Origin: Escherichia phage bob
Sequence record: NC_073072.1
Reading direction: 5' to 3' (one strand)
DNA length: 45,256 bases
Shown: positions 1 through 45,256 of the stretch, piece after piece
Numbering within the stretch: position 1 is the stretch's first letter
Layout of the letters: every line of letters starts with the position of its first letter
Program-made: the position numbers and the translations under genes
The notes under the pieces: generated by a model
Seen by the model: only the letters and a program-made list of their open reading frames with translations
Told to the model about the DNA's origin: nothing
Database searches by the model: none

Positions 1-145
1 GCATGATGAATTGATCACAGAAGTGCCGGACACCGACGACTACACGACCGAGGAGCTTTGCGCGCTGATGTGCGACCTGCCTGTATGGGCGAAAGGCTTC
101 CCACTTGCCGCCGAAGGCGATTGTATGTATCGATACCGCAAGTAG
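1..145 (+). CDS. DNA polymerase family A, C-terminal end (continuation of the CDS that starts at 43110; gene split by the window boundary)
   Basis: Last 2 nt of window plus first nt form GTG, so the frame runs ...GYEIVLS|VHDELITEVPDTDDYTTEEL...YRK then TAG at 143-145; VHDE resembles Pol A motif C. Confidence 0.8.
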   Translation, partial: HDELITEVPDTDDYTTEELCALMCDLPVWAKGFPLAAEGDCMYRYRK

Positions 146-212
146 CGGAAATGTTGCTTTTAGCGGAAACGTCAGGCAATATTGTCTGGCGTTTTCTTTT
201 TCGGGGGTGTAT

Positions 213-818
213 ATGAAACATTGTGGGCGTTGTAATACGGATAAAGATGGGTCCGCTTTCAACAAGGGTCAGTCGTGGTGTGCCAAATGCATGGCGGCAT
301 ATAAGAAAGAGAGACGGGATAAGGAAAGAGGAGCGCCGCCGCGTGTAGTATGGCGAGAGTATACCGGGGAGATCGTAACATGCCGTACGTGCGGTGAGCG
401 CAAGCGGCTCACGCCGGAAAACTTCCGGCCCGGAAACCAGGCAAGCCAGTCTCATATTCGTAAAGAATGCCGGTCGTGCGCTAATAAGTCTCGCCGTGAG
501 TACAACCACCGGACACCAGAGATCCGCGCTTACTATAAGCTCTTTCAGTACCGTAAGGCGGACGAAAGGAAGGGGCTAAACACCGACCTCACCACCGAGG
601 ACGTGCTACGCCTTACTTCTCTGCCATGCGCTTACTGCGGATCCACCGGCGACAATGGCGCGGCGGAAAACGACGAGATTCGAATCGTCATTAGACTGGA
701 ACGTGGCAAGACCATTACGGCACTTGTCACGCCTGAAAACCTGGCGCTGGCGCTAACCGGTCGATCGGATATACCGGTAGACCTTCGTCTGCGTAACGTG
801 GAATTGCAAACTAAATGA
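213..818 (+). CDS. Zn-ribbon (CxxC...CxxC) repeat protein, possible nuclease-associated DNA-binding protein
   Basis: ATG 213 with GGGGG RBS inside track ORF 105..818; two N-terminal CxxC-x(n)-CxxC-K/R-rich units (CGRCNTDKDG...CAKC; CRTCGERK...CRSC) and a C-terminal CAYCG. Confidence 0.55.
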   Translation: MKHCGRCNTDKDGSAFNKGQSWCAKCMAAYKKERRDKERGAPPRVVWREYTGEIVTCRTCGERKRLTPENFRPGNQASQSHIRKECRSCANKSRREYNHRTPEIRAYYKLFQYRKADERKGLNTDLTTEDVLRLTSLPCAYCGSTGDNGAAENDEIRIVIRLERGKTITALVTPENLALALTGRSDIPVDLRLRNVELQTK

Positions 819-1093
819 CACCAGAAGGCAAGGTGCAGCGTCACCTTATGAAACGGGTTAAAGAGGTCGGCGGATTCTGCAGAAAACTGGCATGGGAGGG
901 GCGCGCGGGTGCGCCCGACCTGATTATTATCATCAACGGCAAAATAGTGTTTGTCGAAGTGAAGCGCCCCGGTGGAAAACCGAAGCCGCACCAGGTACGT
1001 GAACATGAGCGAATGGCCCGCCGCGGTGCTGACGTTCGCGTTATCGACAACATATCCGACTGCGATTTATTGGTTGCTGAATTGGTCGCATAG
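815..1093 (+). CDS. VRR-NUC domain nuclease
   Basis: 92 aa; ...GAPDLIIIINGKIVFVEVKRPGGKPKPHQ... matches the VRR-NUC PD-(D/E)xK core (D...E-V-K); ATG overlaps upstream stop. Confidence 0.8.
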   Translation: MTPEGKVQRHLMKRVKEVGGFCRKLAWEGRAGAPDLIIIINGKIVFVEVKRPGGKPKPHQVREHERMARRGADVRVIDNISDCDLLVAELVA

Positions 1094-1133
1094 CGGTATA
1101 GTGTGCCGGTTAGCCATATCGAGGATTTTAGAG

Positions 1134-1307
1134 ATGATTGAAGAAAAACGTTGTAGTAATTGCGGCTGTGTAAAGCCGCTATCCCAGTTCCACAAATACA
1201 CCGGTAAGACTGCGCGCAGTCCAGACGGGTATCGGGCAGAGTGCAAATCGTGCCGCAATAAGAAAGAGCGCGAACGGCAGCGCCGCTACCGTGCAGAACA
1301 AAAATAA
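1134..1307 (+). CDS. small Zn-ribbon protein (paralogous to N-terminus of 213..818 product)
   Basis: ATG 1134 preceded by GAGGA; MIEEKRCSNCGCVKPLSQFHKYTGKTARSPDGYRAECKSCRNKKERERQ; same CxxC...CxxC pattern. Confidence 0.5.
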   Translation: MIEEKRCSNCGCVKPLSQFHKYTGKTARSPDGYRAECKSCRNKKERERQRRYRAEQK

Positions 1308-1314
1308 TTAATAC

Positions 1315-1337
1315 GGCGGGCTTGTCCCGCCCTTTTT
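1315..1337 (+). terminator. rho-independent terminator
   Basis: GGCGGG-cttgt-CCCGCC stem-loop followed by CTTTTT, directly after stop 1305-1307. Confidence 0.6.
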
Positions 1338-1350
1338 GGGAGACATGACG

Positions 1351-1569
1351 ATGAAAGAACATTACCGACTCACCAAGCTGGGTGAATGCAAACCAGGCGA
1401 TCGCGTATGGTTTATTGCGGGCATGAATGACCCGCTGCCGTTGACGGTATGCTGGCAAAAATTTAAGAGCTTCCGGGCGACGGGTGTGCACATCGGGCAC
1501 CGAACCAACTACGACGCCACAAAAAGGAACTGGAACAGTGAAACCGAAGTCTGGAAAAAGGCGGAATAA
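1351..1569 (+). CDS. hypothetical protein (72 aa)
   Basis: ATG 1351 with GGGAGA RBS 8 nt upstream; in frame with track ORF 1336..1569; stop abuts helicase start. Confidence 0.45.
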   Translation: MKEHYRLTKLGECKPGDRVWFIAGMNDPLPLTVCWQKFKSFRATGVHIGHRTNYDATKRNWNSETEVWKKAE

Positions 1570-1573
1570 AGAT

Positions 1574-2998
1574 ATGGCACGTTTCCGACGTCGCGAATAT
1601 CAGAAGTTGATAACCGCGTTCATCCTCAAGCATAAGCGATGTAATATATGGGCGACAATGGGATCCGGTAAAACCGGCGCGACAATGTGGGCGCTGAATA
1701 AAATGTTCCAGACTGGCGTCCTGTCCCATCATGAGGACCGCGTACTGGTGCTGGCCCCGCTGCGTGTTGCGTCCGGTACATGGCCCCCGGAGCAGGAGAA
1801 ATGGCGGTTCTCATCCCTGCTGGTCGTAGACGGCACCGGGCCGGAGAAGGACCGTATCGCAGCGCTTGAGAGCGACGCCAACGTGGTTTGTGTTAACTAT
1901 GATGTGGTTGAGTGGTTGGTTGACTATTACGGCGATGCGTGGCCCTTTACGGTCGTTGTTGCCGATGAATCGACTAAGCTGAAAGGCTATCGTAGCAAGC
2001 AGGGGAGCAAGCGCGCCCGCGCACTGGCAGCGATTGCACATAAACACGTCAAGCGCTGGATTAACCTTACCGGCACACCAGCGCCAAACGGGCTAAAAGA
2101 CTTATGGGGTCAGACGTGGTTTGTCGACGGTGGCGAACGCCTCGGCAGTAGCTATAAGGCATTTACCGACCGCTGGTTCATTAGCAAGCCTGTTAAGCCT
2201 GGCAGCTTCACTATGCAGCACGCTCCGCTAAAGAACTCCGAGAAAGAGATACAACAACGTCTGTCAGATGTATCCCTCACCGTTGACGCGGCGGAATACT
2301 TCGGGTGCGACAAGCCAATCTATACGCCGGTTGTTGTGGACCTGCCGAAGAAAGCGCGCAAGATTTATGACCAGTTTGAAAGCGAGCTATTTGCAGAACT
2401 GGAAAGCGGAACAGTGGAAGCGGCGAACGCGGCGTCGAAGACAATTAAGTGCCTTCAGCTTGCATCCGGGGCCGTGTATAAGGTGGACGAAGACGGCGAA
2501 CGGACCGACGAGTGGGTGAAGATTCACGACGCGAAGCTGGACGCGCTGGAAAGTATTGTGGAGGAGTTGAACGGAGCGCCGTTGCTCGTTGCGTATCAGT
2601 ATAAGCATGACCTGGCACGTCTTAAGAAGAAATTTCCGCACGGCGTTGCGTTGGGTAAAGGTAAGCAGGGCAATAAGGATATGGAAGCATGGAACAGGGG
2701 CGAGATCCCCATCATGTTTGCACACCCGGCATCGGCGGGCCACGGCCTTAACTTGCAGGACGGCGGTCATCACCTGGCAATCTTCTCCGACACCTGGAAC
2801 TTTGAGCACTTTTCGCAGATTGTGGAGCGTATCGGGCCGGTTCGACAGATGCAAGCCGGGCACCCCTGTCCGGTATTCGTCTACATTATCCAGGCGCGCG
2901 GGACACTGGACGAATTGGTCGCCGAGCGTCGCGACAGTAAGCGAGACATTCAGGACGACTTGATGGAATACATGAAAGCTAAAAAGGCGCGCAAATGA
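1574..2998 (+). CDS. SNF2/DEAD-like superfamily II DNA helicase
   Basis: Walker A ATMGSGKTGAT, motif II VVVADESTKLK, motif III LTGTPAPNG; 474 aa from ATG 1574. Confidence 0.85.
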   Translation: MARFRRREYQKLITAFILKHKRCNIWATMGSGKTGATMWALNKMFQTGVLSHHEDRVLVLAPLRVASGTWPPEQEKWRFSSLLVVDGTGPEKDRIAALESDANVVCVNYDVVEWLVDYYGDAWPFTVVVADESTKLKGYRSKQGSKRARALAAIAHKHVKRWINLTGTPAPNGLKDLWGQTWFVDGGERLGSSYKAFTDRWFISKPVKPGSFTMQHAPLKNSEKEIQQRLSDVSLTVDAAEYFGCDKPIYTPVVVDLPKKARKIYDQFESELFAELESGTVEAANAASKTIKCLQLASGAVYKVDEDGERTDEWVKIHDAKLDALESIVEELNGAPLLVAYQYKHDLARLKKKFPHGVALGKGKQGNKDMEAWNRGEIPIMFAHPASAGHGLNLQDGGHHLAIFSDTWNFEHFSQIVERIGPVRQMQAGHPCPVFVYIIQARGTLDELVAERRDSKRDIQDDLMEYMKAKKARK

Positions 2999-3690
2999 TA
3001 ATCTGGTCATTGTTTGACGGCAGCGGCTTGATGATTGAGCGTGCTGCCGAGATGGGGCATAAGTGCTACTGTTTTAACTACTCCGAAGCCGATCACGGGT
3101 CGTACCTGGACTACCGGATTTATGGTCGCGGGATCCGATATCGCAATGAGTTTATTGATCTGGACTTTGTAGACCGCGCGATGAATGGCGATTTCGGTAC
3201 GCCAGATATCATCTACGCATTCCCGCCGTGTACTGATCTGGCGGTGAGCGGTGCGCCAGCTTTCCCGCGCAAACGCGCCCGCGACCCGGCCTTCCAGCTT
3301 AAGGCGGTGCGCACCGCGAAGATCGCAGCTTACCTGGGTGACTTCTTCGAAGTGCCGTATATGATTGAGAATCCGCGCAGTGTGCTTTCCACACAGTGGC
3401 GTAAGCCAGACCACTCGTTTGATCCGTGGGAGTATGGCGGCTATCTGCCGGAGGATGACGTGCACCCGTTGTTCCCGGAATACATCAACGCGCGCGATTC
3501 ATATCCGAAGCGGACCTGCTTATGGACCGGCAACGGCTTTCGTATGCCAGAGAAAAAGCCTGTATTCGTTGAAAAAGGGTACTCGAAGCAGTATAGTCGC
3601 CTCGGAGGCAAATCAGCCCGCACAAAATTAATCCGGTCGCTCACTCCGCGCGGCTTCGCGATAGCGGTTAACGAGGAAAATTTAAAATGA
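2995..3690 (+). CDS. putative DNA (cytosine-5)-methyltransferase-like protein, minimal/divergent
   Basis: Motif I-like SLFDGSG, PC motif IIYAFPPCTDLAVSG (cf. FPCQxFSxxG), ENV-like YMIENPRSV; only 231 aa so target-recognition region is unclear. Confidence 0.5.
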   Translation: MIIWSLFDGSGLMIERAAEMGHKCYCFNYSEADHGSYLDYRIYGRGIRYRNEFIDLDFVDRAMNGDFGTPDIIYAFPPCTDLAVSGAPAFPRKRARDPAFQLKAVRTAKIAAYLGDFFEVPYMIENPRSVLSTQWRKPDHSFDPWEYGGYLPEDDVHPLFPEYINARDSYPKRTCLWTGNGFRMPEKKPVFVEKGYSKQYSRLGGKSARTKLIRSLTPRGFAIAVNEENLK

Positions 3691-4004
3691 CATTCGAAGC
3701 CATCGATTTTTCGGTTGCAATGACTAACCAGTTATTCTCCTACGACAGCAAAACCGGCGTCATTCGTCTGAAGTCCACCGGCTGCAAAATTGGCAACCTC
3801 AATACCGCCGATGGCGGAACACGTATCGAATACAACGGCAAGACGCTGTCTGGCGCACGCGTGGCGTGGATTATTGAGACGGGCAATACAATCCCTCCAG
3901 GCTTCGCAGTTGTGTGCCGCCAGCGCACTCCAGGGCACTACGGCAACCGCATAAGCAACCTTTACCTGGTAGACGTCGCACGCGACCCGAACTTTTATGC
4001 GTAA
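3687..4004 (+). CDS. HNH_3/NUMOD-like small protein, possibly degenerate homing-endonuclease-like
   Basis: TGVIRLKSTG...GTRIEYNGKTLSGARVAWIIETGNTIPPGFAVV..HYGNRISNLYLV resembles phage HNH_3 layout, but canonical His positions are not all evident. Confidence 0.4.
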   Translation: MTFEAIDFSVAMTNQLFSYDSKTGVIRLKSTGCKIGNLNTADGGTRIEYNGKTLSGARVAWIIETGNTIPPGFAVVCRQRTPGHYGNRISNLYLVDVARDPNFYA

Positions 4005-4031
4005 ATTGGTTGCATAATCATATTGGTTGCA
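4005..4031. promoter_or_regulatory. tandem pair of ATTGGTTGCA motifs
   Basis: ATTGGTTGCA at 4005-4014 and 4022-4031, intergenic; one of about 18 genome-wide copies of this 8-9-mer. Confidence 0.5.
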
Positions 4032-4040
4032 TTATCTTAA

Positions 4041-4072
4041 GGGTGTTCCGAAGGGAACGCCCTTTTTTTTTT
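4041..4072 (+). terminator. rho-independent terminator
   Basis: GGGTGTTCC-gaag-GGAACGCCC stem (one G-U pair) followed by T10. Confidence 0.65.
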
Positions 4073-4089
4073 AATATGAGGATTTGACG

Positions 4090-4332
4090 ATGAAACGATT
4101 CTTTTTAGATTACGACGGTGATTTGCGGTTATGGGTGTGCATGGTGCTGTTCTTATTCTTTTGTCTCCTGCTGCCGATTTCCTGCACGTATAACCTCGAT
4201 AAATATGAATGCCGTATTGTCTACGCAGAACTAACAGGTCGTAACACCCAGTGGCGCTATGGCACTTGCTGGGTTGAAATGGATGGTAAATTTATACCAC
4301 GCAAAGAAATTCGCATGACGGAGATTAAATAA
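4090..4332 (+). CDS. small membrane protein (80 aa)
   Basis: ATG 4090 with GAGGA 8 nt upstream; hydrophobic segment LWVCMVLFLFFCLLLPI. Confidence 0.5.
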   Translation: MKRFFLDYDGDLRLWVCMVLFLFFCLLLPISCTYNLDKYECRIVYAELTGRNTQWRYGTCWVEMDGKFIPRKEIRMTEIK

Positions 4333-4619
4333 TGAAAATTTTACAAGAAGAGAAAGCGTATTGGGTAGCACAGTGTCTTGAAGCCCGCGAACAGGCCGAA
4401 CGCGCGAACGCGCTGGCAAATACCTACCTGGCTAGCTATGAAGAAGAAGAGAAGGTCCGAAAGGAATTAGAGGAACGCTTCGAACTGCTGGGCGAACTGA
4501 TTACCATTATGCAGCGCACCGGATACACAACATCCGTATCGCTCACCCGGCTAACTGCCGAATGTCTGCGCGAGCATTGCAAACGGGCCGAGGCGTACGT
4601 GCGACCGAAGGGCCGCTAG
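4332..4619 (+). CDS. hypothetical protein (95 aa), predicted helical
   Basis: ATG overlaps upstream stop (TAATG); charged helical composition. Confidence 0.5.
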   Translation: MKILQEEKAYWVAQCLEAREQAERANALANTYLASYEEEEKVRKELEERFELLGELITIMQRTGYTTSVSLTRLTAECLREHCKRAEAYVRPKGR

Positions 4620-4782
4620 TCTAAGATCGACCGGAAAGATCTGGTGCTGATAGCGTGGCGGCACACATCAAACGGTGGTTATAGCACTGATATGCGCCCA
4701 ATGAGCGCCGAGGAGTCAAAGCGCGTCCAGCGCGTTATGAAAACCGGCAATAAAGTCCCTTTATACGCGATAGATCCAGGTC

Positions 4783-5268
4783 ATGCAGAAGAGTGAGCAA
4801 AAAGATAGCTGGCGCACGCCGCCAGCTTTATTCAAACCGCTGCGCCGTAAGTTCCGATTCCGTTACGATATGGCGGCAAGCGACGCCAACCATCTGCTAC
4901 CGCGTTACTTCACGGCAGAGCACAGCGCGCTTGATGTGGACTGGTCAGAGTTGAAAGGGTGGAAGTGGTGCAATCCGCCGTATTCCGATCCGCTGCCGTG
5001 GGTCGAGTGTGCAGCGCACGGACGCCGGACTGTCATGCTACTGAATCAGGACACGTCGACGAAGTGGGCGAAGCTGGCCCGGAAGACTGCAAACCTGATA
5101 ATTCTTCTGGACTGGCGGATTAGATTTATACACGCCGTCACCGGCGAAGTCGGGCCTAGCAATAACAAGTGCCAGCAATTGATAATCTTTGACGAAGCGC
5201 CACCCATCGGCAGCGCACAAATTGAAATAATGAGCGAAGGAGAACTCCTTGAATATCTTAATCGTTGA
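4783..5268 (+). CDS. phage-type DNA N6-adenine methyltransferase (Dam family)
   Basis: SWRTPPALF...RYDMAASDANHLLPRYFT...WKWCNPPYSDPLPWV: NPPY catalytic motif and the conserved WxTP N-terminus of the phage Dam family. Confidence 0.85.
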   Translation: MQKSEQKDSWRTPPALFKPLRRKFRFRYDMAASDANHLLPRYFTAEHSALDVDWSELKGWKWCNPPYSDPLPWVECAAHGRRTVMLLNQDTSTKWAKLARKTANLIILLDWRIRFIHAVTGEVGPSNNKCQQLIIFDEAPPIGSAQIEIMSEGELLEYLNR

Positions 5269-5473
5269 CCGCGACCCTGCGGTAGTAGACCGAATGCAAA
5301 GAGACTATAACATCGACCCACGCCGCGATCGTGTGAAGCGAGTGTCACGTCCGGAATATATCCTGGGTCTGGACCTTACCGGCTGGCTTGTCATAACCGC
5401 AAATTGGCATCTTGTGTGTAACAAGTTTTCCGCCAGAGTTGTTCGTTCGGATTTGGTTGAGGAATTAAAATGA
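5249..5473 (+). CDS. hypothetical protein (TTG start), translationally coupled between Dam and HAD genes
   Basis: AAGGAG RBS 7 nt upstream of TTG 5249; stop overlaps ATG of next gene; overlaps Dam 3' end by 20 nt. Confidence 0.35.
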   Translation: MNILIVDRDPAVVDRMQRDYNIDPRRDRVKRVSRPEYILGLDLTGWLVITANWHLVCNKFSARVVRSDLVEELK

Positions 5474-5940
5474 AACTACTGATTTGTGATTTGGATGGCG
5501 TCATTAACGGTTCAAGCGATGCGCGTGCCGACCTGGTGCCAGGTATAAAAACCAAATCAACATTTTGGGCGAAGTGGCACAAAGCGCATGTACGCGAAGA
5601 CCTTAACATGGATATGCTGCCGCTGTTGAGCATGTATAAAGAGCAAGGCTTCGAGATCGCGTATCTGACAAACCGGCAGCGAGAATGCTGGGAGACTACC
5701 GTCGAGCAATTGGAAGTATTCCCCGTAGGCCGGTTGTTTATGCGCCACATGCTGGACGATACCCCGCCGCCAGTGTTTAAAGCGTGCGCCGTGTTCAAAA
5801 TGGTCTGCTATGCGGACGTATCGGAACTGGTCATCATTGAAGACTGTCCGAAGAACATCGCGGCCATTCGACGGGCGTGCAGCGATCTGGTCCCGAAAAT
5901 TTATGCGATAAACGTTGCAAAATTTACTTGCAACCAATAG
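5470..5940 (+). CDS. HAD-superfamily hydrolase (putative nucleotidase/phosphatase)
   Basis: N-terminal HAD motif I LICDLDGVI; 156 aa. Confidence 0.6.
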   Translation: MKLLICDLDGVINGSSDARADLVPGIKTKSTFWAKWHKAHVREDLNMDMLPLLSMYKEQGFEIAYLTNRQRECWETTVEQLEVFPVGRLFMRHMLDDTPPPVFKACAVFKMVCYADVSELVIIEDCPKNIAAIRRACSDLVPKIYAINVAKFTCNQ

Positions 5941-5950
5941 GTTGGTTGCA
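5929..5950. promoter_or_regulatory. perfect palindrome TGCAACCAA-tagg-TTGGTTGCA
   Basis: 9 bp inverted repeat with 4 bp spacer, overlapping stop codon of 5470..5940 and upstream of gene at 6000. Confidence 0.55.
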
Positions 5951-5999
5951 TTATATTTAACTCGTCGGGGCAATACGGCCCCGCTAAAGGAAAAACATC

Positions 6000-6521
6000 A
6001 TGAAAGCATACGAATACTGCAAAAACGCCGCCACCACTATGGAACAGCGCGGGAAAGAAAACGGCTATGACAACGCGAAAGAAGAACGCAGCGCTAAACA
6101 GATCGCTGCCGTGTTTAATGCGCTTACCGGTCGCGACCTGACCGAGCAAGAAGCCTGGACCTTCTTGATCTGCCTGAAGCTGGTGCGCCAGCACCGTAAG
6201 CACCAGGAAGATAATATCGTTGATTTGGTAGCGTACGCCGCATTGCTGGGCGAGTCGTACATGACCGTACACGACGAGATTCAGGTTGATACAACGGCAG
6301 CGCAATACGACAGCCTTAAAGGTTGGCCCATCGCCACCGCGGGGACGTGGCATCCTTCGTCATCGGCAGGCAAGACGGTTAAAGCCGCTAATTTCGGCGT
6401 CGTAGACCAGGACGTCCAGCCTATGGTCGTGCTCACCGGCGAGGACGGATCGAAAATCCTCATGACGCCGGAAGATTTCCGCAACATGGAAAAAACACTG
6501 GTGACTGGCGCACTTAAATAA
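6000..6521 (+). CDS. hypothetical protein; N-terminal all-alpha region loosely MazG-like (tentative)
   Basis: ATG 6000 with AAAGGAAAAA upstream; weak resemblance ...QEDNIVDLVAYAALL... to NTP-pyrophosphohydrolase helices. Confidence 0.5.
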   Translation: MKAYEYCKNAATTMEQRGKENGYDNAKEERSAKQIAAVFNALTGRDLTEQEAWTFLICLKLVRQHRKHQEDNIVDLVAYAALLGESYMTVHDEIQVDTTAAQYDSLKGWPIATAGTWHPSSSAGKTVKAANFGVVDQDVQPMVVLTGEDGSKILMTPEDFRNMEKTLVTGALK

Positions 6522-6563
6522 TGCTAATAGCGGGCTTCGGCCCGCATCAATGAGGACCACACG

Positions 6564-7139
6564 ATGTACGGCGAATACGAAATATCTGGTAAACAATTCC
6601 ACCTGGCGGCAATGATCGCAAGCATCGAGTTTGACCAGTGGAGATACAAGTCTGACGCGTGCAAGCAAAGCCGTCTTGTCGGTGTGCTGGGCGAGATGTT
6701 TGCGGGCATGTACCTCGAGGGTCAGGCGGGCGGGCGTAGTTGTATCCCGCAAGGCTTGCTCATGCGTACCGGCTTGTTCAGCGCCAATACCATCGACCGC
6801 GGCGATATCATCATGGTCGGTAAGCGCAAGGTTAAATCCGGCACCGACTTCCGCGAGCATGTGATCGATGCCGTCTGGACCTACGAGGTTAAAGCCACCA
6901 GCGGCATTCGCCGCGGACTGGTTGAGGCACGTTGCGCTCGCGAGTATCTTGCCCGTCGAGTTGCTGGTGTTATCCTGGTGAGCGTAGATTTCGGACAACA
7001 TAACGCGCACGGCGTGATTGAAGATATCGCGGAACCATACGTCATCGTTAATGACTGGCCCTTAGTGGAAGTTGAGGGCAAGGAATATTACGAAAGCCCG
7101 CTAGTACGGCGCAAAATGGACTGGGAAAACTCAAACTAG
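6564..7139 (+). CDS. hypothetical protein; possible PD-(D/E)xK-like motif
   Basis: ATG 6564 with GAGGA 7 nt upstream; HVIDAVWTYEVKAT resembles D...ExK; function unverified. Confidence 0.5.
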   Translation: MYGEYEISGKQFHLAAMIASIEFDQWRYKSDACKQSRLVGVLGEMFAGMYLEGQAGGRSCIPQGLLMRTGLFSANTIDRGDIIMVGKRKVKSGTDFREHVIDAVWTYEVKATSGIRRGLVEARCAREYLARRVAGVILVSVDFGQHNAHGVIEDIAEPYVIVNDWPLVEVEGKEYYESPLVRRKMDWENSN

Positions 7140-7141
7140 AA

Positions 7142-7175
7142 AAAGGGGCCGCATGGCCCCTTCTATTTATTTCTT
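7142..7175. terminator. bidirectional terminator between convergent genes
   Basis: AAAAA-GGGGCC-gcat-GGCCCC-TTCTATTTATTT. Confidence 0.6.
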
Positions 7176-9332
7176 CAACGCCGCGATCTCGGCCTTCAAA
7201 TCCTCCACCTGCTTATTGAGATATTGAACACACCCCATCAAGTCCATTACGATCGGGTTAACGTCGATGGATGGGCGGTCCGTCATCTTCTCCCCGATCT
7301 TGTTGCCGTCTTCGTCGAGAATATCCTCGATCGGGAACTCGTGGTGCTTAACGTACTGCGGCGCAATTAACTCCGCTTCTTCGGCGATAATACCGAAGCG
7401 CTGGCGGGCCTGCTCATCATCCTTATACACGAAGTTAACAAGGCGCTGGCTGTTAATGCGGTCCATAGCTTCGCTTGCGTCCGCATCGGCTATATCTTTC
7501 TTATACTCGCGGCCGGATGTGCCTTGCAGCGCGATAGTCCCCGATGCGGTAGTCGGGAAGTTAAGCATAATTTCGCCGGTACGGTTCCCATCCTTACGTC
7601 GCATAAACAGGCGAAAATATCGAGTGCCGCTCTTTTCTAGTGCCGGTTCGAAGAACGTCCTACCGCCTACGACGTCGTTCGGCACGGTTTCGCCTACGGT
7701 GTAGTACGGTTCGAATGCAAATTGCAGGTAAGACCCGCGGCTTACTGCCAGGCTACCAACGACATCTGACCCTGAACTGTTCACCGTAAACTTGCCCGGC
7801 AAGGTCATCTCGCCTTTGGTGTTAAAGTCGATGCCTGAACTCTGCGCCGTCTCCAGGTTAGTGATCGCCAGGCGGGCGTAAGTCTCACCGTCGATATTCG
7901 CACGGACGCGCAGCTTTGCTTCCGAGTGTAAAGAAGTGCCAACACGATATTCAGACACAATGCTTCCGCCGTCTGCCGTAGTGCCCGCTGGCGGTTTAGT
8001 GGCGTCGCCGTTGATTACCGACCACGATGTGTTAGCGGCAACAAATCCGCCTGACGCTCGAATAACCCACACGCCCATGAAGTTATTCGGGCGCAACTCC
8101 GATACGGTCCGCCCGTAGATCGCGTTTACCTTCGAGGCGTCCATGTTAATGATGCCGTATGATTCCGCGCCGTTACTAACAGTTAGCCCGCCTGGCGATC
8201 GATATTGCGAAGCCGCACCGCCAGCCCCCCGGAACGCGCCACTTGCACCGTTGATAATACTTGCTGACCCGCCGCCGTGTAATTCGATGCGGCCTGTGAT
8301 GTTAGGTGCTCCTGATTCGTAGATATACCCATCGTTGCCACTTTGCCCGCCGTCACCCCGGCAGAACAAGCCGAATATTGACCCAGGCTGAACGCCATTA
8401 CGGTCCGGCACTCGGAAGGTAGTTGTGCCGTCACCCGTAGAATACTTTCCGCGCTGATTTGGGTTTGCCAGCCAGGTCTCGTCACTAATTGGCGACAGCA
8501 TTTGCGCATACGCCCAAAGCTCAGGCCAATCCGCTCGGTTTAACAATTGACCATCGGACACCACTTCGTAAGGTTGAATATACGCGCGGCTGTCCCGTAA
8601 ATGGAAATCACCTACGCCATAGTTCATGACGCCGTTCATTGTAGGGCCGACAGTGCCGGTGTTGATCAGATTCTGCACCCAGCGCTTTGTCGTGGCGTCG
8701 TAGTCACCAACAGGGTCGCCGGCCAGTGGTGTTGCCCCGTCCGGGCGAACGTTAAGCCAGGCTTGCGGTTTGTCGGTGAGTCCCGCCAGGTTGCCTGATT
8801 TTGTTAGCAAGTTATCCGCGTTAACGCTTTGCGCCCACTCCTCGGCCTGATCGCGGAATCCCTGCGCGGCGGATTTCGATGCTTCGGCTTGCGCTGCGAG
8901 GTCGCGCATCTCAACGGGGTCTACGTTCTTAAGCAATTCCGACAGGTATCCCCATGACATTCCCTGCATGACTTGCCCGTTAGGTAACGTCACTGTGATT
9001 TCTTCAGCGTCGCCGAAGATTGCGCGCCAGTTGTTTTCATCTGCGATCATCAAGCGCAACGCTTTCTGCGCCTGTACTGTTACGCCCATCGTTGCCAGCG
9101 ACATGGTATCGCGCTTAACGCCATCCCACGCAAGGCCGGTTGCCGTTGGGCCGTCGAACGGCAACACCAGCGTAAGCGCCGTGTTACTTTCGATTGATGC
9201 GATCGCCACTGTGTAAGGCACTTGTCCTACCACCAGCGTTAAGAAGTCGCCAGCTTTAAACGCGGTAAACGTTGTGCCGACTCCTACTACCGCCGTGCTA
9301 TTGTTCGTTACGGATAGCGTACCCGCTGCCAT
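7167..9332 (-). CDS. tail fibre/tailspike with C-terminal intramolecular chaperone (peptidase S74-like) domain
   Basis: 721 aa; Gly-rich central region; C-terminus ...GTSGREYKKDIADADASEAMDRINSQRLVNFVYKDDEQARQRFGIIAEEAELIAPQYV... fits the self-cleaving chaperone domain pattern; GAGGA RBS. Confidence 0.8.
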   Translation of the reverse strand: MAAGTLSVTNNSTAVVGVGTTFTAFKAGDFLTLVVGQVPYTVAIASIESNTALTLVLPFDGPTATGLAWDGVKRDTMSLATMGVTVQAQKALRLMIADENNWRAIFGDAEEITVTLPNGQVMQGMSWGYLSELLKNVDPVEMRDLAAQAEASKSAAQGFRDQAEEWAQSVNADNLLTKSGNLAGLTDKPQAWLNVRPDGATPLAGDPVGDYDATTKRWVQNLINTGTVGPTMNGVMNYGVGDFHLRDSRAYIQPYEVVSDGQLLNRADWPELWAYAQMLSPISDETWLANPNQRGKYSTGDGTTTFRVPDRNGVQPGSIFGLFCRGDGGQSGNDGYIYESGAPNITGRIELHGGGSASIINGASGAFRGAGGAASQYRSPGGLTVSNGAESYGIINMDASKVNAIYGRTVSELRPNNFMGVWVIRASGGFVAANTSWSVINGDATKPPAGTTADGGSIVSEYRVGTSLHSEAKLRVRANIDGETYARLAITNLETAQSSGIDFNTKGEMTLPGKFTVNSSGSDVVGSLAVSRGSYLQFAFEPYYTVGETVPNDVVGGRTFFEPALEKSGTRYFRLFMRRKDGNRTGEIMLNFPTTASGTIALQGTSGREYKKDIADADASEAMDRINSQRLVNFVYKDDEQARQRFGIIAEEAELIAPQYVKHHEFPIEDILDEDGNKIGEKMTDRPSIDVNPIVMDLMGCVQYLNKQVEDLKAEIAALKK

Positions 9333-9411
9333 AGCTAAATCCTCGTAATTGGTTGCAATCCTGGCTGAGCGGTGTAATACTAAAACTCAACCAAATATAG
9401 GGGATGATACC

Positions 9412-9630
9412 ATGAAAACTTTAATTATGATTTGTGCGGTTCTTTTGTCCGGTTGTGCCGACATGCCGTCTAAAATCTGCGACGCAACATACATGAATAG
9501 TGGTATGGAGTATTCCGTCCAGGTGTTTGGGGTCGCCGACTTTAGCGGGCATAAAATGCTAAGGGCGGGTTATCCGTTCAACTTCCAGTATGTGTCGGTC
9601 GACCACTTCAAAAGCACCACCTGCGAATAA
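9412..9630 (+). CDS. small outer-membrane-type lipoprotein, candidate receptor-blocking superinfection-exclusion protein (Cor/Llp-like by context)
   Basis: MKTLIMICAVLLSGC: signal peptide with lipobox LSG|C; 72 aa; divergent from tail fibre gene; GGGGA RBS. Confidence 0.65.
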   Translation: MKTLIMICAVLLSGCADMPSKICDATYMNSGMEYSVQVFGVADFSGHKMLRAGYPFNFQYVSVDHFKSTTCE

Positions 9631-9650
9631 GCCCCTTTCGGGGCGTTTTA
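9631..9650. terminator. bidirectional terminator
   Basis: GCCCC-tttc-GGGGC then GTTTTA, between convergent genes. Confidence 0.5.
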
Positions 9651-10319
9651 TATCCCATCCACGTTAATTGCGGTCAGCGCAACGCCTGTGTTTTGATACC
9701 CTGCGATGCTCCCTGACCCAGCCTGCGTAGCGACCGCGTTAATACGAGTGCCGCTTCCGTTGTCGTAAGCCCCGGCCCCTGCCGAGATCTGGATAATCTG
9801 CGGCTGCCCTTGTACAAAGATCTGGATCAGAGTGGCGCCCATTAACATAGGTGATACCGCGTACTTACCCGGCAGCGTCTGGTCTATGTTTATCCCGCCG
9901 TTATTGCCGAAGCTGCCAACTGTGACTAAATCGGTGAGTACCTTGCTCTCGTTGGTGAGTATGCACGTCCCGCTGGCGTCCCAAATCGCGAAGCCCCATT
10001 TTGGCAGCGGTTGCGGGAATCGCGCGAATACGTACGCCGTGACGGTAAAATGCGGGTTATTCTTACCCTGAATGCTTCCGCTAAATATAATCCGGTTACC
10101 TGATCGTGACGCCGCCAGGACGCAACGGTTATTCGACCGCATAAACACCATCGCCGGATAGTTCGCGGGGATATCCACTGCGCCACTCGCGGTTTTATAA
10201 TACGCCCCTGCGTCCACTGAGTTTGCCGACACCTTAGCATAGAGAACGAATGGCGTTGAGTTTGGCGTGACGAATGGGTTGCCGTTGTTGTTGTCAATTA
10301 ATGCTCCGAAGTTTGCCAT
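9648..10319 (-). CDS. tail protein (223 aa), unknown role
   Basis: Natural ATG; sits between J-like gene and tail fibre; Gly/Asn-rich. Confidence 0.5.
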   Translation of the reverse strand: MANFGALIDNNNGNPFVTPNSTPFVLYAKVSANSVDAGAYYKTASGAVDIPANYPAMVFMRSNNRCVLAASRSGNRIIFSGSIQGKNNPHFTVTAYVFARFPQPLPKWGFAIWDASGTCILTNESKVLTDLVTVGSFGNNGGINIDQTLPGKYAVSPMLMGATLIQIFVQGQPQIIQISAGAGAYDNGSGTRINAVATQAGSGSIAGYQNTGVALTAINVDGI

Positions 10320-10321
10320 TT

Positions 10322-10624
10322 TTACGCTTTCTCCACAAAAACTACTACTTCACATTCTGATGCTGGGTAGTTTCCAATACCGACGCTGTTTGCGGCAGAT
10401 ACTGTTATCGTGTTCCCGCTGGCACGGATCGCCCGACCGACCGTAGTGCCGCCTACGTCCAGCGTAACCGCAAAACCTACTTTCATACCTGACGGAATAT
10501 CGAACGTCCACGCCCCCGATGTTTGACCTTGTGCCAGTTTAATAATTCCGACAACCGAAACGGGCTTTATCCCGTAGTTGTTTGGGCGCCCTTGCGCGTC
10601 CCATGTTGCGACACCGAAAGCCAT
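10322..10624 (-). CDS. small tail-associated protein (100 aa)
   Basis: ATG 10624 with GTGAGGT RBS; the longer track ORF start would overlap the J stop. Confidence 0.45.
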   Translation of the reverse strand: MAFGVATWDAQGRPNNYGIKPVSVVGIIKLAQGQTSGAWTFDIPSGMKVGFAVTLDVGGTTVGRAIRASGNTITVSAANSVGIGNYPASECEVVVFVEKA

Positions 10625-10661
10625 GCTATACCTCACTAAGAAAGGGGCCGAAGCCCCTGTG

Positions 10662-13600
10662 TTACCAATAACCTGTGATTTCACCAATTTGCACGCGGAG
10701 CACGCCGTTTCCGTCCCTAACGCTGATTTGCGTGTTTGTCTGTTTCATCCCGCCACCGTTACCGGTTCCCAGGTTGATAAACGTTCCGTCTTTCCCTAAG
10801 CGCCAACCACGCGAGTAGCCGTCATAGTTATTCGATTGCAACGTGTCCGTAATCTGCGCGAAGTTGATAGTCGCGTCTTTGATGCGTGCCGTGTCAATAT
10901 ACACCGCGCCGCCGTCTACGATAAACGCGGACGAAAGCGACCCGTTAGATGGGTGCATGATGTAGAACTGGTCCGCTTTGAATGCGATGCGGGATTTAAC
11001 CGCGCCGCCTTCCGCCACGACGGAAAGCTGCATACCGGCATCATAGTAAGTCCCGTTATACGTCACGCCCGCCTTAAGGCTGTACGTGGCGTTGCCACCA
11101 GCATGGTTAAACGTGGACGTCATCTTCTGCTCGATAGCTGCGGACTGCTGACCGAACTGTGCCGCGACCTGGGTCTTGTACTCCGCCAGCGCGCCCGCTA
11201 CGTCTGCCGTTGCCGTTTGTACCTGCTGGATGGCAGCTTCCTGTTCCCCGAACTTAGCGGCAACAGTTTGCTGGTACTGGGCGAAGGCTTGCTCGTGCGT
11301 GCTTTGCGCTGTCTGCAACGTGTGGATCGCCGCTTCCGCATCGTCAAGTCGCGTGCCGATCAACGTCTCCAGTTGAGCGACCGCCTTGTGGGCGTCCGCC
11401 GCCACGTTATACGCCACCTTGATTTCCGCATAAATGCCCTTGTACTCGGCGCGGGCGTTGAACAATTGCTGCGCGTCGGTGAGCATCGCCTCGTAAATAC
11501 CCTGCGGGATCGTGTCGATTGCTTCCTGGAAGCGTTTACCATCCTCGGAAGTCAAGAACTCGTCATCAAGCCCCTTCATGTACTCGTCAACTTTGTCACT
11601 CACCTGCCCTTCAAACGGGGCCGACCAGTCCGACAGGTTGCCGATTTTATCCGCTACACGGGCGCGCAACTGCTGGTAAATTCCGAACTCCAGCGATGTT
11701 TGCGCATACTCCGCCCCCGGATATGGGACGTTGGTAAGGAATTTCCATTCAGTCTCACCGGTCTTGCGCACTTCAAGCTCGGTGTACGAGATATCAGTAG
11801 CGGCGTTGTTGTGGTTCCACTTCCACAAGATCTGGTGAAGGCCCGAAATAGCGTTGGTGATGATTGGTGCGTTAAGCCCACCGAGACGACCTTCCACCGG
11901 CGTGATGGCGGACGACACCCACGGAGATGAAATCTCGCCCATACCGATCGCGCGGACGCGTGCCTGGTAGTTACCGGAGAACACGTTAGGGATGTGCGCC
12001 CCATTCGACGCCGTGCGTGGGATATTCACCCAGTCGTTACCCCACTGGATTTCCATATTCTGAAGGCTGGTACGCCTCCACTGGATTTCATACACCACGG
12101 CATCCTTCACCGGAGGGAATACAATATCCACGTTGGTGATTAGCTGCCCTTGCGATGAAATCTGCGACGGGGTGATGGTCACGGATTCCGGCCCCTTCAT
12201 TACCCCGTCAGGCACTTGCGTAAAGATACCCGGATCAAGGCGCGCGCCATTATCAACGGCATCATACTTGCTATCGTTGTACTCAATCCCGCGCACCGAG
12301 AAAGTGCTCGTAGAGTCGTCATACTCCAGGTCGGTGATGCGGAATTTCTGCAACTGGATATCGTCGCCATCAACGCAAAACGGCTGGTCAGGAATAGGGT
12401 TGGCGTCCAGTGCGGTTTTTAGCGTTACCTTGTTGCCGTTGACGCTGGCGATCTCGCGAGTCTCCACATTACCGCTATCGGTGCGTACCAGGAACTTATC
12501 GCCAGGGCGGAACGTGATTTCGCTGTCCGTGTTCAGCACAGTACGCGTCCCCGGATCAGACAACAGACGTCCGCCGCGTGTCTCGAAGCCGCCAGAAATA
12601 TTAGTATCCGCGATCGCGACTACGCTACCAGGAATAAAGAATAACCCTTCCATGCCAACTTTAAAGCTAACTTGCTGGTCAAGCTGGTTGGAAATTAGCG
12701 CCCAGTGCCCGCGGCGTTGCGCTTCAGATTCACGCGTACAGCCGATCGCCGTAATATCGAGGCGGTTAATCTTATGGCGGCGCACCAGTTCGACGCGCTG
12801 GCCCGTTGCAATGGCGTCCTCGTAGTGGTTCTTCGGGTTGCCGTATGCTACCGCGAATGTTGAGTACCGAGTTTTCTGGCTTCCCGAGGCATAGTCGAAT
12901 CGCCCATCAATGACCGAGGCGTTGGTGATAGTGTGCGACACCGCGGCGACCGGCTGGTCACTGACGATATTTAACATCTGATTGCCCCACCAGGTCATTC
13001 CGGCGAAGATGGCAGCCAAATCCTTAAGCACGGTCCAGGCGTCGGTCTGCGACTGAATGTACATATCATTCTTAAATCGGATCTCCCGCCCGCCGTTGCC
13101 GTCACTGACCAGCTGATCGCAGCGCTGCGCAATCTGGTAAAGCGCGTATCGGTTTAGCATTTGCGGTTTGATACGACGACCGAGGCCAAAGCGCTCAGTA
13201 ATACAAATATCGTACCAGTGCCACGCAGGGTTATCCGTCCATGCGCGTTTAAACGTGCCGTCCCAGTCCCCGGAATAAGTATGATTAATCGGGTCGTAGT
13301 TGTTCGGTATTAGAACTTTGCGGCCTTTGCACTTGATGGACACGCGCGGGATGTTCTGGAACGCTTTGGCGTCGAACTCCACAAACAACAGCGCGGTTAG
13401 CGGGTAACGCAGGCGGGCGTCGATAATCTCAGTGATGGACTGCACCCGGATATCATTAACCACTTTCGCCGATGTGGAGTCTGCCGTTATGCGGTGCACC
13501 TCCACGCGCCAGCCGGTGTTAACGTTCGGAGGTAATTCGATGCGGTGGTCGCGCTCATACAGCGACATTGTTTTACCAACGGCGGCGAATCTGAACTCAC

Positions 13601-14081
13601 GCGGGTCCGCGTTATCCGTATACACAACGATCTTATAGTCGATGCGCCCGCCCACCAGGTCGCCATTATCTTCGTTAGTGTACAGGGCCGGAATGCCGAT
13701 TCGAATGCGCACGGCGTCAAGACTGGTGTCATTAATCTGGCGCACCCACGGCGTGCCGTTTTCCAGTTTTACGCCGACAGATTGTTCACTTTCCACCGCT
13801 GAAAATCCGTGGATCACATCCTGGTGCTGTGTGCCCGGACGGAACTCCACGCGAGCGCCCGGGAAGTTTTCCGACAGGTCGGCGTTCTGGATCGGTGTTC
13901 CGTCCAGGTAGACGCGCTGCCGTAATTCGCTGGCGCTCGTAATACTTTCGAACTCCCCTTCGCCCAGTGCGAGCAAGATGCGGATTTTAGCCAGCGAATG
14001 CAGGCTGTCTGGCGTCTCCTGTGGGGTGTGCTGTTTGCCGCCGCCGCCTTTATGGCCCGTGACGTCGTAGATAATCGTCAT
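10662..14081 (-). CDS. tail tip / host specificity protein, lambda J-like
   Basis: 1139 aa; N-terminus GHKGGGGKQHTPQETPDSL and central ...PNNYDPINHTYSGDWDGTFKRAWTDNPAWHWYDI... recall lambda J (...SNYNPQTRQYSGIWDGTFKPAYSNNMAWCLWDM...). Confidence 0.9.
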   Translation of the reverse strand: MTIIYDVTGHKGGGGKQHTPQETPDSLHSLAKIRILLALGEGEFESITSASELRQRVYLDGTPIQNADLSENFPGARVEFRPGTQHQDVIHGFSAVESEQSVGVKLENGTPWVRQINDTSLDAVRIRIGIPALYTNEDNGDLVGGRIDYKIVVYTDNADPREFRFAAVGKTMSLYERDHRIELPPNVNTGWRVEVHRITADSTSAKVVNDIRVQSITEIIDARLRYPLTALLFVEFDAKAFQNIPRVSIKCKGRKVLIPNNYDPINHTYSGDWDGTFKRAWTDNPAWHWYDICITERFGLGRRIKPQMLNRYALYQIAQRCDQLVSDGNGGREIRFKNDMYIQSQTDAWTVLKDLAAIFAGMTWWGNQMLNIVSDQPVAAVSHTITNASVIDGRFDYASGSQKTRYSTFAVAYGNPKNHYEDAIATGQRVELVRRHKINRLDITAIGCTRESEAQRRGHWALISNQLDQQVSFKVGMEGLFFIPGSVVAIADTNISGGFETRGGRLLSDPGTRTVLNTDSEITFRPGDKFLVRTDSGNVETREIASVNGNKVTLKTALDANPIPDQPFCVDGDDIQLQKFRITDLEYDDSTSTFSVRGIEYNDSKYDAVDNGARLDPGIFTQVPDGVMKGPESVTITPSQISSQGQLITNVDIVFPPVKDAVVYEIQWRRTSLQNMEIQWGNDWVNIPRTASNGAHIPNVFSGNYQARVRAIGMGEISSPWVSSAITPVEGRLGGLNAPIITNAISGLHQILWKWNHNNAATDISYTELEVRKTGETEWKFLTNVPYPGAEYAQTSLEFGIYQQLRARVADKIGNLSDWSAPFEGQVSDKVDEYMKGLDDEFLTSEDGKRFQEAIDTIPQGIYEAMLTDAQQLFNARAEYKGIYAEIKVAYNVAADAHKAVAQLETLIGTRLDDAEAAIHTLQTAQSTHEQAFAQYQQTVAAKFGEQEAAIQQVQTATADVAGALAEYKTQVAAQFGQQSAAIEQKMTSTFNHAGGNATYSLKAGVTYNGTYYDAGMQLSVVAEGGAVKSRIAFKADQFYIMHPSNGSLSSAFIVDGGAVYIDTARIKDATINFAQITDTLQSNNYDGYSRGWRLGKDGTFINLGTGNGGGMKQTNTQISVRDGNGVLRVQIGEITGYW

Positions 14082-14695
14082 TCGTTCAAGTCCTCGGTTA
14101 CGATTCCGGCGGAAATAATAGCGCCGCCGATCTCACGCTCGCCCCATAATACACCAAGTGCCGTGCCTTGCGCGGTTGTGTTTACCGGTCCGCCGAACGC
14201 ATACGACGCTTTGTTATCCACGTCCTGCCGTGTCTGCAATCCTTTCGGCTGTGGGGACAGCAATTGCATAGCACCGCCCAGCGCAAGCGACATGCCGAAC
14301 GAAAATGTAGCCGTACCGATAGCGGCAGCGGTTGCAGCCGAAGCCCCGAAAGCGGCAGTAGCAAGTCCGCCAGTATAGAACGACGCCACTACAATCGCGA
14401 CACCCGCCAGCAATTGGCCCAATCCTCTTTTTGCGCCAGTCATAACCGGCGCGATGGTAACGACGCGGTTGCCGTGAAACTCGCCTAGCTCATCGTAGCC
14501 GGTCATTGTGTGGTTGCCTTTGCGCACCTTGAACATAATGTTGTCCAGGTGTGCCGACATTAAAAAGTCTTGTAGCCCTGGCAACTTCACACACAAGCCG
14601 GTGATGCCTTCGCCCGGTGTGAAGCAGTCCAGCTTATGCACTTTACCGAATCGACGCCCTAATACGCCGTACAATTTAAACGTTGTCATTGCCAT
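14078..14695 (-). CDS. tail assembly protein, lambda I-like
   Basis: 205 aa; C-terminal Gly/Ala-rich hydrophobic segment as in lambda I; ATGA overlap with J. Confidence 0.75.
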   Translation of the reverse strand: MAMTTFKLYGVLGRRFGKVHKLDCFTPGEGITGLCVKLPGLQDFLMSAHLDNIMFKVRKGNHTMTGYDELGEFHGNRVVTIAPVMTGAKRGLGQLLAGVAIVVASFYTGGLATAAFGASAATAAAIGTATFSFGMSLALGGAMQLLSPQPKGLQTRQDVDNKASYAFGGPVNTTAQGTALGVLWGEREIGGAIISAGIVTEDLNE

Positions 14696-15426
14696 TCTGT
14701 GATATTCCCCGGTAGGTCTTTATGACGTACCCATTTAACCACATTGTCGCGGAAAAATCCTGACCGGAAGGGTATCACACTCGACAGACTGCCGTAGATA
14801 TGGTGTAGAAGTTGGTTGCCCGGAAGAAATATCCCGGCATGGTTAGGTACTGGCGCGCTGATTTGCATAATTACCATTGCCCCCGGCGTATTTTCCTCAC
14901 ACTCCCTGAAGCCCGCGCCGTACCAATTATCCATATACAGATTCTCGCCTGTCTCCCACCAGTTATACGGCACGCGGAAGTCAGGCAGGCTTACTCCCTG
15001 CTTTTTGTGCCAGTCCATGACGAGGCCGTAACAATCCGTAATTCCGAGAACAAATCGACGCCCCACCAGCGGAGGATCTTCAGGGTCGATCTCGATAAAG
15101 TCGCCATATTCGTTAGTGATGGCCCAGACTACGCCGCTGCCGTTGCATCCGTTAACGTCGCCCAGTGATGGGGTAAGCTCTCGCTGGCCTGGGTGCGAGT
15201 GGACTACGCGCACGACGTCGCCCATATCCTCCGCATCCATCCAGGCCATATCACTAATCGTGAACGCGTCTTTGCGTGAGCGCACGCCGGTAGGGTCTTC
15301 GAATACGTTCGTGCACGGGACGAATACTTGCTTACGTCCCACCATGACGACCAACCCACAGGCTTCTTCCGGCAGACATGCCGCAACGTGCGCGGCGATA
15401 TCGCTTTTAACCTTTTTCGTTAACAT
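14686..15426 (-). CDS. tail assembly protein, lambda K-like (MPN/JAMM plus NlpC/P60-type)
   Basis: JAMM-like VHSHPG motif; 246 aa; conserved position between L and I. Confidence 0.8.
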   Translation of the reverse strand: MLTKKVKSDIAAHVAACLPEEACGLVVMVGRKQVFVPCTNVFEDPTGVRSRKDAFTISDMAWMDAEDMGDVVRVVHSHPGQRELTPSLGDVNGCNGSGVVWAITNEYGDFIEIDPEDPPLVGRRFVLGITDCYGLVMDWHKKQGVSLPDFRVPYNWWETGENLYMDNWYGAGFRECEENTPGAMVIMQISAPVPNHAGIFLPGNQLLHHIYGSLSSVIPFRSGFFRDNVVKWVRHKDLPGNITEWQ

Positions 15427-15428
15427 GG

Positions 15429-16217
15429 CTACCCCTTAATCAATTTGGACCCTGGAAAACCACCGAAGTCCAGCACCGCAGCTTTCGGGTCGGCAAGCCC
15501 CTGACCAAAACGAAGATAACAATCTGACAAACAGCCACCGCATCTGTCCATATTCATTGCGATGACTTCGTTTCCGCGTTCGTCGTAATACTTGATGCCT
15601 GGCTGCGCAAGGTTCCAAGTGCAACCGTCCCCGCTGGCGTACTTCCCGTTGAGCGCCCATTCGCACATGTTCATGATTTGGCGACGTGGAACGACCTGCC
15701 CTTCCATATCCGCAGGTGAGGATAGTGCGAAGGTGATTTGCTTGCCCGGATTGCGCCCGACCTGCGAGTCGATGTAATACTCCTGGACTCGTTTCTGCGT
15801 CGGGTCTGGGTCTGTCCCGTTGTCCAGGAACTTCGCGAACGTATCGATTATTTCAACCTTCGCGCCCAGTAGCTGGTCGTGGTTCAGCGACAGCCGGGTG
15901 ATTATGCCGCCAATATCGACAATGGTCAGCTGCGGTTCCGCTGCCGTTGACGTGGAGAAGTTGAGGCCGGACAAATCAAAGGGCCAAAATTCGAACTCCT
16001 GCCCGCCGAAGAAGATGGATTTAGGCTTCAGCTTGTCCTCGTCACCCCCAGCGGCAGCAATATCCTCGGCAGTGTGCGGAATAAAGCAGTAGTGGAAATA
16101 GTGATGGCCCGCGCCGATCGCGCCGTCGCCTGGTTCCACGTCCTGCGCGTCAATATGAATCAGGCGAACGCGACCCGATGGGTCAAAGCGCGTCGCCTCA
16201 CGATATAATTTATTCAT
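15429..16217 (-). CDS. minor tail protein, lambda L-like
   Basis: 262 aa; C-terminal Cys cluster RCGGCLSDCY as in Fe-S-binding L proteins; ATGA overlap with upstream gene. Confidence 0.8.
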   Translation of the reverse strand: MNKLYREATRFDPSGRVRLIHIDAQDVEPGDGAIGAGHHYFHYCFIPHTAEDIAAAGGDEDKLKPKSIFFGGQEFEFWPFDLSGLNFSTSTAAEPQLTIVDIGGIITRLSLNHDQLLGAKVEIIDTFAKFLDNGTDPDPTQKRVQEYYIDSQVGRNPGKQITFALSSPADMEGQVVPRRQIMNMCEWALNGKYASGDGCTWNLAQPGIKYYDERGNEVIAMNMDRCGGCLSDCYLRFGQGLADPKAAVLDFGGFPGSKLIKG

Positions 16218-16813
16218 CTTACAAATCCGATAGCAGTTTTAAGGGTGGCGGATACCGTTGCCGTGTAGTGCCCGTTGTCCGTGTACGACAAGCTCGAACG
16301 CTCGACCACGAATAAACCTGTTTCGCCATCCGGCGCGGTGACGACAAACGGCTTGACGAAGTGCCCGCGAAGGAAGTTGTAAACTAGTTTGGGGTTGCAC
16401 CACCTGTCGGTAGTCAGTCCTATGAATTGCACGGGGAACTGTTTCGTTTCGGCGTTCGGGCCGTCCGCGATGTTCTGTCCATAGCCATTACCGAATTGCA
16501 ATTCCTCCGACCGGAAAGCTAACTGAACGTCGCCGCCGCCCTGCAATTGCATGTGCCAGTAATAGGGCCATTCATTTGACCGCGGGTCGTGTGCTTCGAT
16601 TAGCTCATATACCGCACCGGATTTCGTTGGACCGGCCCAGTTATCCGCCAGGGTGATGACGGTGTTAGAGTTGAATGCCGCAATTTTTCCGGTGTAGTCG
16701 TTGCCGTTGATGCGGGCGAATACGCGGACCTTCCCGACCTCGCTCAAGAACGCCGTCCCCGCGCCCGTGACGGTCTTACTTCCGTTCGTTAGAGTGATTG
16801 TACCTTGTGCCAT
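16214..16813 (-). CDS. minor tail protein, M-like (with N-terminal extension)
   Basis: 199 aa; position between tape measure and L. Confidence 0.55.
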   Translation of the reverse strand: MAQGTITLTNGSKTVTGAGTAFLSEVGKVRVFARINGNDYTGKIAAFNSNTVITLADNWAGPTKSGAVYELIEAHDPRSNEWPYYWHMQLQGGGDVQLAFRSEELQFGNGYGQNIADGPNAETKQFPVQFIGLTTDRWCNPKLVYNFLRGHFVKPFVVTAPDGETGLFVVERSSLSYTDNGHYTATVSATLKTAIGFVR

Positions 16814-16849
16814 GAAAAAGCCCCCACGTTGTATGTGAGGGCCATTTTA

Positions 16850-19492
16850 TCATCGTTTGTAAAGTACACCACCCGGTTTGGTCGCTTTCACAATCTCAGC
16901 CTTTACCGACTCGGTGATTTGCTTTCCGAACGCCTGCGCGGTGCGAGGGTCCGGTCCGCTAACACTGGTGTCCGTCTTACCGGTCCCCATGTTAACGTTG
17001 GTCGTTACAATCATCCCACCGCCCACACCGGCAGCGGCAACGCCCAGTTTCCCGTCTGGCCCGCGCTTCAGTGGCATGATGGCCTCGGGTCCGGCCTCAC
17101 CCATCAATCCTGCGCCCTTAGCGAACGCCTGAACGCCATAACTGAAAAAGGTAGGCTGGCTTACCACTTTCCCCGAATAGGCCGCCAGATTGCCTCCTGC
17201 GTACGCTCCGCCGTCCGCATTCTTAGTGAGGCCCGAGAAGATAGCGCCGAACAATCCGTTTTTGCCGCCGTCGCCACCGAAAGCGCTAACGATCGACTTG
17301 AACGCCTGCGAGGTAGCCAGCTTGATTAACTCGCTCAGGATGGATTTGACCATATCCTTCGCGTTAATCTTGCCCGTCTCGAAAAATTCGTTCATCGTGT
17401 CCTGCATAGCGCTGAACGTGAATTTTGTGAGTGACGTCATCTGCGTATATCCGTTACCCATCTCATCCACGCTATCCTTAAGCCCGCGACTGAATCCATC
17501 CCATAGCGAGGCGTTAGCGCCGGTCTGCGCCTCCTGCACTTCCCGCAGCTTAGACACCGCCTTGTCTATATCGGTATCGTTAGCGCCAACCCTCTTCAGA
17601 CGGTCGATTAGCTGCAATTCTTCGCGCAGGTTAGCCGCTTCGCGCGTAGACAGTGCGTAGCCCGCAGCGGTGGCTTTTATCTCGGCGTTCTGATTCTTGA
17701 GGAAAGCGTCGACCTGCGCGTGGGCTTTGATCTGCTTCTCTTTCGCATCCAGCAATTTGGCTTCTTCGACGATCTGCTCGCGGACTTCCTTCACGCGTCC
17801 AAATTCGACCATCTGCTGCTTTTCGGCTGCCGTTAGTGCTCTTTCTTTGCTCGCAGCGATTAACTGCTCATTATCCGCGATCAGCTTGTTTAGGGCCGCT
17901 TGAGCGCGTTGCGTGCGGGTCTGCGTCGATGCATTGGCTTCGATCTGCTTGCCAGACTCACGAAGCTGGGCTAATTCGCTTCGCGCGACTTCCAGCATTT
18001 TCAGACCGGCATCGACTCGAATTGCCGCGGCCTTTTTCGGTGCGGGGTCTTTGTAGCGTTCGTTGACCTGCTTCACCGCCTCGGCTAGTTCTTTCTCGTT
18101 AATAACACCGCGCTTATTCAGCAAATTGAGGCGGGCGATCTCGTCGGCTCGCCGCTTCGCGTTGGTTGCGTACTCCTTCTCAAACGCGGCGCGGTCGCGG
18201 GCGGTGCGGTTTGCCTCCTCGTTCGCCTTTGCTGCTTCATCCGCGGCGCTGGCGCTGTCTCGCTCTGCACGGTTGCGCAGGGTGAGCGACGCCACTACCT
18301 TTTCCTGGGCGACCAGTTCGCTGTAAAGCATGTTAATACGCGCTTTCTGCGCTTCGGTCATCACCCCACCGGCAGCGTTTACCGCTTTCATCTCGGCATA
18401 GTACGCCGTGGTCATGCGCTGCAAGGACTCACGCGCTTTCATCTCGGACTCATTCGAGGACTGCGCGCGGCCCACATCAAGGATTGCATCCCACATAGAT
18501 TTAGCTGCCGATGTGACGACGTTCATCGAACGCTCAAGCGTACCCATGTTGGACTTAATATCGTTGGTCATAGTGGTAAACGACGCTGCGGCTGTTTTGT
18601 TAGCCAGCGCGACCGCGTCTGTCTCGCGACCCATATCCACAAGCGACTGAACCTGCTGGATCTGCGCTTCGTTTACGACGTGATACTTATCTGCCAGTGC
18701 GCGCAAACCGCCTACTGGGTCAGTTGACAGCTTCGCTACCGCCGCGACAACATCTTCGATCGGCTGGCCCGACGTCTTTGCAAAGTCATTAACCACCTTT
18801 GCTAACCCGCCGAAATCCGCTCCGGCTTTAACCCCAGCCGCCGCCAGTGACTGAATTGTGTCACGCGTCTTGCGGAATGATCCGCCCATGCGCTCGGCGT
18901 TCTCGGATAGCACCAGGATCTGGTTTGCAGTGAGGCCGGAAATGTTACCTGACAGCGCCAGCGTCTTGTTAAGCGCTGCGACCTGGTTCTCTGCGCGGGA
19001 CGTAATTGCCACCCCTACGCCTAACGTTGCCGTTAGTGCTGCAATGCCGATCCCTACCGGACCGAGGACGCCCGCAACATAACGCAGCGTGTTACCAAAT
19101 CCGCCGAACGCCCCAGTTAACTGCGGTAACTGCTGAAGCATAACGCGGTGTACTGGCATCCCCATCTCAAGCGTAACTGCGATATCCTGTAACTGGAATG
19201 CGGCGTTACGCGAGGCAAAGCCCAGGTTTTTGGTCGACATGCCTAACCTGTTGGCAAGTCGCTCCTGTTTCGTCATGCCATCGGCTGCGCGCTGCGATTC
19301 AGTCGCCAGCTTTTCCATTCCGCCCGCGGCGTCACTCGTCACCTTTTTGGATTTGCCGAGGGTGTCGTTTAATTTCTTAACCTTGTTTTCTGTGTTCTCG
19401 GATTTCTGTGCGAAGGAGTCCAGCACAGTATTCGCCGTTCTGATTTGTGCAACATCAGCCTTTAGCGTGATGCCTGCTGCCTGATCTGCCAT
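16850..19492 (-). CDS. tail tape measure protein
   Basis: 880 aa; long Ala/Gln/Lys-rich helical region, Gly-rich C-terminus; AAGGGGA RBS; downstream of chaperone G/GT. Confidence 0.85.
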   Translation of the reverse strand: MADQAAGITLKADVAQIRTANTVLDSFAQKSENTENKVKKLNDTLGKSKKVTSDAAGGMEKLATESQRAADGMTKQERLANRLGMSTKNLGFASRNAAFQLQDIAVTLEMGMPVHRVMLQQLPQLTGAFGGFGNTLRYVAGVLGPVGIGIAALTATLGVGVAITSRAENQVAALNKTLALSGNISGLTANQILVLSENAERMGGSFRKTRDTIQSLAAAGVKAGADFGGLAKVVNDFAKTSGQPIEDVVAAVAKLSTDPVGGLRALADKYHVVNEAQIQQVQSLVDMGRETDAVALANKTAAASFTTMTNDIKSNMGTLERSMNVVTSAAKSMWDAILDVGRAQSSNESEMKARESLQRMTTAYYAEMKAVNAAGGVMTEAQKARINMLYSELVAQEKVVASLTLRNRAERDSASAADEAAKANEEANRTARDRAAFEKEYATNAKRRADEIARLNLLNKRGVINEKELAEAVKQVNERYKDPAPKKAAAIRVDAGLKMLEVARSELAQLRESGKQIEANASTQTRTQRAQAALNKLIADNEQLIAASKERALTAAEKQQMVEFGRVKEVREQIVEEAKLLDAKEKQIKAHAQVDAFLKNQNAEIKATAAGYALSTREAANLREELQLIDRLKRVGANDTDIDKAVSKLREVQEAQTGANASLWDGFSRGLKDSVDEMGNGYTQMTSLTKFTFSAMQDTMNEFFETGKINAKDMVKSILSELIKLATSQAFKSIVSAFGGDGGKNGLFGAIFSGLTKNADGGAYAGGNLAAYSGKVVSQPTFFSYGVQAFAKGAGLMGEAGPEAIMPLKRGPDGKLGVAAAGVGGGMIVTTNVNMGTGKTDTSVSGPDPRTAQAFGKQITESVKAEIVKATKPGGVLYKR

Positions 19493-19555
19493 TATGCAGT
19501 CCCCTTTTTTATGCAGTTGCCGATTGATATTGTATCAGCGATTTCAAAACAAACC

Positions 19556-19745
19556 TTATTCAGTCTCAGACGAGGGGGGCCATTGACCCCCGTCTAGTCT
19601 GAAAGACTGGGGTGCTGTCCCGCTGTCCCGATCGGCTGAAAACCGCGGCAGCACTGGCGGGGACGGGGTGCTGTCCCGTTTTGTCCCGCCCCTTGTTTGT
19701 CCCGCTTTCTGTCCCGCTTACTTTATGCAATAAAACTGCATAGGT
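19556..19745. repeat. copy A of a ~180-190 bp dispersed element (G-rich hairpin plus GTCCCG iterons)
   Basis: First ~75 bp TTATTCAGTCTCAGACGAGGGGGGCCAtTGACCCCCGTCTAGTCTGAAAGACTGGGGTGCTGTCCCGCTGTCCCG near-identical to 35971-36045; both copies end TTTATGCA..TTGCATA. Confidence 0.8.
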
Positions 19746-19764
19746 ATGCACATTTACAGGGCGT

Positions 19765-19874
19765 GACAAAACGGGACGTCCCGCCTGTCCCGCTTTGAGT
19801 TTATGCAATGAAAGTGATTAGATATGCGGTTTTACAGAGGCGGGACAAAACGGGACGTCCCGCCTGTCCCGCTT
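19765..19874. repeat. two perfect 31 bp direct repeats each containing the 12 bp palindrome CGGGACGTCCCG
   Basis: GACAAAACGGGACGTCCCGCCTGTCCCGCTT at 19765-19795 and 19844-19874, inside a ~79 bp imperfect tandem unit. Confidence 0.8.
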
Positions 19875-19876
19875 CA

Positions 19877-20553
19877 TTATGCGGGGTTCTGCTGCGCCAT
19901 CTCATCAAGCGCGATTCGTTCCATTAGCTTGATATCTTTAAACGCGCGCTGCTCGTTTTCGATACCGTGCATCTTAAATAACCACTCCAGCACGCCGTAG
20001 TCGATGCCGTATGCGCCACCAAATCCGGTGCGCCATTGCGTGGAGCAATCTGTGAAGACTGCGACTACCTTCGCGTTGTCGGGCCATAGCGCAACAGGTG
20101 GACAAACATCTTCGGGGGCCGCACCCCATAAACTTGCGGCTAAATCTTCGGAGGGTGGCGGCGGGCCATAAAAGCGTCGCGCCGCCTCAATTAGTTTTTT
20201 TCACGCAATCCCATCAGTTCGAGATAGTACGACGTGTGGAACACACCGAACGCGCGTGGGTAGTTGACCACCAGGCGGCGGACGTTCTCCGAGTTAAATT
20301 CGTCTGGCAGATTCCAGCCTTCCGCGACGTGCATGATGGCCTCGACCATAACGTTAAAGCCGTCCGGGTCATTGTCGTCATATTCCGACAGCTTTCGTTC
20401 GGTGTCCTGCATGGTTTGCGAAAATTCGTCGATCGGGCGGTGGCGGACGGTAAAAGTCATCTTGCCTGGTTCGTTCTCACCTGGGCGCGGGATCTCAATC
20501 GGCAGCTTAAAGGTCGGCTTAGGGTCAAGTGTAAAGAGTGGTGCTTTAGCCAT
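19877..20553 (-). CDS. tail assembly chaperone GT-like fusion product via programmed -1 frameshift (predicted)
   Basis: Slippery A_AAA_AAC at 20194-20200 (coding strand) as last codons of G; -1 frame open ~106 codons to TAA at 19877-19879 with no start codon for its first ~70 codons. Confidence 0.5.
20191..20553 (-). CDS. tail assembly chaperone (lambda G-like)
   Basis: 120 aa acidic protein between major tail and tape measure genes; ATG 20553 with GGAGAA RBS. Confidence 0.65.
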   Translation of the reverse strand: MAKAPLFTLDPKPTFKLPIEIPRPGENEPGKMTFTVRHRPIDEFSQTMQDTERKLSEYDDNDPDGFNVMVEAIMHVAEGWNLPDEFNSENVRRLVVNYPRAFGVFHTSYYLELMGLREKN

Positions 20554-20567
20554 TGTAGTATTCTCCA

Positions 20568-20592
20568 ATAAAAAAGGGGCCGTGCTGGCCCC
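20568..20592 (-). terminator. rho-independent terminator after the major tail protein gene
   Basis: On minus strand GGGGCC-agcac-GGCCCC followed by TTTTTT. Confidence 0.55.
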
Positions 20593-20622
20593 ATATTAAC
20601 ACTCGCTATTTAAGCGACCAAA

Positions 20623-21348
20623 TCAAGACAATGCCTCGACCAGATCCTTACGGTAAATAACCATATCAGACTGCATGGCCAGAGTAGACTGCACCGTTTC
20701 CACGTTGTTTACTTCAGCGGAAGGAATCTTCTGGAAAGATACCTTAGCCGGGTAAATACGAATTTCACCTTTGCCGCTTGCCGCTGCCGGGTTAGTGAAC
20801 TTGATCACAGTGGTTTTCTGTGTGTCGTCCAGGTCTTCCAGGATTGGGCGGATCGGGTCTTCTTCGTCGTGGGTGAAAGTGTAAGTCTGAACCAACGGGT
20901 TTTTCGTGGTGTTCAGACTGATCGCGGTGTTCACCTGTAACGGCTGGAAGGTAGTAGTCTGCTGGTCGCCACCAGACACGGCAACGTTAGTAATGAAAGG
21001 GAAGTCGATAAAGCTCGACACCTTCACCACTTCGCCCGGCGTGCCTACGCTGAAAGCGCCGGTCGGGTATTTTGTGACGTCCGAGGAGTCGAAGCGCGCC
21101 AGCGTCACGTCGTTCTCGGCTACTTTACCCACGATGAATGCGCGGTTAAGCGCTCGGACCCACGGGGTTTTAGTGAACATAACAACGTCGCCAACAACCA
21201 GGCCATGCGATGCCGCGCAGGTAATTACGCAACCTTGCGTAAGGTCAGAGATTGATGCGGTGGCGTTGGTAGCTGCCGTAACAGCGATGCCGCTGCCTAA
21301 TACGGACCCGATCTGGACGCTGGACCCGTTGGGGAGTTGATAACCCAT
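20623..21348 (-). CDS. major tail protein
   Basis: 241 aa; Thr/Val/Ser-rich; AGGAGC RBS; terminator after it; directly upstream of chaperone. Confidence 0.7.
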   Translation of the reverse strand: MGYQLPNGSSVQIGSVLGSGIAVTAATNATASISDLTQGCVITCAASHGLVVGDVVMFTKTPWVRALNRAFIVGKVAENDVTLARFDSSDVTKYPTGAFSVGTPGEVVKVSSFIDFPFITNVAVSGGDQQTTTFQPLQVNTAISLNTTKNPLVQTYTFTHDEEDPIRPILEDLDDTQKTTVIKFTNPAAASGKGEIRIYPAKVSFQKIPSAEVNNVETVQSTLAMQSDMVIYRKDLVEALS

Positions 21349-21408
21349 AATAAAGCTCCTGTTTAGATATACGGTTTAATGATACAGCACGCGCAGAATT
21401 GCGCCAAA

Positions 21409-21831
21409 TCAGGCACAACAGGAATAGGGCACTGTAACCACGATGCGGGCGCGGTCAACATCCTCAATCACTGAACTGGTGTATGGCGCGTCCTGAAGCT
21501 GGAATGCAGCGCCGGTAAGCCTTACGGACTGCCACTTGTCTGACGTCGCAATGGCGTCCGCCAGTTCGCTCGCATACTGTGTGCCCGTGCCCGCAGGAAA
21601 TACCACGGCAATCTGATACACGCCTGCATAGATCCGGCCCTTCTGCTGGAAGCCCACAAACTGGGTAGGGGCCGGAAGCAGATATGGTTCCAGGTAGACA
21701 CCGCCGCCGTTTGCGTGGTCGCCGCTCACGTTCTCCCAGTTAACCTTTATCGGGCGCGTGCTAGTGCTCAGGCTAACCGATAATTCTTCTACTACGCTGT
21801 TAAGCGCCTTGCGGATTAGAGTATTGCTCAT
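21409..21831 (-). CDS. tail completion / head-tail joining protein (by position)
   Basis: 140 aa; start overlaps upstream stop; between capsid and major tail genes. Confidence 0.5.
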   Translation of the reverse strand: MSNTLIRKALNSVVEELSVSLSTSTRPIKVNWENVSGDHANGGGVYLEPYLLPAPTQFVGFQQKGRIYAGVYQIAVVFPAGTGTQYASELADAIATSDKWQSVRLTGAAFQLQDAPYTSSVIEDVDRARIVVTVPYSCCA

Positions 21832-22424
21832 TATTTCACCTTCGAATTAATTTCTGCCGCTACGACGCGAACAATCCCCGCCGGCGCTTGTTTACTCCAG
21901 CCATATTCCAGTCGCTGGGCATACGGTACATTGTTAGTAAACCAGATCGACCCGTATTCACCGGAATCGTAATGCGCCAGCACTTCACGCCCCGCGGCTA
22001 ATGTTGCCGTTCCGGCCTTGTCCACGCGGTCAATAGCGCCGACAGCAGGGCGGTCGAACGTCACCTGCCAGTTTCCCCGGAAGCGTCCGCCGGTGTAATT
22101 CTTCGCGGCCCAGCCACGCTGGCGGAACGTGACGTTGCCATTTTTAGTTTTGAATGAGACGAGCACACTGGCGTGCTTCTTCTGCCCGCGCTTCAGTTTG
22201 CCGCCGTTCTTGCGGCGCTGTGCGGCGTTCACCTTGTTCGCGTGTTCGCGTGCAAGCGCGTAAGCCTTGTTAATCTTCCACCGGCGTGGGTCGCCCACCG
22301 GGGAGATCTCGATCAGGCGTCCGAGTATTTGCATACCGTACGCCCGCACCGCCTTATCGTTGTTCTCCTTCGTCTTATCCACCCACGTAGCAATAGTGGC
22401 GGCGAATGAGTAGACTTCAGCCAC
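21831..22424 (-). CDS. head-tail connector/neck protein (by position)
   Basis: 197 aa; basic central region; conserved module position. Confidence 0.5.
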   Translation of the reverse strand: MAEVYSFAATIATWVDKTKENNDKAVRAYGMQILGRLIEISPVGDPRRWKINKAYALAREHANKVNAAQRRKNGGKLKRGQKKHASVLVSFKTKNGNVTFRQRGWAAKNYTGGRFRGNWQVTFDRPAVGAIDRVDKAGTATLAAGREVLAHYDSGEYGSIWFTNNVPYAQRLEYGWSKQAPAGIVRVVAAEINSKVK

Positions 22425-22425
22425 G

Positions 22426-22779
22426 TTAGCCCCTTAGCTGTAGTTGAAACAGCATGGTAGTGCCCGCCGGTTGCAGTGGGTTAGGGTTGACGACCCGGTA
22501 GTCAGTGCCGTTCAGGTTAACCAGGTCGCCCACCCGCAATTGCTCAACCGCCCGACATAAAAACTTCACATCACCGGCAACGATACGCGTTCCGTCGATC
22601 TCGCTAGGCTTGTATTCCTCGCGAAGACCGATGACGTCAAACGACATCGGCGGGATTACCACTTCATCGCCGTCTACGCGGTCAACCGACCCCGGACGCG
22701 TAACCGTAACGGTCATGCCGAATTTTTTAATCAGCGGATTCACTTTCCGCTTTAATCCTGCGTAATTAAAGCCCGCCAT
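22426..22779 (-). CDS. head completion protein (by position)
   Basis: ATG 22779 with AGGAGAG RBS preferred over the longer track start at 22869. Confidence 0.5.
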   Translation of the reverse strand: MAGFNYAGLKRKVNPLIKKFGMTVTVTRPGSVDRVDGDEVVIPPMSFDVIGLREEYKPSEIDGTRIVAGDVKFLCRAVEQLRVGDLVNLNGTDYRVVNPNPLQPAGTTMLFQLQLRG

Positions 22780-22886
22780 CTTCTTCGCTCTCCTGTGCCG
22801 GTGGTACTGGTTCTGGCTCCGGTTCTTGTTCCGTCGGCTGTTTAGTATTTGCAGCGATAATCGCCGCAAGTAATGCAGGATTCATA

Positions 22887-23414
22887 TTACCCCCTGAATA
22901 CGTCGAAATTGCCTGCGGCGTTGCCGCCAGAATCAACCCAGTGCCCTAACAAGCCATCCCACCACGGGAACGACACCCCGCTACCAATCGACACCCCGCT
23001 ACCAATCGACGCCGGGTCATACTCCATCGTGATCGGGCCGACCGTTTCGCGGATAGTCTCTTTACCATCGCCGACCGGAGAAATATCGATCTCGTCCGCC
23101 ACCAACATCGCCAACCGGTAAACAGCTTGCTCAACGGCAACGGGGGTTGATGCGAAGTCTACGATCTGCCCGGCGGGCACTACCGCCACAACTTCAGTGA
23201 GCGTGTCCCGCACCGGCTTACCGTCTGACGGGTAATTAATGCGGGGCCATGCGTCGATTCCGGTCTGGTCTGCTTGTTCGCCGATCCAGTTGATGCCGTT
23301 AAGGAAGTCGTTAACGATGGTAAGGTGTCGCGTTGCATCGCCTAGCGTAATTTCAACGCCTCGCGCAGCGGCATAATCGACAAAGGTTTGCGGGTCGCCA
23401 TACATTGTATTCAC
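22887..23414 (-). CDS. head-tail adaptor / structural protein
   Basis: 175 aa; directly downstream of major capsid gene and its terminator. Confidence 0.5.
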   Translation of the reverse strand: MNTMYGDPQTFVDYAAARGVEITLGDATRHLTIVNDFLNGINWIGEQADQTGIDAWPRINYPSDGKPVRDTLTEVVAVVPAGQIVDFASTPVAVEQAVYRLAMLVADEIDISPVGDGKETIRETVGPITMEYDPASIGSGVSIGSGVSFPWWDGLLGHWVDSGGNAAGNFDVFRG

Positions 23415-23420
23415 TCCTAT

Positions 23421-23445
23421 AAAAAAAGGCGGGCATAAGCCCGCC
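23421..23445 (-). terminator. rho-independent terminator after the major capsid gene
   Basis: On minus strand GGCGGGC-ttat-GCCCGCC followed by TTTTTTT. Confidence 0.6.
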
Positions 23446-23464
23446 CCTTTGGGATGTGCGCCCG

Positions 23465-24565
23465 TTAAGACGCGGTAGTCGCAGTCAGCGTAACCAGTAC
23501 GCCAGCGGTTTCCTTGATGTGACGGGTAGGCACTGCCTGTGCGGCCTGGGTCTTACGACGACCTTTAGTATCGCCATCACCCACAGCGCCAACGTCCTGC
23601 ACGGTTGCCGGTGCGTTGTCTACCTGGCCCTGGTCCAGTTCCCAGTTAGCGGAAGTGGTAATATCGTCCAGTTTGAACGAGCGCACACCTTCGATCGGGG
23701 TACGAGCGGACGCCTTCAGACGGTAGCCTTTAACGGCCACGTTGAAGTCGAACTCGCCCTGCCACCAGCGTTCGATGTTCTCGTTACCGCCTTTCTCCTG
23801 CGCCAGCATATCGAGGCCGTTGGTGGTAACTGCAACCGCGCCAGGGACCAGACCCAGCATGTTACCAGCGCCCATAGCATCGGCAGCGGCATCGGAGATA
23901 ATGAAGCGACGGCCCAGGCCATCGCCCATTACCTGGAGATCGCCAATTGCGAATACCTGTTCAGCGGAAGGGAGCGCCTGGTACGCAATGAAGTTTGCCC
24001 AGGTAACGCCGTCCATAAACCAGGACTTAATCAAAGACGCCTGATCGCCGAACTTAGAAGCCGCCAGCGGGAAGTCTGCCAGGGTCGGGAAGGTACGACC
24101 GCCAACGCCGTCAACGCGCGCCGGTTGGGTGTATTTTGCCGCTGCGTTGCTTTCGATCGCCGCTTTACTTGCGCCGATACCAGCTTTCAGGTAGTGCAGC
24201 ATAATCGCTTGAGTAGCCTGTGCCGCAATCTCAGCCGCAACGCTGTTAACGTTGGTTTCGATCTTAGCCATCATAGCCTTAGTGATTGCTACCGGACCCA
24301 CTTTTGCGGAAAGGTTAACCGAGTTGGTCAGCATACGCGCCAGCACTTTAGCGGTTGCCGGAGTGCCGACAGGGGCGTAGGCGTTACGGTCGGTAACGAG
24401 GTTGGCGATCAAGCCTACGGACATTTTCTCAATAACATCCTTCAGCACTTCACCAGTACCGAGAACAACAGCGCCATTGGCGGCAGCGTTGAATACGTTC
24501 AGGTTGTCGGGGATCATTTGCGTAACCGCGGTAACGAGTTTACGCTGGAACACTGTTAAAGACAT
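23465..24565 (-). CDS. major capsid protein
   Basis: 366 aa; follows scaffold-like gene and precedes a strong terminator; Ala/Gly/Val-rich composition. Confidence 0.75.
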   Translation of the reverse strand: MSLTVFQRKLVTAVTQMIPDNLNVFNAAANGAVVLGTGEVLKDVIEKMSVGLIANLVTDRNAYAPVGTPATAKVLARMLTNSVNLSAKVGPVAITKAMMAKIETNVNSVAAEIAAQATQAIMLHYLKAGIGASKAAIESNAAAKYTQPARVDGVGGRTFPTLADFPLAASKFGDQASLIKSWFMDGVTWANFIAYQALPSAEQVFAIGDLQVMGDGLGRRFIISDAAADAMGAGNMLGLVPGAVAVTTNGLDMLAQEKGGNENIERWWQGEFDFNVAVKGYRLKASARTPIEGVRSFKLDDITTSANWELDQGQVDNAPATVQDVGAVGDGDTKGRRKTQAAQAVPTRHIKETAGVLVTLTATTAS

Positions 24566-24662
24566 ATCGAAATCCTTTGAGTTGTGAGCATTCGCCCAGT
24601 GACGTTAATGTTACCTTAGATTTACGCGCTAGCAAAATCGCCCGCTTTCGCGGGCGGTCTTC

Positions 24663-25364
24663 CTACTCGTCGCCCATCTTAGCGATGATTTCACCAGCCT
24701 GTTTCGTAAGGTCAGTGATACCGAAGCTGTGGCCCATCGTGATTTTCGACTTCACATCTTCGACAACCTGCGTCGGTTTGCTAGGCGCGCCGCCTGCTGG
24801 CGTGCCAGCCAGGACGGACGCAAAATCGGCGTTATTACGGAACTCTTTTTCAAGTTCTTCCATAGTCAGCGCGGACGGTTTGCCATCCTGCAAGACACGC
24901 ACTTTCAAGCTGCCGTCTTCGCCGTCTTCCAGCGTCAGGCGGTCCATTACGTGGCGTTGCATGATGCCCGCATTCTTACCGAACAGCTTCGACGCCAGGT
25001 CTTTGGCAGCGCTGCCGATGGTTAGATCGTGGATCTGCTTGCGGTAGGCTTCGATTTTTCCCGATGTGTCTGCTTCGTGTTTCGCAAACTTATCTTTCCA
25101 GGACTTGTCGATCGCTTCGAGGTCGCCATTTTTGCGCGCGGCGGCTTCCTCTTTCTCTTTCGCAAGGCGCTCAGCTTCGGCGCGGCGTTCAGCTTCTGCT
25201 TTCTTCTCGCTCACCAGCTTCGCGTTGTTGTCTTTCAGACCCTTGATTTCCGCCTGTACTTCTTCTGCGGTCATGAACGTTGATTTATACCCGTCGCCAT
25301 CGGCAACAAAAAGCGCCTTCATACCTTCCGGCAACGCGTCATATTCTGCTTTAGTAAGTTTCAT
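24663..25364 (-). CDS. putative scaffolding protein
   Basis: ATG 25364 with GGGGGA RBS; Lys/Glu/Ala-rich coiled-coil-like centre (KKAEAERRAEAERLAKEKEEAAARK); immediately upstream of capsid gene. Confidence 0.55.
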   Translation of the reverse strand: MKLTKAEYDALPEGMKALFVADGDGYKSTFMTAEEVQAEIKGLKDNNAKLVSEKKAEAERRAEAERLAKEKEEAAARKNGDLEAIDKSWKDKFAKHEADTSGKIEAYRKQIHDLTIGSAAKDLASKLFGKNAGIMQRHVMDRLTLEDGEDGSLKVRVLQDGKPSALTMEELEKEFRNNADFASVLAGTPAGGAPSKPTQVVEDVKSKITMGHSFGITDLTKQAGEIIAKMGDE

Positions 25365-25467
25365 GCTATCCCCCTGGGATTGTGGCAGAGCAGGCCACCC
25401 GCTCGACTTCACGCTTCTAATATTATCAGCGATAAAAATAATCGCAAAATTCGCTTGCAATCCGCGT

Positions 25468-25492
25468 ATTGGTTGCACTATATTGGTTGCAC
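25468..25492. promoter_or_regulatory. tandem pair of TATTGGTTGCA motifs in a divergent intergenic region
   Basis: Copies at 25468-25478 and 25482-25492, between scaffold gene start (25364) and plus-strand gene at 25514. Confidence 0.5.
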
Positions 25493-25513
25493 ACCAACAA
25501 CGAGGACACAAAA

Positions 25514-26278
25514 ATGAGACTGACAAAAGACATTAAAAACCAGATTCTGGCTAACATCCTGCGCGACCACGAAATCGCGACCGAAGCCAAATCAATCATG
25601 ATGGACTCTCGAAATCTGGCGTACGCCATTACGATGGACTGTATGCCGGAAGGCATTCATTCGTTCGCCGAGCTACGTGAGCGCATTGCAGCAATCGGCG
25701 GTGACCCGTCGCAGATGTACGGCGTCTGTGTGTACACCAACAAGGCGACGTATAGACATGACGCCGACAGCCCATATGGTGTAGGCAGCGTTTACGAAGC
25801 CACTTTCGAAATCAACGCAGGCGGAAACGTCCGTACCGTGTCATTGAGCGGAGACGGACACCGAGTCCGAGTATATCGCGGATACGGGGAGTATAAATAC
25901 ATGAATAAACTGTCTCCCGATCTCGGCGATATTGTGCCTGGGTATGAGGAAATTTTGTTAGCGTCAGTGTGCGAAGTCGATGACGACGGGAAAGCGCTGC
26001 CGATATATATGCCACGCGGTCGTATAGACTACCCGGCGGACCATGATTTCTGTAAGCGCCTGGACCGTAACGACAAGGCCCGCCGTGAGTTGCGTGCTAA
26101 GTATGACGCGTTCAAACTAACTGTTACCGGCGTGCTGGATATGCACAATACCGATAAGAAGCTGATCAAGGCGTGGCCTGAAGTGGAACAGTTCATTCCT
26201 TACCCGGGCAAGCCGAAGTCCACGGCGGTGGCGCTGGACGTGAAGACGTTAAACGAGATTTGCGGTATTCCGCGCTAA
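25514..26278 (+). CDS. hypothetical protein (254 aa) on the opposite strand within the late operon (moron-like)
   Basis: ATG 25514; own upstream motif pair and downstream bidirectional terminator; no recognisable domain. Confidence 0.6.
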   Translation: MRLTKDIKNQILANILRDHEIATEAKSIMMDSRNLAYAITMDCMPEGIHSFAELRERIAAIGGDPSQMYGVCVYTNKATYRHDADSPYGVGSVYEATFEINAGGNVRTVSLSGDGHRVRVYRGYGEYKYMNKLSPDLGDIVPGYEEILLASVCEVDDDGKALPIYMPRGRIDYPADHDFCKRLDRNDKARRELRAKYDAFKLTVTGVLDMHNTDKKLIKAWPEVEQFIPYPGKPKSTAVALDVKTLNEICGIPR

Positions 26279-26283
26279 TAAAA

Positions 26284-26300
26284 GGGGCCATTACGGCCCC
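26284..26300. terminator. bidirectional terminator hairpin
   Basis: GGGGCC-attac-GGCCCC flanked by A/T runs; overlaps 3' end of o-spanin ORF. Confidence 0.5.
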
Positions 26301-26521
26301 CGAATTATTTGCTGCAACTCCAGGACCTGCGCCCTCAGCTTCGCCCCGCATTCCATATTTTTCACGTCAATCATCAAATCTTCGTCGGGGTCCGCGGACG
26401 GGTTATCGAACTTGCACGGCGGTCGCAGTGCCGACTCCGTTAGCGGCATCAACGGCGCTTTGCTTGATCCGCACGCGCTCAGCATCAAAACTGCAATCAG
26501 GACGGTTAGGACGCGTAACAT
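26291..26521 (-). CDS. o-spanin (Rz1-like outer-membrane lipoprotein)
   Basis: MLRVLTVLIAVLMLSAC: lipobox LSA|C; Pro-rich mature part; start embedded out of frame in the i-spanin gene. Confidence 0.6.
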   Translation of the reverse strand: MLRVLTVLIAVLMLSACGSSKAPLMPLTESALRPPCKFDNPSADPDEDLMIDVKNMECGAKLRAQVLELQQIIRGP

Positions 26522-26732
26522 ATTTCACAACCTCTTTCGTGATAGTCCGGTATTCCACATCGCGGGCCTGTTCTGCCTGCACAGCCCCCTCGACAACCTT
26601 AGTTTGCTGCCGTTGGGCTTTCGCTTGCGCTTCTTGCGATGCTCTCGCCACAACGGCAGCGCGGTAGGAATCACCCTGCCAGAATCCTACCACCAGACCG
26701 ATAACCAGTCCGATCGCTGCATATTTAATCAC
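26403..26732 (-). CDS. i-spanin (Rz-like)
   Basis: GTG 26732 with GGGGG RBS; N-terminal TMD IKYAAIGLVIGLVVGFW then Gln/Ala-rich helical region. Confidence 0.55.
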   Translation of the reverse strand: MIKYAAIGLVIGLVVGFWQGDSYRAAVVARASQEAQAKAQRQQTKVVEGAVQAEQARDVEYRTITKEVVKYVTRPNRPDCSFDAERVRIKQSAVDAANGVGTATAVQVR

Positions 26733-27828
26733 GCCATAACCCCCGGTTTTTAAGCTGTGCAATAGTCATCAGTTCGCCAGAATCGGTAAACATCTTCGGC
26801 ACTTTCACGCCGCGCATAATCTGGTCGGCGCGTTGCACTCCATATAACTCCTCCAGGATGTGGCGCGGCTGGCGCTGCACCCAGGAGAAGAAATCAGTCT
26901 GCGCGTCGACCTGCTCACTCAGCAACCGGCCCGCGTCAGCCTTCAATGCCGGACGCTTACCACTGGGCCAATCTTCCATGCCCTTAACTTTCCACGTCTC
27001 CGTAGACCGGCAACAATAATGCAACTTGCCCGGACCAGCGCCATATTGTGACCCAGCCACCACTTTCCCGCCGCGCTTTCCTTTGGTGTTGGGAGTGACG
27101 TCAACAGGATAAAACAGGCGATCGCGTAGCTGGCACATTGGGGAAGTATGAGTGTCCAATGTAGCCAACCATTGGCGACCTTCGAGAATATCGTCATTAG
27201 CTTTCACCATTAATTCGCGGGCAGTCGCCGCATAGTGGTTAACTGCGGACTTAACAACGCTTGAGATTGCCTGCGCACTACGACCGCCGAGAGCGCGCCT
27301 CACGTCCGCGATAATTTCCATAGTCGGCTTGCCCTGGATGAAGCCAGCGCGCACCTGATTACCGATCTGCGTCCTGGTCCACTCAGAGAGTGAGTCAGGC
27401 CATTGCATCATCGTATTACCCTGGAACGGGTTTTTCATAGCCGTCGCTGCGATCTGTGCACCGGTAACAACGCCAACTACTTCAACAGCGGGTACGGCGA
27501 CAGCGGGCTGGATCGCTGCCGTTAGTGTGTCAGCGAGATAATCAGCCTCGGTGTCGGCGAACTCCTGAAGGCTTTCAGCCAGCGCCTTAAACTCGGTGCG
27601 CAGTTCTGTTTTAACGGTCTTGTCGAGTTGCGTTAACAGAGTGGTAAGTGCCTTGTTGTTCATGGACTTTTTGCCATCAAGTAACTCGGTCAGCTTACCC
27701 AGTAACGTGGGCCGGAACTTCTCCCACATAGCCAGCACCCGCCGCGCCTGGTCATTGCTCAGGCGCTGGGTGAAGATGTGACGACGGATCATGCGATCCG
27801 CCATATGTTGATTAATCGTTCTCGCCAT
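26725..27828 (-). CDS. head morphogenesis protein (Mu F / SPP1 gp7-like)
   Basis: 367 aa; ...WLATLDTHTSPMCQ... motif typical of the family; immediately downstream of portal. Confidence 0.75.
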   Translation of the reverse strand: MARTINQHMADRMIRRHIFTQRLSNDQARRVLAMWEKFRPTLLGKLTELLDGKKSMNNKALTTLLTQLDKTVKTELRTEFKALAESLQEFADTEADYLADTLTAAIQPAVAVPAVEVVGVVTGAQIAATAMKNPFQGNTMMQWPDSLSEWTRTQIGNQVRAGFIQGKPTMEIIADVRRALGGRSAQAISSVVKSAVNHYAATARELMVKANDDILEGRQWLATLDTHTSPMCQLRDRLFYPVDVTPNTKGKRGGKVVAGSQYGAGPGKLHYCCRSTETWKVKGMEDWPSGKRPALKADAGRLLSEQVDAQTDFFSWVQRQPRHILEELYGVQRADQIMRGVKVPKMFTDSGELMTIAQLKNRGLWRD

Positions 27829-29332
27829 TGTCCGCTACCTTGTCCGGGTCTTCTTCGGTGGATTCTACCGCATCAGGGGACATTTGAGGCAATGGATTCT
27901 GATTTCGCAATTCGTCTTCCACCTGCTCGACGGTTTGCGAGTCGTCAATGACGCCCTGGGCCATCATCCACTTGATGAAGTCAGCAAGTCGGACCGTACC
28001 AGTTTGCACACCTGCCATCATCGCGGTCATAAGCTGCGCATCAACCGCGATTTCGGTGTAGAACTTGTTCAGCGTTACGCGCTGGTCAGCGGTGTCACCC
28101 GTGAATAGCTGGACGATTTGCAGCGCACGGTTGAAAGCCTTCTCTACGTTACCGGCAATCAGTGACAGGATACTGTTATCAGTCTGCGCGTCGTAGGCCG
28201 CTTCGGTTGCCGTCTTAGGTGCGGTCCCCTTCTCAACCAGGGCCGCGCCAAGTTTAGCCATTTGCAGTTCGCGACGCTCACACAGTGCAACCGACAAGTT
28301 GCGCTCCTCGGCCTGAATCAGTTTAGCGTCCATGTTCTGGCCCAAGATAACGCCCTTAGTCGCACCGAGAGCAATGCCGCCCTTCAGGTTCTTGTCAGCC
28401 CATGATTGAGTCAAGCCAGTTGCCACTAGGGTAGGCTGACCCACGATGTGCGCAATCTCGGCGACGTCCGCTTCGGCGTTGTAGTGCTTAATGTTGATGG
28501 ATGCGATATCCGCCAGCGGAGCGGCGTCAGGCGTTGCGTTGTTGTCCACCGCGCCACACCAGCAAAACGGAAGCTGTGTCAGCGCCTTACCGGCAGCATC
28601 CACCAGCGGCACAAGGTCGGTGCGGGTAAATCCACGCGGCAAGTCCATTTGCACCTCGGATGTGTCCGCGTTATAAAACCAGCGGCGGGCGTGTGCCGCA
28701 CCGTTAATCATGCGAAGCTCGGTCCAAATGGTTACTTCGTGGTTTGCGAAGTCGTCCGGGTCTTCGGTGCTGATTTCGTCCGTTTCCTTCAGCACGATTA
28801 GCGTGTCAACACCGTGGGTCTGCCGCCAGTTGATGATCTGTTCTGCCGTATACAGGCGGATAAGCGGGCGGTGTGTAGCCATCTCGGCGGCGGTCTGTGG
28901 CACTACGTTACCCAGTTCGTCAAAGTTAGCCTGGCGGTCGTAGTCCACCATAAAGCCCGCACGGCCTGATTGCAGAACTTCAGACATAGCACCGCGCAGG
29001 AGTTGCGGCAGCGGCATGCCACTGCCGTCTACATCGTCAATCAGGTCAGCCATCGCCCCGGAAAGGTCCAGACTTACCGGTTTAGCAAAGGCAACGCCTA
29101 ACAGCGCGTTAAGTGTGCGGGCGGTGGCGTTCAGGAATACAGCGCGTTGCTTATACGCCTTATATCGCGCCCGTGCTTTCGGGTCAGTATTGTCGCCACT
29201 GGCAGGATGAGGCAGGTACAAAGGGCCGCACGCCTTCACGGCGCGCTCCCCTGCTACACAATCGCGGATCATCTTCCACTCTGGCGCGATGCGCGCATAG
29301 AGCGGGTGCTGGTTGTCAACGTTAACGGTCAT
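27812..29332 (-). CDS. portal protein
   Basis: 506 aa; between terminase large subunit and MuF-like gene; acidic C-terminus. Confidence 0.7.
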   Translation of the reverse strand: MTVNVDNQHPLYARIAPEWKMIRDCVAGERAVKACGPLYLPHPASGDNTDPKARARYKAYKQRAVFLNATARTLNALLGVAFAKPVSLDLSGAMADLIDDVDGSGMPLPQLLRGAMSEVLQSGRAGFMVDYDRQANFDELGNVVPQTAAEMATHRPLIRLYTAEQIINWRQTHGVDTLIVLKETDEISTEDPDDFANHEVTIWTELRMINGAAHARRWFYNADTSEVQMDLPRGFTRTDLVPLVDAAGKALTQLPFCWCGAVDNNATPDAAPLADIASINIKHYNAEADVAEIAHIVGQPTLVATGLTQSWADKNLKGGIALGATKGVILGQNMDAKLIQAEERNLSVALCERRELQMAKLGAALVEKGTAPKTATEAAYDAQTDNSILSLIAGNVEKAFNRALQIVQLFTGDTADQRVTLNKFYTEIAVDAQLMTAMMAGVQTGTVRLADFIKWMMAQGVIDDSQTVEQVEDELRNQNPLPQMSPDAVESTEEDPDKVADNGEND

Positions 29333-29343
29333 GGTCGGTTTCC

Positions 29344-30729
29344 TTAGTAGAAATCTACGGTAGGAACAACGGCGATTGGACGAATCACAGGGAACAGGTG
29401 CGCAATTGGATAACCCGCGGCATCGTTCATGTGGTCCACACCGGCGGTTTTATCCGGCTCGCCTTTCTTCAGGTCGTAAACCTGCTGTTCCAGACATTTC
29501 GCTAGTGTAGGGCATTTATCCAGGTTGACAAAATACTGGCGCACGCCCTTCGAGTTGCACATCATCGTATTCATCGCGATCAATCGGTCTTTCACAGGCG
29601 GGTTAACGCTGTCGTATTCCACCTCGAAGCCCGCATCTTCCAGTTGCGCGATATCGGACGACGAAGCGTTAACCGTTTTGCGGGATTTGCCGCTGCTATC
29701 CGGGTACACGACAACACGACCGGCAGCGCAATGATCGGGGTAGCGCTCCTCGATCGCTTCAATCATAGCCGGGGTATCAAACAGGTCCACGAATTCATCC
29801 ACGGCGTGAATCTCGTCGCGGAACTCCTTGTTCTCGGTGGTACGCTGCCGTCTTACATACACGACCGCCGCCATTTTCGTGACGTTAAAGTCCATACCGA
29901 TAATCAGCGTGTCTTCCGGTTGTACTTCTTCGGTGCTGGCGTTCTCCTCGCGGTTGAACATCTTGTACACCGCGCCCGACGTAAGGTTAACAAACAGGCC
30001 GTTCAGGTACGCATCAATCAGGTTAGCCGGGTACTGACTGCGCAGCGTGTCGATAAAGTCTGCCGGTAGGTGGTGGTTATCGGTGGTCTTCGCCCGGATC
30101 AAACGTTTCTGGCTATCCTTCTCCACTTCGAAAATCTGGTACATCGCCCGGTAGCCTTCCGGGGTGGACACGATGACGAACTGGCGTACAAAGCCTGCAC
30201 GCAGACGACCGAGCAATTTGTGATACGCCGCCAGCGCAACGTCTTGCTTCGTGGTATCGAACTCGTCGGCAACAATCCACGCGGCGTTAACCCCGATCAG
30301 GCGGGTATAGTTCTCCATTGACTCGCAGATTACGCGCGTCCATTTTCCTTTCACCAGCACGCTATAAATCTTGTCCTGCTTGTTGAACTTCCACCGGAAG
30401 CCTGCCTCGTCGAAAGCCTTCTCCAGTTCCGGGTACATGATCTTAACCAGGAGTGGGATAGTCGGCTCGGTCACGATGCCGTCATGACCCGGATTCAGTG
30501 TCAGAAGCTGGATGACCTTACGTGCCGCGACCCATGACTTTCCGCCACCGAAGCCGGAACACAGGCCGAGTATTTTGGTCTTTGTGTCACGCAGTAGTTC
30601 CACCTGGTGCGGAAGGCAATCGGGCTGATACAGGCGGACGGCCTGCGCAACGCGTGTCGGTCGCGGCGGTCGATTTCGCTTTGCGATCGCCCGTTCGAGG
30701 GCGCGGTGTTCTGCCGCATAGTTACGCAT
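29344..30729 (-). CDS. terminase large subunit
   Basis: Walker A LGLCSGFGGGKSWV; 461 aa; ATGA overlap with upstream gene. Confidence 0.85.
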   Translation of the reverse strand: MRNYAAEHRALERAIAKRNRPPRPTRVAQAVRLYQPDCLPHQVELLRDTKTKILGLCSGFGGGKSWVAARKVIQLLTLNPGHDGIVTEPTIPLLVKIMYPELEKAFDEAGFRWKFNKQDKIYSVLVKGKWTRVICESMENYTRLIGVNAAWIVADEFDTTKQDVALAAYHKLLGRLRAGFVRQFVIVSTPEGYRAMYQIFEVEKDSQKRLIRAKTTDNHHLPADFIDTLRSQYPANLIDAYLNGLFVNLTSGAVYKMFNREENASTEEVQPEDTLIIGMDFNVTKMAAVVYVRRQRTTENKEFRDEIHAVDEFVDLFDTPAMIEAIEERYPDHCAAGRVVVYPDSSGKSRKTVNASSSDIAQLEDAGFEVEYDSVNPPVKDRLIAMNTMMCNSKGVRQYFVNLDKCPTLAKCLEQQVYDLKKGEPDKTAGVDHMNDAAGYPIAHLFPVIRPIAVVPTVDFY

Positions 30730-31280
30730 TATTCACCCTGGCCTTTGCCGGAAGGTTCGACAACTACGTCGCCGTTATCATCTTCGTCGTCATCCAGCGG
30801 TACATCGTCGCGGACGCCGTGGTTTGCTTTAAGCAGGAATGTAGCGAAGCCTGCCGCGATGGTCACACCACCGGCTTCCATCAGGAAAGTTTTCTGCAGT
30901 TCCATTGCGTCCGCCATCGCTTCGGCAAACTCCTCATGTGCTCGCGCCCAGCGGTACAGGCAAGCTACGCCTACGCCGATTTCAGCGGCAAATCGACCGA
31001 AGGTTGGCATTTTGTTGCGGGGGATTACTTGCGCAGCGCCTTTATCGGAGTAGTTTACCTGCCAGGCGTCGGCGTCGGCAAAATAGCGGCGAAGCTGGTC
31101 GCAGTAAACGGATCGGTAGTCAGTAGGGCGTCCACATTTTCCGCCTTTACGGCGCTTGCCGTACTCGATTTCAGGTCCGAGATTGGTGTGCTCGGTTTGC
31201 TCGCCTGGTTTACGGCGCGGGGTTACTGCTACTCGTCCGTCCAGTTTGGCGCGTCGGCCCTTAACTTTGATTTCTGCCAT
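30729..31280 (-). CDS. putative terminase small subunit
   Basis: ATG 31280 with AAAGGG RBS; basic N-terminus; directly upstream of and overlapping terminase large subunit. Confidence 0.5.
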   Translation of the reverse strand: MAEIKVKGRRAKLDGRVAVTPRRKPGEQTEHTNLGPEIEYGKRRKGGKCGRPTDYRSVYCDQLRRYFADADAWQVNYSDKGAAQVIPRNKMPTFGRFAAEIGVGVACLYRWARAHEEFAEAMADAMELQKTFLMEAGGVTIAAGFATFLLKANHGVRDDVPLDDDEDDNGDVVVEPSGKGQGE

Positions 31281-31410
31281 GATATAAGCCCTTTTGTTCA
31301 TATGCGCCGACCATCGGCAACATAGGAGACGGCCCTGCCATCTAAGTGGGATTATAACAGGCACAAAAAAGCCCACCAAATCGGCAGGCTGGGAGGATTA
31401 CTGGCTGCCG

Positions 31411-32553
31411 TTACTTCAACATTTCCGGGCTAATGGTTAAGCGCGCTACTTCGCCGTAGTTGGCGCTGTAGGTAATGACGTTTGCGCTGCGACCGGACAT
31501 CCAACCGCCACGACTGGCGTAGGCGTCTTTCGCTGCGAGCGTCCGGTGCTGTTCAACAATCATGTTGCGGGATTCTACAATCTTCTGGTGGTGCAAGTGG
31601 CCTATGTGCGCGTAGCTGTACTCACTGGATCCGAAAGCCTGTCTGAATTTAGAAATCATGACGGTTTCGATAGCGTCAAAGCGCGCTTTGTGCCCGTGGT
31701 GGAAGAATAGCGTGGTCTTGCCGTGCTGCACCATTTTGTAGACGTCCGGGGACGTATCCACATCGACGCGCGGCTCGTTCTCGTACAGAGTATTGAACAT
31801 CTCAGCCAGCCAAATCATACCCGACTCGTCATGATTTCCCTGGACGATTAGCAGTTTGACTTTGTGGTGTTTTTGCAGCGCCAGTTCGACGACGTTGCGC
31901 ACCATGCGAATCATGTAGCGGACCAACTTCTGGTATCGGGTATCTGCGTCCAGGATATGACCACTGGCTGGGGTGACGGCATCGAGGCTATCAAAATGCG
32001 CCATATCACCGAGGATATTGATTACGGCAGTTCCTGCGTCTGGTGCGCGGGCGAAGGCTTCGACAAACCAGCGGTAAAACAGGTCTTCGGCAATCGCCAT
32101 ATCCCAGTCTTCGCCAGTCTCCTCGCCCCAGGCCAACATGCCCAGGTGGAAGTCGGACACGGTATACAGGTTGAGCAAGTCGAGCGCCTTGATCGGTACT
32201 GGCGGGGCGTTTACTGGCGCTGCCGGTGTGATTTCGCTGTTCATACCCTCGACAACAGCGCGCATGGCTTCGAGTTGGCGCTCTTTGTCCTGCTCAGTGA
32301 TGACCCACGACATGACCTCTTCGCCATTGCCGCGCACCAGGGCCGATACGCGCTTAACCCCAAAGCCATCTGCAACTCGCTTACGGATCACGGCATCATT
32401 ACCGTGACCAATTCCCTTTTTCGATAGGCGGGCTTTGCGCATATAGACATTTCGAAGTGCAATGCCGTATTTCTTTGCAATCTCTTTAACCGTAGTCCCT
32501 GCCTGAATTTCTGCGATCAATTGCTCATCGGTAATTTTAGTTTGCGGGTGCAT
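31411..32553 (-). CDS. calcineurin-like metallophosphoesterase with N-terminal HTH domain
   Basis: Motifs ILGDMAHFD, VQGNHDE, HHGH, GHLHH; N-terminal TVKEIAKKYGIALRNVY helix-turn-helix. Confidence 0.75.
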   Translation of the reverse strand: MHPQTKITDEQLIAEIQAGTTVKEIAKKYGIALRNVYMRKARLSKKGIGHGNDAVIRKRVADGFGVKRVSALVRGNGEEVMSWVITEQDKERQLEAMRAVVEGMNSEITPAAPVNAPPVPIKALDLLNLYTVSDFHLGMLAWGEETGEDWDMAIAEDLFYRWFVEAFARAPDAGTAVINILGDMAHFDSLDAVTPASGHILDADTRYQKLVRYMIRMVRNVVELALQKHHKVKLLIVQGNHDESGMIWLAEMFNTLYENEPRVDVDTSPDVYKMVQHGKTTLFFHHGHKARFDAIETVMISKFRQAFGSSEYSYAHIGHLHHQKIVESRNMIVEQHRTLAAKDAYASRGGWMSGRSANVITYSANYGEVARLTISPEMLK

Positions 32554-32614
32554 ATTTAATTAATTCCTGATTAGTGGACCGTGGACAATATACCACGGTC
32601 CGTATGGCGGCGGG

Positions 32615-32695
32615 CTATATCAATTCGCAAATAACCATGCCGATAAAAGCCGCGGTGGTCCAGATCGCTAATACCCAAATATCTTTACGTGCCAT
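32615..32695 (-). CDS. tiny hydrophobic peptide (26 aa), speculative
   Basis: MARKDIWVLAIWTTAAFIGMVICELI with strong GAGAGGAG RBS; below the track size cutoff. Confidence 0.25.
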   Translation of the reverse strand: MARKDIWVLAIWTTAAFIGMVICELI

Positions 32696-32714
32696 CTTAA
32701 TTACTCCTCTCGTT

Positions 32715-32750
32715 GATTGGTTGCAGTATGGCGTCTATGTTGGTTGCAAG
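32715..32750. promoter_or_regulatory. pair of TTGGTTGCA motifs
   Basis: GATTGGTTGCAG 32715-32726 and TGTTGGTTGCAAG 32738-32750, between lysis-cassette terminator and the tiny ORF/phosphatase gene. Confidence 0.5.
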
Positions 32751-32759
32751 TCAAGCAAT

Positions 32760-32790
32760 AAAAAGCCCGGTATTATCCGGGCTTGATTGT
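32760..32790 (-). terminator. rho-independent terminator ending the lysis cassette
   Basis: On minus strand AGCCCGG-ataata-CCGGGCT followed by TTTTATT. Confidence 0.55.
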
Positions 32791-32958
32791 TTACGCTGCG
32801 GGGCCGGGTTCTTCCGGCGGTGGCGGGCTTGGCAGCTTCGCGTCAAAGACGCCTGCATGGCTGATAGTGTCCGCGATGATAGCGCGTGCGCCAGGGTCTT
32901 CGGTTTTAGCCAGCGCGGCGAGCGCGTCAGCGTTATGATCAAGAATACTTTTTAACAT
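32791..32958 (-). CDS. small hydrophilic protein (55 aa), Pro-rich C-terminus
   Basis: ATG 32958 with GAGGTGA RBS; ends PSPPPPEEPGPAA; below track cutoff. Confidence 0.35.
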   Translation of the reverse strand: MLKSILDHNADALAALAKTEDPGARAIIADTISHAGVFDAKLPSPPPPEEPGPAA

Positions 32959-32974
32959 ATTGTGTCACCTCGTA

Positions 32975-33466
32975 TTATGCAGCGTTACGTCCGATTCGCT
33001 CGGCAACGTCCCACTGCTTGCCATCAAACAACGCCTGTCTGCCGATTGCACGGCGTACCAGACCCTTCAGCACTTCCCCGCCTTGCTTGCGGAACTGCGG
33101 CAGAGTAGCACGGACCTTCGCCCAGTCCCCCAGTCGCACCGCATCGTCGAAATCATTCGCGACGTCATCCGGTACGATCGGACCAGGACCGGCGTTGATT
33201 ACCAGGTCCACCAGCGCGTCGAATTGCGCCTGGTTAATACTCTTATGCGCGTATTTGTTCACCCAGTCCTCGGCATACGCCACATCGCGCTTGAGTAGCT
33301 CCAGCGCTTCCGCGCGGGTAATGCTTCGAGGCGGGTTAGTGCCGGTGTGCCCATAACCCCAGGTGTACAGGCCGCGGGCCTGCTCTTTCTTAGTCGCGAA
33401 ATACGGCACCGGGCTGAAAGCCTCCCATGCTGCCGTAAATCTTAGACCGTTGTCACTGAATCGCAT
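32975..33466 (-). CDS. endolysin (phage lysozyme, GH24-like)
   Basis: 163 aa; ...WEAFSPVPYF...GLYTWGYGHTG... resembles lysozyme catalytic region; follows two membrane proteins. Confidence 0.75.
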   Translation of the reverse strand: MRFSDNGLRFTAAWEAFSPVPYFATKKEQARGLYTWGYGHTGTNPPRSITRAEALELLKRDVAYAEDWVNKYAHKSINQAQFDALVDLVINAGPGPIVPDDVANDFDDAVRLGDWAKVRATLPQFRKQGGEVLKGLVRRAIGRQALFDGKQWDVAERIGRNAA

Positions 33467-33698
33467 GTTTTACCCCATTCAAAACAGCATTACGCAGTGT
33501 GCGCAATGCAAACAGCCAGATTAACGCGGTCCAGGTGGTATCTGATACGTCTCCTGTTTGCAACAATCCGATAACGCAGACCATCGCCGTTAGCAGATAT
33601 AACACCCGGCCTAAAATGCCATCCTGGACGGACGGCGCATACACGTTAAACAGGGACGAAGCCCCTATGATAACAAACAACAGGACGGAGATAATCAT
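33453..33698 (-). CDS. holin/antiholin-like membrane protein
   Basis: 81 aa with 2-3 hydrophobic helices; overlaps endolysin start. Confidence 0.5.
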   Translation of the reverse strand: MIISVLLFVIIGASSLFNVYAPSVQDGILGRVLYLLTAMVCVIGLLQTGDVSDTTWTALIWLFALRTLRNAVLNGVKHAIQ

Positions 33699-33985
33699 TT
33701 TGCGCCCCCCGGAAGTCGGAACGACTCAATAGTCTCCCTGATCCGGGCGGCTATTGGCATCCAGAAGATGGCAGTTACGAAGCCCAACCCGGCAACAGTG
33801 CGCTCGCCAGATAAGCCAGCCCACTCGGCAATAGCTGGCGCACCAAATATGGCACACAAGAAGCCGACCACGATATATAAAACGAAGTTTAGCGGCCCTT
33901 TCGTAGCCTCGCCATGAATGCGAGCGCCAACGAAGCCCCCCGCGAGACACGCGAGGGCGAATAGCCACTCGTTTAGCTTATCCAT
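33695..33985 (-). CDS. holin-like membrane protein
   Basis: 96 aa, multiple TMDs (LFALACLAGGFVGA; FVLYIVVGFLCAIFGAPAI). Confidence 0.55.
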   Translation of the reverse strand: MDKLNEWLFALACLAGGFVGARIHGEATKGPLNFVLYIVVGFLCAIFGAPAIAEWAGLSGERTVAGLGFVTAIFWMPIAARIRETIESFRLPGGAK

Positions 33986-34037
33986 AAAAAAGTCCCAGTA
34001 AGTTTTATCTCACTGGGACTATATCACGCTTGCATAA

Positions 34038-34325
34038 TTAATCGAAAATAGACCACTTGCCGACGCCTTTCCACTCCCATCCACTCGACCGGACGGCCTC
34101 GAATGTTCGCCCGCCTATCATATCCCGATACCACAGCCACCACATGCGCAACCTGGTCGGGTGCTCCGTGATCCCGCGGCGCTTGTATACCTCGAACGTC
34201 ATGCGGGTAATACTGGCGGCTTCCACTGCAGGCCATACGACGAACATCAGGATGCCCAACAGCACCGCGGTAAGCAGGCATAGCCCGCAGATCAAACCAA
34301 ACCAATAAATCACATCGTGTAGCAT
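34038..34325 (-). CDS. membrane protein (95 aa) upstream of holins
   Basis: ATG 34325 with GGAAGGGG RBS; TMD VIYWFGLICGLCLLTAVLLGILMFVVW. Confidence 0.45.
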   Translation of the reverse strand: MLHDVIYWFGLICGLCLLTAVLLGILMFVVWPAVEAASITRMTFEVYKRRGITEHPTRLRMWWLWYRDMIGGRTFEAVRSSGWEWKGVGKWSIFD

Positions 34326-34446
34326 CGAATTGCCCCTTCCGGTTTGCCAATATGGCGCGCCCATGCACGCGCCACGAAGTAATTGCGAAACACCCGACCG
34401 CCTATCTCAAAGCGGTTGTGCATGAGCATATCACGGATAGACGCAC

Positions 34447-35028
34447 TCATTTCAGAATCACCGAGCGCGGGTCGATGGCCTTCATGCTGCCGTCTCGTTC
34501 TACCCGGATGAATCCAACGCCGTATTCCCGCGCCTGGCGCTGTGCATTCGTCATGGCATCAAAGCGATTGATTATCTCACGCGTGGCCTGGCGGATCGGC
34601 TCCATCACTTTGCTCGCGTCGTAAGTGGCATACGCGGGCTGCGACTTGCGGAACTCCACGCGCTCATCGCGCTCATGCGGATGGCGATCACGGAGGCTGT
34701 ACTTGCGTCCAACTCGCTCGTAGTTGACCAGCCCGAAATACGTCATGCCCCTCCGTACGTTGCCCGTAACTCCGCCAACGCGGGTCTGCATACGCAGGCC
34801 GTTCCGGTAGGTGCACTCCACGACCCACAATTGCCCGTCGCGAATATCACGCAACACATCGCCGCGCTCAATATCGTGTGTGAGGACTTCGAAGAACTGC
34901 GGCAATGTGCCCTTCGATGCGCGGAATACCCGATCGCTTGCCGCGTGGTGCAAGCGGACGTAGGAATCCAGGGTCTGGATCGGCCGCATTAGGTAGCCAT
35001 CTGCTTTACGGCGGAATAGTAATTTCAT
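34447..35028 (-). CDS. hypothetical protein (193 aa)
   Basis: Natural ATG overlapping stop of upstream small ORF. Confidence 0.55.
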   Translation of the reverse strand: MKLLFRRKADGYLMRPIQTLDSYVRLHHAASDRVFRASKGTLPQFFEVLTHDIERGDVLRDIRDGQLWVVECTYRNGLRMQTRVGGVTGNVRRGMTYFGLVNYERVGRKYSLRDRHPHERDERVEFRKSQPAYATYDASKVMEPIRQATREIINRFDAMTNAQRQAREYGVGFIRVERDGSMKAIDPRSVILK

Positions 35029-35177
35029 TGCTCTGTCTCCTCGATCTCGTAAACAGTTTTCGTATCACCATCGCATACCGTTGCGATGCCGTGGCGTTCG
35101 TAGTCAAGTGCGCACATACGCGGGTCGATATTACCCTGCGAAGACAGCCGCATTAGTTCTCTCTGCATTGGTGTCAT
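35025..35177 (-). CDS. small hypothetical protein (50 aa), speculative
   Basis: GGAG RBS; ATGA-type overlaps with both neighbours; below track cutoff. Confidence 0.3.
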   Translation of the reverse strand: MTPMQRELMRLSSQGNIDPRMCALDYERHGIATVCDGDTKTVYEIEETEQ

Positions 35178-35443
35178 TTGCTCAGTCTCCAGTGTTTGCC
35201 TACCCGCTCAACGGCAGGCTTTCGGCGTAATGTAATACGAATCCCCATTGGTTGCAAGGAAGTCCGCACCCTGAAATCGTGTTGTGCTGCGAACTGGTGC
35301 AAGTAGCGAGTCTGCGTCAGTGGCTTTACGTCATCGCGATAGCACCAGTACACAGAATCCCCCACATTCGCATTCTTAGCCCATATTCGTATGCAATGCA
35401 GGGGAATATGCCACGAAAGCTGTTTTGCTCGTCTACGTCCCAT
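35174..35443 (-). CDS. hypothetical protein (89 aa)
   Basis: ATG 35443 with AAGGGG RBS; stop overlaps next start. Confidence 0.45.
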   Translation of the reverse strand: MGRRRAKQLSWHIPLHCIRIWAKNANVGDSVYWCYRDDVKPLTQTRYLHQFAAQHDFRVRTSLQPMGIRITLRRKPAVERVGKHWRLSK

Positions 35444-35452
35444 TTTGGCCCC

Positions 35453-35758
35453 TTATTTCGCAAGCTGGGTGAATAGCTCACGCTGGGCTTTAATCCTGGC
35501 GACGTTTGTCACTGCCTTATCGCCAATACCGAAGCGATATGCCAGGCGCTCGCGGGAGAATGCACGCGCGTATTCGTGGATTGCCTTCGCCAGCGTCTTC
35601 AGTTCGTCAAGGCTGGCATCAATGCCGTCGAGCGCATACATGATTGCCTGCTGGGCCAGTATTACTACATGCGCCGCGCGGTCTGCGTTGCCGTTCAGAG
35701 CCTTCGCTTCGTCCAGCTTCGCCAGGGCCATTGCGTAATTCCAGATTAATGCTCTCAT
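35453..35758 (-). CDS. hypothetical protein (101 aa), helical
   Basis: Natural ATG; first gene downstream of the 590 bp non-coding region. Confidence 0.55.
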   Translation of the reverse strand: MRALIWNYAMALAKLDEAKALNGNADRAAHVVILAQQAIMYALDGIDASLDELKTLAKAIHEYARAFSRERLAYRFGIGDKAVTNVARIKAQRELFTQLAK

Positions 35759-35779
35759 CGTTCAGTCCTCATGTTGGTG

Positions 35780-35821
35780 TGCAACCAATATAGCAAGGTG
35801 CCAGGGCGAATGCAACCAATA
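35780..35821. promoter_or_regulatory. pair of TGCAACCAAT motifs upstream of minus-strand gene 35758
   Basis: Copies at 35780-35790 and 35811-35821; a further TATTGGTTGCC at 35901-35911. Confidence 0.5.
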
Positions 35822-35970
35822 TTAATCACGCGCATGAAAAAGTTGATCGCTATCTGCTGCAACTGCAAACTGCGTTTTTCACTCAGCATAGTGCATCTCG
35901 TATTGGTTGCCTAGTTCATCCGCGACCGCACTTCACATCATGCTGCCGTGTATTTTGCAATCTCCGGATT

Positions 35971-36158
35971 TTATTCAGTCTCAGACGAGGGGGGCCACTG
36001 ACCCCCGTCTAGTCTGAAAGACTGGGGTGCTGTCCCGCTGTCCCGCTCCTCTGGAAGCCGCGCCATCCGGGGCGGGACGGGGGTGCTGTCCCGCTTTGTC
36101 CCGCCCCTAGTCTGTCCCGCTTTTTGTCCCGTTTGGTTTATGCAGTTTTATTGCATAA
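35971..36158. repeat. copy B of the ~180-190 bp dispersed element
   Basis: Same hairpin GACGAGGGGGGCCAcTGACCCCCGTC and six GTCCCG iterons; aligns with 19556-19745. Confidence 0.8.
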
Positions 36159-36182
36159 CTATTCATTACATCCACATTACAC

Positions 36183-36302
36183 GGCAACCAACGCGACTGG
36201 ATAAAAACACTCAAAATGGCAACCAATGCGCGCAAAATTTAGTCTTTTAGCGATATGGGAATCCACATATCGGCAACCAATGCGCGCAAAATTTAATCTT
36301 TT
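36183..36302. repeat. iteron-like direct repeats GGCAACCAA(T/C)GCG(CGCAAAATTTARTCTTTTA) next to an AT-rich tract; candidate replication origin
   Basis: Three copies starting 36183, 36217, 36271; the last two are 32 bp near-identical; AT-rich 36136-36180. Confidence 0.45.
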
Positions 36303-36345
36303 AAATCGTCATCGGTCGCCGAAAGCGTGATGGGTATATTCGTTT

Positions 36346-38634
36346 TTATGACAATATTCGACGACCCATAGATGGCTCCGGTGTGTGGGTCTGTATAAAA
36401 ACCGAGTACGCCGCGCTCGACCATATCGTCGATTGCCTTCGTCGATGTGCCACCTTTCGCAAGCCCAGCCTGGCGGACAATTGCCGATTTACTGAATCCG
36501 GTATGGTCCGGGTTATCTTCGATGTGCCACCTTTCGCAAGCCCAGCCTGGCGGACAATTGCCGATTTACTGAATCCGGTATGGTCCGGGTTATCTTCCAT
36601 CAGTTTTTCCAGCGCTGCATAAAGCACTTTCTCTTTTTCGTTGCGCGGTCCTGCTGCGTTCTCTTCCTTAACTGCTGCCTTGCCAGCGGCCTTCGCCTGT
36701 TCGATGGCGAACGGTGCCAGGGCGACCGGTACGAGGTAAAGAGTCTCGTCGCGTGGCGTGGAGGCAATTGGCTTGACGTCCCAACCGGCAACTACATCGC
36801 CGAAGTCCGGCCCGGTGCTGGTGGACTGGTGTGCCTCGAACGCCTCGGACTTGCGGAGATCCACCTTAACTTTGCACTTGAGCAGGACGAAGCCACGCGG
36901 CGCTTGCTTGATGCCGTTACGTGACTTCTCATGATACAGGTTCAATTGTCCGGGCTGGTTGTCGTCCGGCTGTTCCAGGAAGAACGCAGAATCGACAGCA
37001 CCATGCAGCGCGCCGGACCCGCGGGGAGATCTGCTGCCGTTTGAACCTTTCGCCGGGTGGTGGATGACGCCCGCACTGCCGCCTGTATTTTCCGCAATGG
37101 CCTTCAGCGCTTTGACCACTTCGCCCATATCGCTGGCGTTGTTCTCGTCGAACGGTTTTGCATCGGCGGACCGCAGCGCAACAGTCTGGTTGAGTGAGTC
37201 GAACGCCACCAGGCCAACCGGCTCGCCGTTAGCGGTGCGGTTGATGAAGCTGATAACTTCACGCAAGCCAGATTTGCTGGTGATATCCCATCCGCGTGAT
37301 TGCAGATCGATAATGTGCAGCTTGTCCAGGTCGTGCTCATATTTGATCTGCAGTGCTTCTTTACGCTGGTTGGAGGCCTCACCACCTTCCGCATCGAAAT
37401 AGAAGCAATGAGACTGGACGACCTTCGCACCGCCGAACGGAATACCGGCAGATACTGACGCCATCTGGCCCAGCACGTAGAACGACTTGCCAATGTTCGA
37501 TTCGCCAGCCATATACCAGGTCGATTTGAAGTTGACCAGGCCTTCGATGATCGGGTCGTGCTTACTGAACAGTGCGACCGGCTCGTTGTCCAGGTCTGCA
37601 TCAGTACACACGCCGTACTCGTCGCCGTCTCCGACCGCATCAACGATATGTTCATAGCACGATTCCACTTCCTCATCGTCCAGTCCCGGAAGGATGGCGG
37701 CGATTTGCTTACGTGACATGTTGTGCGGCTCGACGTTCAGGTGGTCCGGGATCCCGATAAGACGTAGCGCCAGGTGCTGGTGTCTGTTCAGTTCCGAGCA
37801 ACACTCGTTGCCGGTGTGCATACACTTGAAACGGATCTCGCCATCCTTAACCATGATAGCGGTGGACCCTTCGCCGCTGTGCAGGTGTTCGTTCGGGCAT
37901 GGCACTTCATAACCACGACCAGACGACAGCGGTTCGAATCCCGCCTGGAAGCACCAATCCAGAATACCGTCCGCCACACCATCATCGCCCTGGGTCAGTT
38001 CGCGGCGTACTTCCTCTTTCTCGACTCCCAGCTTGTCCGCCAGGCGGAGAAGACGACGGACGCGGGCGCGCTTGCCGTAGTGGCACTTAACGACAGACTG
38101 CTGATGTGGCAGGTACATAAGGCGGTTTGTGTCTTTTGTACAGTCGTCGAAGTCCACATCTGACAGACCAAGTTGGTGTAATAGCGCATACTGGACACGG
38201 CCCAGGTCTTCAGCCGGTACAGGCTTGTCCGTGAGTACCAGGAATCGAGCGCAACGCGTGCCGCCTTTCAGCGGGTGGCGGTCGCCGGTTGTGGTGTGAA
38301 ATACGTGCTCCAGCCCCGCGTCGATGAAAGCCTTACGGCAGCGGCGTAGGGTGCGGGTGTCGGTACGGTCAATATCGAAGAACAGGATCGAGCGGTCCAC
38401 CGCACTGGTCTTGCGGCGTAAGCCGTCACTGGTATACGCTACGATGCCATCGGCCTTACGCTTGCGGCGCGCATACTCGGCTTTATCTTCCGTCTTGTTG
38501 ATATGCACCGACGATATCTCTTTCGCATCTTTGATAAATTCGAAAAATTCATCGGTCGTCATCCGGAAGTTTTCCGCCCTGGCTTTTTCGCCTTTTTTAG
38601 CGGGTCGTGTTACAGCGAATTTAATTAAGCTCAT
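36346..38634 (-). CDS. primase-helicase (AEP-type primase N-terminus, Zn-binding middle, P-loop helicase C-terminus), with an altered C-terminal tail
   Basis: 762 aa; FFDIDRTD primase-like, CPNEHLHSGE...CMHTGNEC, Walker A GESNIGKS, Walker B LVAFDSL; 3' end carries a 77 bp tandem duplication. Confidence 0.8.
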   Translation of the reverse strand: MSLIKFAVTRPAKKGEKARAENFRMTTDEFFEFIKDAKEISSVHINKTEDKAEYARRKRKADGIVAYTSDGLRRKTSAVDRSILFFDIDRTDTRTLRRCRKAFIDAGLEHVFHTTTGDRHPLKGGTRCARFLVLTDKPVPAEDLGRVQYALLHQLGLSDVDFDDCTKDTNRLMYLPHQQSVVKCHYGKRARVRRLLRLADKLGVEKEEVRRELTQGDDGVADGILDWCFQAGFEPLSSGRGYEVPCPNEHLHSGEGSTAIMVKDGEIRFKCMHTGNECCSELNRHQHLALRLIGIPDHLNVEPHNMSRKQIAAILPGLDDEEVESCYEHIVDAVGDGDEYGVCTDADLDNEPVALFSKHDPIIEGLVNFKSTWYMAGESNIGKSFYVLGQMASVSAGIPFGGAKVVQSHCFYFDAEGGEASNQRKEALQIKYEHDLDKLHIIDLQSRGWDITSKSGLREVISFINRTANGEPVGLVAFDSLNQTVALRSADAKPFDENNASDMGEVVKALKAIAENTGGSAGVIHHPAKGSNGSRSPRGSGALHGAVDSAFFLEQPDDNQPGQLNLYHEKSRNGIKQAPRGFVLLKCKVKVDLRKSEAFEAHQSTSTGPDFGDVVAGWDVKPIASTPRDETLYLVPVALAPFAIEQAKAAGKAAVKEENAAGPRNEKEKVLYAALEKLMEDNPDHTGFSKSAIVRQAGLAKGGTSKITRTIPDSVNRQLSARLGLRKVAHRRRQSTIWSSAAYSVFIQTHTPEPSMGRRILS
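36443..36596. repeat. perfect 77 bp tandem duplication inside the primase-helicase coding region
   Basis: 36443-36519 and 36520-36596 are identical; 77 is not a multiple of 3, so the second-read copy is translated in a shifted frame. Confidence 0.85.
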
Positions 38635-38644
38635 TGCCGTTGCC

Positions 38645-38974
38645 TTACTTAGAAGTTTTATTATTGCGTACCCAGGAGCGCACTGTGCTCTGATTAATTC
38701 CGGTCAACTCGGCAATCATCGCCCAGGATTTGCCCTCGGCGCGCAAACGGATAACCTGTTTTTTGTATTCTTCCATTTCTTCATTGTGCTTTTGCAGCTT
38801 GCTTGCTGCCGTGCCGTTGAGCAATTCCAGCCTGGCGCGTAATTCTTTTTCGGTAAGTCGCAGACGTTCGATTTCAAATAGCACCGCACCCACGGCATCG
38901 GTATACGCCCAAGACCGGCTTGTCTCACTGCAAACAGTCTTAGTTAACATTTCGATTGCGTCGTCGATATTCAT
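38645..38974 (-). CDS. HTH DNA-binding protein (putative regulator)
   Basis: 109 aa; C-terminal KSWAMIAELTGINQSTVRSWV helix-turn-helix; GGAG RBS; first gene of the leftward early operon. Confidence 0.6.
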   Translation of the reverse strand: MNIDDAIEMLTKTVCSETSRSWAYTDAVGAVLFEIERLRLTEKELRARLELLNGTAASKLQKHNEEMEEYKKQVIRLRAEGKSWAMIAELTGINQSTVRSWVRNNKTSK

Positions 38975-39104
38975 TTTTCTGTCTCCGGTTGGTTAATGAC
39001 CAACGAAACTACACCTAAAACCGCAGGGTGTCAACTTCTTTGGAATATTGAAACGGGCGCGCACGCGTGTAATAATACTCCCGTCTCATTGTCTCTTATT
39101 GGTT

Positions 39105-39140
39105 AGCGCCGTCGCATTTTGCTTCGGCGCTTTTTTTTTT
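39105..39140 (+). terminator. hairpin plus T10 tract (terminator-like, or UP-element-like T-tract for the adjacent promoter)
   Basis: AGCGCCG-(13 nt loop)-CGGCGCT then T10 at 39131-39140, 12-21 bp upstream of the -35. Confidence 0.4.
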
Positions 39141-39151
39141 GAAATTAGTTG

Positions 39152-39181
39152 TTGACACCCATCCTGCAACCAATCTATTAT
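39152..39181 (+). promoter_or_regulatory. sigma70-type early promoter (TTGACA-18-TATTAT)
   Basis: Consensus -35 TTGACA at 39152-39157, -10 TATTAT at 39176-39181; a GCAACCAAT motif lies in the spacer. Confidence 0.6.
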
Positions 39182-39377
39182 TCACCCCGTCGACAGGATG
39201 CAGGACGCAAACTGGAGAGGGGCAACGCAGGGGCCGGATCGAAGTGTCAGGATTCCCAACCGTGATTATATAACCCGGTCCACTACCCGAACGGGAGAAC
39301 GCGCAACCGGGCAATATGTTAAGGCCACCGACGAAGTTAACTGCCGACACCTAAACTTAACCAATCGGAGATATACC

Positions 39378-39899
39378 ATGTTTGAGCAAATCGTAAACCT
39401 GATCACTCGCGGCGTAGTAGCACTGGAAACCATCGCTAAGCATTATGAAACCGTTGGCGCTGCCGTTGGTAAACAGGAAGATAAGAAGCCGTCTAAGGCG
39501 AAAAAAGAAGTTGTCGAAGATGACGACGATGAAGCTGAAGACGAAAAACCGGCTAAATCTAAAAAAGCACCGGCGAAAGGTAAGGCTAAAAAAGAAGTCG
39601 TAGAAGATGACGACGACGATGCCGAAGACGATGCCGAAGACGAAAAACCGGCTAAGTCTAAAAAAGCGAAAGGCAAAGGTAAGAAAGATGCCGATCCGCT
39701 GGCGGAGATGCGCGACGAAATCAAACAGTATGCCGCGATTATTGCGGGTGGTGATGACGACGACGCGAACGACGAATTCGACGACCTGCTGGAATCGTTC
39801 GAGATCAAATCAATCGCCAAGCTGGAAGATGACGACGTCGAAGACTTCCACAAAGAGCTAAAAGAAATCGTCGAAACCTATTTCGAACTGGAAGATTAA
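39378..39899 (+). CDS. highly acidic low-complexity repeat protein (first gene of rightward early operon)
   Basis: ATG 39378 with GGAG RBS; repeats KKEVVEDDDDEAEDEKPAKSKKA; an in-frame upstream ATG at 39198 is a possible alternative start. Confidence 0.6.
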   Translation: MFEQIVNLITRGVVALETIAKHYETVGAAVGKQEDKKPSKAKKEVVEDDDDEAEDEKPAKSKKAPAKGKAKKEVVEDDDDDAEDDAEDEKPAKSKKAKGKGKKDADPLAEMRDEIKQYAAIIAGGDDDDANDEFDDLLESFEIKSIAKLEDDDVEDFHKELKEIVETYFELED

Positions 39900-39947
39900 T
39901 ATATTCCGGCCCGCAGATTAGCGGGCCTCTTTTTAGAGGACGAGACA

Positions 39948-40199
39948 ATGGCACGCTTCACGCTAATCGAGGCGGTGGACTCCCGCGACCAACGCCCTTA
40001 TTATTGGCTATTCGAACGCATCGGCAACTTTCAGTCACGCGTTGCCGTAATAGATAAACGCCGCAATACTCCCGCGCAAATTAAGCGCACCACCTTTATC
40101 AATCCTGACTTTTATATTTGGGCTGATTCCAATCTGGAATATGTTCGCTTCGCCGTTGCATCCGAAGCAAGAACAATTGACCGCTGGGAGACAAAATAA
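39948..40199 (+). CDS. hypothetical protein (83 aa)
   Basis: Natural ATG; stop overlaps next start (TAATG). Confidence 0.5.
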   Translation: MARFTLIEAVDSRDQRPYYWLFERIGNFQSRVAVIDKRRNTPAQIKRTTFINPDFYIWADSNLEYVRFAVASEARTIDRWETK

Positions 40200-40377
40200 T
40201 GAAATTCTTCGTCATGGCAACATGCCACGAATTAAACGATCACACTTCTTTTATTGTTGAAAACACCAACGCAAGCAATTGCTTTGTGGACGCGCAAAAT
40301 GAAGTTAAGCGCCGAGTCGAAAAAGCGGGCCTGGCTAATGTGAAATATGTAATTGTCCAGTTTACACGGGTGGAATA
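40199..40377 (+). CDS. small hypothetical protein (58 aa)
   Basis: Tightly packed between two genes with overlapping stop/start codons; below track cutoff. Confidence 0.4.
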
Positions 40378-41775
40378 ATGGCGATTAAACCAAAACGTAA
40401 AACGCAATCCGGTAGCAATACGGAACACTCATTACTCGGGCCATCCGGTGCTAAAAAATGGATGGGTTGCCCTGCCGCCCTGGTGGTAGAAAAAGATATC
40501 CCGAACGAATCCGGGCAAGCGGCGATTAATGGTACGAGTATGCACACCGTATCTGAAGTCGTGCTCAACCGCATTATCGCCGGTGAGAAGCTGATAACCG
40601 CGAAGACGTACAAAGGGTGTTACGTCGAGAACGAAGGTAAGGGGCCGGTAAAGGCGCACCCGAAAGCACCGAAAGGCGGCGTGCTGGTCAACGACGACAT
40701 GGTGAAACAGTGCGACGCATACATAGACCACTGGCGACCGCTCCTCGAAGTGGCGGAGTTTGTTCAGCTTGAGATGCGCGCCGATCTTACCCGCGTCCTA
40801 CACTCTGGCTTCGAGATCGACGGCAACCGGGTTAAGACGTTCGGTACTGCCGATATGGTCATGGTCATGAAGAAGACCGACGGCACGTACATGCTGATTG
40901 TTGGCGACCTGAAGACGGGACGGCATAAGGTCGAGGCGAAAGAAAACAAACAACTTATGTTGTACGCGCTCGGCCTGCTGCGCAAGCTGCAAACCATGTA
41001 CGACATTACGACCGTGCGCCTGGTCATCTTCCAGCCGTATTGCGGCGGGGCGTCAGAGTGGGATATCTCAGTGGAAGCGCTGGAGATATTCGCGAAGTTT
41101 GCGGCCAAGCGTGCTATCGCCGCGCTCGATGCATACGCCCGTGGCAAGAAGGGACTGACCCGCGCTGACTTCCGACCCAGCGTTGATGCGTGCCAGTGGT
41201 GTCGATTTGCGGACCAGTGTAGTCCCCGCGCTAAGGCTGCAATCGACACGATGGCCCCACCAACGGCAACAGACGAAGACCTGGCGGACGAAGCACTGAA
41301 GCCAACCGACTGCGAAGCCCGCAAAGCAGCACGACGTGCGAAGCGAGGCAAGAAAGAAGCGGCCCCCGGCGCTATGAGCGCGGCGGAACTGCGCAAGGCA
41401 TATGAAGGTCTTGACGCAATGCGCCAGCACATCAAGGCTATCGAGTACGCGGTATTCAAGGCGGTCATGGCGGGAGATGGCGAATCGCTGGGCCTCAAGA
41501 TGGTTGCCGGTAAGGAAGGGATTCGCAAGTGGGCAGACGAAAGCGAAGTGATTGAAATCTTCACGAAGGCCAGGATCAAGCGCGATGTGATGTACAAAGA
41601 AACATTGCTCAGTCCTACGGATGCCGAAAAGGTACTGAAGGACGAGAAGCCGAAAGTATGGGCGAAGCTGTGTGATAAAATCACGCGCGCACCGGCAAAA
41701 CCGGTATTAGCACCAATCGACGACCCGCGCCCTGCGTGGTCTGAAGCTACTGACGAGGACTTAAGCAATGAATAA
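40378..41775 (+). CDS. PD-(D/E)xK exonuclease, Cas4/RecB-like (DUF2800-type)
   Basis: 465 aa; N-terminus LLGPSGAKKWMGCPAAL...GTSMH; C-terminal Cys cluster CQWCRFADQC typical of Cas4-like nucleases. Confidence 0.7.
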   Translation: MAIKPKRKTQSGSNTEHSLLGPSGAKKWMGCPAALVVEKDIPNESGQAAINGTSMHTVSEVVLNRIIAGEKLITAKTYKGCYVENEGKGPVKAHPKAPKGGVLVNDDMVKQCDAYIDHWRPLLEVAEFVQLEMRADLTRVLHSGFEIDGNRVKTFGTADMVMVMKKTDGTYMLIVGDLKTGRHKVEAKENKQLMLYALGLLRKLQTMYDITTVRLVIFQPYCGGASEWDISVEALEIFAKFAAKRAIAALDAYARGKKGLTRADFRPSVDACQWCRFADQCSPRAKAAIDTMAPPTATDEDLADEALKPTDCEARKAARRAKRGKKEAAPGAMSAAELRKAYEGLDAMRQHIKAIEYAVFKAVMAGDGESLGLKMVAGKEGIRKWADESEVIEIFTKARIKRDVMYKETLLSPTDAEKVLKDEKPKVWAKLCDKITRAPAKPVLAPIDDPRPAWSEATDEDLSNE

Positions 41776-42010
41776 AGTATTTGCAATCTTATTGATGTTT
41801 GTTATCGGCGCGCTGGGCTTTATCCTGAATTGTGTGCAAGGCGTGTTAATGGTGGCGTGGATGGTTCGACATCCGACCCGCTGGCTGGATGACGGTTATA
41901 GCGAAGCTGCCGCCGATTGGGTGGAGAAGAACATCGACCGCCCGCCGTTAAGCTGGATCGAGAACGCCACCAACTACGTGACCAGAAATCTTTTTAATGA
42001 AAATGCTTGA
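41768..42010 (+). CDS. small membrane protein (80 aa)
   Basis: TMD FAILLMFVIGALGFIL; start overlaps upstream gene end. Confidence 0.5.
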   Translation: MNKVFAILLMFVIGALGFILNCVQGVLMVAWMVRHPTRWLDDGYSEAAADWVEKNIDRPPLSWIENATNYVTRNLFNENA

Positions 42011-42100
42011 CCGCTTAGGCGCAACCAAGTAGATTAGCAACCAAGCCGGACGGGGTGGCTTCCAATAACCCCGATACATGTGAAAATGAGGAATTGGAAA

Positions 42101-42883
42101 ATGGCTAAAGTCAACCTGAAAAATGTGCGCGTATGTTTCCTGAAAATTTGGGAACGTGATACCCCTAAACAGGATGGGCAAAAACCGGCATACCGTGCCG
42201 TGATTCTTCTTGATAAAGAAGATCCGCAGGTGGACAAAGTGGAAGAGGCAGCGCGCGCAGTGCTCACCGACAAGCTGAAGTCCGAGAAGAACGCCGATAA
42301 GTGGATGGACCGCCACTACGCCCAGGATTCGAAGGAATGCGCAGTTCGCGACGGTGACGAGCGCGACGAAGTGACCGAAGAATTCGAAGGCATGTTGTAT
42401 ATCAACGCCAAATCGTTCAAACAGCCTATCATTCAAACGTCACTCGGCGAGAAGCAGACTGAACAAGGTCTGACCATCGACGGCGACGAGATTGAAGGCC
42501 AGGAGATCTACTCCGGTTGTTATTGCAACGTGTCCCTTGATATTTGGGCATGGAACAATACCAACGGCAAGGGTCTCGGGGCTGGCTTGCTGGGTCTGCG
42601 ATTCCGTGAAGACGGCGAAGCCTTCGGAGGTGGCGGGTCTTCTTGCTCCGATGAAGACCTGGACAACGACGACGAAGACGAAGCACCGCGCAAGTCCAAA
42701 AAGTCAAAACGTCGTGATGTCGATGATGTAGATGACAAGCCGCGCAAGTCCAAGAAATCCAAGCGCCGCGATGACGACGACGATGAGGAAGATGAAAAAC
42801 CTCGCAAACGTCGTAAGCCACGCGATGACGAAGATGAGGACGACGACGAAGACGAAGCGCCACGTAAACGTCGCCGCCGTTAA
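42101..42883 (+). CDS. ssDNA-binding protein, T7 gp2.5-like (DUF2815-type), with charged repeat tail
   Basis: ATG 42101 with GAGGA RBS; MAKVNLKNVRVCF N-terminus; three C-terminal repeats DEAPRKSKKSKRRD. Confidence 0.65.
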   Translation: MAKVNLKNVRVCFLKIWERDTPKQDGQKPAYRAVILLDKEDPQVDKVEEAARAVLTDKLKSEKNADKWMDRHYAQDSKECAVRDGDERDEVTEEFEGMLYINAKSFKQPIIQTSLGEKQTEQGLTIDGDEIEGQEIYSGCYCNVSLDIWAWNNTNGKGLGAGLLGLRFREDGEAFGGGGSSCSDEDLDNDDEDEAPRKSKKSKRRDVDDVDDKPRKSKKSKRRDDDDDEEDEKPRKRRKPRDDEDEDDDEDEAPRKRRRR

Positions 42884-42902
42884 GGGCAAAGCCCACTATT
42901 CA

Positions 42903-42925
42903 AGCCCGCTTAATGCGGGCTTTTT
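42903..42925 (+). terminator. rho-independent terminator
   Basis: AGCCCGC-ttaat-GCGGGCT followed by TTTTT, 20 nt after the SSB stop. Confidence 0.65.
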
Positions 42926-42942
42926 AATAGGACAATGAAAAA

Positions 42943-43113
42943 ATGCGTATTAAAGCCAGCGAAGTAAAAGTCGGAATGAAAGTATGGTCTAAGCTACTGG
43001 GGGAGTATTTCACAGTTGCCGAGATTCGCAACAACGGCGAAGAGATTGCCCTGTCTGACGGCATCTTCTCCATGATCGGCAGCGCTGACGCCGTAGTGAG
43101 GATAAAGCAATGA
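42943..43113 (+). CDS. small hypothetical protein (56 aa)
   Basis: ATG 42943; stop overlaps the polymerase ATG (ATGA); below track cutoff. Confidence 0.4.
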   Translation: MRIKASEVKVGMKVWSKLLGEYFTVAEIRNNGEEIALSDGIFSMIGSADAVVRIKQ

Positions 43114-45256
43114 AAGACTTCGAACGCCTGTTTCTCGATACCGAGACATTTAGCGGGGTGGACCTGAAGAAAGTTGGGGCGTACGCCTACGCAGAGCACC
43201 CAACCACCGAGATTATGATTTGCACATACGCCATCGACGAGGGCCGCGTGCAGACATGGGATGCCACTGAATCCCCAACAATGCCGCGTGAACTGCGCAA
43301 GGCGCTTCGCCAGGTATCCCGCAAGAAAGCAAAAATCGTGATGGCTAACGGCCTCCTGTTTGACCGCCTGGTTATCCGTGAGAAGTGGGGCATCGACCTG
43401 CCGGTAAGCCAGATCGAAGACACCATGATTATGGCCTTTCGCCACGCGCTGCCCGGTAGCCTAGATATGCAGTGCCAGGTGCTGGGCGTTGACGCAGAGC
43501 ACGCGAAAGATAAGGCAGGCAAGGCGCTGATTAAACGATTCTGTAAGCCCACCCCTAAGACCTACAAAATCCGCCGCTACACACGCGAGACGCACCCCGA
43601 AGAATGGGCCAAATTCTTGCGCTATGCCGCGCTGGATATTGTTGCCATGCGTGAAGTCTACTGGCGCATACCGGACTGGGGTAATACTCAGAAGGAAGAT
43701 GAAATCCTGCTCATCGACCAGTTGATTAACGACCGCGGCTTCTACGTTGACGTTGATCTGGCGAACGCCGCGATCAAAGCGGTGCAGGCGCATAAGGAAG
43801 AATTGAAGGAAGAAGCCTGGGAGCGATTTGGTGGTAAACTGACAGGCAATGACTTCCTGCCAATCCTGCGTGATATCGCCCCGGCGTTCACAATCCACAA
43901 CGCGCAGAAATCCACACTTAACGACCTGCTTGAAGACCCGGACTTCCCCGACGAAGGCAAAGCGCTTATCGAAATGCGCCTCGGAGCGTCATCAACGGCA
44001 TCGACTAAGTACAATCCGCTCGTTAACGGCCTATCCGCAGATGGTCGCCGCCGTGGGTGTCTTCAGTATGGCGGCGCAAAGCGCACGCTACGCTGGGCCG
44101 GTAAAGGCTTCCAGCCTCAAAACCTGGCACGCGGCGAGTATAGCGACGACCACGAAGGGAAGATTAAGCGCCGCGAAGGCGAGAGCGACGTCTCGTTTTG
44201 GGTCCGGTCGCACATGCTCACCAACGGCATCAACTCCCTGTTACGCGGGACCGCACACTGGGCGTATGACATATCGAAGCTGACTGCCTCGACCGTTCGC
44301 GGGTGCATTATCCCAGCTAAGGGTAAGAAGTTTGTCGTCGCGGACTACTCCAACGTGGAAGGGCGCGGCCTTGCCTGGATCGCTGGCGAGAAAACCGCGC
44401 TAATGGTGTTTAAGGCCGGACGCGATATCTATTGTGAGACCGCCGGTAAGATGTTCGGCCTGGACCCGGACTACATTAAAGCCAACCGCAAGGACTTACG
44501 CCAGATCGGTAAGGCGTGCGAATTGGGACTGGGCTATGGTGGCGGCGTGGCAGCGTTCTTGCAGTTCGCTAAAAACCTGGGCCTCGACCTTTACACTATG
44601 GCGGACGTGATGAAGGGCACGTTCCCGGATCACATTTGGGCGGCGGCGAAACGCGGCTATGAGTACGCCCGCATTAACGAAGCGAAACGCCCACCGAAGC
44701 CTGGCAAGAAGGACGAGCGACCGACTTACATACTGCCGAAAAACGTATGGCTTACGTGTGATGCGATTAAACGCATGTGGCGCGAGGCTCACCCGAAGAC
44801 GGTAGCCTTTTGGGCCGAGCTTGAGGACGCGGTGTTGTGTGCAATCCGCAATCCTGGCAAAGCGTACTGGGCTGGCGCGAACGTTCGCCCGGATGGTAAG
44901 AAAGCGCTCAAGATAGTCCGCACGAAGGCGAAGCATGACCCAACCTTCGACGAGGAACGCGACGACCCGAACGCCGCGGGGTGGTGGTTGAAAATTGAGT
45001 TGCCGTCGGGGCGTATTATGAGTTATCCAGGCATTGCGCTGTCTGTCACTACCGAGATTGACGAAGACACCGGCAAGAAGCGCACCAGCACACGCATTAA
45101 ATATCAGGGCGAGAATCAGACGACGCGCCAGTGGGGATTCCAGTATACCTACGGCGGCAAACTGACGGAGAACATCGTGCAGGCGTTGTGTCGCGATATT
45201 CTCGCATGGTCTATGCCTGGCGTTGAAGCTGCGGGCTATGAAATCGTTCTATCGGT
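43110..45256 (+). CDS. DNA polymerase family A with 3'-5' exonuclease domain, N-terminal ~715 codons (open at window end, continues at 1..145)
   Basis: ATG 43110 with GAGGA RBS; exo motif LFLDTETFS; ...RQIGKACELGLGYGGG... motif B-like; absent from the ORF track because it has no stop within the window. Confidence 0.9.
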   Translation, partial: MKDFERLFLDTETFSGVDLKKVGAYAYAEHPTTEIMICTYAIDEGRVQTWDATESPTMPRELRKALRQVSRKKAKIVMANGLLFDRLVIREKWGIDLPVSQIEDTMIMAFRHALPGSLDMQCQVLGVDAEHAKDKAGKALIKRFCKPTPKTYKIRRYTRETHPEEWAKFLRYAALDIVAMREVYWRIPDWGNTQKEDEILLIDQLINDRGFYVDVDLANAAIKAVQAHKEELKEEAWERFGGKLTGNDFLPILRDIAPAFTIHNAQKSTLNDLLEDPDFPDEGKALIEMRLGASSTASTKYNPLVNGLSADGRRRGCLQYGGAKRTLRWAGKGFQPQNLARGEYSDDHEGKIKRREGESDVSFWVRSHMLTNGINSLLRGTAHWAYDISKLTASTVRGCIIPAKGKKFVVADYSNVEGRGLAWIAGEKTALMVFKAGRDIYCETAGKMFGLDPDYIKANRKDLRQIGKACELGLGYGGGVAAFLQFAKNLGLDLYTMADVMKGTFPDHIWAAAKRGYEYARINEAKRPPKPGKKDERPTYILPKNVWLTCDAIKRMWREAHPKTVAFWAELEDAVLCAIRNPGKAYWAGANVRPDGKKALKIVRTKAKHDPTFDEERDDPNAAGWWLKIELPSGRIMSYPGIALSVTTEIDEDTGKKRTSTRIKYQGENQTTRQWGFQYTYGGKLTENIVQALCRDILAWSMPGVEAAGYEIVLS

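What the first reader, a model, noticed from the sequence alone, without database searches (positions are those of the whole stretch)
36160..36345. Iteron-rich, AT-rich region at the 3' flank of the primase-helicase gene: candidate replication origin
The 590 bp non-coding stretch 35759-36345 is the largest in the genome. Next to copy B of the dispersed element it holds three direct repeats starting GGCAACCAA(T/C)GCG (36183, 36217, 36271), two extended to a 32 bp near-identical unit GGCAACCAATGCGCGCAAAATTTA(G/A)TCTTTTA, and an AT-rich tract (36136-36180). Iterons plus an AT-rich unwinding element beside the replication initiator gene is the classic origin architecture.
Basis: inference. Interest (0 to 1): 0.55.

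Follow-up and report, generated by a model that had tools for sequence, protein, structure and literature searches.

The report
Candidate phage origin beside primase-helicase gene
The repeats are real and sit in a strongly conserved non-coding stretch just after the replication gene of an E. coli phage (Dhillonvirus). It looks like a replication start site, but the repeated word is also used at promoters all over the genome, so it is not a private origin signal.

Summary
The window is a Dhillonvirus genome (95.9% to phage JLBYU37). The three GGCAACCAAYGCG repeats and the 71% AT tract exist, with two start coordinates off by one.

Four corrections apply:
- The 8-mer core TTGGTTGC occurs 22 times genome-wide against 1.3 expected, mostly on sigma-70-like promoters. 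It is not origin-private.
- The two 32-nt units come from a 54-nt indel present in 9 of 18 relatives. Copy number is 1-3.
- The ORF end at 36346 results from a unique 77-nt tandem duplication, probably an assembly artefact. The real stop is 36293-36295, inside the distal repeat.
- Cumulative GC skew bottoms at 39408, a strand-switch point, not here.

The origin idea still gains comparative support. Six sister lineages (46-50% protein identity) keep a 290-645 nt gap after the primase-helicase gene with TTGGnnGC-family repeats. The non-coding DNA is better conserved than the next gene. The protein ends in a predicted winged helix.

The AT-rich palindrome and the invariant GCGGGACA array at 36030-36158 look like the core.

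Verdict: plausible but unproven origin, a new member of a known kind. Confidence is about 0.45.

The parts
36183..36196 (-).
   Evidence: 12 of 14 columns invariant in 18 genomes. It lies 35 nt from the next copy.
36218..36249 (-). Middle 32-nt unit holding a TTGGTTGCC site
   Evidence: Present in 17 of 18 relatives and missing in L008.
36250..36271 (.). Degenerate 22-nt palindrome (CGATATGGGAATTCCCATATCG in relatives) in the centre of the 54-nt indel
   Evidence: Present only in the 9 of 18 genomes that carry the indel.
36272..36303 (-). Distal 32-nt unit with a TTGGTTGCC site. It overlaps the true stop codon (36293-36295) and the last codons of the primase-helicase gene.
   Evidence: It belongs to the 54-nt indel.
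36136..36182 (.). AT-rich tract with the hairpin TTATGCA-N7-TGCATAA (36138-36158) and an ATATAAT-like element in relatives. Candidate melting or priming site.
   Evidence: 71% AT. The stem is invariant, and the loop is inverted in 7 of 18 relatives. GTGAATAGTTATGCA is shared with Salmonella phage FSL SP-031.
36030..36135 (-). Array of GCGGGACA repeats: six in the coding orientation, one inverted, and a seventh forward copy that is degenerate (ACGGGACA)
   Evidence: The motifs are invariant while the spacers vary. A second array lies at 19617-19872.
35985..36029 (-). Conserved double hairpin (AGTCTTTCAGACT, then AGACGGGGG-loop-CCCCCCTCGTCT)
   Evidence: Stems are near-invariant and loops vary across 16 variants. 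The core folds with z = -3.06 as single-stranded DNA.
35899..35911 (+). Inverted TTGGTTGCC site on the far side of the core
   Evidence: 11 of 13 columns are invariant.
35780..35824 (-). Sigma-70-like promoter of the next gene: TTGCAT (35810-35815), a 17-nt spacer, and TATATT (35787-35792). One TTGGTTGC site overlaps the -35 element and one follows the -10 element.
   Evidence: hexamers and spacer length are conserved while the spacer sequence varies. Read by eye; the strict scan does not list it.
36293..38634 (-). Primase-helicase gene: AAA_25/RepA-type helicase core and a C-terminal winged helix. The window copy carries the 77-nt duplication.
36439..36592 (.). 77-nt exact tandem duplication that frameshifts the gene's winged-helix end
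   Evidence: The junction is absent from IMG/VR and from all 151 phage records that match.
19493..19877 (-). 'Region A': a paralogous copy about 210 nt long of the AT hairpin, GCGGGACA array and double hairpin, with two extra 79-nt units

Best explanation
The segment 36160-36345 is the gene-proximal arm of a cis-acting element about 530 bp long (35759-36292). This is 'region B' of the Sodalis phage SO-1 GenBank record. It follows the primase-helicase gene directly and is most likely the phage's replication origin, or one of two.

Proposed mechanism:
- Inferred: a phage DNA-binding protein binds the ATTGGTTGCC sites on both flanks of the core. There are 1-3 sites on the gene side, one inverted site at 35899-35911, and two at the next promoter. 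The prime candidate is the primase-helicase itself, through its C-terminal winged helix.
- Inferred: the invariant GCGGGACA array (36030-36135) binds the same or a second factor.
- Inferred: the AT-rich palindrome (36138-36158) between them melts or extrudes. The RepA-type helicase then loads and the primase domain primes.
- Inferred: the same 8-mer sits inside about eight sigma-70-like promoters elsewhere, including the early divergent promoters. The binding protein would therefore also act as a transcription regulator, much as SV40 T antigen uses its origin sites to repress its early promoter.

Shown here: the repeats, their conservation and copy-number variation, the genome-wide spread of the motif, the clade-wide synteny, and the predicted winged-helix fold.

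Not shown: protein binding, DNA melting, and initiation of replication.
For: - Position. All six sister lineages (46-50% protein identity) have small HTH gene, then primase-helicase, then a 290-645 nt gap.
- Motif family. Every gap carries repeats of a TTGGnnGC-type motif at or overlapping the gene's 3' end: TTGGTTGC, TTGGCAGC, TTGGCTGC or TTGGCCGC. In L090 all 5 copies lie in the gap, with 0 elsewhere in 17.7 kb. In L093, 5 of 6 lie in or at the gap.
- Co-variation. In L092 the variant motif also appears next to -10-like hexamers at two other intergenic sites, so gap sites and promoter-type sites change together.
- Distant relatives. Firmicute-type relatives (22-28% identity) show 2-9 private direct repeats, then a TATATA element, then a long hairpin right after the gene.
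- Purifying selection. Columns 36196-35780 score 0.86-0.97 mean conservation, against 0.75 in the downstream ORF.
- AT core. The tract is 71% AT. GTGAATAGTTATGCA is shared with FSL SP-031. The core folds with z = -3.06.
- Replicase. The C-terminal 125 residues model as helix-helix-helix-strand-strand with core pLDDT 80-90. All top structural matches are winged-helix DNA binders.
- Binder candidate. The small upstream HTH gene is not homologous between Dhillonvirus and L089, although both use TTGGTTGC. That leaves the winged helix as the conserved DNA-binding domain nearby.
- Precedents. The pRN1 origin is a structured element 3' of its primase-helicase-winged-helix gene (PMC4234260). The Sfi21 origin is a 302-bp non-coding region 3' of its primase gene (PMC6356513; PMC13575424).
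Against: - No replication data exist for any Dhillonvirus in the searched literature.
- Cumulative G-C has its minimum at 39408 and maximum at 7148, the two strand-switch points. There is no inflection at 36.2 kb.
- The motif is not private: 22 copies, mostly on promoters.
- Copy number next to the gene varies from 1 to 3, and orientation differs in L018.
- The AT tract is one of about ten equally unstable segments.
- Which motif the winged helix binds, TTGGTTGC or GCGGGACA, is unresolved. The fold matches are weak, with E no better than 0.016.
- The Sfi21 and pRN1 replicases are not sequence homologues of this one, so those parallels are by position only.
Confidence: 0.45

Rival explanations
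1. The element only controls transcription. The TTGGTTGCC copies are extra operators of a genome-wide phage regulator. At the end of the early operon they act as a roadblock, a looping partner or a sink that separates early genes (HTH, primase-helicase) from the middle and late genes that start at the 35817-35787 promoter. Replication starts elsewhere.
For: - 16 of 20 sites in JLBYU37 are intergenic or at gene borders, and they overlap -35 elements, spacers or the bases just after -10 hexamers.
- One site lies in the spacer of the early rightward promoter TTGACA-18-TATTAT and inside a promoter annotated in HK578.
- In L092 the variant motif also follows a -10-like TAATAT.
- The GC-skew minimum lies at the divergent promoter region.
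Against: - The three sites in 36160-36345 have no usable promoter around them. The scan found none, and the spacing to the ATATAAT-like element is 5-6 nt too short.
- In L090 and L093 the motif is nearly confined to the gap after the replicase gene.
- The element has a paralogue inside the tail operon, and in L089 a second copy after a head gene. This is odd for an operon-specific switch.
- No intrinsic terminator was found on the coding strand.
Confidence: 0.3
2. Regions A and B are copies of a repeat module with another DNA-level role, such as a recombination hot spot, a packaging or condensation signal, a decoy for host defence, or a selfish insertion. The TTGGTTGCC copies are merely neighbours.
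For: - There are two paralogous modules about 210 nt long per genome, in unrelated gene contexts.
- The hairpin loop is inverted between relatives and between A and B, which points to cruciform-mediated recombination.
- L089 also has two clusters.
- The SO-1 record lists both only as repeat regions.
Against: - Both copies are present in nearly all of the 157 matching records, with invariant motifs, so they are not recent mobile insertions.
- One copy always abuts the replicase gene across the clade.
- The terminase genes lie far away (29344-31379), which argues against a pac or cos role.
Confidence: 0.12
3. The two long 32-nt units have no function of their own. They are a neutral 54-nt tandem duplication around a palindrome, and only the proximal site matters.
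For: The indel is absent from 9 of 18 relatives. L008 lacks the middle copy as well. Column conservation is 0.36-0.63 across 36303-36218, against 0.96 for the proximal site.
Against: - Within the carriers the duplicated sites stay intact (TTGGTYGCC in all).
- The divergent L018 keeps three copies in another arrangement, which suggests selection for more than one site.
Confidence: 0.5

Closest known systems
pRN1 (Sulfolobus plasmid) replication operon orf56/orf904 and its downstream origin
   Same: A small DNA-binding protein gene is followed by a multifunctional primase-helicase with a C-terminal winged helix, then by a structured non-coding element directly 3' of that gene. In pRN1 this element is required for replication (PMC4234260).
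   Different: - ORF904 has a prim-pol domain and an SF3 helicase. The helicase core here is AAA_25/RepA-like.
- The pRN1 origin is one 100-nt stem-loop without iterons. Here there are short hairpins plus two kinds of repeats.
- No sequence homology was shown.
Phage P4 alpha protein with ori and crr
   Same: A primase-helicase binds origin repeats through a C-terminal winged helix (as summarised in PMC4234260). From memory, two separated clusters of the same octamer (ori and crr) are both needed in cis, and crr consists of two direct repeats. This resembles regions A and B with GCGGGACA and the 79-nt tandem units of region A.
   Different: - P4 alpha has a Toprim primase and an SF3 helicase.
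- The ori/crr details come from memory and were not checked here (searches gave nothing usable).
Streptococcus phage Sfi21 origin (302-bp non-coding 'phage inhibitory sequence')
   Same: It is a non-coding region directly 3' of the primase gene, with short repeats flanking a very AT-rich tract. It is annotated as an origin in NC_000872 and is described as origin-like and as conferring resistance at high copy (PMC6356513).
   Different: The primase is not homologous. The motif and host differ. No promoter-associated reuse of its repeats is known to me.
IncQ plasmid RSF1010 oriV (RepA helicase, RepB' primase, RepC iteron binder)
   Same: The helicase core gives a sub-threshold match to RSF1010 RepA (1g8y, E = 0.87). 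The origin has iterons, an AT-rich region and hairpins used for priming (summary in PMC4234260).
   Different: RSF1010 uses three separate proteins, whereas this phage has one fused protein. Its iterons are private to oriV.
SV40 large T antigen and its origin/early promoter
   Same: This is a functional analogy only: an initiator-helicase whose origin sites also repress its own early promoter (general knowledge).
   Different: The proteins and hosts are unrelated. Binding has not been shown here.

Membership tests
Iteron-type replication origin | Three or more direct repeats of an initiator-binding site in one cluster | tested here: inconclusive
   The window has three copies spaced 35 and 54 nt apart. 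Relatives have 1-3, and orientation differs in L018.
Iteron-type replication origin | Repeats confined to the origin and its control loci | tested here: not met
   The core occurs 22 times genome-wide against 1.3 expected, at conserved positions mostly on promoters. It is near-private in sister lineages L090 and L093.
Iteron-type replication origin | Adjacent AT-rich unwinding element | tested here: met
   36136-36180 is 71% AT with dG -51.4 against a mean of -65.0 kcal/mol. It is, however, only the 8th least stable window.
Iteron-type replication origin | Initiator binds the repeats, and the fragment supports replication | not testable with these tools
   This needs gel-shift or footprinting experiments and a plasmid or marker-frequency assay.
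Replication-associated strand asymmetry at the origin | Cumulative GC-skew minimum at the site | tested here: not met
   The minimum is at 39408 and the maximum at 7148, both strand-switch points. The test is confounded by transcription direction.
pRN1/P4-type origin next to a primase-helicase-winged-helix gene | Replicase with primase, helicase and a C-terminal winged-helix domain | tested here: met
   - Helicase: AAA_25, E = 1.6e-19.
- Primase: only PHROG-level annotation.
- Winged helix: AF2 model with core pLDDT 80-90, and structural matches all in the winged-helix class but weak, E >= 0.016.
- The helicase class differs from the SF3 helicases of pRN1 and P4.
pRN1/P4-type origin next to a primase-helicase-winged-helix gene | Structured or repeat-bearing non-coding element directly 3' of the replicase gene, conserved among relatives | tested here: met
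Sigma-70 promoter within 36160-36345 | -35 and -10 hexamers 16-18 nt apart | tested here: not met
   The scan found none on either strand. By eye, the TTGGTT/TTGCCG to ATATAAT-like spacing is 15 or 11 nt.
Intrinsic terminator of the primase-helicase transcript | GC-rich hairpin followed by a T run on the coding strand | tested here: not met
   The only terminator-like site is at 36643-36659 on the + strand, inside the gene.
Known structured RNA (Rfam) | Match to a curated covariance model | tested here: not met
   No match at gathering score in the window or in 13 related loci, and none with E <= 1 in 35700-36400.
Small protein-coding gene in the gap | Conserved open reading frame | tested here: not met
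   Only ORFs of 26-55 aa occur. The alignment has 1-nt and 54-nt indels and loop inversions. ORFs annotated there in Bas84 and HK578 are not conserved.

The most novel reading that the evidence does not exclude
The replicative primase-helicase may recognise TTGGTTGC through its C-terminal winged helix both at the origin and inside about eight promoters, including the early divergent ones. One protein would then start replication and shut off or retune transcription, as a bacterial-virus counterpart of SV40 T antigen. Regions A and B would act as a paired origin/enhancer like P4 ori/crr.
Probability: 0.15. Interest if true: 0.7.

Novelty: new member of a known kind. Interest (0 to 1): 0.45.

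Why it matters
Dhillonviruses are among the most often isolated E. coli phages and are used in therapy and engineering work, yet their origin of replication is unmapped.

A defined origin would:
- make phage-dependent plasmid amplification possible;
- make origin-decoy resistance, as shown for Sfi21, possible;
- guide cleaner genome engineering.

The clade-wide pattern found here gives a directly testable model. The pattern is small HTH gene, then primase-helicase with a winged helix, then a gap with TTGGnnGC repeats, an AT palindrome and a lineage-specific array. It applies to a large group of enterobacterial siphoviruses, including Salmonella phage FSL SP-031 and its relatives.

The reuse of the same motif at promoters hints at coupling between replication and gene expression.

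Tried and rejected
- Literature. Searches for a Dhillonvirus origin and for the motif strings found nothing relevant. Searches for P4 ori/crr details gave no usable text.
- Known RNAs. Rfam and tRNA scans of the window, the gap and 13 related loci found nothing.
- Promoter and terminator scan of 35400-36700. It found no promoter and no coding-strand terminator.
- GC skew. Whole-genome skew and third-codon-position skew per minus-strand gene showed no step at 36.2 kb or 19.7 kb.
- Firmicute-type gap. A DNA search against phage records found no match.
- Sfi21 primase. It is not a homologue of this replicase.
- Replicase domains. Pfam and NCBIfam did not name the N-terminal or C-terminal domains. 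A PDB sequence search gave only a marginal RepA hit.
- Small upstream HTH protein as the conserved binder of TTGGTTGC. Rejected, because L089 shares the motif but has a non-homologous HTH_3 protein.
- Hairpin covariation. Stems are nearly invariant and loops vary, so no compensatory pairs could be counted.
- A fuzzy-regex anchor search timed out and was replaced by BLAST anchors.
- The full text of the SO-1 'region B ... possible ...' note could not be read, because the tool truncates it.

Full report
**Identity and gene map**

The window is a complete or near-complete Dhillonvirus genome, an E. coli siphovirus.
- The region 35400-36700 matches 157 phage records. The best is Escherichia phage JLBYU37 at 95.9%.
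- Transfer of the JLBYU37, SO-1 and HK578 annotations gives two divergent transcription units.
- The minus-strand unit runs from 38974 to 7167. Its order is small HTH protein, primase-helicase, the gap under study, small genes, lysis genes, terminase, head, tail and fibre.
- The plus-strand unit runs from 39198 across the window end to 7139. It holds a nuclease, a DUF2815 single-strand-binding protein, DNA polymerase A, a helicase and methyltransferases.

**The observation**

What holds up:
- GGCAACCAACGCG lies at 36183-36195. GGCAACCAATGCG lies at 36218-36230 and 36272-36284.
- The two 32-nt units (36218-36249 and 36272-36303) differ at one base.
- GCAACCAAYR occurs 14 times in the window against 0.47 expected.
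- The tract 36136-36180 is 71% AT against 45.5% genome-wide.

Four corrections are needed.

*1. Gene end.* The ORF end at 36346 is not the true gene end.
- An exact 77-nt tandem duplication (36439-36592) shifts the frame.
- The relatives' protein ends ...DDDLKD* at the position matching 36293-36295.
- The gap is therefore 35759-36292 (534 nt), and the distal unit overlaps the stop codon.
- The duplication junction is absent from IMG/VR. All 151 matching phage records align to it in two pieces.
- A 77-nt exact overlap is what a k=77 assembler leaves at the ends of a circular contig. An assembly artefact is the likeliest cause. This is inference.

*2. The motif is not local.*
- TTGGTTGC/GCAACCAA occurs 22 times in the window, and 19-22 times in four other Dhillonvirus genomes, against about 1.3 expected.
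- The positions are conserved among the five genomes.

*3. Variable copy number.*
- The two long units belong to a 54-nt indel. It consists of a 30-nt direct repeat flanking a 22-nt palindrome.
- It is present in 9 of 18 aligned genomes.
- The number of TTGGTYGCC sites between the stop codon and the AT hairpin is 3 in 9 genomes, 2 in 8 and 1 in 1.

*4. The AT tract is not unique.* It is the 8th least stable 45-nt window. At 200 nt, 36107-36306 ranks 4th.

**What the dispersed motif is**

Most copies outside the gap lie in intergenic DNA at the starts of transcription units. They overlap sigma-70-like hexamers in different registers and in both orientations. The promoter readings below are by eye, because the strict scan needs a better -35 element.
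- At the -35 element: TTGGTTGCTG-17-TATAGT at 1070, and TTGGTTGCAT-17-TATATT at 35812.
- Just after the -10 element: TATATTGGTTGCAC at 25483 and 35781.
- In the spacer: TTGACC-17-TAGATT at about 42010-42045, and the early rightward promoter TTGACA-18-TATTAT at 39145-39180.

Two further observations fit:
- For the promoter of the gene downstream of the gap, the alignment shows conserved hexamers, a fixed 17-nt spacer length and a variable spacer sequence.
- HK578's own annotation places a promoter over the site that corresponds to 39166.

This is the behaviour of an operator for a DNA-binding protein, not of a promoter element as such. The three copies in 36160-36345 have no usable promoter around them.

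**The rest of the gap**

Read on the coding (minus) strand, the gap holds in order:
- 1-3 ATTGGTTGCC sites;
- an AT-rich stretch with an ATATAAT-like element;
- the hairpin TTATGCA-N7-TGCATAA (36138-36158);
- GCGGGACA repeats (six exact in the coding orientation, a seventh degenerate, one inverted) at 36030-36135;
- a double hairpin at 35985-36029;
- an inverted TTGGTTGCC site at 35899-35911;
- the promoter of the next gene, with two more sites.

The non-coding columns 36196-35780 are better conserved than the downstream ORF. Mean column conservation is 0.86-0.97, with 36-86% of columns invariant. The ORF scores 0.75, with 20% invariant.

The GCGGGACA motifs are invariant while their spacers vary.

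The 7-nt hairpin loop reads ATAAAAC in 10 genomes and its reverse complement in 7. It is also inverted between regions A and B of this window.

The core folds as single-stranded DNA with z = -3.06.

A paralogue of the core about 210 nt long, 'region A' (19493-19877), lies between the tail-chaperone gene and the tape-measure gene. It has two extra 79-nt units.

The SO-1 GenBank record already lists both as repeat regions A and B with a note 'possible ...'. The tool truncates the rest of that note.

**Comparative evidence**

A protein search found sister lineages at 46-50% identity, among them Salmonella phage FSL SP-031. Six were fetched as L088-L093.

Synteny and the shared motif family:
- All six show small HTH gene, then primase-helicase, then a 290-645 nt gap, then small genes, lysis genes and terminase.
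- Each gap carries repeats of a TTGGnnGC-family motif at or overlapping the gene's 3' end.
- Dhillonvirus, L089 and L091 use TTGGTTGC.
- L090 uses GTTGGCAGC, with all 5 copies in the gap and none elsewhere in 17.7 kb.
- L093 and FSL SP-031 use GTTGGCTG(C).
- L092 uses GTTGGCCGC.
- In L090 and L092 two clusters in opposite orientation flank a core of 250-400 nt. In L093 four reverse copies are followed by a single forward copy.
- L091 has four copies inside the coding 3' end of the gene.
- In L092 the variant motif also follows -10-like hexamers at two other intergenic sites. Gap sites and promoter-type sites therefore co-vary.

A second, lineage-specific array accompanies the motif in most lineages:
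- GCGGGACA in Dhillonvirus;
- GGGGGAGA in FSL SP-031;
- TTGCGAGT in L089, with a second cluster about 10 kb away;
- TTGCGA in L092;
- GTGCGGAA in L091.

The AT-core string GTGAATAGTTATGCA is shared by Dhillonvirus and FSL SP-031.

More distant relatives (22-28% identity) sit in Sak4/SNF2-helicase/primase/RusA modules typical of Firmicute phages. They have 2-9 private direct repeats spaced 35-45 nt apart, then a CTTATATATAG element and a long hairpin, directly after the gene.

**The replicase**

- It has an AAA_25 (RepA/DnaB-like) core and a marginal match to RSF1010 RepA.
- It is filed by PHROGs as a replicative helicase-primase.
- An AlphaFold2 model of the last 125 residues used 26 diverse homologues. 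It gives helix, helix, helix, strand and strand, with pLDDT 80-90 in the core.
- Foldseek against the PDB returns only winged-helix DNA binders at the top: the MarR family, histone H1/H5, ORC and LexA. The E-values are weak, at 0.016 or higher.
- The small HTH gene upstream is HTH_23/sigma-region-4-like in Dhillonvirus. In the sister lineages it is a non-homologous Cro-type HTH_3 protein, although L089 and L091 share the TTGGTTGC motif.
- The winged helix is therefore the one DNA-binding domain near the element that is conserved wherever the motif family is.
- Which motif it binds remains unresolved. The lineage-specific arrays also change with the recognition-helix sequence.

**Checks that do not support the origin reading**

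- Cumulative G-C has its minimum at 39408 and its maximum at 7148. These are the two points where the coding strand switches. There is no inflection at 36.2 kb.
- Third-position skew of the minus-strand genes shows no step.
- The literature held here contains no origin mapping for Dhillonvirus.

**Interpretation**

The best reading is that 35759-36292 is an origin-type cis element. Several points favour this:
- its fixed position next to the replicase gene across a wide clade;
- strong purifying selection on non-coding DNA;
- two repeat families around an AT-rich palindrome;
- a replicase with its own predicted DNA-binding domain;
- experimentally supported origins in the same position in pRN1 (PMC4234260) and Sfi21 (PMC6356513; PMC13575424).

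The sites are part of a genome-wide operator-like set. Their number is not fixed. The invariant GCGGGACA array and the hairpin lie outside the given coordinates.

The main rival is a purely transcriptional role at the boundary between early and middle genes. Sequence alone cannot exclude it. A dual role, in which an initiator also regulates promoters, is the most interesting reading not excluded.

**Verdict**

This is a plausible but unproven origin of a known general kind, with some unusual features: shared promoter motif, paired modules and a flipping hairpin loop. Interest is 0.45.

Noticed in passing
window 36439-36592: An exact 77-nt tandem duplication lies inside the 3' end of the primase-helicase gene. 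It frameshifts the predicted winged-helix domain and moves the apparent stop from 36293 to 36346. It is unique among 151 phage records and absent from IMG/VR. It is probably a k=77 circular-assembly overlap left in after the genome was rotated.
   Followed up: yes
window 19493-19877: 'Region A' is a paralogue about 210 nt long of the AT hairpin, GCGGGACA array and double hairpin, with two extra 79-nt tandem units. It lies between the tail-chaperone gene and the tape-measure gene, an unusual place for 385 nt of non-coding DNA. L089 also has a second cluster of its own array motif, at L089 22100-22190.
   Followed up: partly
window 36138-36158 and 19733-19753; loci L001-L019: The 7-nt loop of the hairpin TTATGCA-N7-TGCATAA is inverted between close relatives (10 ATAAAAC, 7 GTTTTAT) and between regions A and B of the same genome, while the stem is invariant. 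This flip-flop suggests that the hairpin or cruciform forms in vivo.
   Followed up: partly
window 1070, 4006/4023, 5930/5942, 9349, 25469/25483, 32717/32740, 35781/35812, 39166, 42021/42037: TTGGTTGC sites, often in pairs, overlap sigma-70-like promoters at -35, in the spacer or just after -10, in both orientations. Their positions are conserved in five Dhillonvirus genomes. This looks like the operator set of an unidentified phage regulator.
   Followed up: partly
window 32712-32800, + strand: A promoter-like TTGATT-17-TATGTT followed by GGTTGCA and then a hairpin (AAGCCCGG...CCGGGCTT) with a weakly T-rich tail (GATTGTTT) lies antisense to the late-gene strand. It could encode a short antisense RNA. 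JLBYU37 lacks these two motif copies.
   Followed up: no
L091 4535-4656: Four GCAACCAA copies lie inside the coding 3' end of the primase-helicase gene, in the winged-helix region. The repeats are embedded in the replicase gene, as with lambda ori in gene O.
   Followed up: no
L020-L081 (for example L020 4996-5251, L037 4981-5210, L064 5443-5661): Distant primase-helicase relatives in Firmicute-type replication modules all have, right after the gene, 2-9 private direct repeats spaced 35-45 nt apart, a conserved CTTATATATAG element and a long hairpin whose sequence differs between lineages. No Rfam family matches.
   Followed up: partly
window 36250-36271; relatives L001-L017: The centre of the 54-nt indel is a perfect 22-nt palindrome in relatives (CGATATGGGAATTCCCATATCG, containing an EcoRI site). 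It is degenerate in this window.
   Followed up: no
window 38645-38974: The small protein encoded just upstream of the primase-helicase gene is annotated in databases as a transposase or resolvase. It only has an HTH_23 / sigma-70 region-4-like helix-turn-helix. In sister lineages a non-homologous Cro-type HTH_3 protein takes its place.
   Followed up: partly
window 38975-39197: The divergent early control region has the inverted repeat GGGTGTCAAC/GTTGACACCC, which supplies two TTGACA -35 elements, and a strong terminator-like hairpin with a T run at 39105-39140. The cumulative G-C minimum (39408) lies just to its right.
   Followed up: partly

What the first reader, a model, noticed from the sequence alone, without database searches (positions are those of the whole stretch)
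36443..36596. Perfect 77 bp tandem duplication that frameshifts the C-terminus of the primase-helicase
36443-36519 and 36520-36596 are identical. The upstream-read copy (36596-36520 on the coding strand) is in frame, giving ...EDNPDHTGFSKSAIVRQAGLAKGGTS. The second copy is then read shifted, giving an unrelated 57 aa tail (KITRTIPDSVNRQLSARLGL...GRRILS) ending at 36346. With one copy removed the frame would instead continue ...GGTSTKAIDDMVERGVLGFYTDPHTGAIYGSSNIVIKTNIPITLSATDDDLKD to a TAA near 36293-36295. Identity at nucleotide level suggests a recent duplication, an assembly artefact, or a slippage hotspot that toggles the C-terminal domain.
Basis: seen in the sequence. Interest (0 to 1): 0.65.

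Follow-up and report, generated by a model that had tools for sequence, protein, structure and literature searches.

The report
Probable assembler-made duplication in phage primase-helicase
The perfect 77-base tandem duplication that frameshifts the primase-helicase gene of Escherichia phage bob is really in the deposited sequence, but it is most likely a leftover assembler k-mer overlap rather than biology, so it matters mainly as a database error.

Summary
Window 36443-36519 and 36520-36596 are identical (period 77, 100% match). The second copy shifts the frame of the 762-aa primase-helicase ORF. Removing one copy restores a 754-aa protein ending at the TAA at 36293-36295.

The window is the complete record of Escherichia phage bob (MN850628, Dhillonvirus), and the frameshifted protein is deposited as QHZ59658.1/YP_010741542.1. 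Every relative examined has a single copy and a 754-aa ortholog. The copy-to-copy junction is absent from three public contig collections.

The frameshift would delete the recognition helix, the wing and the conserved acidic tail of a C-terminal winged-helix domain. That segment is under strong purifying selection (pN/pS 0.09), yet bob's out-of-frame DNA still encodes it perfectly.

The repeat length equals the largest default SPAdes k-mer for 2x150-nt reads. The source paper used that read format and SPAdes 3.12.0 for additional assemblies. Published precedents describe 77-bp SPAdes end overlaps and Sanger-disproved k-length internal repeats in re-oriented phage assemblies.

Best reading (about 0.8): an untrimmed k=77 overlap made internal by rotating or joining contigs. 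A genuine recent duplication is not excluded (about 0.15) because no reads are available. Interest is low.

The parts
36520..36596 (-). Upstream copy of the 77-nt unit (first one read on the coding strand). It is in frame and encodes aa 680-705 (EDNPDHTGFSKSAIVRQAGLAKGGTS), which form the end of helix 1, helix 2 and the turn of the winged-helix domain.
   Evidence: structure
36443..36519 (-). Downstream copy of the 77-nt unit, identical to the first. It is the extra copy relative to all relatives. 77 = 25x3+2, so it shifts the frame.
36346..38634 (-). Primase-helicase ORF as it reads in the record: 762 aa, deposited as QHZ59658.1 / YP_010741542.1. The last 57 aa are out-of-frame translation.
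36293..36442 (-). Native C-terminal coding segment (49 codons TKAIDDMVERGV...DDDLKD plus TAA at 36293-36295), put out of frame by the extra copy. Its native-frame translation is 100% identical to that of SO-1 and several other relatives.
36346..36348 (-). Stop codon reached in the shifted frame.

Best explanation
The second copy is not part of the phage genome. It is the k-length overlap (k = 77) that SPAdes leaves where a circular or circularly permuted genome closes on itself, or where two neighbouring graph contigs meet. Someone or something circularised or concatenated the sequence without removing that overlap and then re-cut it elsewhere, plausibly to match the arbitrary start of the parallel CLC contig inside polA. 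That turned the overlap into an internal perfect 77-nt tandem duplication. Gene callers then produced a frameshifted 762-aa primase-helicase.

The true gene would be the 754-aa single-copy version, made of an N-terminal primase region, a RepA-like helicase core and a C-terminal winged-helix domain with an acidic tail.

Shown: the repeat, its exact length and identity, its absence from relatives, the conservation of the lost domain, the sequencing and assembly software used, and the closure state of the record. Inferred: that bob's deposited sequence derives from the SPAdes assembly, and the rotation or join step itself.
For: (1) The period is exactly 77, with 100% identity and no spacer.

(2) The source paper states NextSeq 300-cycle (2x150) reads, CLC assembly, and additional ('control' in the preprint) assemblies with SPAdes 3.12.0. 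[quoted passage not shown] PMC8767329 reports the same 77-bp end identity.

(3) There is a precedent for the internal form. PMC10438801 found roughly 79-bp repeats inside SPAdes/Shovill phage assemblies in 7 of 10 phages, without extra read depth, and most were shown to be artefacts by Sanger sequencing.

(4) The window is a whole genome whose ends abut exactly in relatives, with no overlap and no gap, and it starts inside polA. That is what cutting a circularised contig produces. The same lab rotated other genomes, since its MK-series microviruses start at gpA.

(5) All 18 fetched relatives have exactly one copy, and orthologs are 754 aa. The junction has 0 hits in the viral, metagenome and genome contig collections, whereas the normal boundary is found in 12 IMG/VR contigs.

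(6) The frameshift would remove helix 3, the wing and the acidic tail of a winged-helix domain. These are conserved down to about 44% identity and under purifying selection (pN/pS 0.09 at pS 0.29). Bob's out-of-frame DNA still encodes the native sequence perfectly.

(7) Bob's proteins carry QHZ accession numbers while ten sister records run in one ordered QHR series around it. This suggests the record was handled separately. It is weak, circumstantial evidence.
Against: The duplication is internal to the deposited record, not at its ends: protein accession order follows window coordinates. An undocumented rotation or concatenation step must therefore be assumed.

The paper names CLC as the main assembler and does not say which assembly was deposited for bob. 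None of ten sister genomes from the study shows a k-length terminal or internal repeat, and the MN-series sisters look unrotated.

A 2-nt junction microhomology is also what a genuine illegitimate-recombination duplication could show. No reads or independent assembly of bob exist in the collections searched, so the artefact is inferred, not demonstrated.
Confidence: 0.8

Rival explanations
1. Genuine, very recent tandem duplication fixed in the sequenced phage population. It would have arisen by replication slippage or illegitimate recombination at a 2-nt microhomology and would truncate the winged-helix C-terminus of the primase-helicase. The phage would survive because that domain is dispensable in the enrichment, or because related co-infecting phages complement it.
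For: The sequence is in the deposited record and internal to it. There is 2-nt 'TC' junction identity. The DNA came from unpurified enrichment-well lysates in which up to four phages co-occurred. Bob shares a near-identical arc of about 7 kb with phage mckay from the same study, so close relatives did co-circulate. CLC, with merged reads of up to about 290 nt, could assemble a real 154-nt repeat correctly (inference).
Against: The length would equal the SPAdes k of 77 by coincidence, roughly 1 in 100 or less for an arbitrary duplication length (inference). No relative has it and the junction appears in no public collection. The destroyed segment is conserved and strongly constrained. There is no decay at all in the out-of-frame part. 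The 2-nt identity is expected by chance in 16% of cases.
Confidence: 0.1
2. The duplication exists only in a minority of genomes in the lysate, for example defective genomes complemented by wild type. The de Bruijn assembler traversed the resulting loop once, so the consensus contig carries a variant that is not the majority sequence.
For: The lysates were non-clonal. Loop traversal is a known behaviour of graph assemblers (own knowledge, not tested here).
Against: It needs the same length coincidence with k = 77. There are no data on allele frequencies. No such variant appears in any related genome.
Confidence: 0.05
3. A programmed or phase-variable repeat: a slippage hotspot that switches the C-terminal domain on and off, or a site of programmed frameshifting that reads through both copies.
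For: Two perfect 77-nt copies could collapse to one by slippage, which is a general property of direct repeats (own knowledge).
Against: Only one state (one copy, 754 aa) is seen in the inspected matches among 157 phage records, in 18 fetched loci and in the listed members of a 517-member protein cluster. Going from one copy to two has only 2 nt of homology to work with. No slippery-site or structure analysis suggests frameshifting, and that was not pursued. The shifted tail has no conserved counterpart.
Confidence: 0.02

Closest known systems
SPAdes k-mer-length end overlap of circular or circularly permuted genomes (77 bp with default k for 2x150 reads), as described for Salmonella phages in PMC9409062 and for a mitochondrial genome in PMC8767329
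   Same: Exactly 77 nt, 100% identical, directly abutting once the ends are joined. The read format and assembler family match those of the source study. The genome is circularly permuted and closes on itself.
   Different: In those reports the two copies sit at the two ends of the raw contig and were trimmed. Here they are adjacent and internal, 8.7 kb from the record end, so a further rotation or join step has to be assumed.
Internal roughly 79-bp repeats in short-read-only (Shovill/SPAdes) przondovirus assemblies, shown to be artefacts by Sanger sequencing (PMC10438801)
   Same: A k-sized perfect repeat inside a finished phage genome, not matched by extra read depth. It causes annotation errors and arises in assemblies that were re-oriented.
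   Different: The phage family differs (T7-like with direct terminal repeats), as does the k value. For bob no read or Sanger check is available.
Genuine microhomology-mediated tandem duplications in phage genomes (general phenomenon, own knowledge)
   Same: Head-to-tail arrangement, perfect identity when recent, and a short junction homology (2 nt).
   Different: Real duplications have arbitrary lengths and would not be expected to persist when they knock out a conserved domain of a replication protein.
Phage/plasmid primase-helicases with a RepA-like core and a C-terminal winged-helix DNA-binding domain, for example P4 alpha protein with its ori/crr iterons (own knowledge, comparison not tested)
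   Different: No sequence match to P4 alpha was sought or found. DNA binding and origin function are untested. This concerns the gene, not the duplication.

Membership tests
Assembler k-mer overlap artefact (SPAdes) | Repeat length equals the largest k used (77 for default SPAdes on 150-nt reads) | tested here: met
   Period 77. The study used 2x150 reads and SPAdes 3.12.0. The link between 77 bp and default SPAdes on 2x150 reads is documented in PMC9409062.
Assembler k-mer overlap artefact (SPAdes) | The two copies are 100% identical and directly adjacent | tested here: met
   100% matches, 0 indels, no spacer.
Assembler k-mer overlap artefact (SPAdes) | Genome is circular or circularly permuted, so that a contig closes on itself | tested here: met
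   Window end and start are adjacent in mckay, jat, welsh and rolling, with 0 nt between them. Records of the genus start at many different points.
Assembler k-mer overlap artefact (SPAdes) | Extra copy absent from related genomes and from independent assemblies | tested here: met
   One copy in 18 of 18 fetched relatives. The junction is absent from three collections, with a positive control. There is no independent assembly of bob itself to compare.
Assembler k-mer overlap artefact (SPAdes) | No reads span the copy-to-copy junction, and read depth over the unit is not doubled | not testable with these tools
   No reads are available. The paper cites no read archive for the isolates.
Assembler k-mer overlap artefact (SPAdes) | The deposited sequence derives from the SPAdes assembly and was rotated or joined after assembly | tested here: inconclusive
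   The paper does not say which assembly was deposited for bob. Exact closure with a start inside polA fits a cut circle. The lab rotated other genomes. Ten sister records show no k-length repeat.
Genuine tandem duplication | Junction microhomology beyond chance | tested here: inconclusive
   2 nt, with chance probability 0.16.
Genuine tandem duplication | Product compatible with a viable phage | tested here: not met
   It removes the recognition helix, wing and conserved acidic tail of a constrained domain. Viability itself was not tested experimentally.
Phase-variable or programmed-frameshift repeat | Both states, or the repeat itself, conserved among relatives | tested here: not met
   Only the single-copy state was seen.
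RepA-like replicative primase-helicase (PHROG 3228, Pfam AAA_25) | RecA-type helicase core with family-level sequence and fold match | tested here: met
RepA-like replicative primase-helicase (PHROG 3228, Pfam AAA_25) | Full-length C-terminus (winged helix plus D-x-D-L-x-D tail) as in family members | tested here: not met
   Not met by the deposited 762-aa product, but met by the one-copy reconstruction.

The most novel reading that the evidence does not exclude
The duplication is real. A Dhillonvirus population in an unpurified wastewater enrichment would then be dominated by genomes whose primase-helicase lacks the recognition helix, wing and acidic tail of its winged-helix domain. Either that conserved domain is dispensable for lytic growth on E. 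coli K-12, or defective genomes were being propagated by complementation from co-infecting relatives.
Probability: 0.13. Interest if true: 0.35.

Novelty: not a real feature. Interest (0 to 1): 0.1.

Why it matters
If the artefact reading is right, nothing biological is new. But a RefSeq species-exemplar genome (Escherichia phage bob) then carries 77 spurious bases, and a frameshifted replication protein has been propagated to RefSeq and UniProt (YP_010741542.1, A0A6C0R0J3). The record's arbitrary start also splits polA, so its DNA polymerase is missing from the proteome. Such errors distort pangenome, ortholog and frameshift statistics.

The case gives a simple screening rule. A perfect tandem repeat whose period equals a common assembler k (55, 77, 99, 127) should be treated as an artefact until reads say otherwise.

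If the duplication were real, it would say that the conserved winged-helix C-terminus of this primase-helicase family is dispensable or can be complemented.

Tried and rejected
(1) Chimera test. I asked whether the record is two contigs, one of them mckay-like, joined at the duplication. Bob and mckay are about 100% identical over 38,558->39,511, 39,921->44,752 and 45,036->663. These boundaries coincide neither with the duplication nor with the record ends, and the mismatches elsewhere are spaced at third codon positions. I read this as natural mosaicism, not evidence for a join.

(2) Same-study signature. I scanned ten sister genomes (mckay, jat, welsh, rolling, lillemer, Lilleven, Lilleput, Lilleto, aldrigsur, buks) for terminal overlaps and perfect repeats. 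I found only a 13-nt terminal overlap in mckay and no k-length repeat.

(3) Independent copy of bob. The exact repaired 754-aa protein is not in the 15-billion-protein collection. Bob's primase-helicase and tail fibre are known only from the NCBI record, and the encoding-contig look-up returned nothing. The record itself is not in the searchable phage collection.

(4) IMG/VR contig of 45,178 bp, almost the one-copy length of bob. It is only 93.5% identical, so it is a different phage.

(5) Sequence search of solved structures found nothing significant: the best hit was RSF1010 RepA at E 0.46. Fold comparison was needed instead.

(6) The HiTS methods paper (PMC9041460) is not held.

(7) Programmed frameshifting was considered and set aside because the repeat is not conserved. 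I did no slippery-site or RNA-structure analysis.

Full report
**Observation.** The window carries a perfect tandem duplication. Positions 36443-36519 equal 36520-36596. Tandem Repeats Finder gives 36442-36597, period 77, 2.0 copies, 100% matches, no indels. The identity span is 79 nt, that is 77 nt plus 2 nt of flank identity ('TC'). A chance extension of at least 2 nt has probability 0.16. It is the only exact direct repeat longer than 47 nt in the window.

On the coding (minus) strand the upstream copy is in frame (aa 680-705). The downstream copy is read shifted and gives a 57-aa tail, with a stop at 36346. Deleting one copy gives a 754-aa protein that ends at the TAA at 36293-36295.

**Identity of the sequence.** The 762-aa product is found, residue for residue, as QHZ59658.1 / YP_010741542.1, 'putative replicative helicase/primease [Escherichia phage bob]', on a 45,256-nt contig, which is the window's length. 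Bob (MN850628) is one of five Dhillonvirus isolates in Olsen et al. 2020 (PMC7552041).

Accession numbers of seven bob proteins rise with window coordinates, and neither an intact nor a partial polA is on record. The window's last and first bases are adjacent in mckay, jat, welsh and rolling, with 0 nt between them. So the window is the deposited record. It is a closed circle cut inside polA, and the duplication lies inside it, 8.7 kb from the end.

**Relatives.** A 3-kb query around the gene matches 157 phage records. The listed ones align 3001 query bases to about 2924 record bases in two pieces, which is 77 fewer. A query centred on the copy-to-copy junction matches relatives only as two pieces that map to the two ends of one unit. 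Alignment with Envy and SO-1 shows a clean 77-nt insertion and nothing else. Their orthologous CDSs are 2265 nt, or 754 aa.

All 18 fetched relatives (Envy, SO-1, four sister phages, 12 IMG/VR contigs) contain exactly one copy. In the 517-member 90%-identity protein cluster, every other listed member is 754 aa. The 24-nt junction has no exact match in the viral, metagenome or genome contig collections, while the normal boundary is found in 12 IMG/VR contigs.

These parts are conserved down to homologs of about 44% identity: E676, G687 and D751 are invariant, and G702, G703, R715 and L752 are nearly so. Among 13 distinct close relatives the 49 post-unit codons have pN/pS = 0.09 at pS = 0.29. 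Bob's own out-of-frame segment still translates, in the native frame, to a sequence identical to that of SO-1 and others. Either the event is extremely recent or it never happened in the phage.

**Why an artefact is the best reading.** The study sequenced 2x150-nt reads and assembled them in CLC, with additional ('control' in the preprint) assemblies in SPAdes 3.12.0. For such reads the largest default SPAdes k is 77 (own knowledge). [quoted passage not shown] PMC8767329 reports the same.

PMC10438801 describes the internal form. It found roughly 79-bp repeats inside SPAdes/Shovill phage assemblies in seven of ten phages, not matched by read depth, and most were disproved by Sanger sequencing.

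A scenario that fits every fact here runs as follows. The SPAdes contig had its ends in the primase-helicase gene. It was closed without trimming and re-cut at the arbitrary start of the CLC contig in polA. This gives an exact closure, a start inside a gene, a length of one genome plus 77, and an internal 77-nt repeat. That step is inferred, not documented.

The lab did rotate other genomes, and finishing was uneven: mckay has 13 nt too many and jat lacks about 18 nt. Bob's proteins carry QHZ accession numbers whereas the neighbouring records run in one QHR series. That hints at separate handling.

**What speaks against it.** The duplication is not at the record ends. The paper does not say which assembly was deposited. 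Ten sister genomes show no k-length repeat. The DNA came from unpurified enrichment lysates, where defective variants might be complemented. No reads or second assembly of bob exist in the collections searched.

A test for a chimeric join at the duplication was negative. The 7-kb arc that is nearly identical between bob and mckay has boundaries elsewhere and looks like natural mosaicism.

**Weighing.** A real duplication would have to match the assembler's k by coincidence, roughly 1 in 100 or less (my estimate). It would also have to inactivate a constrained domain of a replication protein and still dominate the lysate. I put the artefact at about 0.8, a real fixed duplication at about 0.1, a minority variant captured by the assembler at about 0.05, and a phase-variable or programmed element at about 0.02. 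Read mapping or a 204-bp versus 281-bp PCR across 36,380-36,660 would settle it.

**Verdict.** This is probably not a real biological feature. Its value is as a curation flag for a RefSeq exemplar genome.

Noticed in passing
window 19,556-19,800 and 35,970-36,140: Two regions 16.4 kb apart share about 180 nt at roughly 90% identity, with at least eight TGTCCCGC iterons. They include exact shared stretches of 27 and 47 nt and a 79-nt-period array at 19,709-19,874. The second region lies immediately downstream of the primase-helicase gene. The SO-1 record calls them 'region A/B', possible origins. With a winged-helix C-terminus on the primase-helicase, this recalls the P4 ori/crr plus alpha protein layout (own knowledge, untested).
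   Followed up: partly
window 36,218-36,249 and 36,272-36,303: A 32-nt direct repeat, GGCAACCAATGCGCGCAAAATTTA(G/A)TCTTTTA, at 97% identity. The second copy overlaps the true stop codon of the one-copy gene. Related GGCAACCAA(T/C)GCG motifs occur at 36,182 and, inverted, at 35,899.
   Followed up: no
window 38,558 -> 45,256 -> 663 (wraps around the record ends): Bob and phage mckay (same study, adjacent accession) are about 100% identical over an arc of roughly 7 kb, broken by two divergent patches (39,512-39,920 and 44,753-45,035). They are 91-96% identical elsewhere. This suggests recent recombination between co-circulating wastewater phages.
   Followed up: yes
window 43,110-45,256 plus 1-145: The record's arbitrary start splits the DNA polymerase I gene (763 codons across the ends). 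Neither the intact nor the partial protein is in the protein collection, so bob's deposited proteome lacks its polymerase.
   Followed up: yes
L003 (mckay MN850629) and L004 (jat MN850650), record ends: Mckay carries a 13-nt redundant terminal overlap. Jat lacks about 18 nt between its end and start relative to mckay and bob. Welsh closes exactly. Finishing of the study's genomes was uneven.
   Followed up: yes
PQ843332.1 Escherichia phage P-GXEC-L2P5 (hit H56): This record is 88,607 bp long, about twice a Dhillonvirus genome, and the match came in 4 pieces. It is probably a concatemer or duplicated assembly.
   Followed up: no
hits: Records labelled Campylobacter phage A144 (MG065648), Acinetobacter phage NJ01 and Salmonella phage Kenya-K19 are more than 92% identical to E. 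coli Dhillonviruses in the regions compared or share their protein clusters. The host labels may reflect contamination or mislabelling.
   Followed up: no
window 39,500-39,650 (ORF 39,198-39,899, plus strand): An acidic, lysine-rich protein contains short tandem repeats of 9-15 nt periods (GAAGATGAC, AGACGATGCCGA). This is one of the two patches that differ between bob and mckay inside their otherwise identical arc, so the repeat number looks variable.
   Followed up: no
C-terminus of the one-copy protein (window 36,296-36,313, minus strand): The terminal motif D-x-D-L-x-D is invariant or nearly so (D751, L752) across homologs down to about 44% identity, and it is predicted to be disordered. 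It may be a docking tail for a replisome partner, as in T7 gp4 (own knowledge, untested).
   Followed up: no

What the first reader, a model, noticed from the sequence alone, without database searches (positions are those of the whole stretch)
39378..39899. Highly acidic repeat protein as first gene behind the strongest early promoter
A consensus TTGACA-18-TATTAT promoter (39152-39181), preceded by a T10 tract, drives a ~190 nt leader and then a 173 aa protein made largely of alternating Lys-rich and Asp/Glu-rich repeats (KKEVVEDDDDEAEDEKPAKSKKA, repeated) with a short structured N-terminus. First-expressed acidic proteins in phages are often host-takeover or anti-defence factors (DNA mimics), but this sequence is not recognisably Ocr- or ArdA-like, so the role is open.
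Basis: partly seen in the sequence, partly recalled or inferred. Interest (0 to 1): 0.6.

Follow-up and report, generated by a model that had tools for sequence, protein, structure and literature searches.

The report
Acidic early protein behind structured leader RNA
The gene is real and encodes an abundant, conserved coliphage protein of unknown function at the head of the DNA-replication genes, and its 190-base untranslated leader is a conserved folded RNA, absent from Rfam, that unrelated coliphages share.

Summary
The window is Escherichia phage mckay (Dhillonvirus). ORF 39378-39899 encodes a 173-aa protein (pI 4.4) behind the only 11/12 sigma-70 promoter match in the genome, and it contains two Lys-rich/acidic repeats.

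The repeats are a dispensable tether whose length varies among relatives. The conserved parts are an N-terminal helix with a heptad pattern and an acidic C-terminal three-helix bundle, both under strong purifying selection. The gene keeps its place at the head of the operon (DUF2800 exonuclease, gp2.5-like SSB, PolA) in phage groups only 30-35% identical. Its EE09 ortholog is one of four phage proteins detected in infected cells.

No Ocr, ArdA or Gam homology or fold was found, and Dhillonviruses are reported as comparatively sensitive to type I/II restriction. My best guess, at low confidence, is an abundant oligomeric acidic decoy or adaptor acting on DNA-metabolism proteins.

The main new result is the leader. 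Positions 39189-39348 form a ~160-nt five-helix RNA: 95.9% of pair cells are paired and 22 of 32 pairs show compensatory changes. It has no Rfam match. It occurs once per genome in Dhillonvirus, Sortsnevirus-like, Drexlerviridae and Bas97 phages, always directly after an early promoter and before unrelated genes. Its function is unknown; I favour an RNA that acts on host machinery, such as an antiterminator.

The parts
39106..39140 (+). Intrinsic-terminator hairpin (GCGCCG / CGGCGC) plus T10 tail, directly upstream of the promoter. It insulates the transcription unit from upstream transcription.
   Evidence: Sequence. My own terminator scan gives dG -14.3 kcal/mol. The same terminator-promoter-RNA layout occurs in Bas97, L017 and L020.
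39152..39181 (+). Sigma-70-type promoter TTGACA-18-TATTAT. Its spacer carries the phage motif TGCAACCAAT (39165-39174).
   Evidence: It is the only 11/12 consensus match in the window. It is conserved in related Dhillonviruses with -10 variants TAATAT and TATCAT. The motif is counted.
39189..39348 (+). Structured leader RNA of about 160 nt. Helices: P1 39189-39196 / 39341-39348; P2 39199-39201 / 39207-39209 (loop AGGAC); P3 39222-39235 / 39323-39337; P4 lower 39267-39271 / 39314-39318; P4 upper 39274-39279 / 39306-39311; P5 39286-39288 / 39293-39295 (loop GAAC here, a GNRA tetraloop in most relatives).
   Evidence: Covariance model R1, built from non-Dhillonvirus sequences only, hits window 39192-39345 at 112.6 bits, E = 3e-24. 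In one search, 95.9% of pair cells are paired (25-45% when partners are slid) and 22 of 32 pairs have changes on both sides. Explicit compensatory variants are listed. There is no Rfam match.
39349..39377 (+). Unstructured C/A-rich spacer (CTTAACCAATC) followed by the Shine-Dalgarno GGAG (39367-39370).
   Evidence: Sequence. Similar AACCAA(C/T)C spacers precede the different downstream genes in other phages.
39378..39470 (+). Codons 1-31: the conserved N-terminal helix (residues 2-27). Hydrophobic residues F2, V6, I9, V13, L16, A20 and Y23 fall on a 4-3-4-3 heptad pattern, so I infer an oligomerisation or docking helix.
   Evidence: Nearly invariant in 23 relatives. R11, E17 and A20 are conserved in at least 90% of the wider family. 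AlphaFold2 predicts a helix at pLDDT ~72. pN/pS = 0.10. The heptad reading comes directly from the sequence.
39471..39692 (+). Codons 32-105: a disordered, blocky polyampholyte linker holding the two Lys-rich/acidic repeats. Its length varies among relatives.
   Evidence: pLDDT below 50 for residues 26-101. Ranges from nearly absent to about 70 aa among relatives. 65% of residues are charged, net -4. DNA tandem repeats at 39507-39544 and 39602-39643.
39693..39899 (+). Codons 106-173 plus the stop codon: the conserved acidic three-helix bundle (helices 107-124, 128-140, 151-169), net charge -20.
39908..39935 (+). Intrinsic terminator directly after the gene: a stem of 7 G-C pairs, then TCTTTTT. 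No consensus promoter lies between it and the next genes (orf83, orf59, exonuclease).
   Evidence: The Jerseyvirus Ent1 record annotates a terminator at the equivalent position.

Best explanation
SHOWN
The locus is a self-contained early transcription unit of phage mckay: terminator, consensus sigma-70 promoter, a ~160-nt structured leader RNA, a 173-aa acidic protein, then a terminator.

The protein belongs to a small phage-only family (PHROG 3127) with a fixed three-part build: an N-terminal heptad-patterned helix, a charged disordered tether of variable length, and an acidic three-helix bundle. The gene is always the first one transcribed divergently from the primase-helicase side. It sits ahead of the DUF2800 PD-(D/E)XK exonuclease, the gp2.5-like SSB and PolA. 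An ortholog is abundant in infected cells and is not a virion protein.

INFERRED (protein)
The N-helix oligomerises the protein, so that several acidic bundles hang on flexible tethers. Strong early expression, with the gene's own downstream terminator, makes it a stoichiometric binder rather than an enzyme.

I commit to this mechanism: it is a multivalent acidic decoy (nucleic-acid-like or SSB-tail-like) that occupies a DNA-binding site on a host DNA-metabolism protein. My best single guess for the target is the RecBCD-class end nuclease. This would parallel lambda gam next to bet/exo and T7 gene 5.9 next to exonuclease gene 6. The decoy would protect the incoming linear genome and replication intermediates while the phage exonuclease/SSB/polymerase system starts up.

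INFERRED (RNA)
The leader RNA is an independent, horizontally exchanged promoter-plus-RNA cassette. It closes the 5' end of the transcript in a helix (P1). I think it most likely binds host transcription or RNA-decay machinery, either letting RNA polymerase read through the terminator at 39908-39935 into the promoter-less exonuclease genes (put-like function) or stabilising the early mRNA.
For: Identity of the window: 100% match to phage mckay MN850629.

Protein family and architecture:
- PHROG 3127, E = 4e-53.
- 104 close relatives and only 49 representatives at 50% identity among 1.84 billion proteins, all 115-212 aa with the same layout.
- AlphaFold2: helix 2-27, disordered 26-101, three helices 107-169 at pLDDT ~90.
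- Purifying selection: pN/pS 0.10 for the N-helix and 0.033 for the C-domain.

Synteny: conserved with exonuclease, SSB and Pol in Dhillonvirus, Jerseyvirus, phiEap-2 and 41-kb IMG/VR phages at 30-35% identity.

Expression context:
- Best promoter in the window.
- Terminator directly after the gene here and in Ent1.
- EE09 CDS56 (= EE09_56, the ortholog) is one of only four phage proteins detected in infected cells, alongside the SSB, and is absent from the virion list (PMC10673088).

Charge: net -25 overall, of which -20 lies in the 68-aa C-domain.

RNA:
- Full-length alignment to intergenic regions of unrelated phages.
- Covariance-model hit, E = 3e-24, one copy per genome.
- 95.9% paired, 22 of 32 pairs with compensatory changes, 0 of 500 shuffles reach the observed values, slid controls 25-45% paired.
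- A GNRA-capped P5 hairpin, and P1 variants that differ in every lineage.
- Always directly after a promoter -10 element.
- No consensus promoter between terminator 39908-39935 and the exonuclease gene.
Against: Protein:
- No partner or target has been identified. No sequence or fold similarity to Gam, gp5.9, Abc2, Ocr or ArdA.
- Extreme acidity is not universal in the family. The borderline member P0143 has a near-neutral C-domain.
- The linkers also carry Lys/Arg-rich patches typical of nucleic-acid-binding tails. This fits a DNA-binding scaffold as well as a decoy.
- Conservation as a core gene of the replication module fits a replisome accessory equally well.
- The oligomeric state is inferred only from a heptad pattern; the N-helix pLDDT is just 72.

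RNA:
- The single-sequence minimum free energy is no better than that of shuffles (z = +1.0).
- The alignment used for pair counting was fitted to the model, which biases the counts toward the structure.
- Only about six lineages exist, so the number of independent substitution events is limited.
- The cassette ends in a terminator in several phages. That also fits a simple autonomous unit with no antitermination.
- HK022 put RNA is about 70 nt with two stem-loops (PMC9378689), so the only resemblance is position.
Confidence: 0.3

Rival explanations
1. Replisome or recombination accessory (adaptor). The N-helix docks on one phage replication protein, such as the primase-helicase or PolA. The acidic bundle docks on another, such as the exonuclease or the gp2.5-like SSB. 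The tether then couples the two, much as the C-terminal domains of single-strand annealing proteins couple to an exonuclease or to SSB.
For: The gene is core and strictly syntenic with the primase-helicase, exonuclease, SSB and Pol module in phage groups only 30-35% identical. It is under strong purifying selection. It was co-detected with the SSB in infected cells. Two weak, independent pointers lead to the C-terminal domain of the staphylococcal phage 80alpha Sak annealase: profile against PDB E = 0.17, and Foldseek E = 1.5, with the lambda Red-beta C-terminal domain at E = 7. That Sak domain mediates coupling to SSB (PMC11846896).
Confidence: 0.25
2. Charged DNA/RNA-binding scaffold. The Lys/Arg-rich patches of the linker bind nucleic acid and the acidic blocks modulate that binding. 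The oligomer would then organise or condense phage or host DNA, acting like a histone-H1/HMG-type protein or a condensate-forming protein at the start of infection.
For: Every family member has a blocky polyampholyte linker with basic patches: KPAKSKKA and AKGKGKK here, RGRGRGR in P0148, KGKTTRGK in P0116. The linker is 65% charged and close to net neutral. The protein is abundant and non-virion.
Against: The linker is almost absent in natural variants such as P0092 (122 aa) and P0097 (115 aa), so it cannot carry the essential activity. The conserved parts are the helix and the acidic bundle, which would repel nucleic acid.
Confidence: 0.12
3. Ocr/ArdA-type anti-restriction DNA mimic, or another dedicated anti-defence factor.
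For: The protein is very acidic, is the first gene behind the strongest early promoter, and is abundant early and intracellular. In the other phages the leader-RNA cassette precedes genes of unknown function, as is typical of early host-takeover regions.
Against: No Ocr or ArdA homology or fold. BASEL reports Dhillonvirus as comparatively sensitive to type I/II restriction-modification systems (PMC8594841). The gene is core and syntenic rather than patchy, and is under purifying rather than diversifying selection. It is not the known Dhillonvirus anti-Tmn gene (ORF35 of SM_S22; the ortholog there is CDS0050) and not the Avs2 trigger Ksap1 (74 aa, at a different locus).
Confidence: 0.08
4. For the leader alone: it is a riboswitch or an autoregulatory protein-binding leader that controls translation of the downstream gene, rather than a transcription or stability element.
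For: The junction and loop sequences are highly conserved while the helices covary, which is the hallmark of ligand- or protein-binding RNAs. P5 has a GNRA tetraloop.
Against: No expression platform is visible. The 3' strand of P1 ends about 20-30 nt before the Shine-Dalgarno, and the intervening spacer is unstructured and C/A-rich in all lineages. The downstream genes are unrelated, which rules out autoregulation by one gene product. No Rfam riboswitch matches.
Confidence: 0.15

Closest known systems
T7 Ocr (gp0.3), the first-expressed acidic DNA mimic
   Same: It is the first gene behind strong early host-RNAP promoters after a long leader. It is very acidic, all-helical, abundant and acts stoichiometrically.
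   Different: No sequence or fold similarity. Ocr is a compact dimer that mimics bent B-DNA, whereas this protein is a helix, a long disordered tether and a 65-aa three-helix bundle. Dhillonviruses are reported as comparatively sensitive to type I/II restriction. Here the gene is a core member of the replication module.
Lambda Gam and T7 gp5.9 (RecBCD inhibitors encoded next to the phage recombination exonuclease)
   Same: Small, acidic, all-alpha proteins that probably oligomerise through a long helix, encoded directly upstream of the phage exonuclease and annealing/SSB genes. The linear dsDNA phage has the same need to evade RecBCD.
   Different: No homology and no fold match. RecBCD binding is untested. 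The long polyampholyte tether has no counterpart in Gam or gp5.9.
Bacterial SSB architecture (oligomeric core, disordered linker, acidic tip)
   Same: An oligomerisation element joined by a variable-length disordered linker to an acidic interaction module, giving a multivalent hub for DNA-metabolism proteins.
   Different: The order is reversed and there is no OB fold. The acidic module is a folded bundle rather than a short peptide tip. The DEFDDLLESF stretch lies inside helix 2 of the bundle and is not a free tail.
HK022 put RNAs (cis-acting processive antiterminator RNAs)
   Same: A structured RNA encoded directly after an early promoter (as putL is), in a phage that uses host RNA polymerase, with intrinsic terminators ahead of downstream genes that lack promoters.
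   Different: put is about 70 nt with two stem-loops (PMC9378689). This RNA is about 160 nt with five helices, a GNRA hairpin and a 55-nt invariant core. No sequence relationship could be tested, and there is one copy per genome rather than two. Function is untested.
Phage 'moron'-type autonomous transcription units
   Same: A terminator-promoter-gene-terminator cassette. The promoter-plus-RNA part is exchanged horizontally between unrelated phages and placed in front of unrelated genes.
   Different: Here the mobile part is the promoter plus a structured RNA, not the protein gene. The protein gene is itself a conserved core gene.

Membership tests
PHROG 3127 (phage protein family of unknown function) | Full-length match to the family profile | tested here: met
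   E = 3.8e-53, protein residues 1-173 against profile positions 1-178 of 178
Ocr (T7 gp0.3) / ArdA anti-restriction DNA mimics | Sequence membership in the Ocr or ArdA families | tested here: not met
   No Pfam hit for the protein or for any of 41 family members. No PDB sequence hit.
Ocr (T7 gp0.3) / ArdA anti-restriction DNA mimics | A compact fold that displays a DNA-like array of carboxylates and is structurally similar to Ocr or ArdA | tested here: not met
Ocr (T7 gp0.3) / ArdA anti-restriction DNA mimics | Protects the phage from type I restriction-modification | not testable with these tools
   Indirect evidence only: BASEL describes Dhillonvirus as comparatively sensitive to type I/II restriction-modification systems (PMC8594841).
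RecBCD inhibitors (lambda Gam, T7 gp5.9, P22 Abc2) | Sequence or structural homology to a known inhibitor | tested here: not met
RecBCD inhibitors (lambda Gam, T7 gp5.9, P22 Abc2) | Encoded next to the phage recombination exonuclease genes | tested here: met
   The gene lies upstream of the DUF2800 PD-(D/E)XK exonuclease in all lineages examined. This is an analogy, not proof.
RecBCD inhibitors (lambda Gam, T7 gp5.9, P22 Abc2) | Binds and inhibits RecBCD | not testable with these tools
   Needs biochemistry or genetics.
C-terminal partner-binding domains of single-strand annealing proteins (80alpha Sak, lambda Red-beta) | Significant sequence or fold similarity of the three-helix domain | tested here: inconclusive
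HK022 put-type antiterminator RNA | Encoded directly downstream of an early promoter, on a transcript that contains terminators | tested here: met
   P1 starts 0-2 nt after the predicted transcription start. A terminator lies at 39908-39935 with no promoter before the next genes.
HK022 put-type antiterminator RNA | About 70 nt, two stem-loops forming a V shape | tested here: not met
   About 160 nt with five helices, including a long-range P1 and P3. The put description comes from PMC9378689.
HK022 put-type antiterminator RNA | Makes RNA polymerase resistant to termination in cis | not testable with these tools
   Needs read-through reporters or Term-seq.
Any Rfam 15 family | Covariance-model match | tested here: not met
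   No match at gathering threshold in the whole window. No match at E up to 10 within the element for three lineages.
Riboswitch (generic) | A conserved aptamer core together with an expression platform that overlaps a terminator or the Shine-Dalgarno | tested here: inconclusive
   A conserved core with covarying helices is present. No expression platform was found, and an unstructured spacer of 20-30 nt lies before the Shine-Dalgarno.

The most novel reading that the evidence does not exclude
The ~160-nt leader is a new class of structured RNA that virulent coliphages exchange horizontally as a promoter-plus-RNA cassette. It would act directly on conserved host machinery: making RNA polymerase resistant to terminators without any protein factor, or blocking or decoying an RNA-decay or defence enzyme. 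The protein behind it in Dhillonviruses would be a new type of oligomeric, tethered acidic decoy that neutralises a host DNA-end or DNA-binding enzyme at the onset of replication.
Probability: 0.3. Interest if true: 0.8.

Novelty: new variant of a known kind. Interest (0 to 1): 0.6.

Why it matters
Dhillonviruses and T1-like phages are among the most commonly isolated coliphages. They are used in therapy cocktails and in the BASEL collection, yet their early gene expression is essentially unstudied.

A ~160-nt RNA with a 55-nt invariant core sits at the 5' end of the earliest transcripts in four unrelated phage lineages. That points to a shared dependence on a host factor. If the factor is RNA polymerase, this would be only the second kind of protein-independent antiterminator RNA known in phages. 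It would also be a compact, portable part for synthetic biology.

The protein is one of the most abundant phage products in infected cells and a core gene of a widespread replication module (DUF2800 exonuclease, gp2.5-like SSB, PolA). Finding its partner would therefore fill a gap in how a large group of siphoviruses start replication or evade host nucleases.

On the practical side, many GenBank records mis-annotate the start codon and translate part of the RNA as protein.

Tried and rejected
1. Long ORF from ATG 39198 (233 aa, as in many GenBank records). Rejected: the extension lies inside the RNA, is closed by stop codons in 5 of 18 related loci, and the N-terminus MFEQ is invariant.

2. 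Identity with known Dhillonvirus factors. It is not Ksap1, which is 74 aa and lies between methyltransferase and phosphatase genes (PMC11564622). It is not anti-Tmn, which is ORF35 of SM_S22 with a beta-sheet C-terminus, while the ortholog there is CDS0050 (PMC11846954). The RAZR, Borvo and Retron-Eco8 triggers in SECphi18 are the portal, polymerase and SSB.

3. Weak Pfam hits BUD22 and DUF6669 (E = 0.02-0.06). They are not reproduced in any of 41 family members and reflect low-complexity sequence.

4. 'DNA recombination nuclease inhibitor gamma'. Some records use this name, but for the neighbouring 109-aa HTH gene, not this one. Pfam gives that gene only HTH / sigma-70 region-4-like hits.

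5. Leader as a CsrA sponge. The P2 loop resembles the CsrA motif, but GGA is not enriched: 7 observed against 5.9 ± 1.6 in shuffles.

6. Thermodynamic test of the leader alone: z = +1.0, uninformative. RNAalifold on plain MAFFT alignments recovered only part of the structure, because P1 shifts register between lineages. A hand-built structure plus a covariance model was needed.

7. Host origin of the RNA. No copy in 5,426 complete E. coli genomes. In the species-representative genome collection the only copy is on a phage-like contig inside a MAG.

8. A second AlphaFold2 model, of a short-linker homolog, was poorer (pLDDT 65) and was not used.

9. The search for related loci with the wide family alignment failed because no stretch was conserved enough. 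P0116 and P0148 have no relatives in the phage collections.

10. Retron Ec48 as an indirect test of RecBCD inhibition by Dhillonviruses. The text available does not say whether Ec48 protects against SECphi4, SECphi6 or SECphi18.
Full report
IDENTITY AND OBSERVATION

The window is Escherichia phage mckay (MN850629.1, genus Dhillonvirus); the intergenic query matched at 100% identity. About 170 related phage records share the region at 90-95% identity.

The ATG is at 39378 and the stop codon at 39897-39899. The product is 173 aa, and a GGAG Shine-Dalgarno lies 7 nt upstream.

The promoter TTGACA-18-TATTAT at 39152-39181 matches 11 of 12 consensus positions. It is the only such match in the whole 45-kb window; all others are 10/12 or lower. 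The total number of promoter-like hits equals the expectation from shuffles, so 'strongest' rests on consensus match only.

The T10 tract (39131-39140) is the tail of a G+C-rich hairpin (39106-39130), which makes it an intrinsic terminator that insulates the unit from upstream. A second strong terminator follows the gene at 39908-39935.

The protein has pI 4.41, 55 Asp+Glu, 30 Lys+Arg and a net charge of -25. It contains two copies of KAKKEVVEDDDD and of AEDEKPAKSKKA.

WHICH START CODON

Many GenBank records annotate a 207-239-aa product starting at an upstream in-frame ATG, equivalent to 39198. That extension is not coding, for three reasons:
- The N-terminus MFEQI is invariant in 23 of 23 relatives.
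- In 5 of 18 Dhillonvirus loci the upstream frame is closed by a stop codon within 1-12 codons of the MFEQ ATG.
- The upstream ATG lies inside a conserved RNA element that, in other phages, sits in front of entirely different genes (see below).

ANATOMY OF THE PROTEIN

Alignment of 23 relatives and of 41 representatives of the wider family shows a fixed three-part build.
1. A nearly invariant N-terminal segment. AlphaFold2 predicts a single helix at residues 2-27 with pLDDT ~72. Its hydrophobic residues (F2, V6, I9, V13, L16, A20, Y23) follow a 4-3-4-3 heptad spacing. That is my reading of the sequence, and it suggests a coiled-coil or docking helix.
2. A disordered linker, pLDDT below 50 for residues 26-101. 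It contains the repeats and ranges from nearly absent to about 70 residues among close relatives; total protein length ranges from 115 to 181 aa. It is 65% charged but close to net neutral, at -4.
3. A conserved C-terminal three-helix bundle, residues 107-169, pLDDT ~90. It carries -20 of the net charge.

Both structured parts are under strong purifying selection, with pN/pS of 0.10 and 0.033.

HOMOLOGY AND FOLD

The protein belongs to PHROG 3127, a family of unknown function (E = 4e-53). No Pfam family matches it or any of 41 family members.

An exhaustive profile search of 1.84 billion representative proteins found only 49 relatives. All are 115-212 aa with the same layout, and a few have a duplicated C-domain.

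One weak lead appeared twice: the C-terminal domain of the 80alpha Sak annealase, with profile E = 0.17 and Foldseek E = 1.5. Red-beta's C-terminal domain scored E = 7. The Sak domain couples the annealase to SSB (PMC11846896). The similarity is below significance, and the Sak domain binds an acidic tail whereas this domain is itself acidic.

BFVD structural matches extend the family to Edwardsiella phage eiAU gp46, Salmonella phage St162 and the MB78 '13.88 kDa late protein'.

GENOMIC CONTEXT

The gene has the same position in every lineage examined. It is the first rightward gene, divergent from the HTH gene and/or primase-helicase. After it come a small conserved ORF (orf83), the DUF2800 PD-(D/E)XK exonuclease, a gp2.5-like SSB and PolA.

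This holds in the following lineages, although the proteins are only 30-35% identical:
- Dhillonvirus
- Jerseyvirus Ent1, where a terminator is also annotated directly after the gene
- phiEap-2
- a 41-kb IMG/VR phage lineage

The gene is therefore a core member of the replication/recombination module and not a patchy accessory gene.

EXPERIMENTAL EVIDENCE FROM THE LITERATURE

In a proteomic study of Dhillonvirus EE09, only four phage proteins were detected in infected cells at 25 min: CDS29, CDS40, CDS56 and CDS61. CDS56 is described as lying near the 'transposase' gene (PMC10673088). In the EE09 record, EE09_56 is the ortholog of this gene, EE09_54 is the 'putative transposase' HTH gene, and EE09_61 is the gp2.5-like SSB. 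CDS56 is not among the 24 proteins found in virion lysates. The protein is therefore expressed, abundant and intracellular.

It is not either of the characterised Dhillonvirus immune-related proteins:
- Ksap1 is 74 aa and is encoded elsewhere in the genome (PMC11564622).
- Anti-Tmn is ORF35 of SM_S22 and has a different fold (PMC11846954).

The BASEL study describes Dhillonvirus phages as comparatively sensitive to type I and II restriction-modification systems (PMC8594841). This argues against an Ocr-type function.

THE LEADER IS A CONSERVED STRUCTURED RNA

A sensitive BLAST of the intergenic region found that part of the leader is about 90% identical to unannotated intergenic DNA in unrelated phages. 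Full alignment showed that the whole leader, from the promoter -10 to just before the ribosome-binding site, is shared with these phages:
- Hanrivervirus slyngel and other Drexlerviridae (tunus, swan01, JK16, KMI8)
- Sortsnevirus sortkaff and its relatives (Lumpael, Arya, PT1)
- the unclassified phage HeidiAbel_Bas97

The element always has the same orientation as the flanking genes. It always follows a promoter directly, and it precedes non-homologous genes of unknown function.

Scans of IMG/VR, of metagenomes and of one genome per prokaryotic species added variants, all on phage-like contigs. No copy exists in 5,426 complete E. coli genomes.

Rfam 15 has no match in three lineages, even at E up to 10. 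The literature search found no paper on a phage RNA that contains its core sequence strings.

STRUCTURE OF THE RNA

Sorting the sequences around the invariant blocks and folding the variable segments reveals five helices. Window coordinates for each helix are given under 'parts'.
- P1 pairs the first nucleotides of the transcript with the segment just after CCGACGAAG. Its sequence differs in every lineage: GUCGACAG/CUGCCGAC, GGGCGGCG/CGCCGCCC, GACGGGC/GCCCGUC, AGACGG/CCGUCU, UGAGGCG/CGCCUUA.
- P2 is a short hairpin with an (A)GGA loop.
- P3 is a long-range helix between two invariant blocks. It shows only wobble-compatible changes.
- P4 is a two-part helix with at least nine different Watson-Crick versions of its upper part. 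Three of these occur within Dhillonvirus alone: CCCGG/CCGGG, CCAGG/CCUGG and CCUGG/CCAGG.
- P5 is a 3-bp hairpin (CCC/GGG, GCC/GGC or CCG/CGG) capped by GAAA or GCAA. In mckay the loop is GAAC.

A covariance model built only from non-Dhillonvirus sequences finds the window element at 39192-39345 (112.6 bits, E = 3e-24). It finds exactly one copy in each phage and none in the Jerseyvirus or phiEap-2 loci.

On the resulting alignment, 95.9% of pair cells are standard pairs, against 25-45% when partners are slid by 1-3 columns. Twenty-two of 32 pairs have changes on both sides. The covariation score is 0.528 against at most 0.088 for slid partners, and no shuffle out of 500 reaches the observed values.

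Three caveats apply. The alignment was fitted to the model. Only about six lineages exist. The single-sequence folding energy is unremarkable.

THE RNA AND THE PROTEIN ARE INDEPENDENT MODULES

Relatives of the protein in Jerseyvirus and in the 41-kb phages have short leaders without the RNA. One 41-kb contig carries the RNA at a different locus, in front of a different gene (L023 against L059).

HOW IT MOST LIKELY WORKS

Shown: the unit is terminator, consensus promoter, 5'-closed structured RNA, C/A-rich spacer with Shine-Dalgarno, acidic protein gene, terminator. No consensus promoter lies between the second terminator and orf83, orf59 and the exonuclease gene.

Inferred for the protein: the strong promoter and the gene's own terminator give high, immediate expression of a stoichiometric binder. 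The heptad helix makes it oligomeric, and the tethers present several acidic bundles. I favour a multivalent acidic decoy for a host DNA-binding enzyme, with RecBCD as the best single guess. The reasoning is the positional analogy with gam-bet-exo and with T7 5.9-6, plus the phage's need to protect linear DNA. Confidence is about 0.3.

A replisome or recombination adaptor is nearly as likely (0.25). A nucleic-acid-binding scaffold (0.12) and an Ocr-like anti-restriction factor (0.08) are less likely.

Inferred for the RNA: the invariant 55-nt core and its horizontal spread among unrelated virulent coliphages suggest that it binds a conserved host machine. Its position right at the transcription start, together with terminators ahead of promoter-less genes, fits a put-like antiterminator. 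The flush 5' helix would also protect the mRNA from 5'-end-dependent decay. A riboswitch is less likely because no expression platform is visible.

NOVELTY AND VERDICT

The protein family is catalogued but uncharacterised, and its architecture has no described counterpart. The RNA appears to be undescribed: it is absent from Rfam 15, and I found no literature on it.

Both parts map onto known kinds of phage early functions, namely acidic decoy or adaptor proteins and cis-acting leader RNAs. I therefore rate the finding as a new variant of a known kind, with interest 0.6. The RNA carries most of that interest.

Noticed in passing
window 1069, 1081, 4005, 4022, 5929, 5941, 9348, 25468, 25482, 32716, 32739, 35247, 35780, 35811, 35902, 36218, 36272, 39165: The 10-mer TGCAACCAAT occurs 18 times at up to 1 mismatch (11 exact), against 3.3 ± 1.8 expected and 0 of 100 shuffles. 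The sites lie in intergenic or promoter regions, often as tandem pairs, and are directly followed by a -10-like hexamer. One copy sits in the spacer of the acidic-gene promoter. This is a candidate phage-specific promoter or operator motif.
   Followed up: partly
window 38645-38974 (-): The divergent 109-aa HTH protein is annotated in different records as transposase, resolvase or 'DNA recombination nuclease inhibitor gamma'. Pfam gives only HTH_23 / Sigma70_r4_2-type hits, with no support for Gam. It is a candidate binder of the TGCAACCAAT motif.
   Followed up: partly
window 39048-39140 (+): A second promoter-like site (TTGAAA-17-AATAAT with an extended-10 TG, 10/12) lies about 55-60 nt upstream of the terminator hairpin and T10 tract at 39106-39140. 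Together they could produce a tiny terminated transcript upstream of the main promoter and opposite the start region of the HTH gene. Rfam shows only non-significant, terminator-driven sRNA similarities there.
   Followed up: partly
window 5929-5950: A perfect 22-bp palindrome, TGCAACCAATAGGTTGGTTGCA, made of two inverted copies of the motif and overlapping a promoter-like site (TTGCAA-18-TATATT). It looks like an operator.
   Followed up: no
window 19660-19871 (+): Three G+C-rich hairpins lie in a gene-poor stretch. Two of them are identical copies of CGGGACGTCCCGCCTGTCCCG, at 19772-19792 and 19851-19871. They appeared in the terminator scan but lack good T tails. They remain unexplained repeats.
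   Followed up: no
L001:3299-3991, L002:3248-3991, L064:3499-4197 (GenBank records of ZCEC11, StarDew, EE09): Public annotations start this gene 50-80 codons too early and so translate most of the structured leader RNA as protein. Protein clusters of 207-239 aa in the databases carry this artefact.
   Followed up: yes
L023 and L059 (the same IMG/VR contig 3300045988_045281, 41 kb): One phage carries both the leader RNA, in front of a gene that starts MKRITAIAITLAAVLG (signal-peptide-like), and a homolog of the acidic protein with a short leader lacking the RNA. The two are at different loci. This shows that the RNA cassette moves independently of the protein gene.
   Followed up: partly
window 42007-42035 and 42080-42883 (+): The gp2.5-like SSB gene (267 aa) has its own promoter-like site (TTGACC-17-TAGATT). 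This agrees with a report that Retron-Eco8 escape mutants of SECphi4, SECphi6 and SECphi18 map to the promoter or coding sequence of this SSB (bioRxiv 10.1101/2022.08.27.505566).
   Followed up: no
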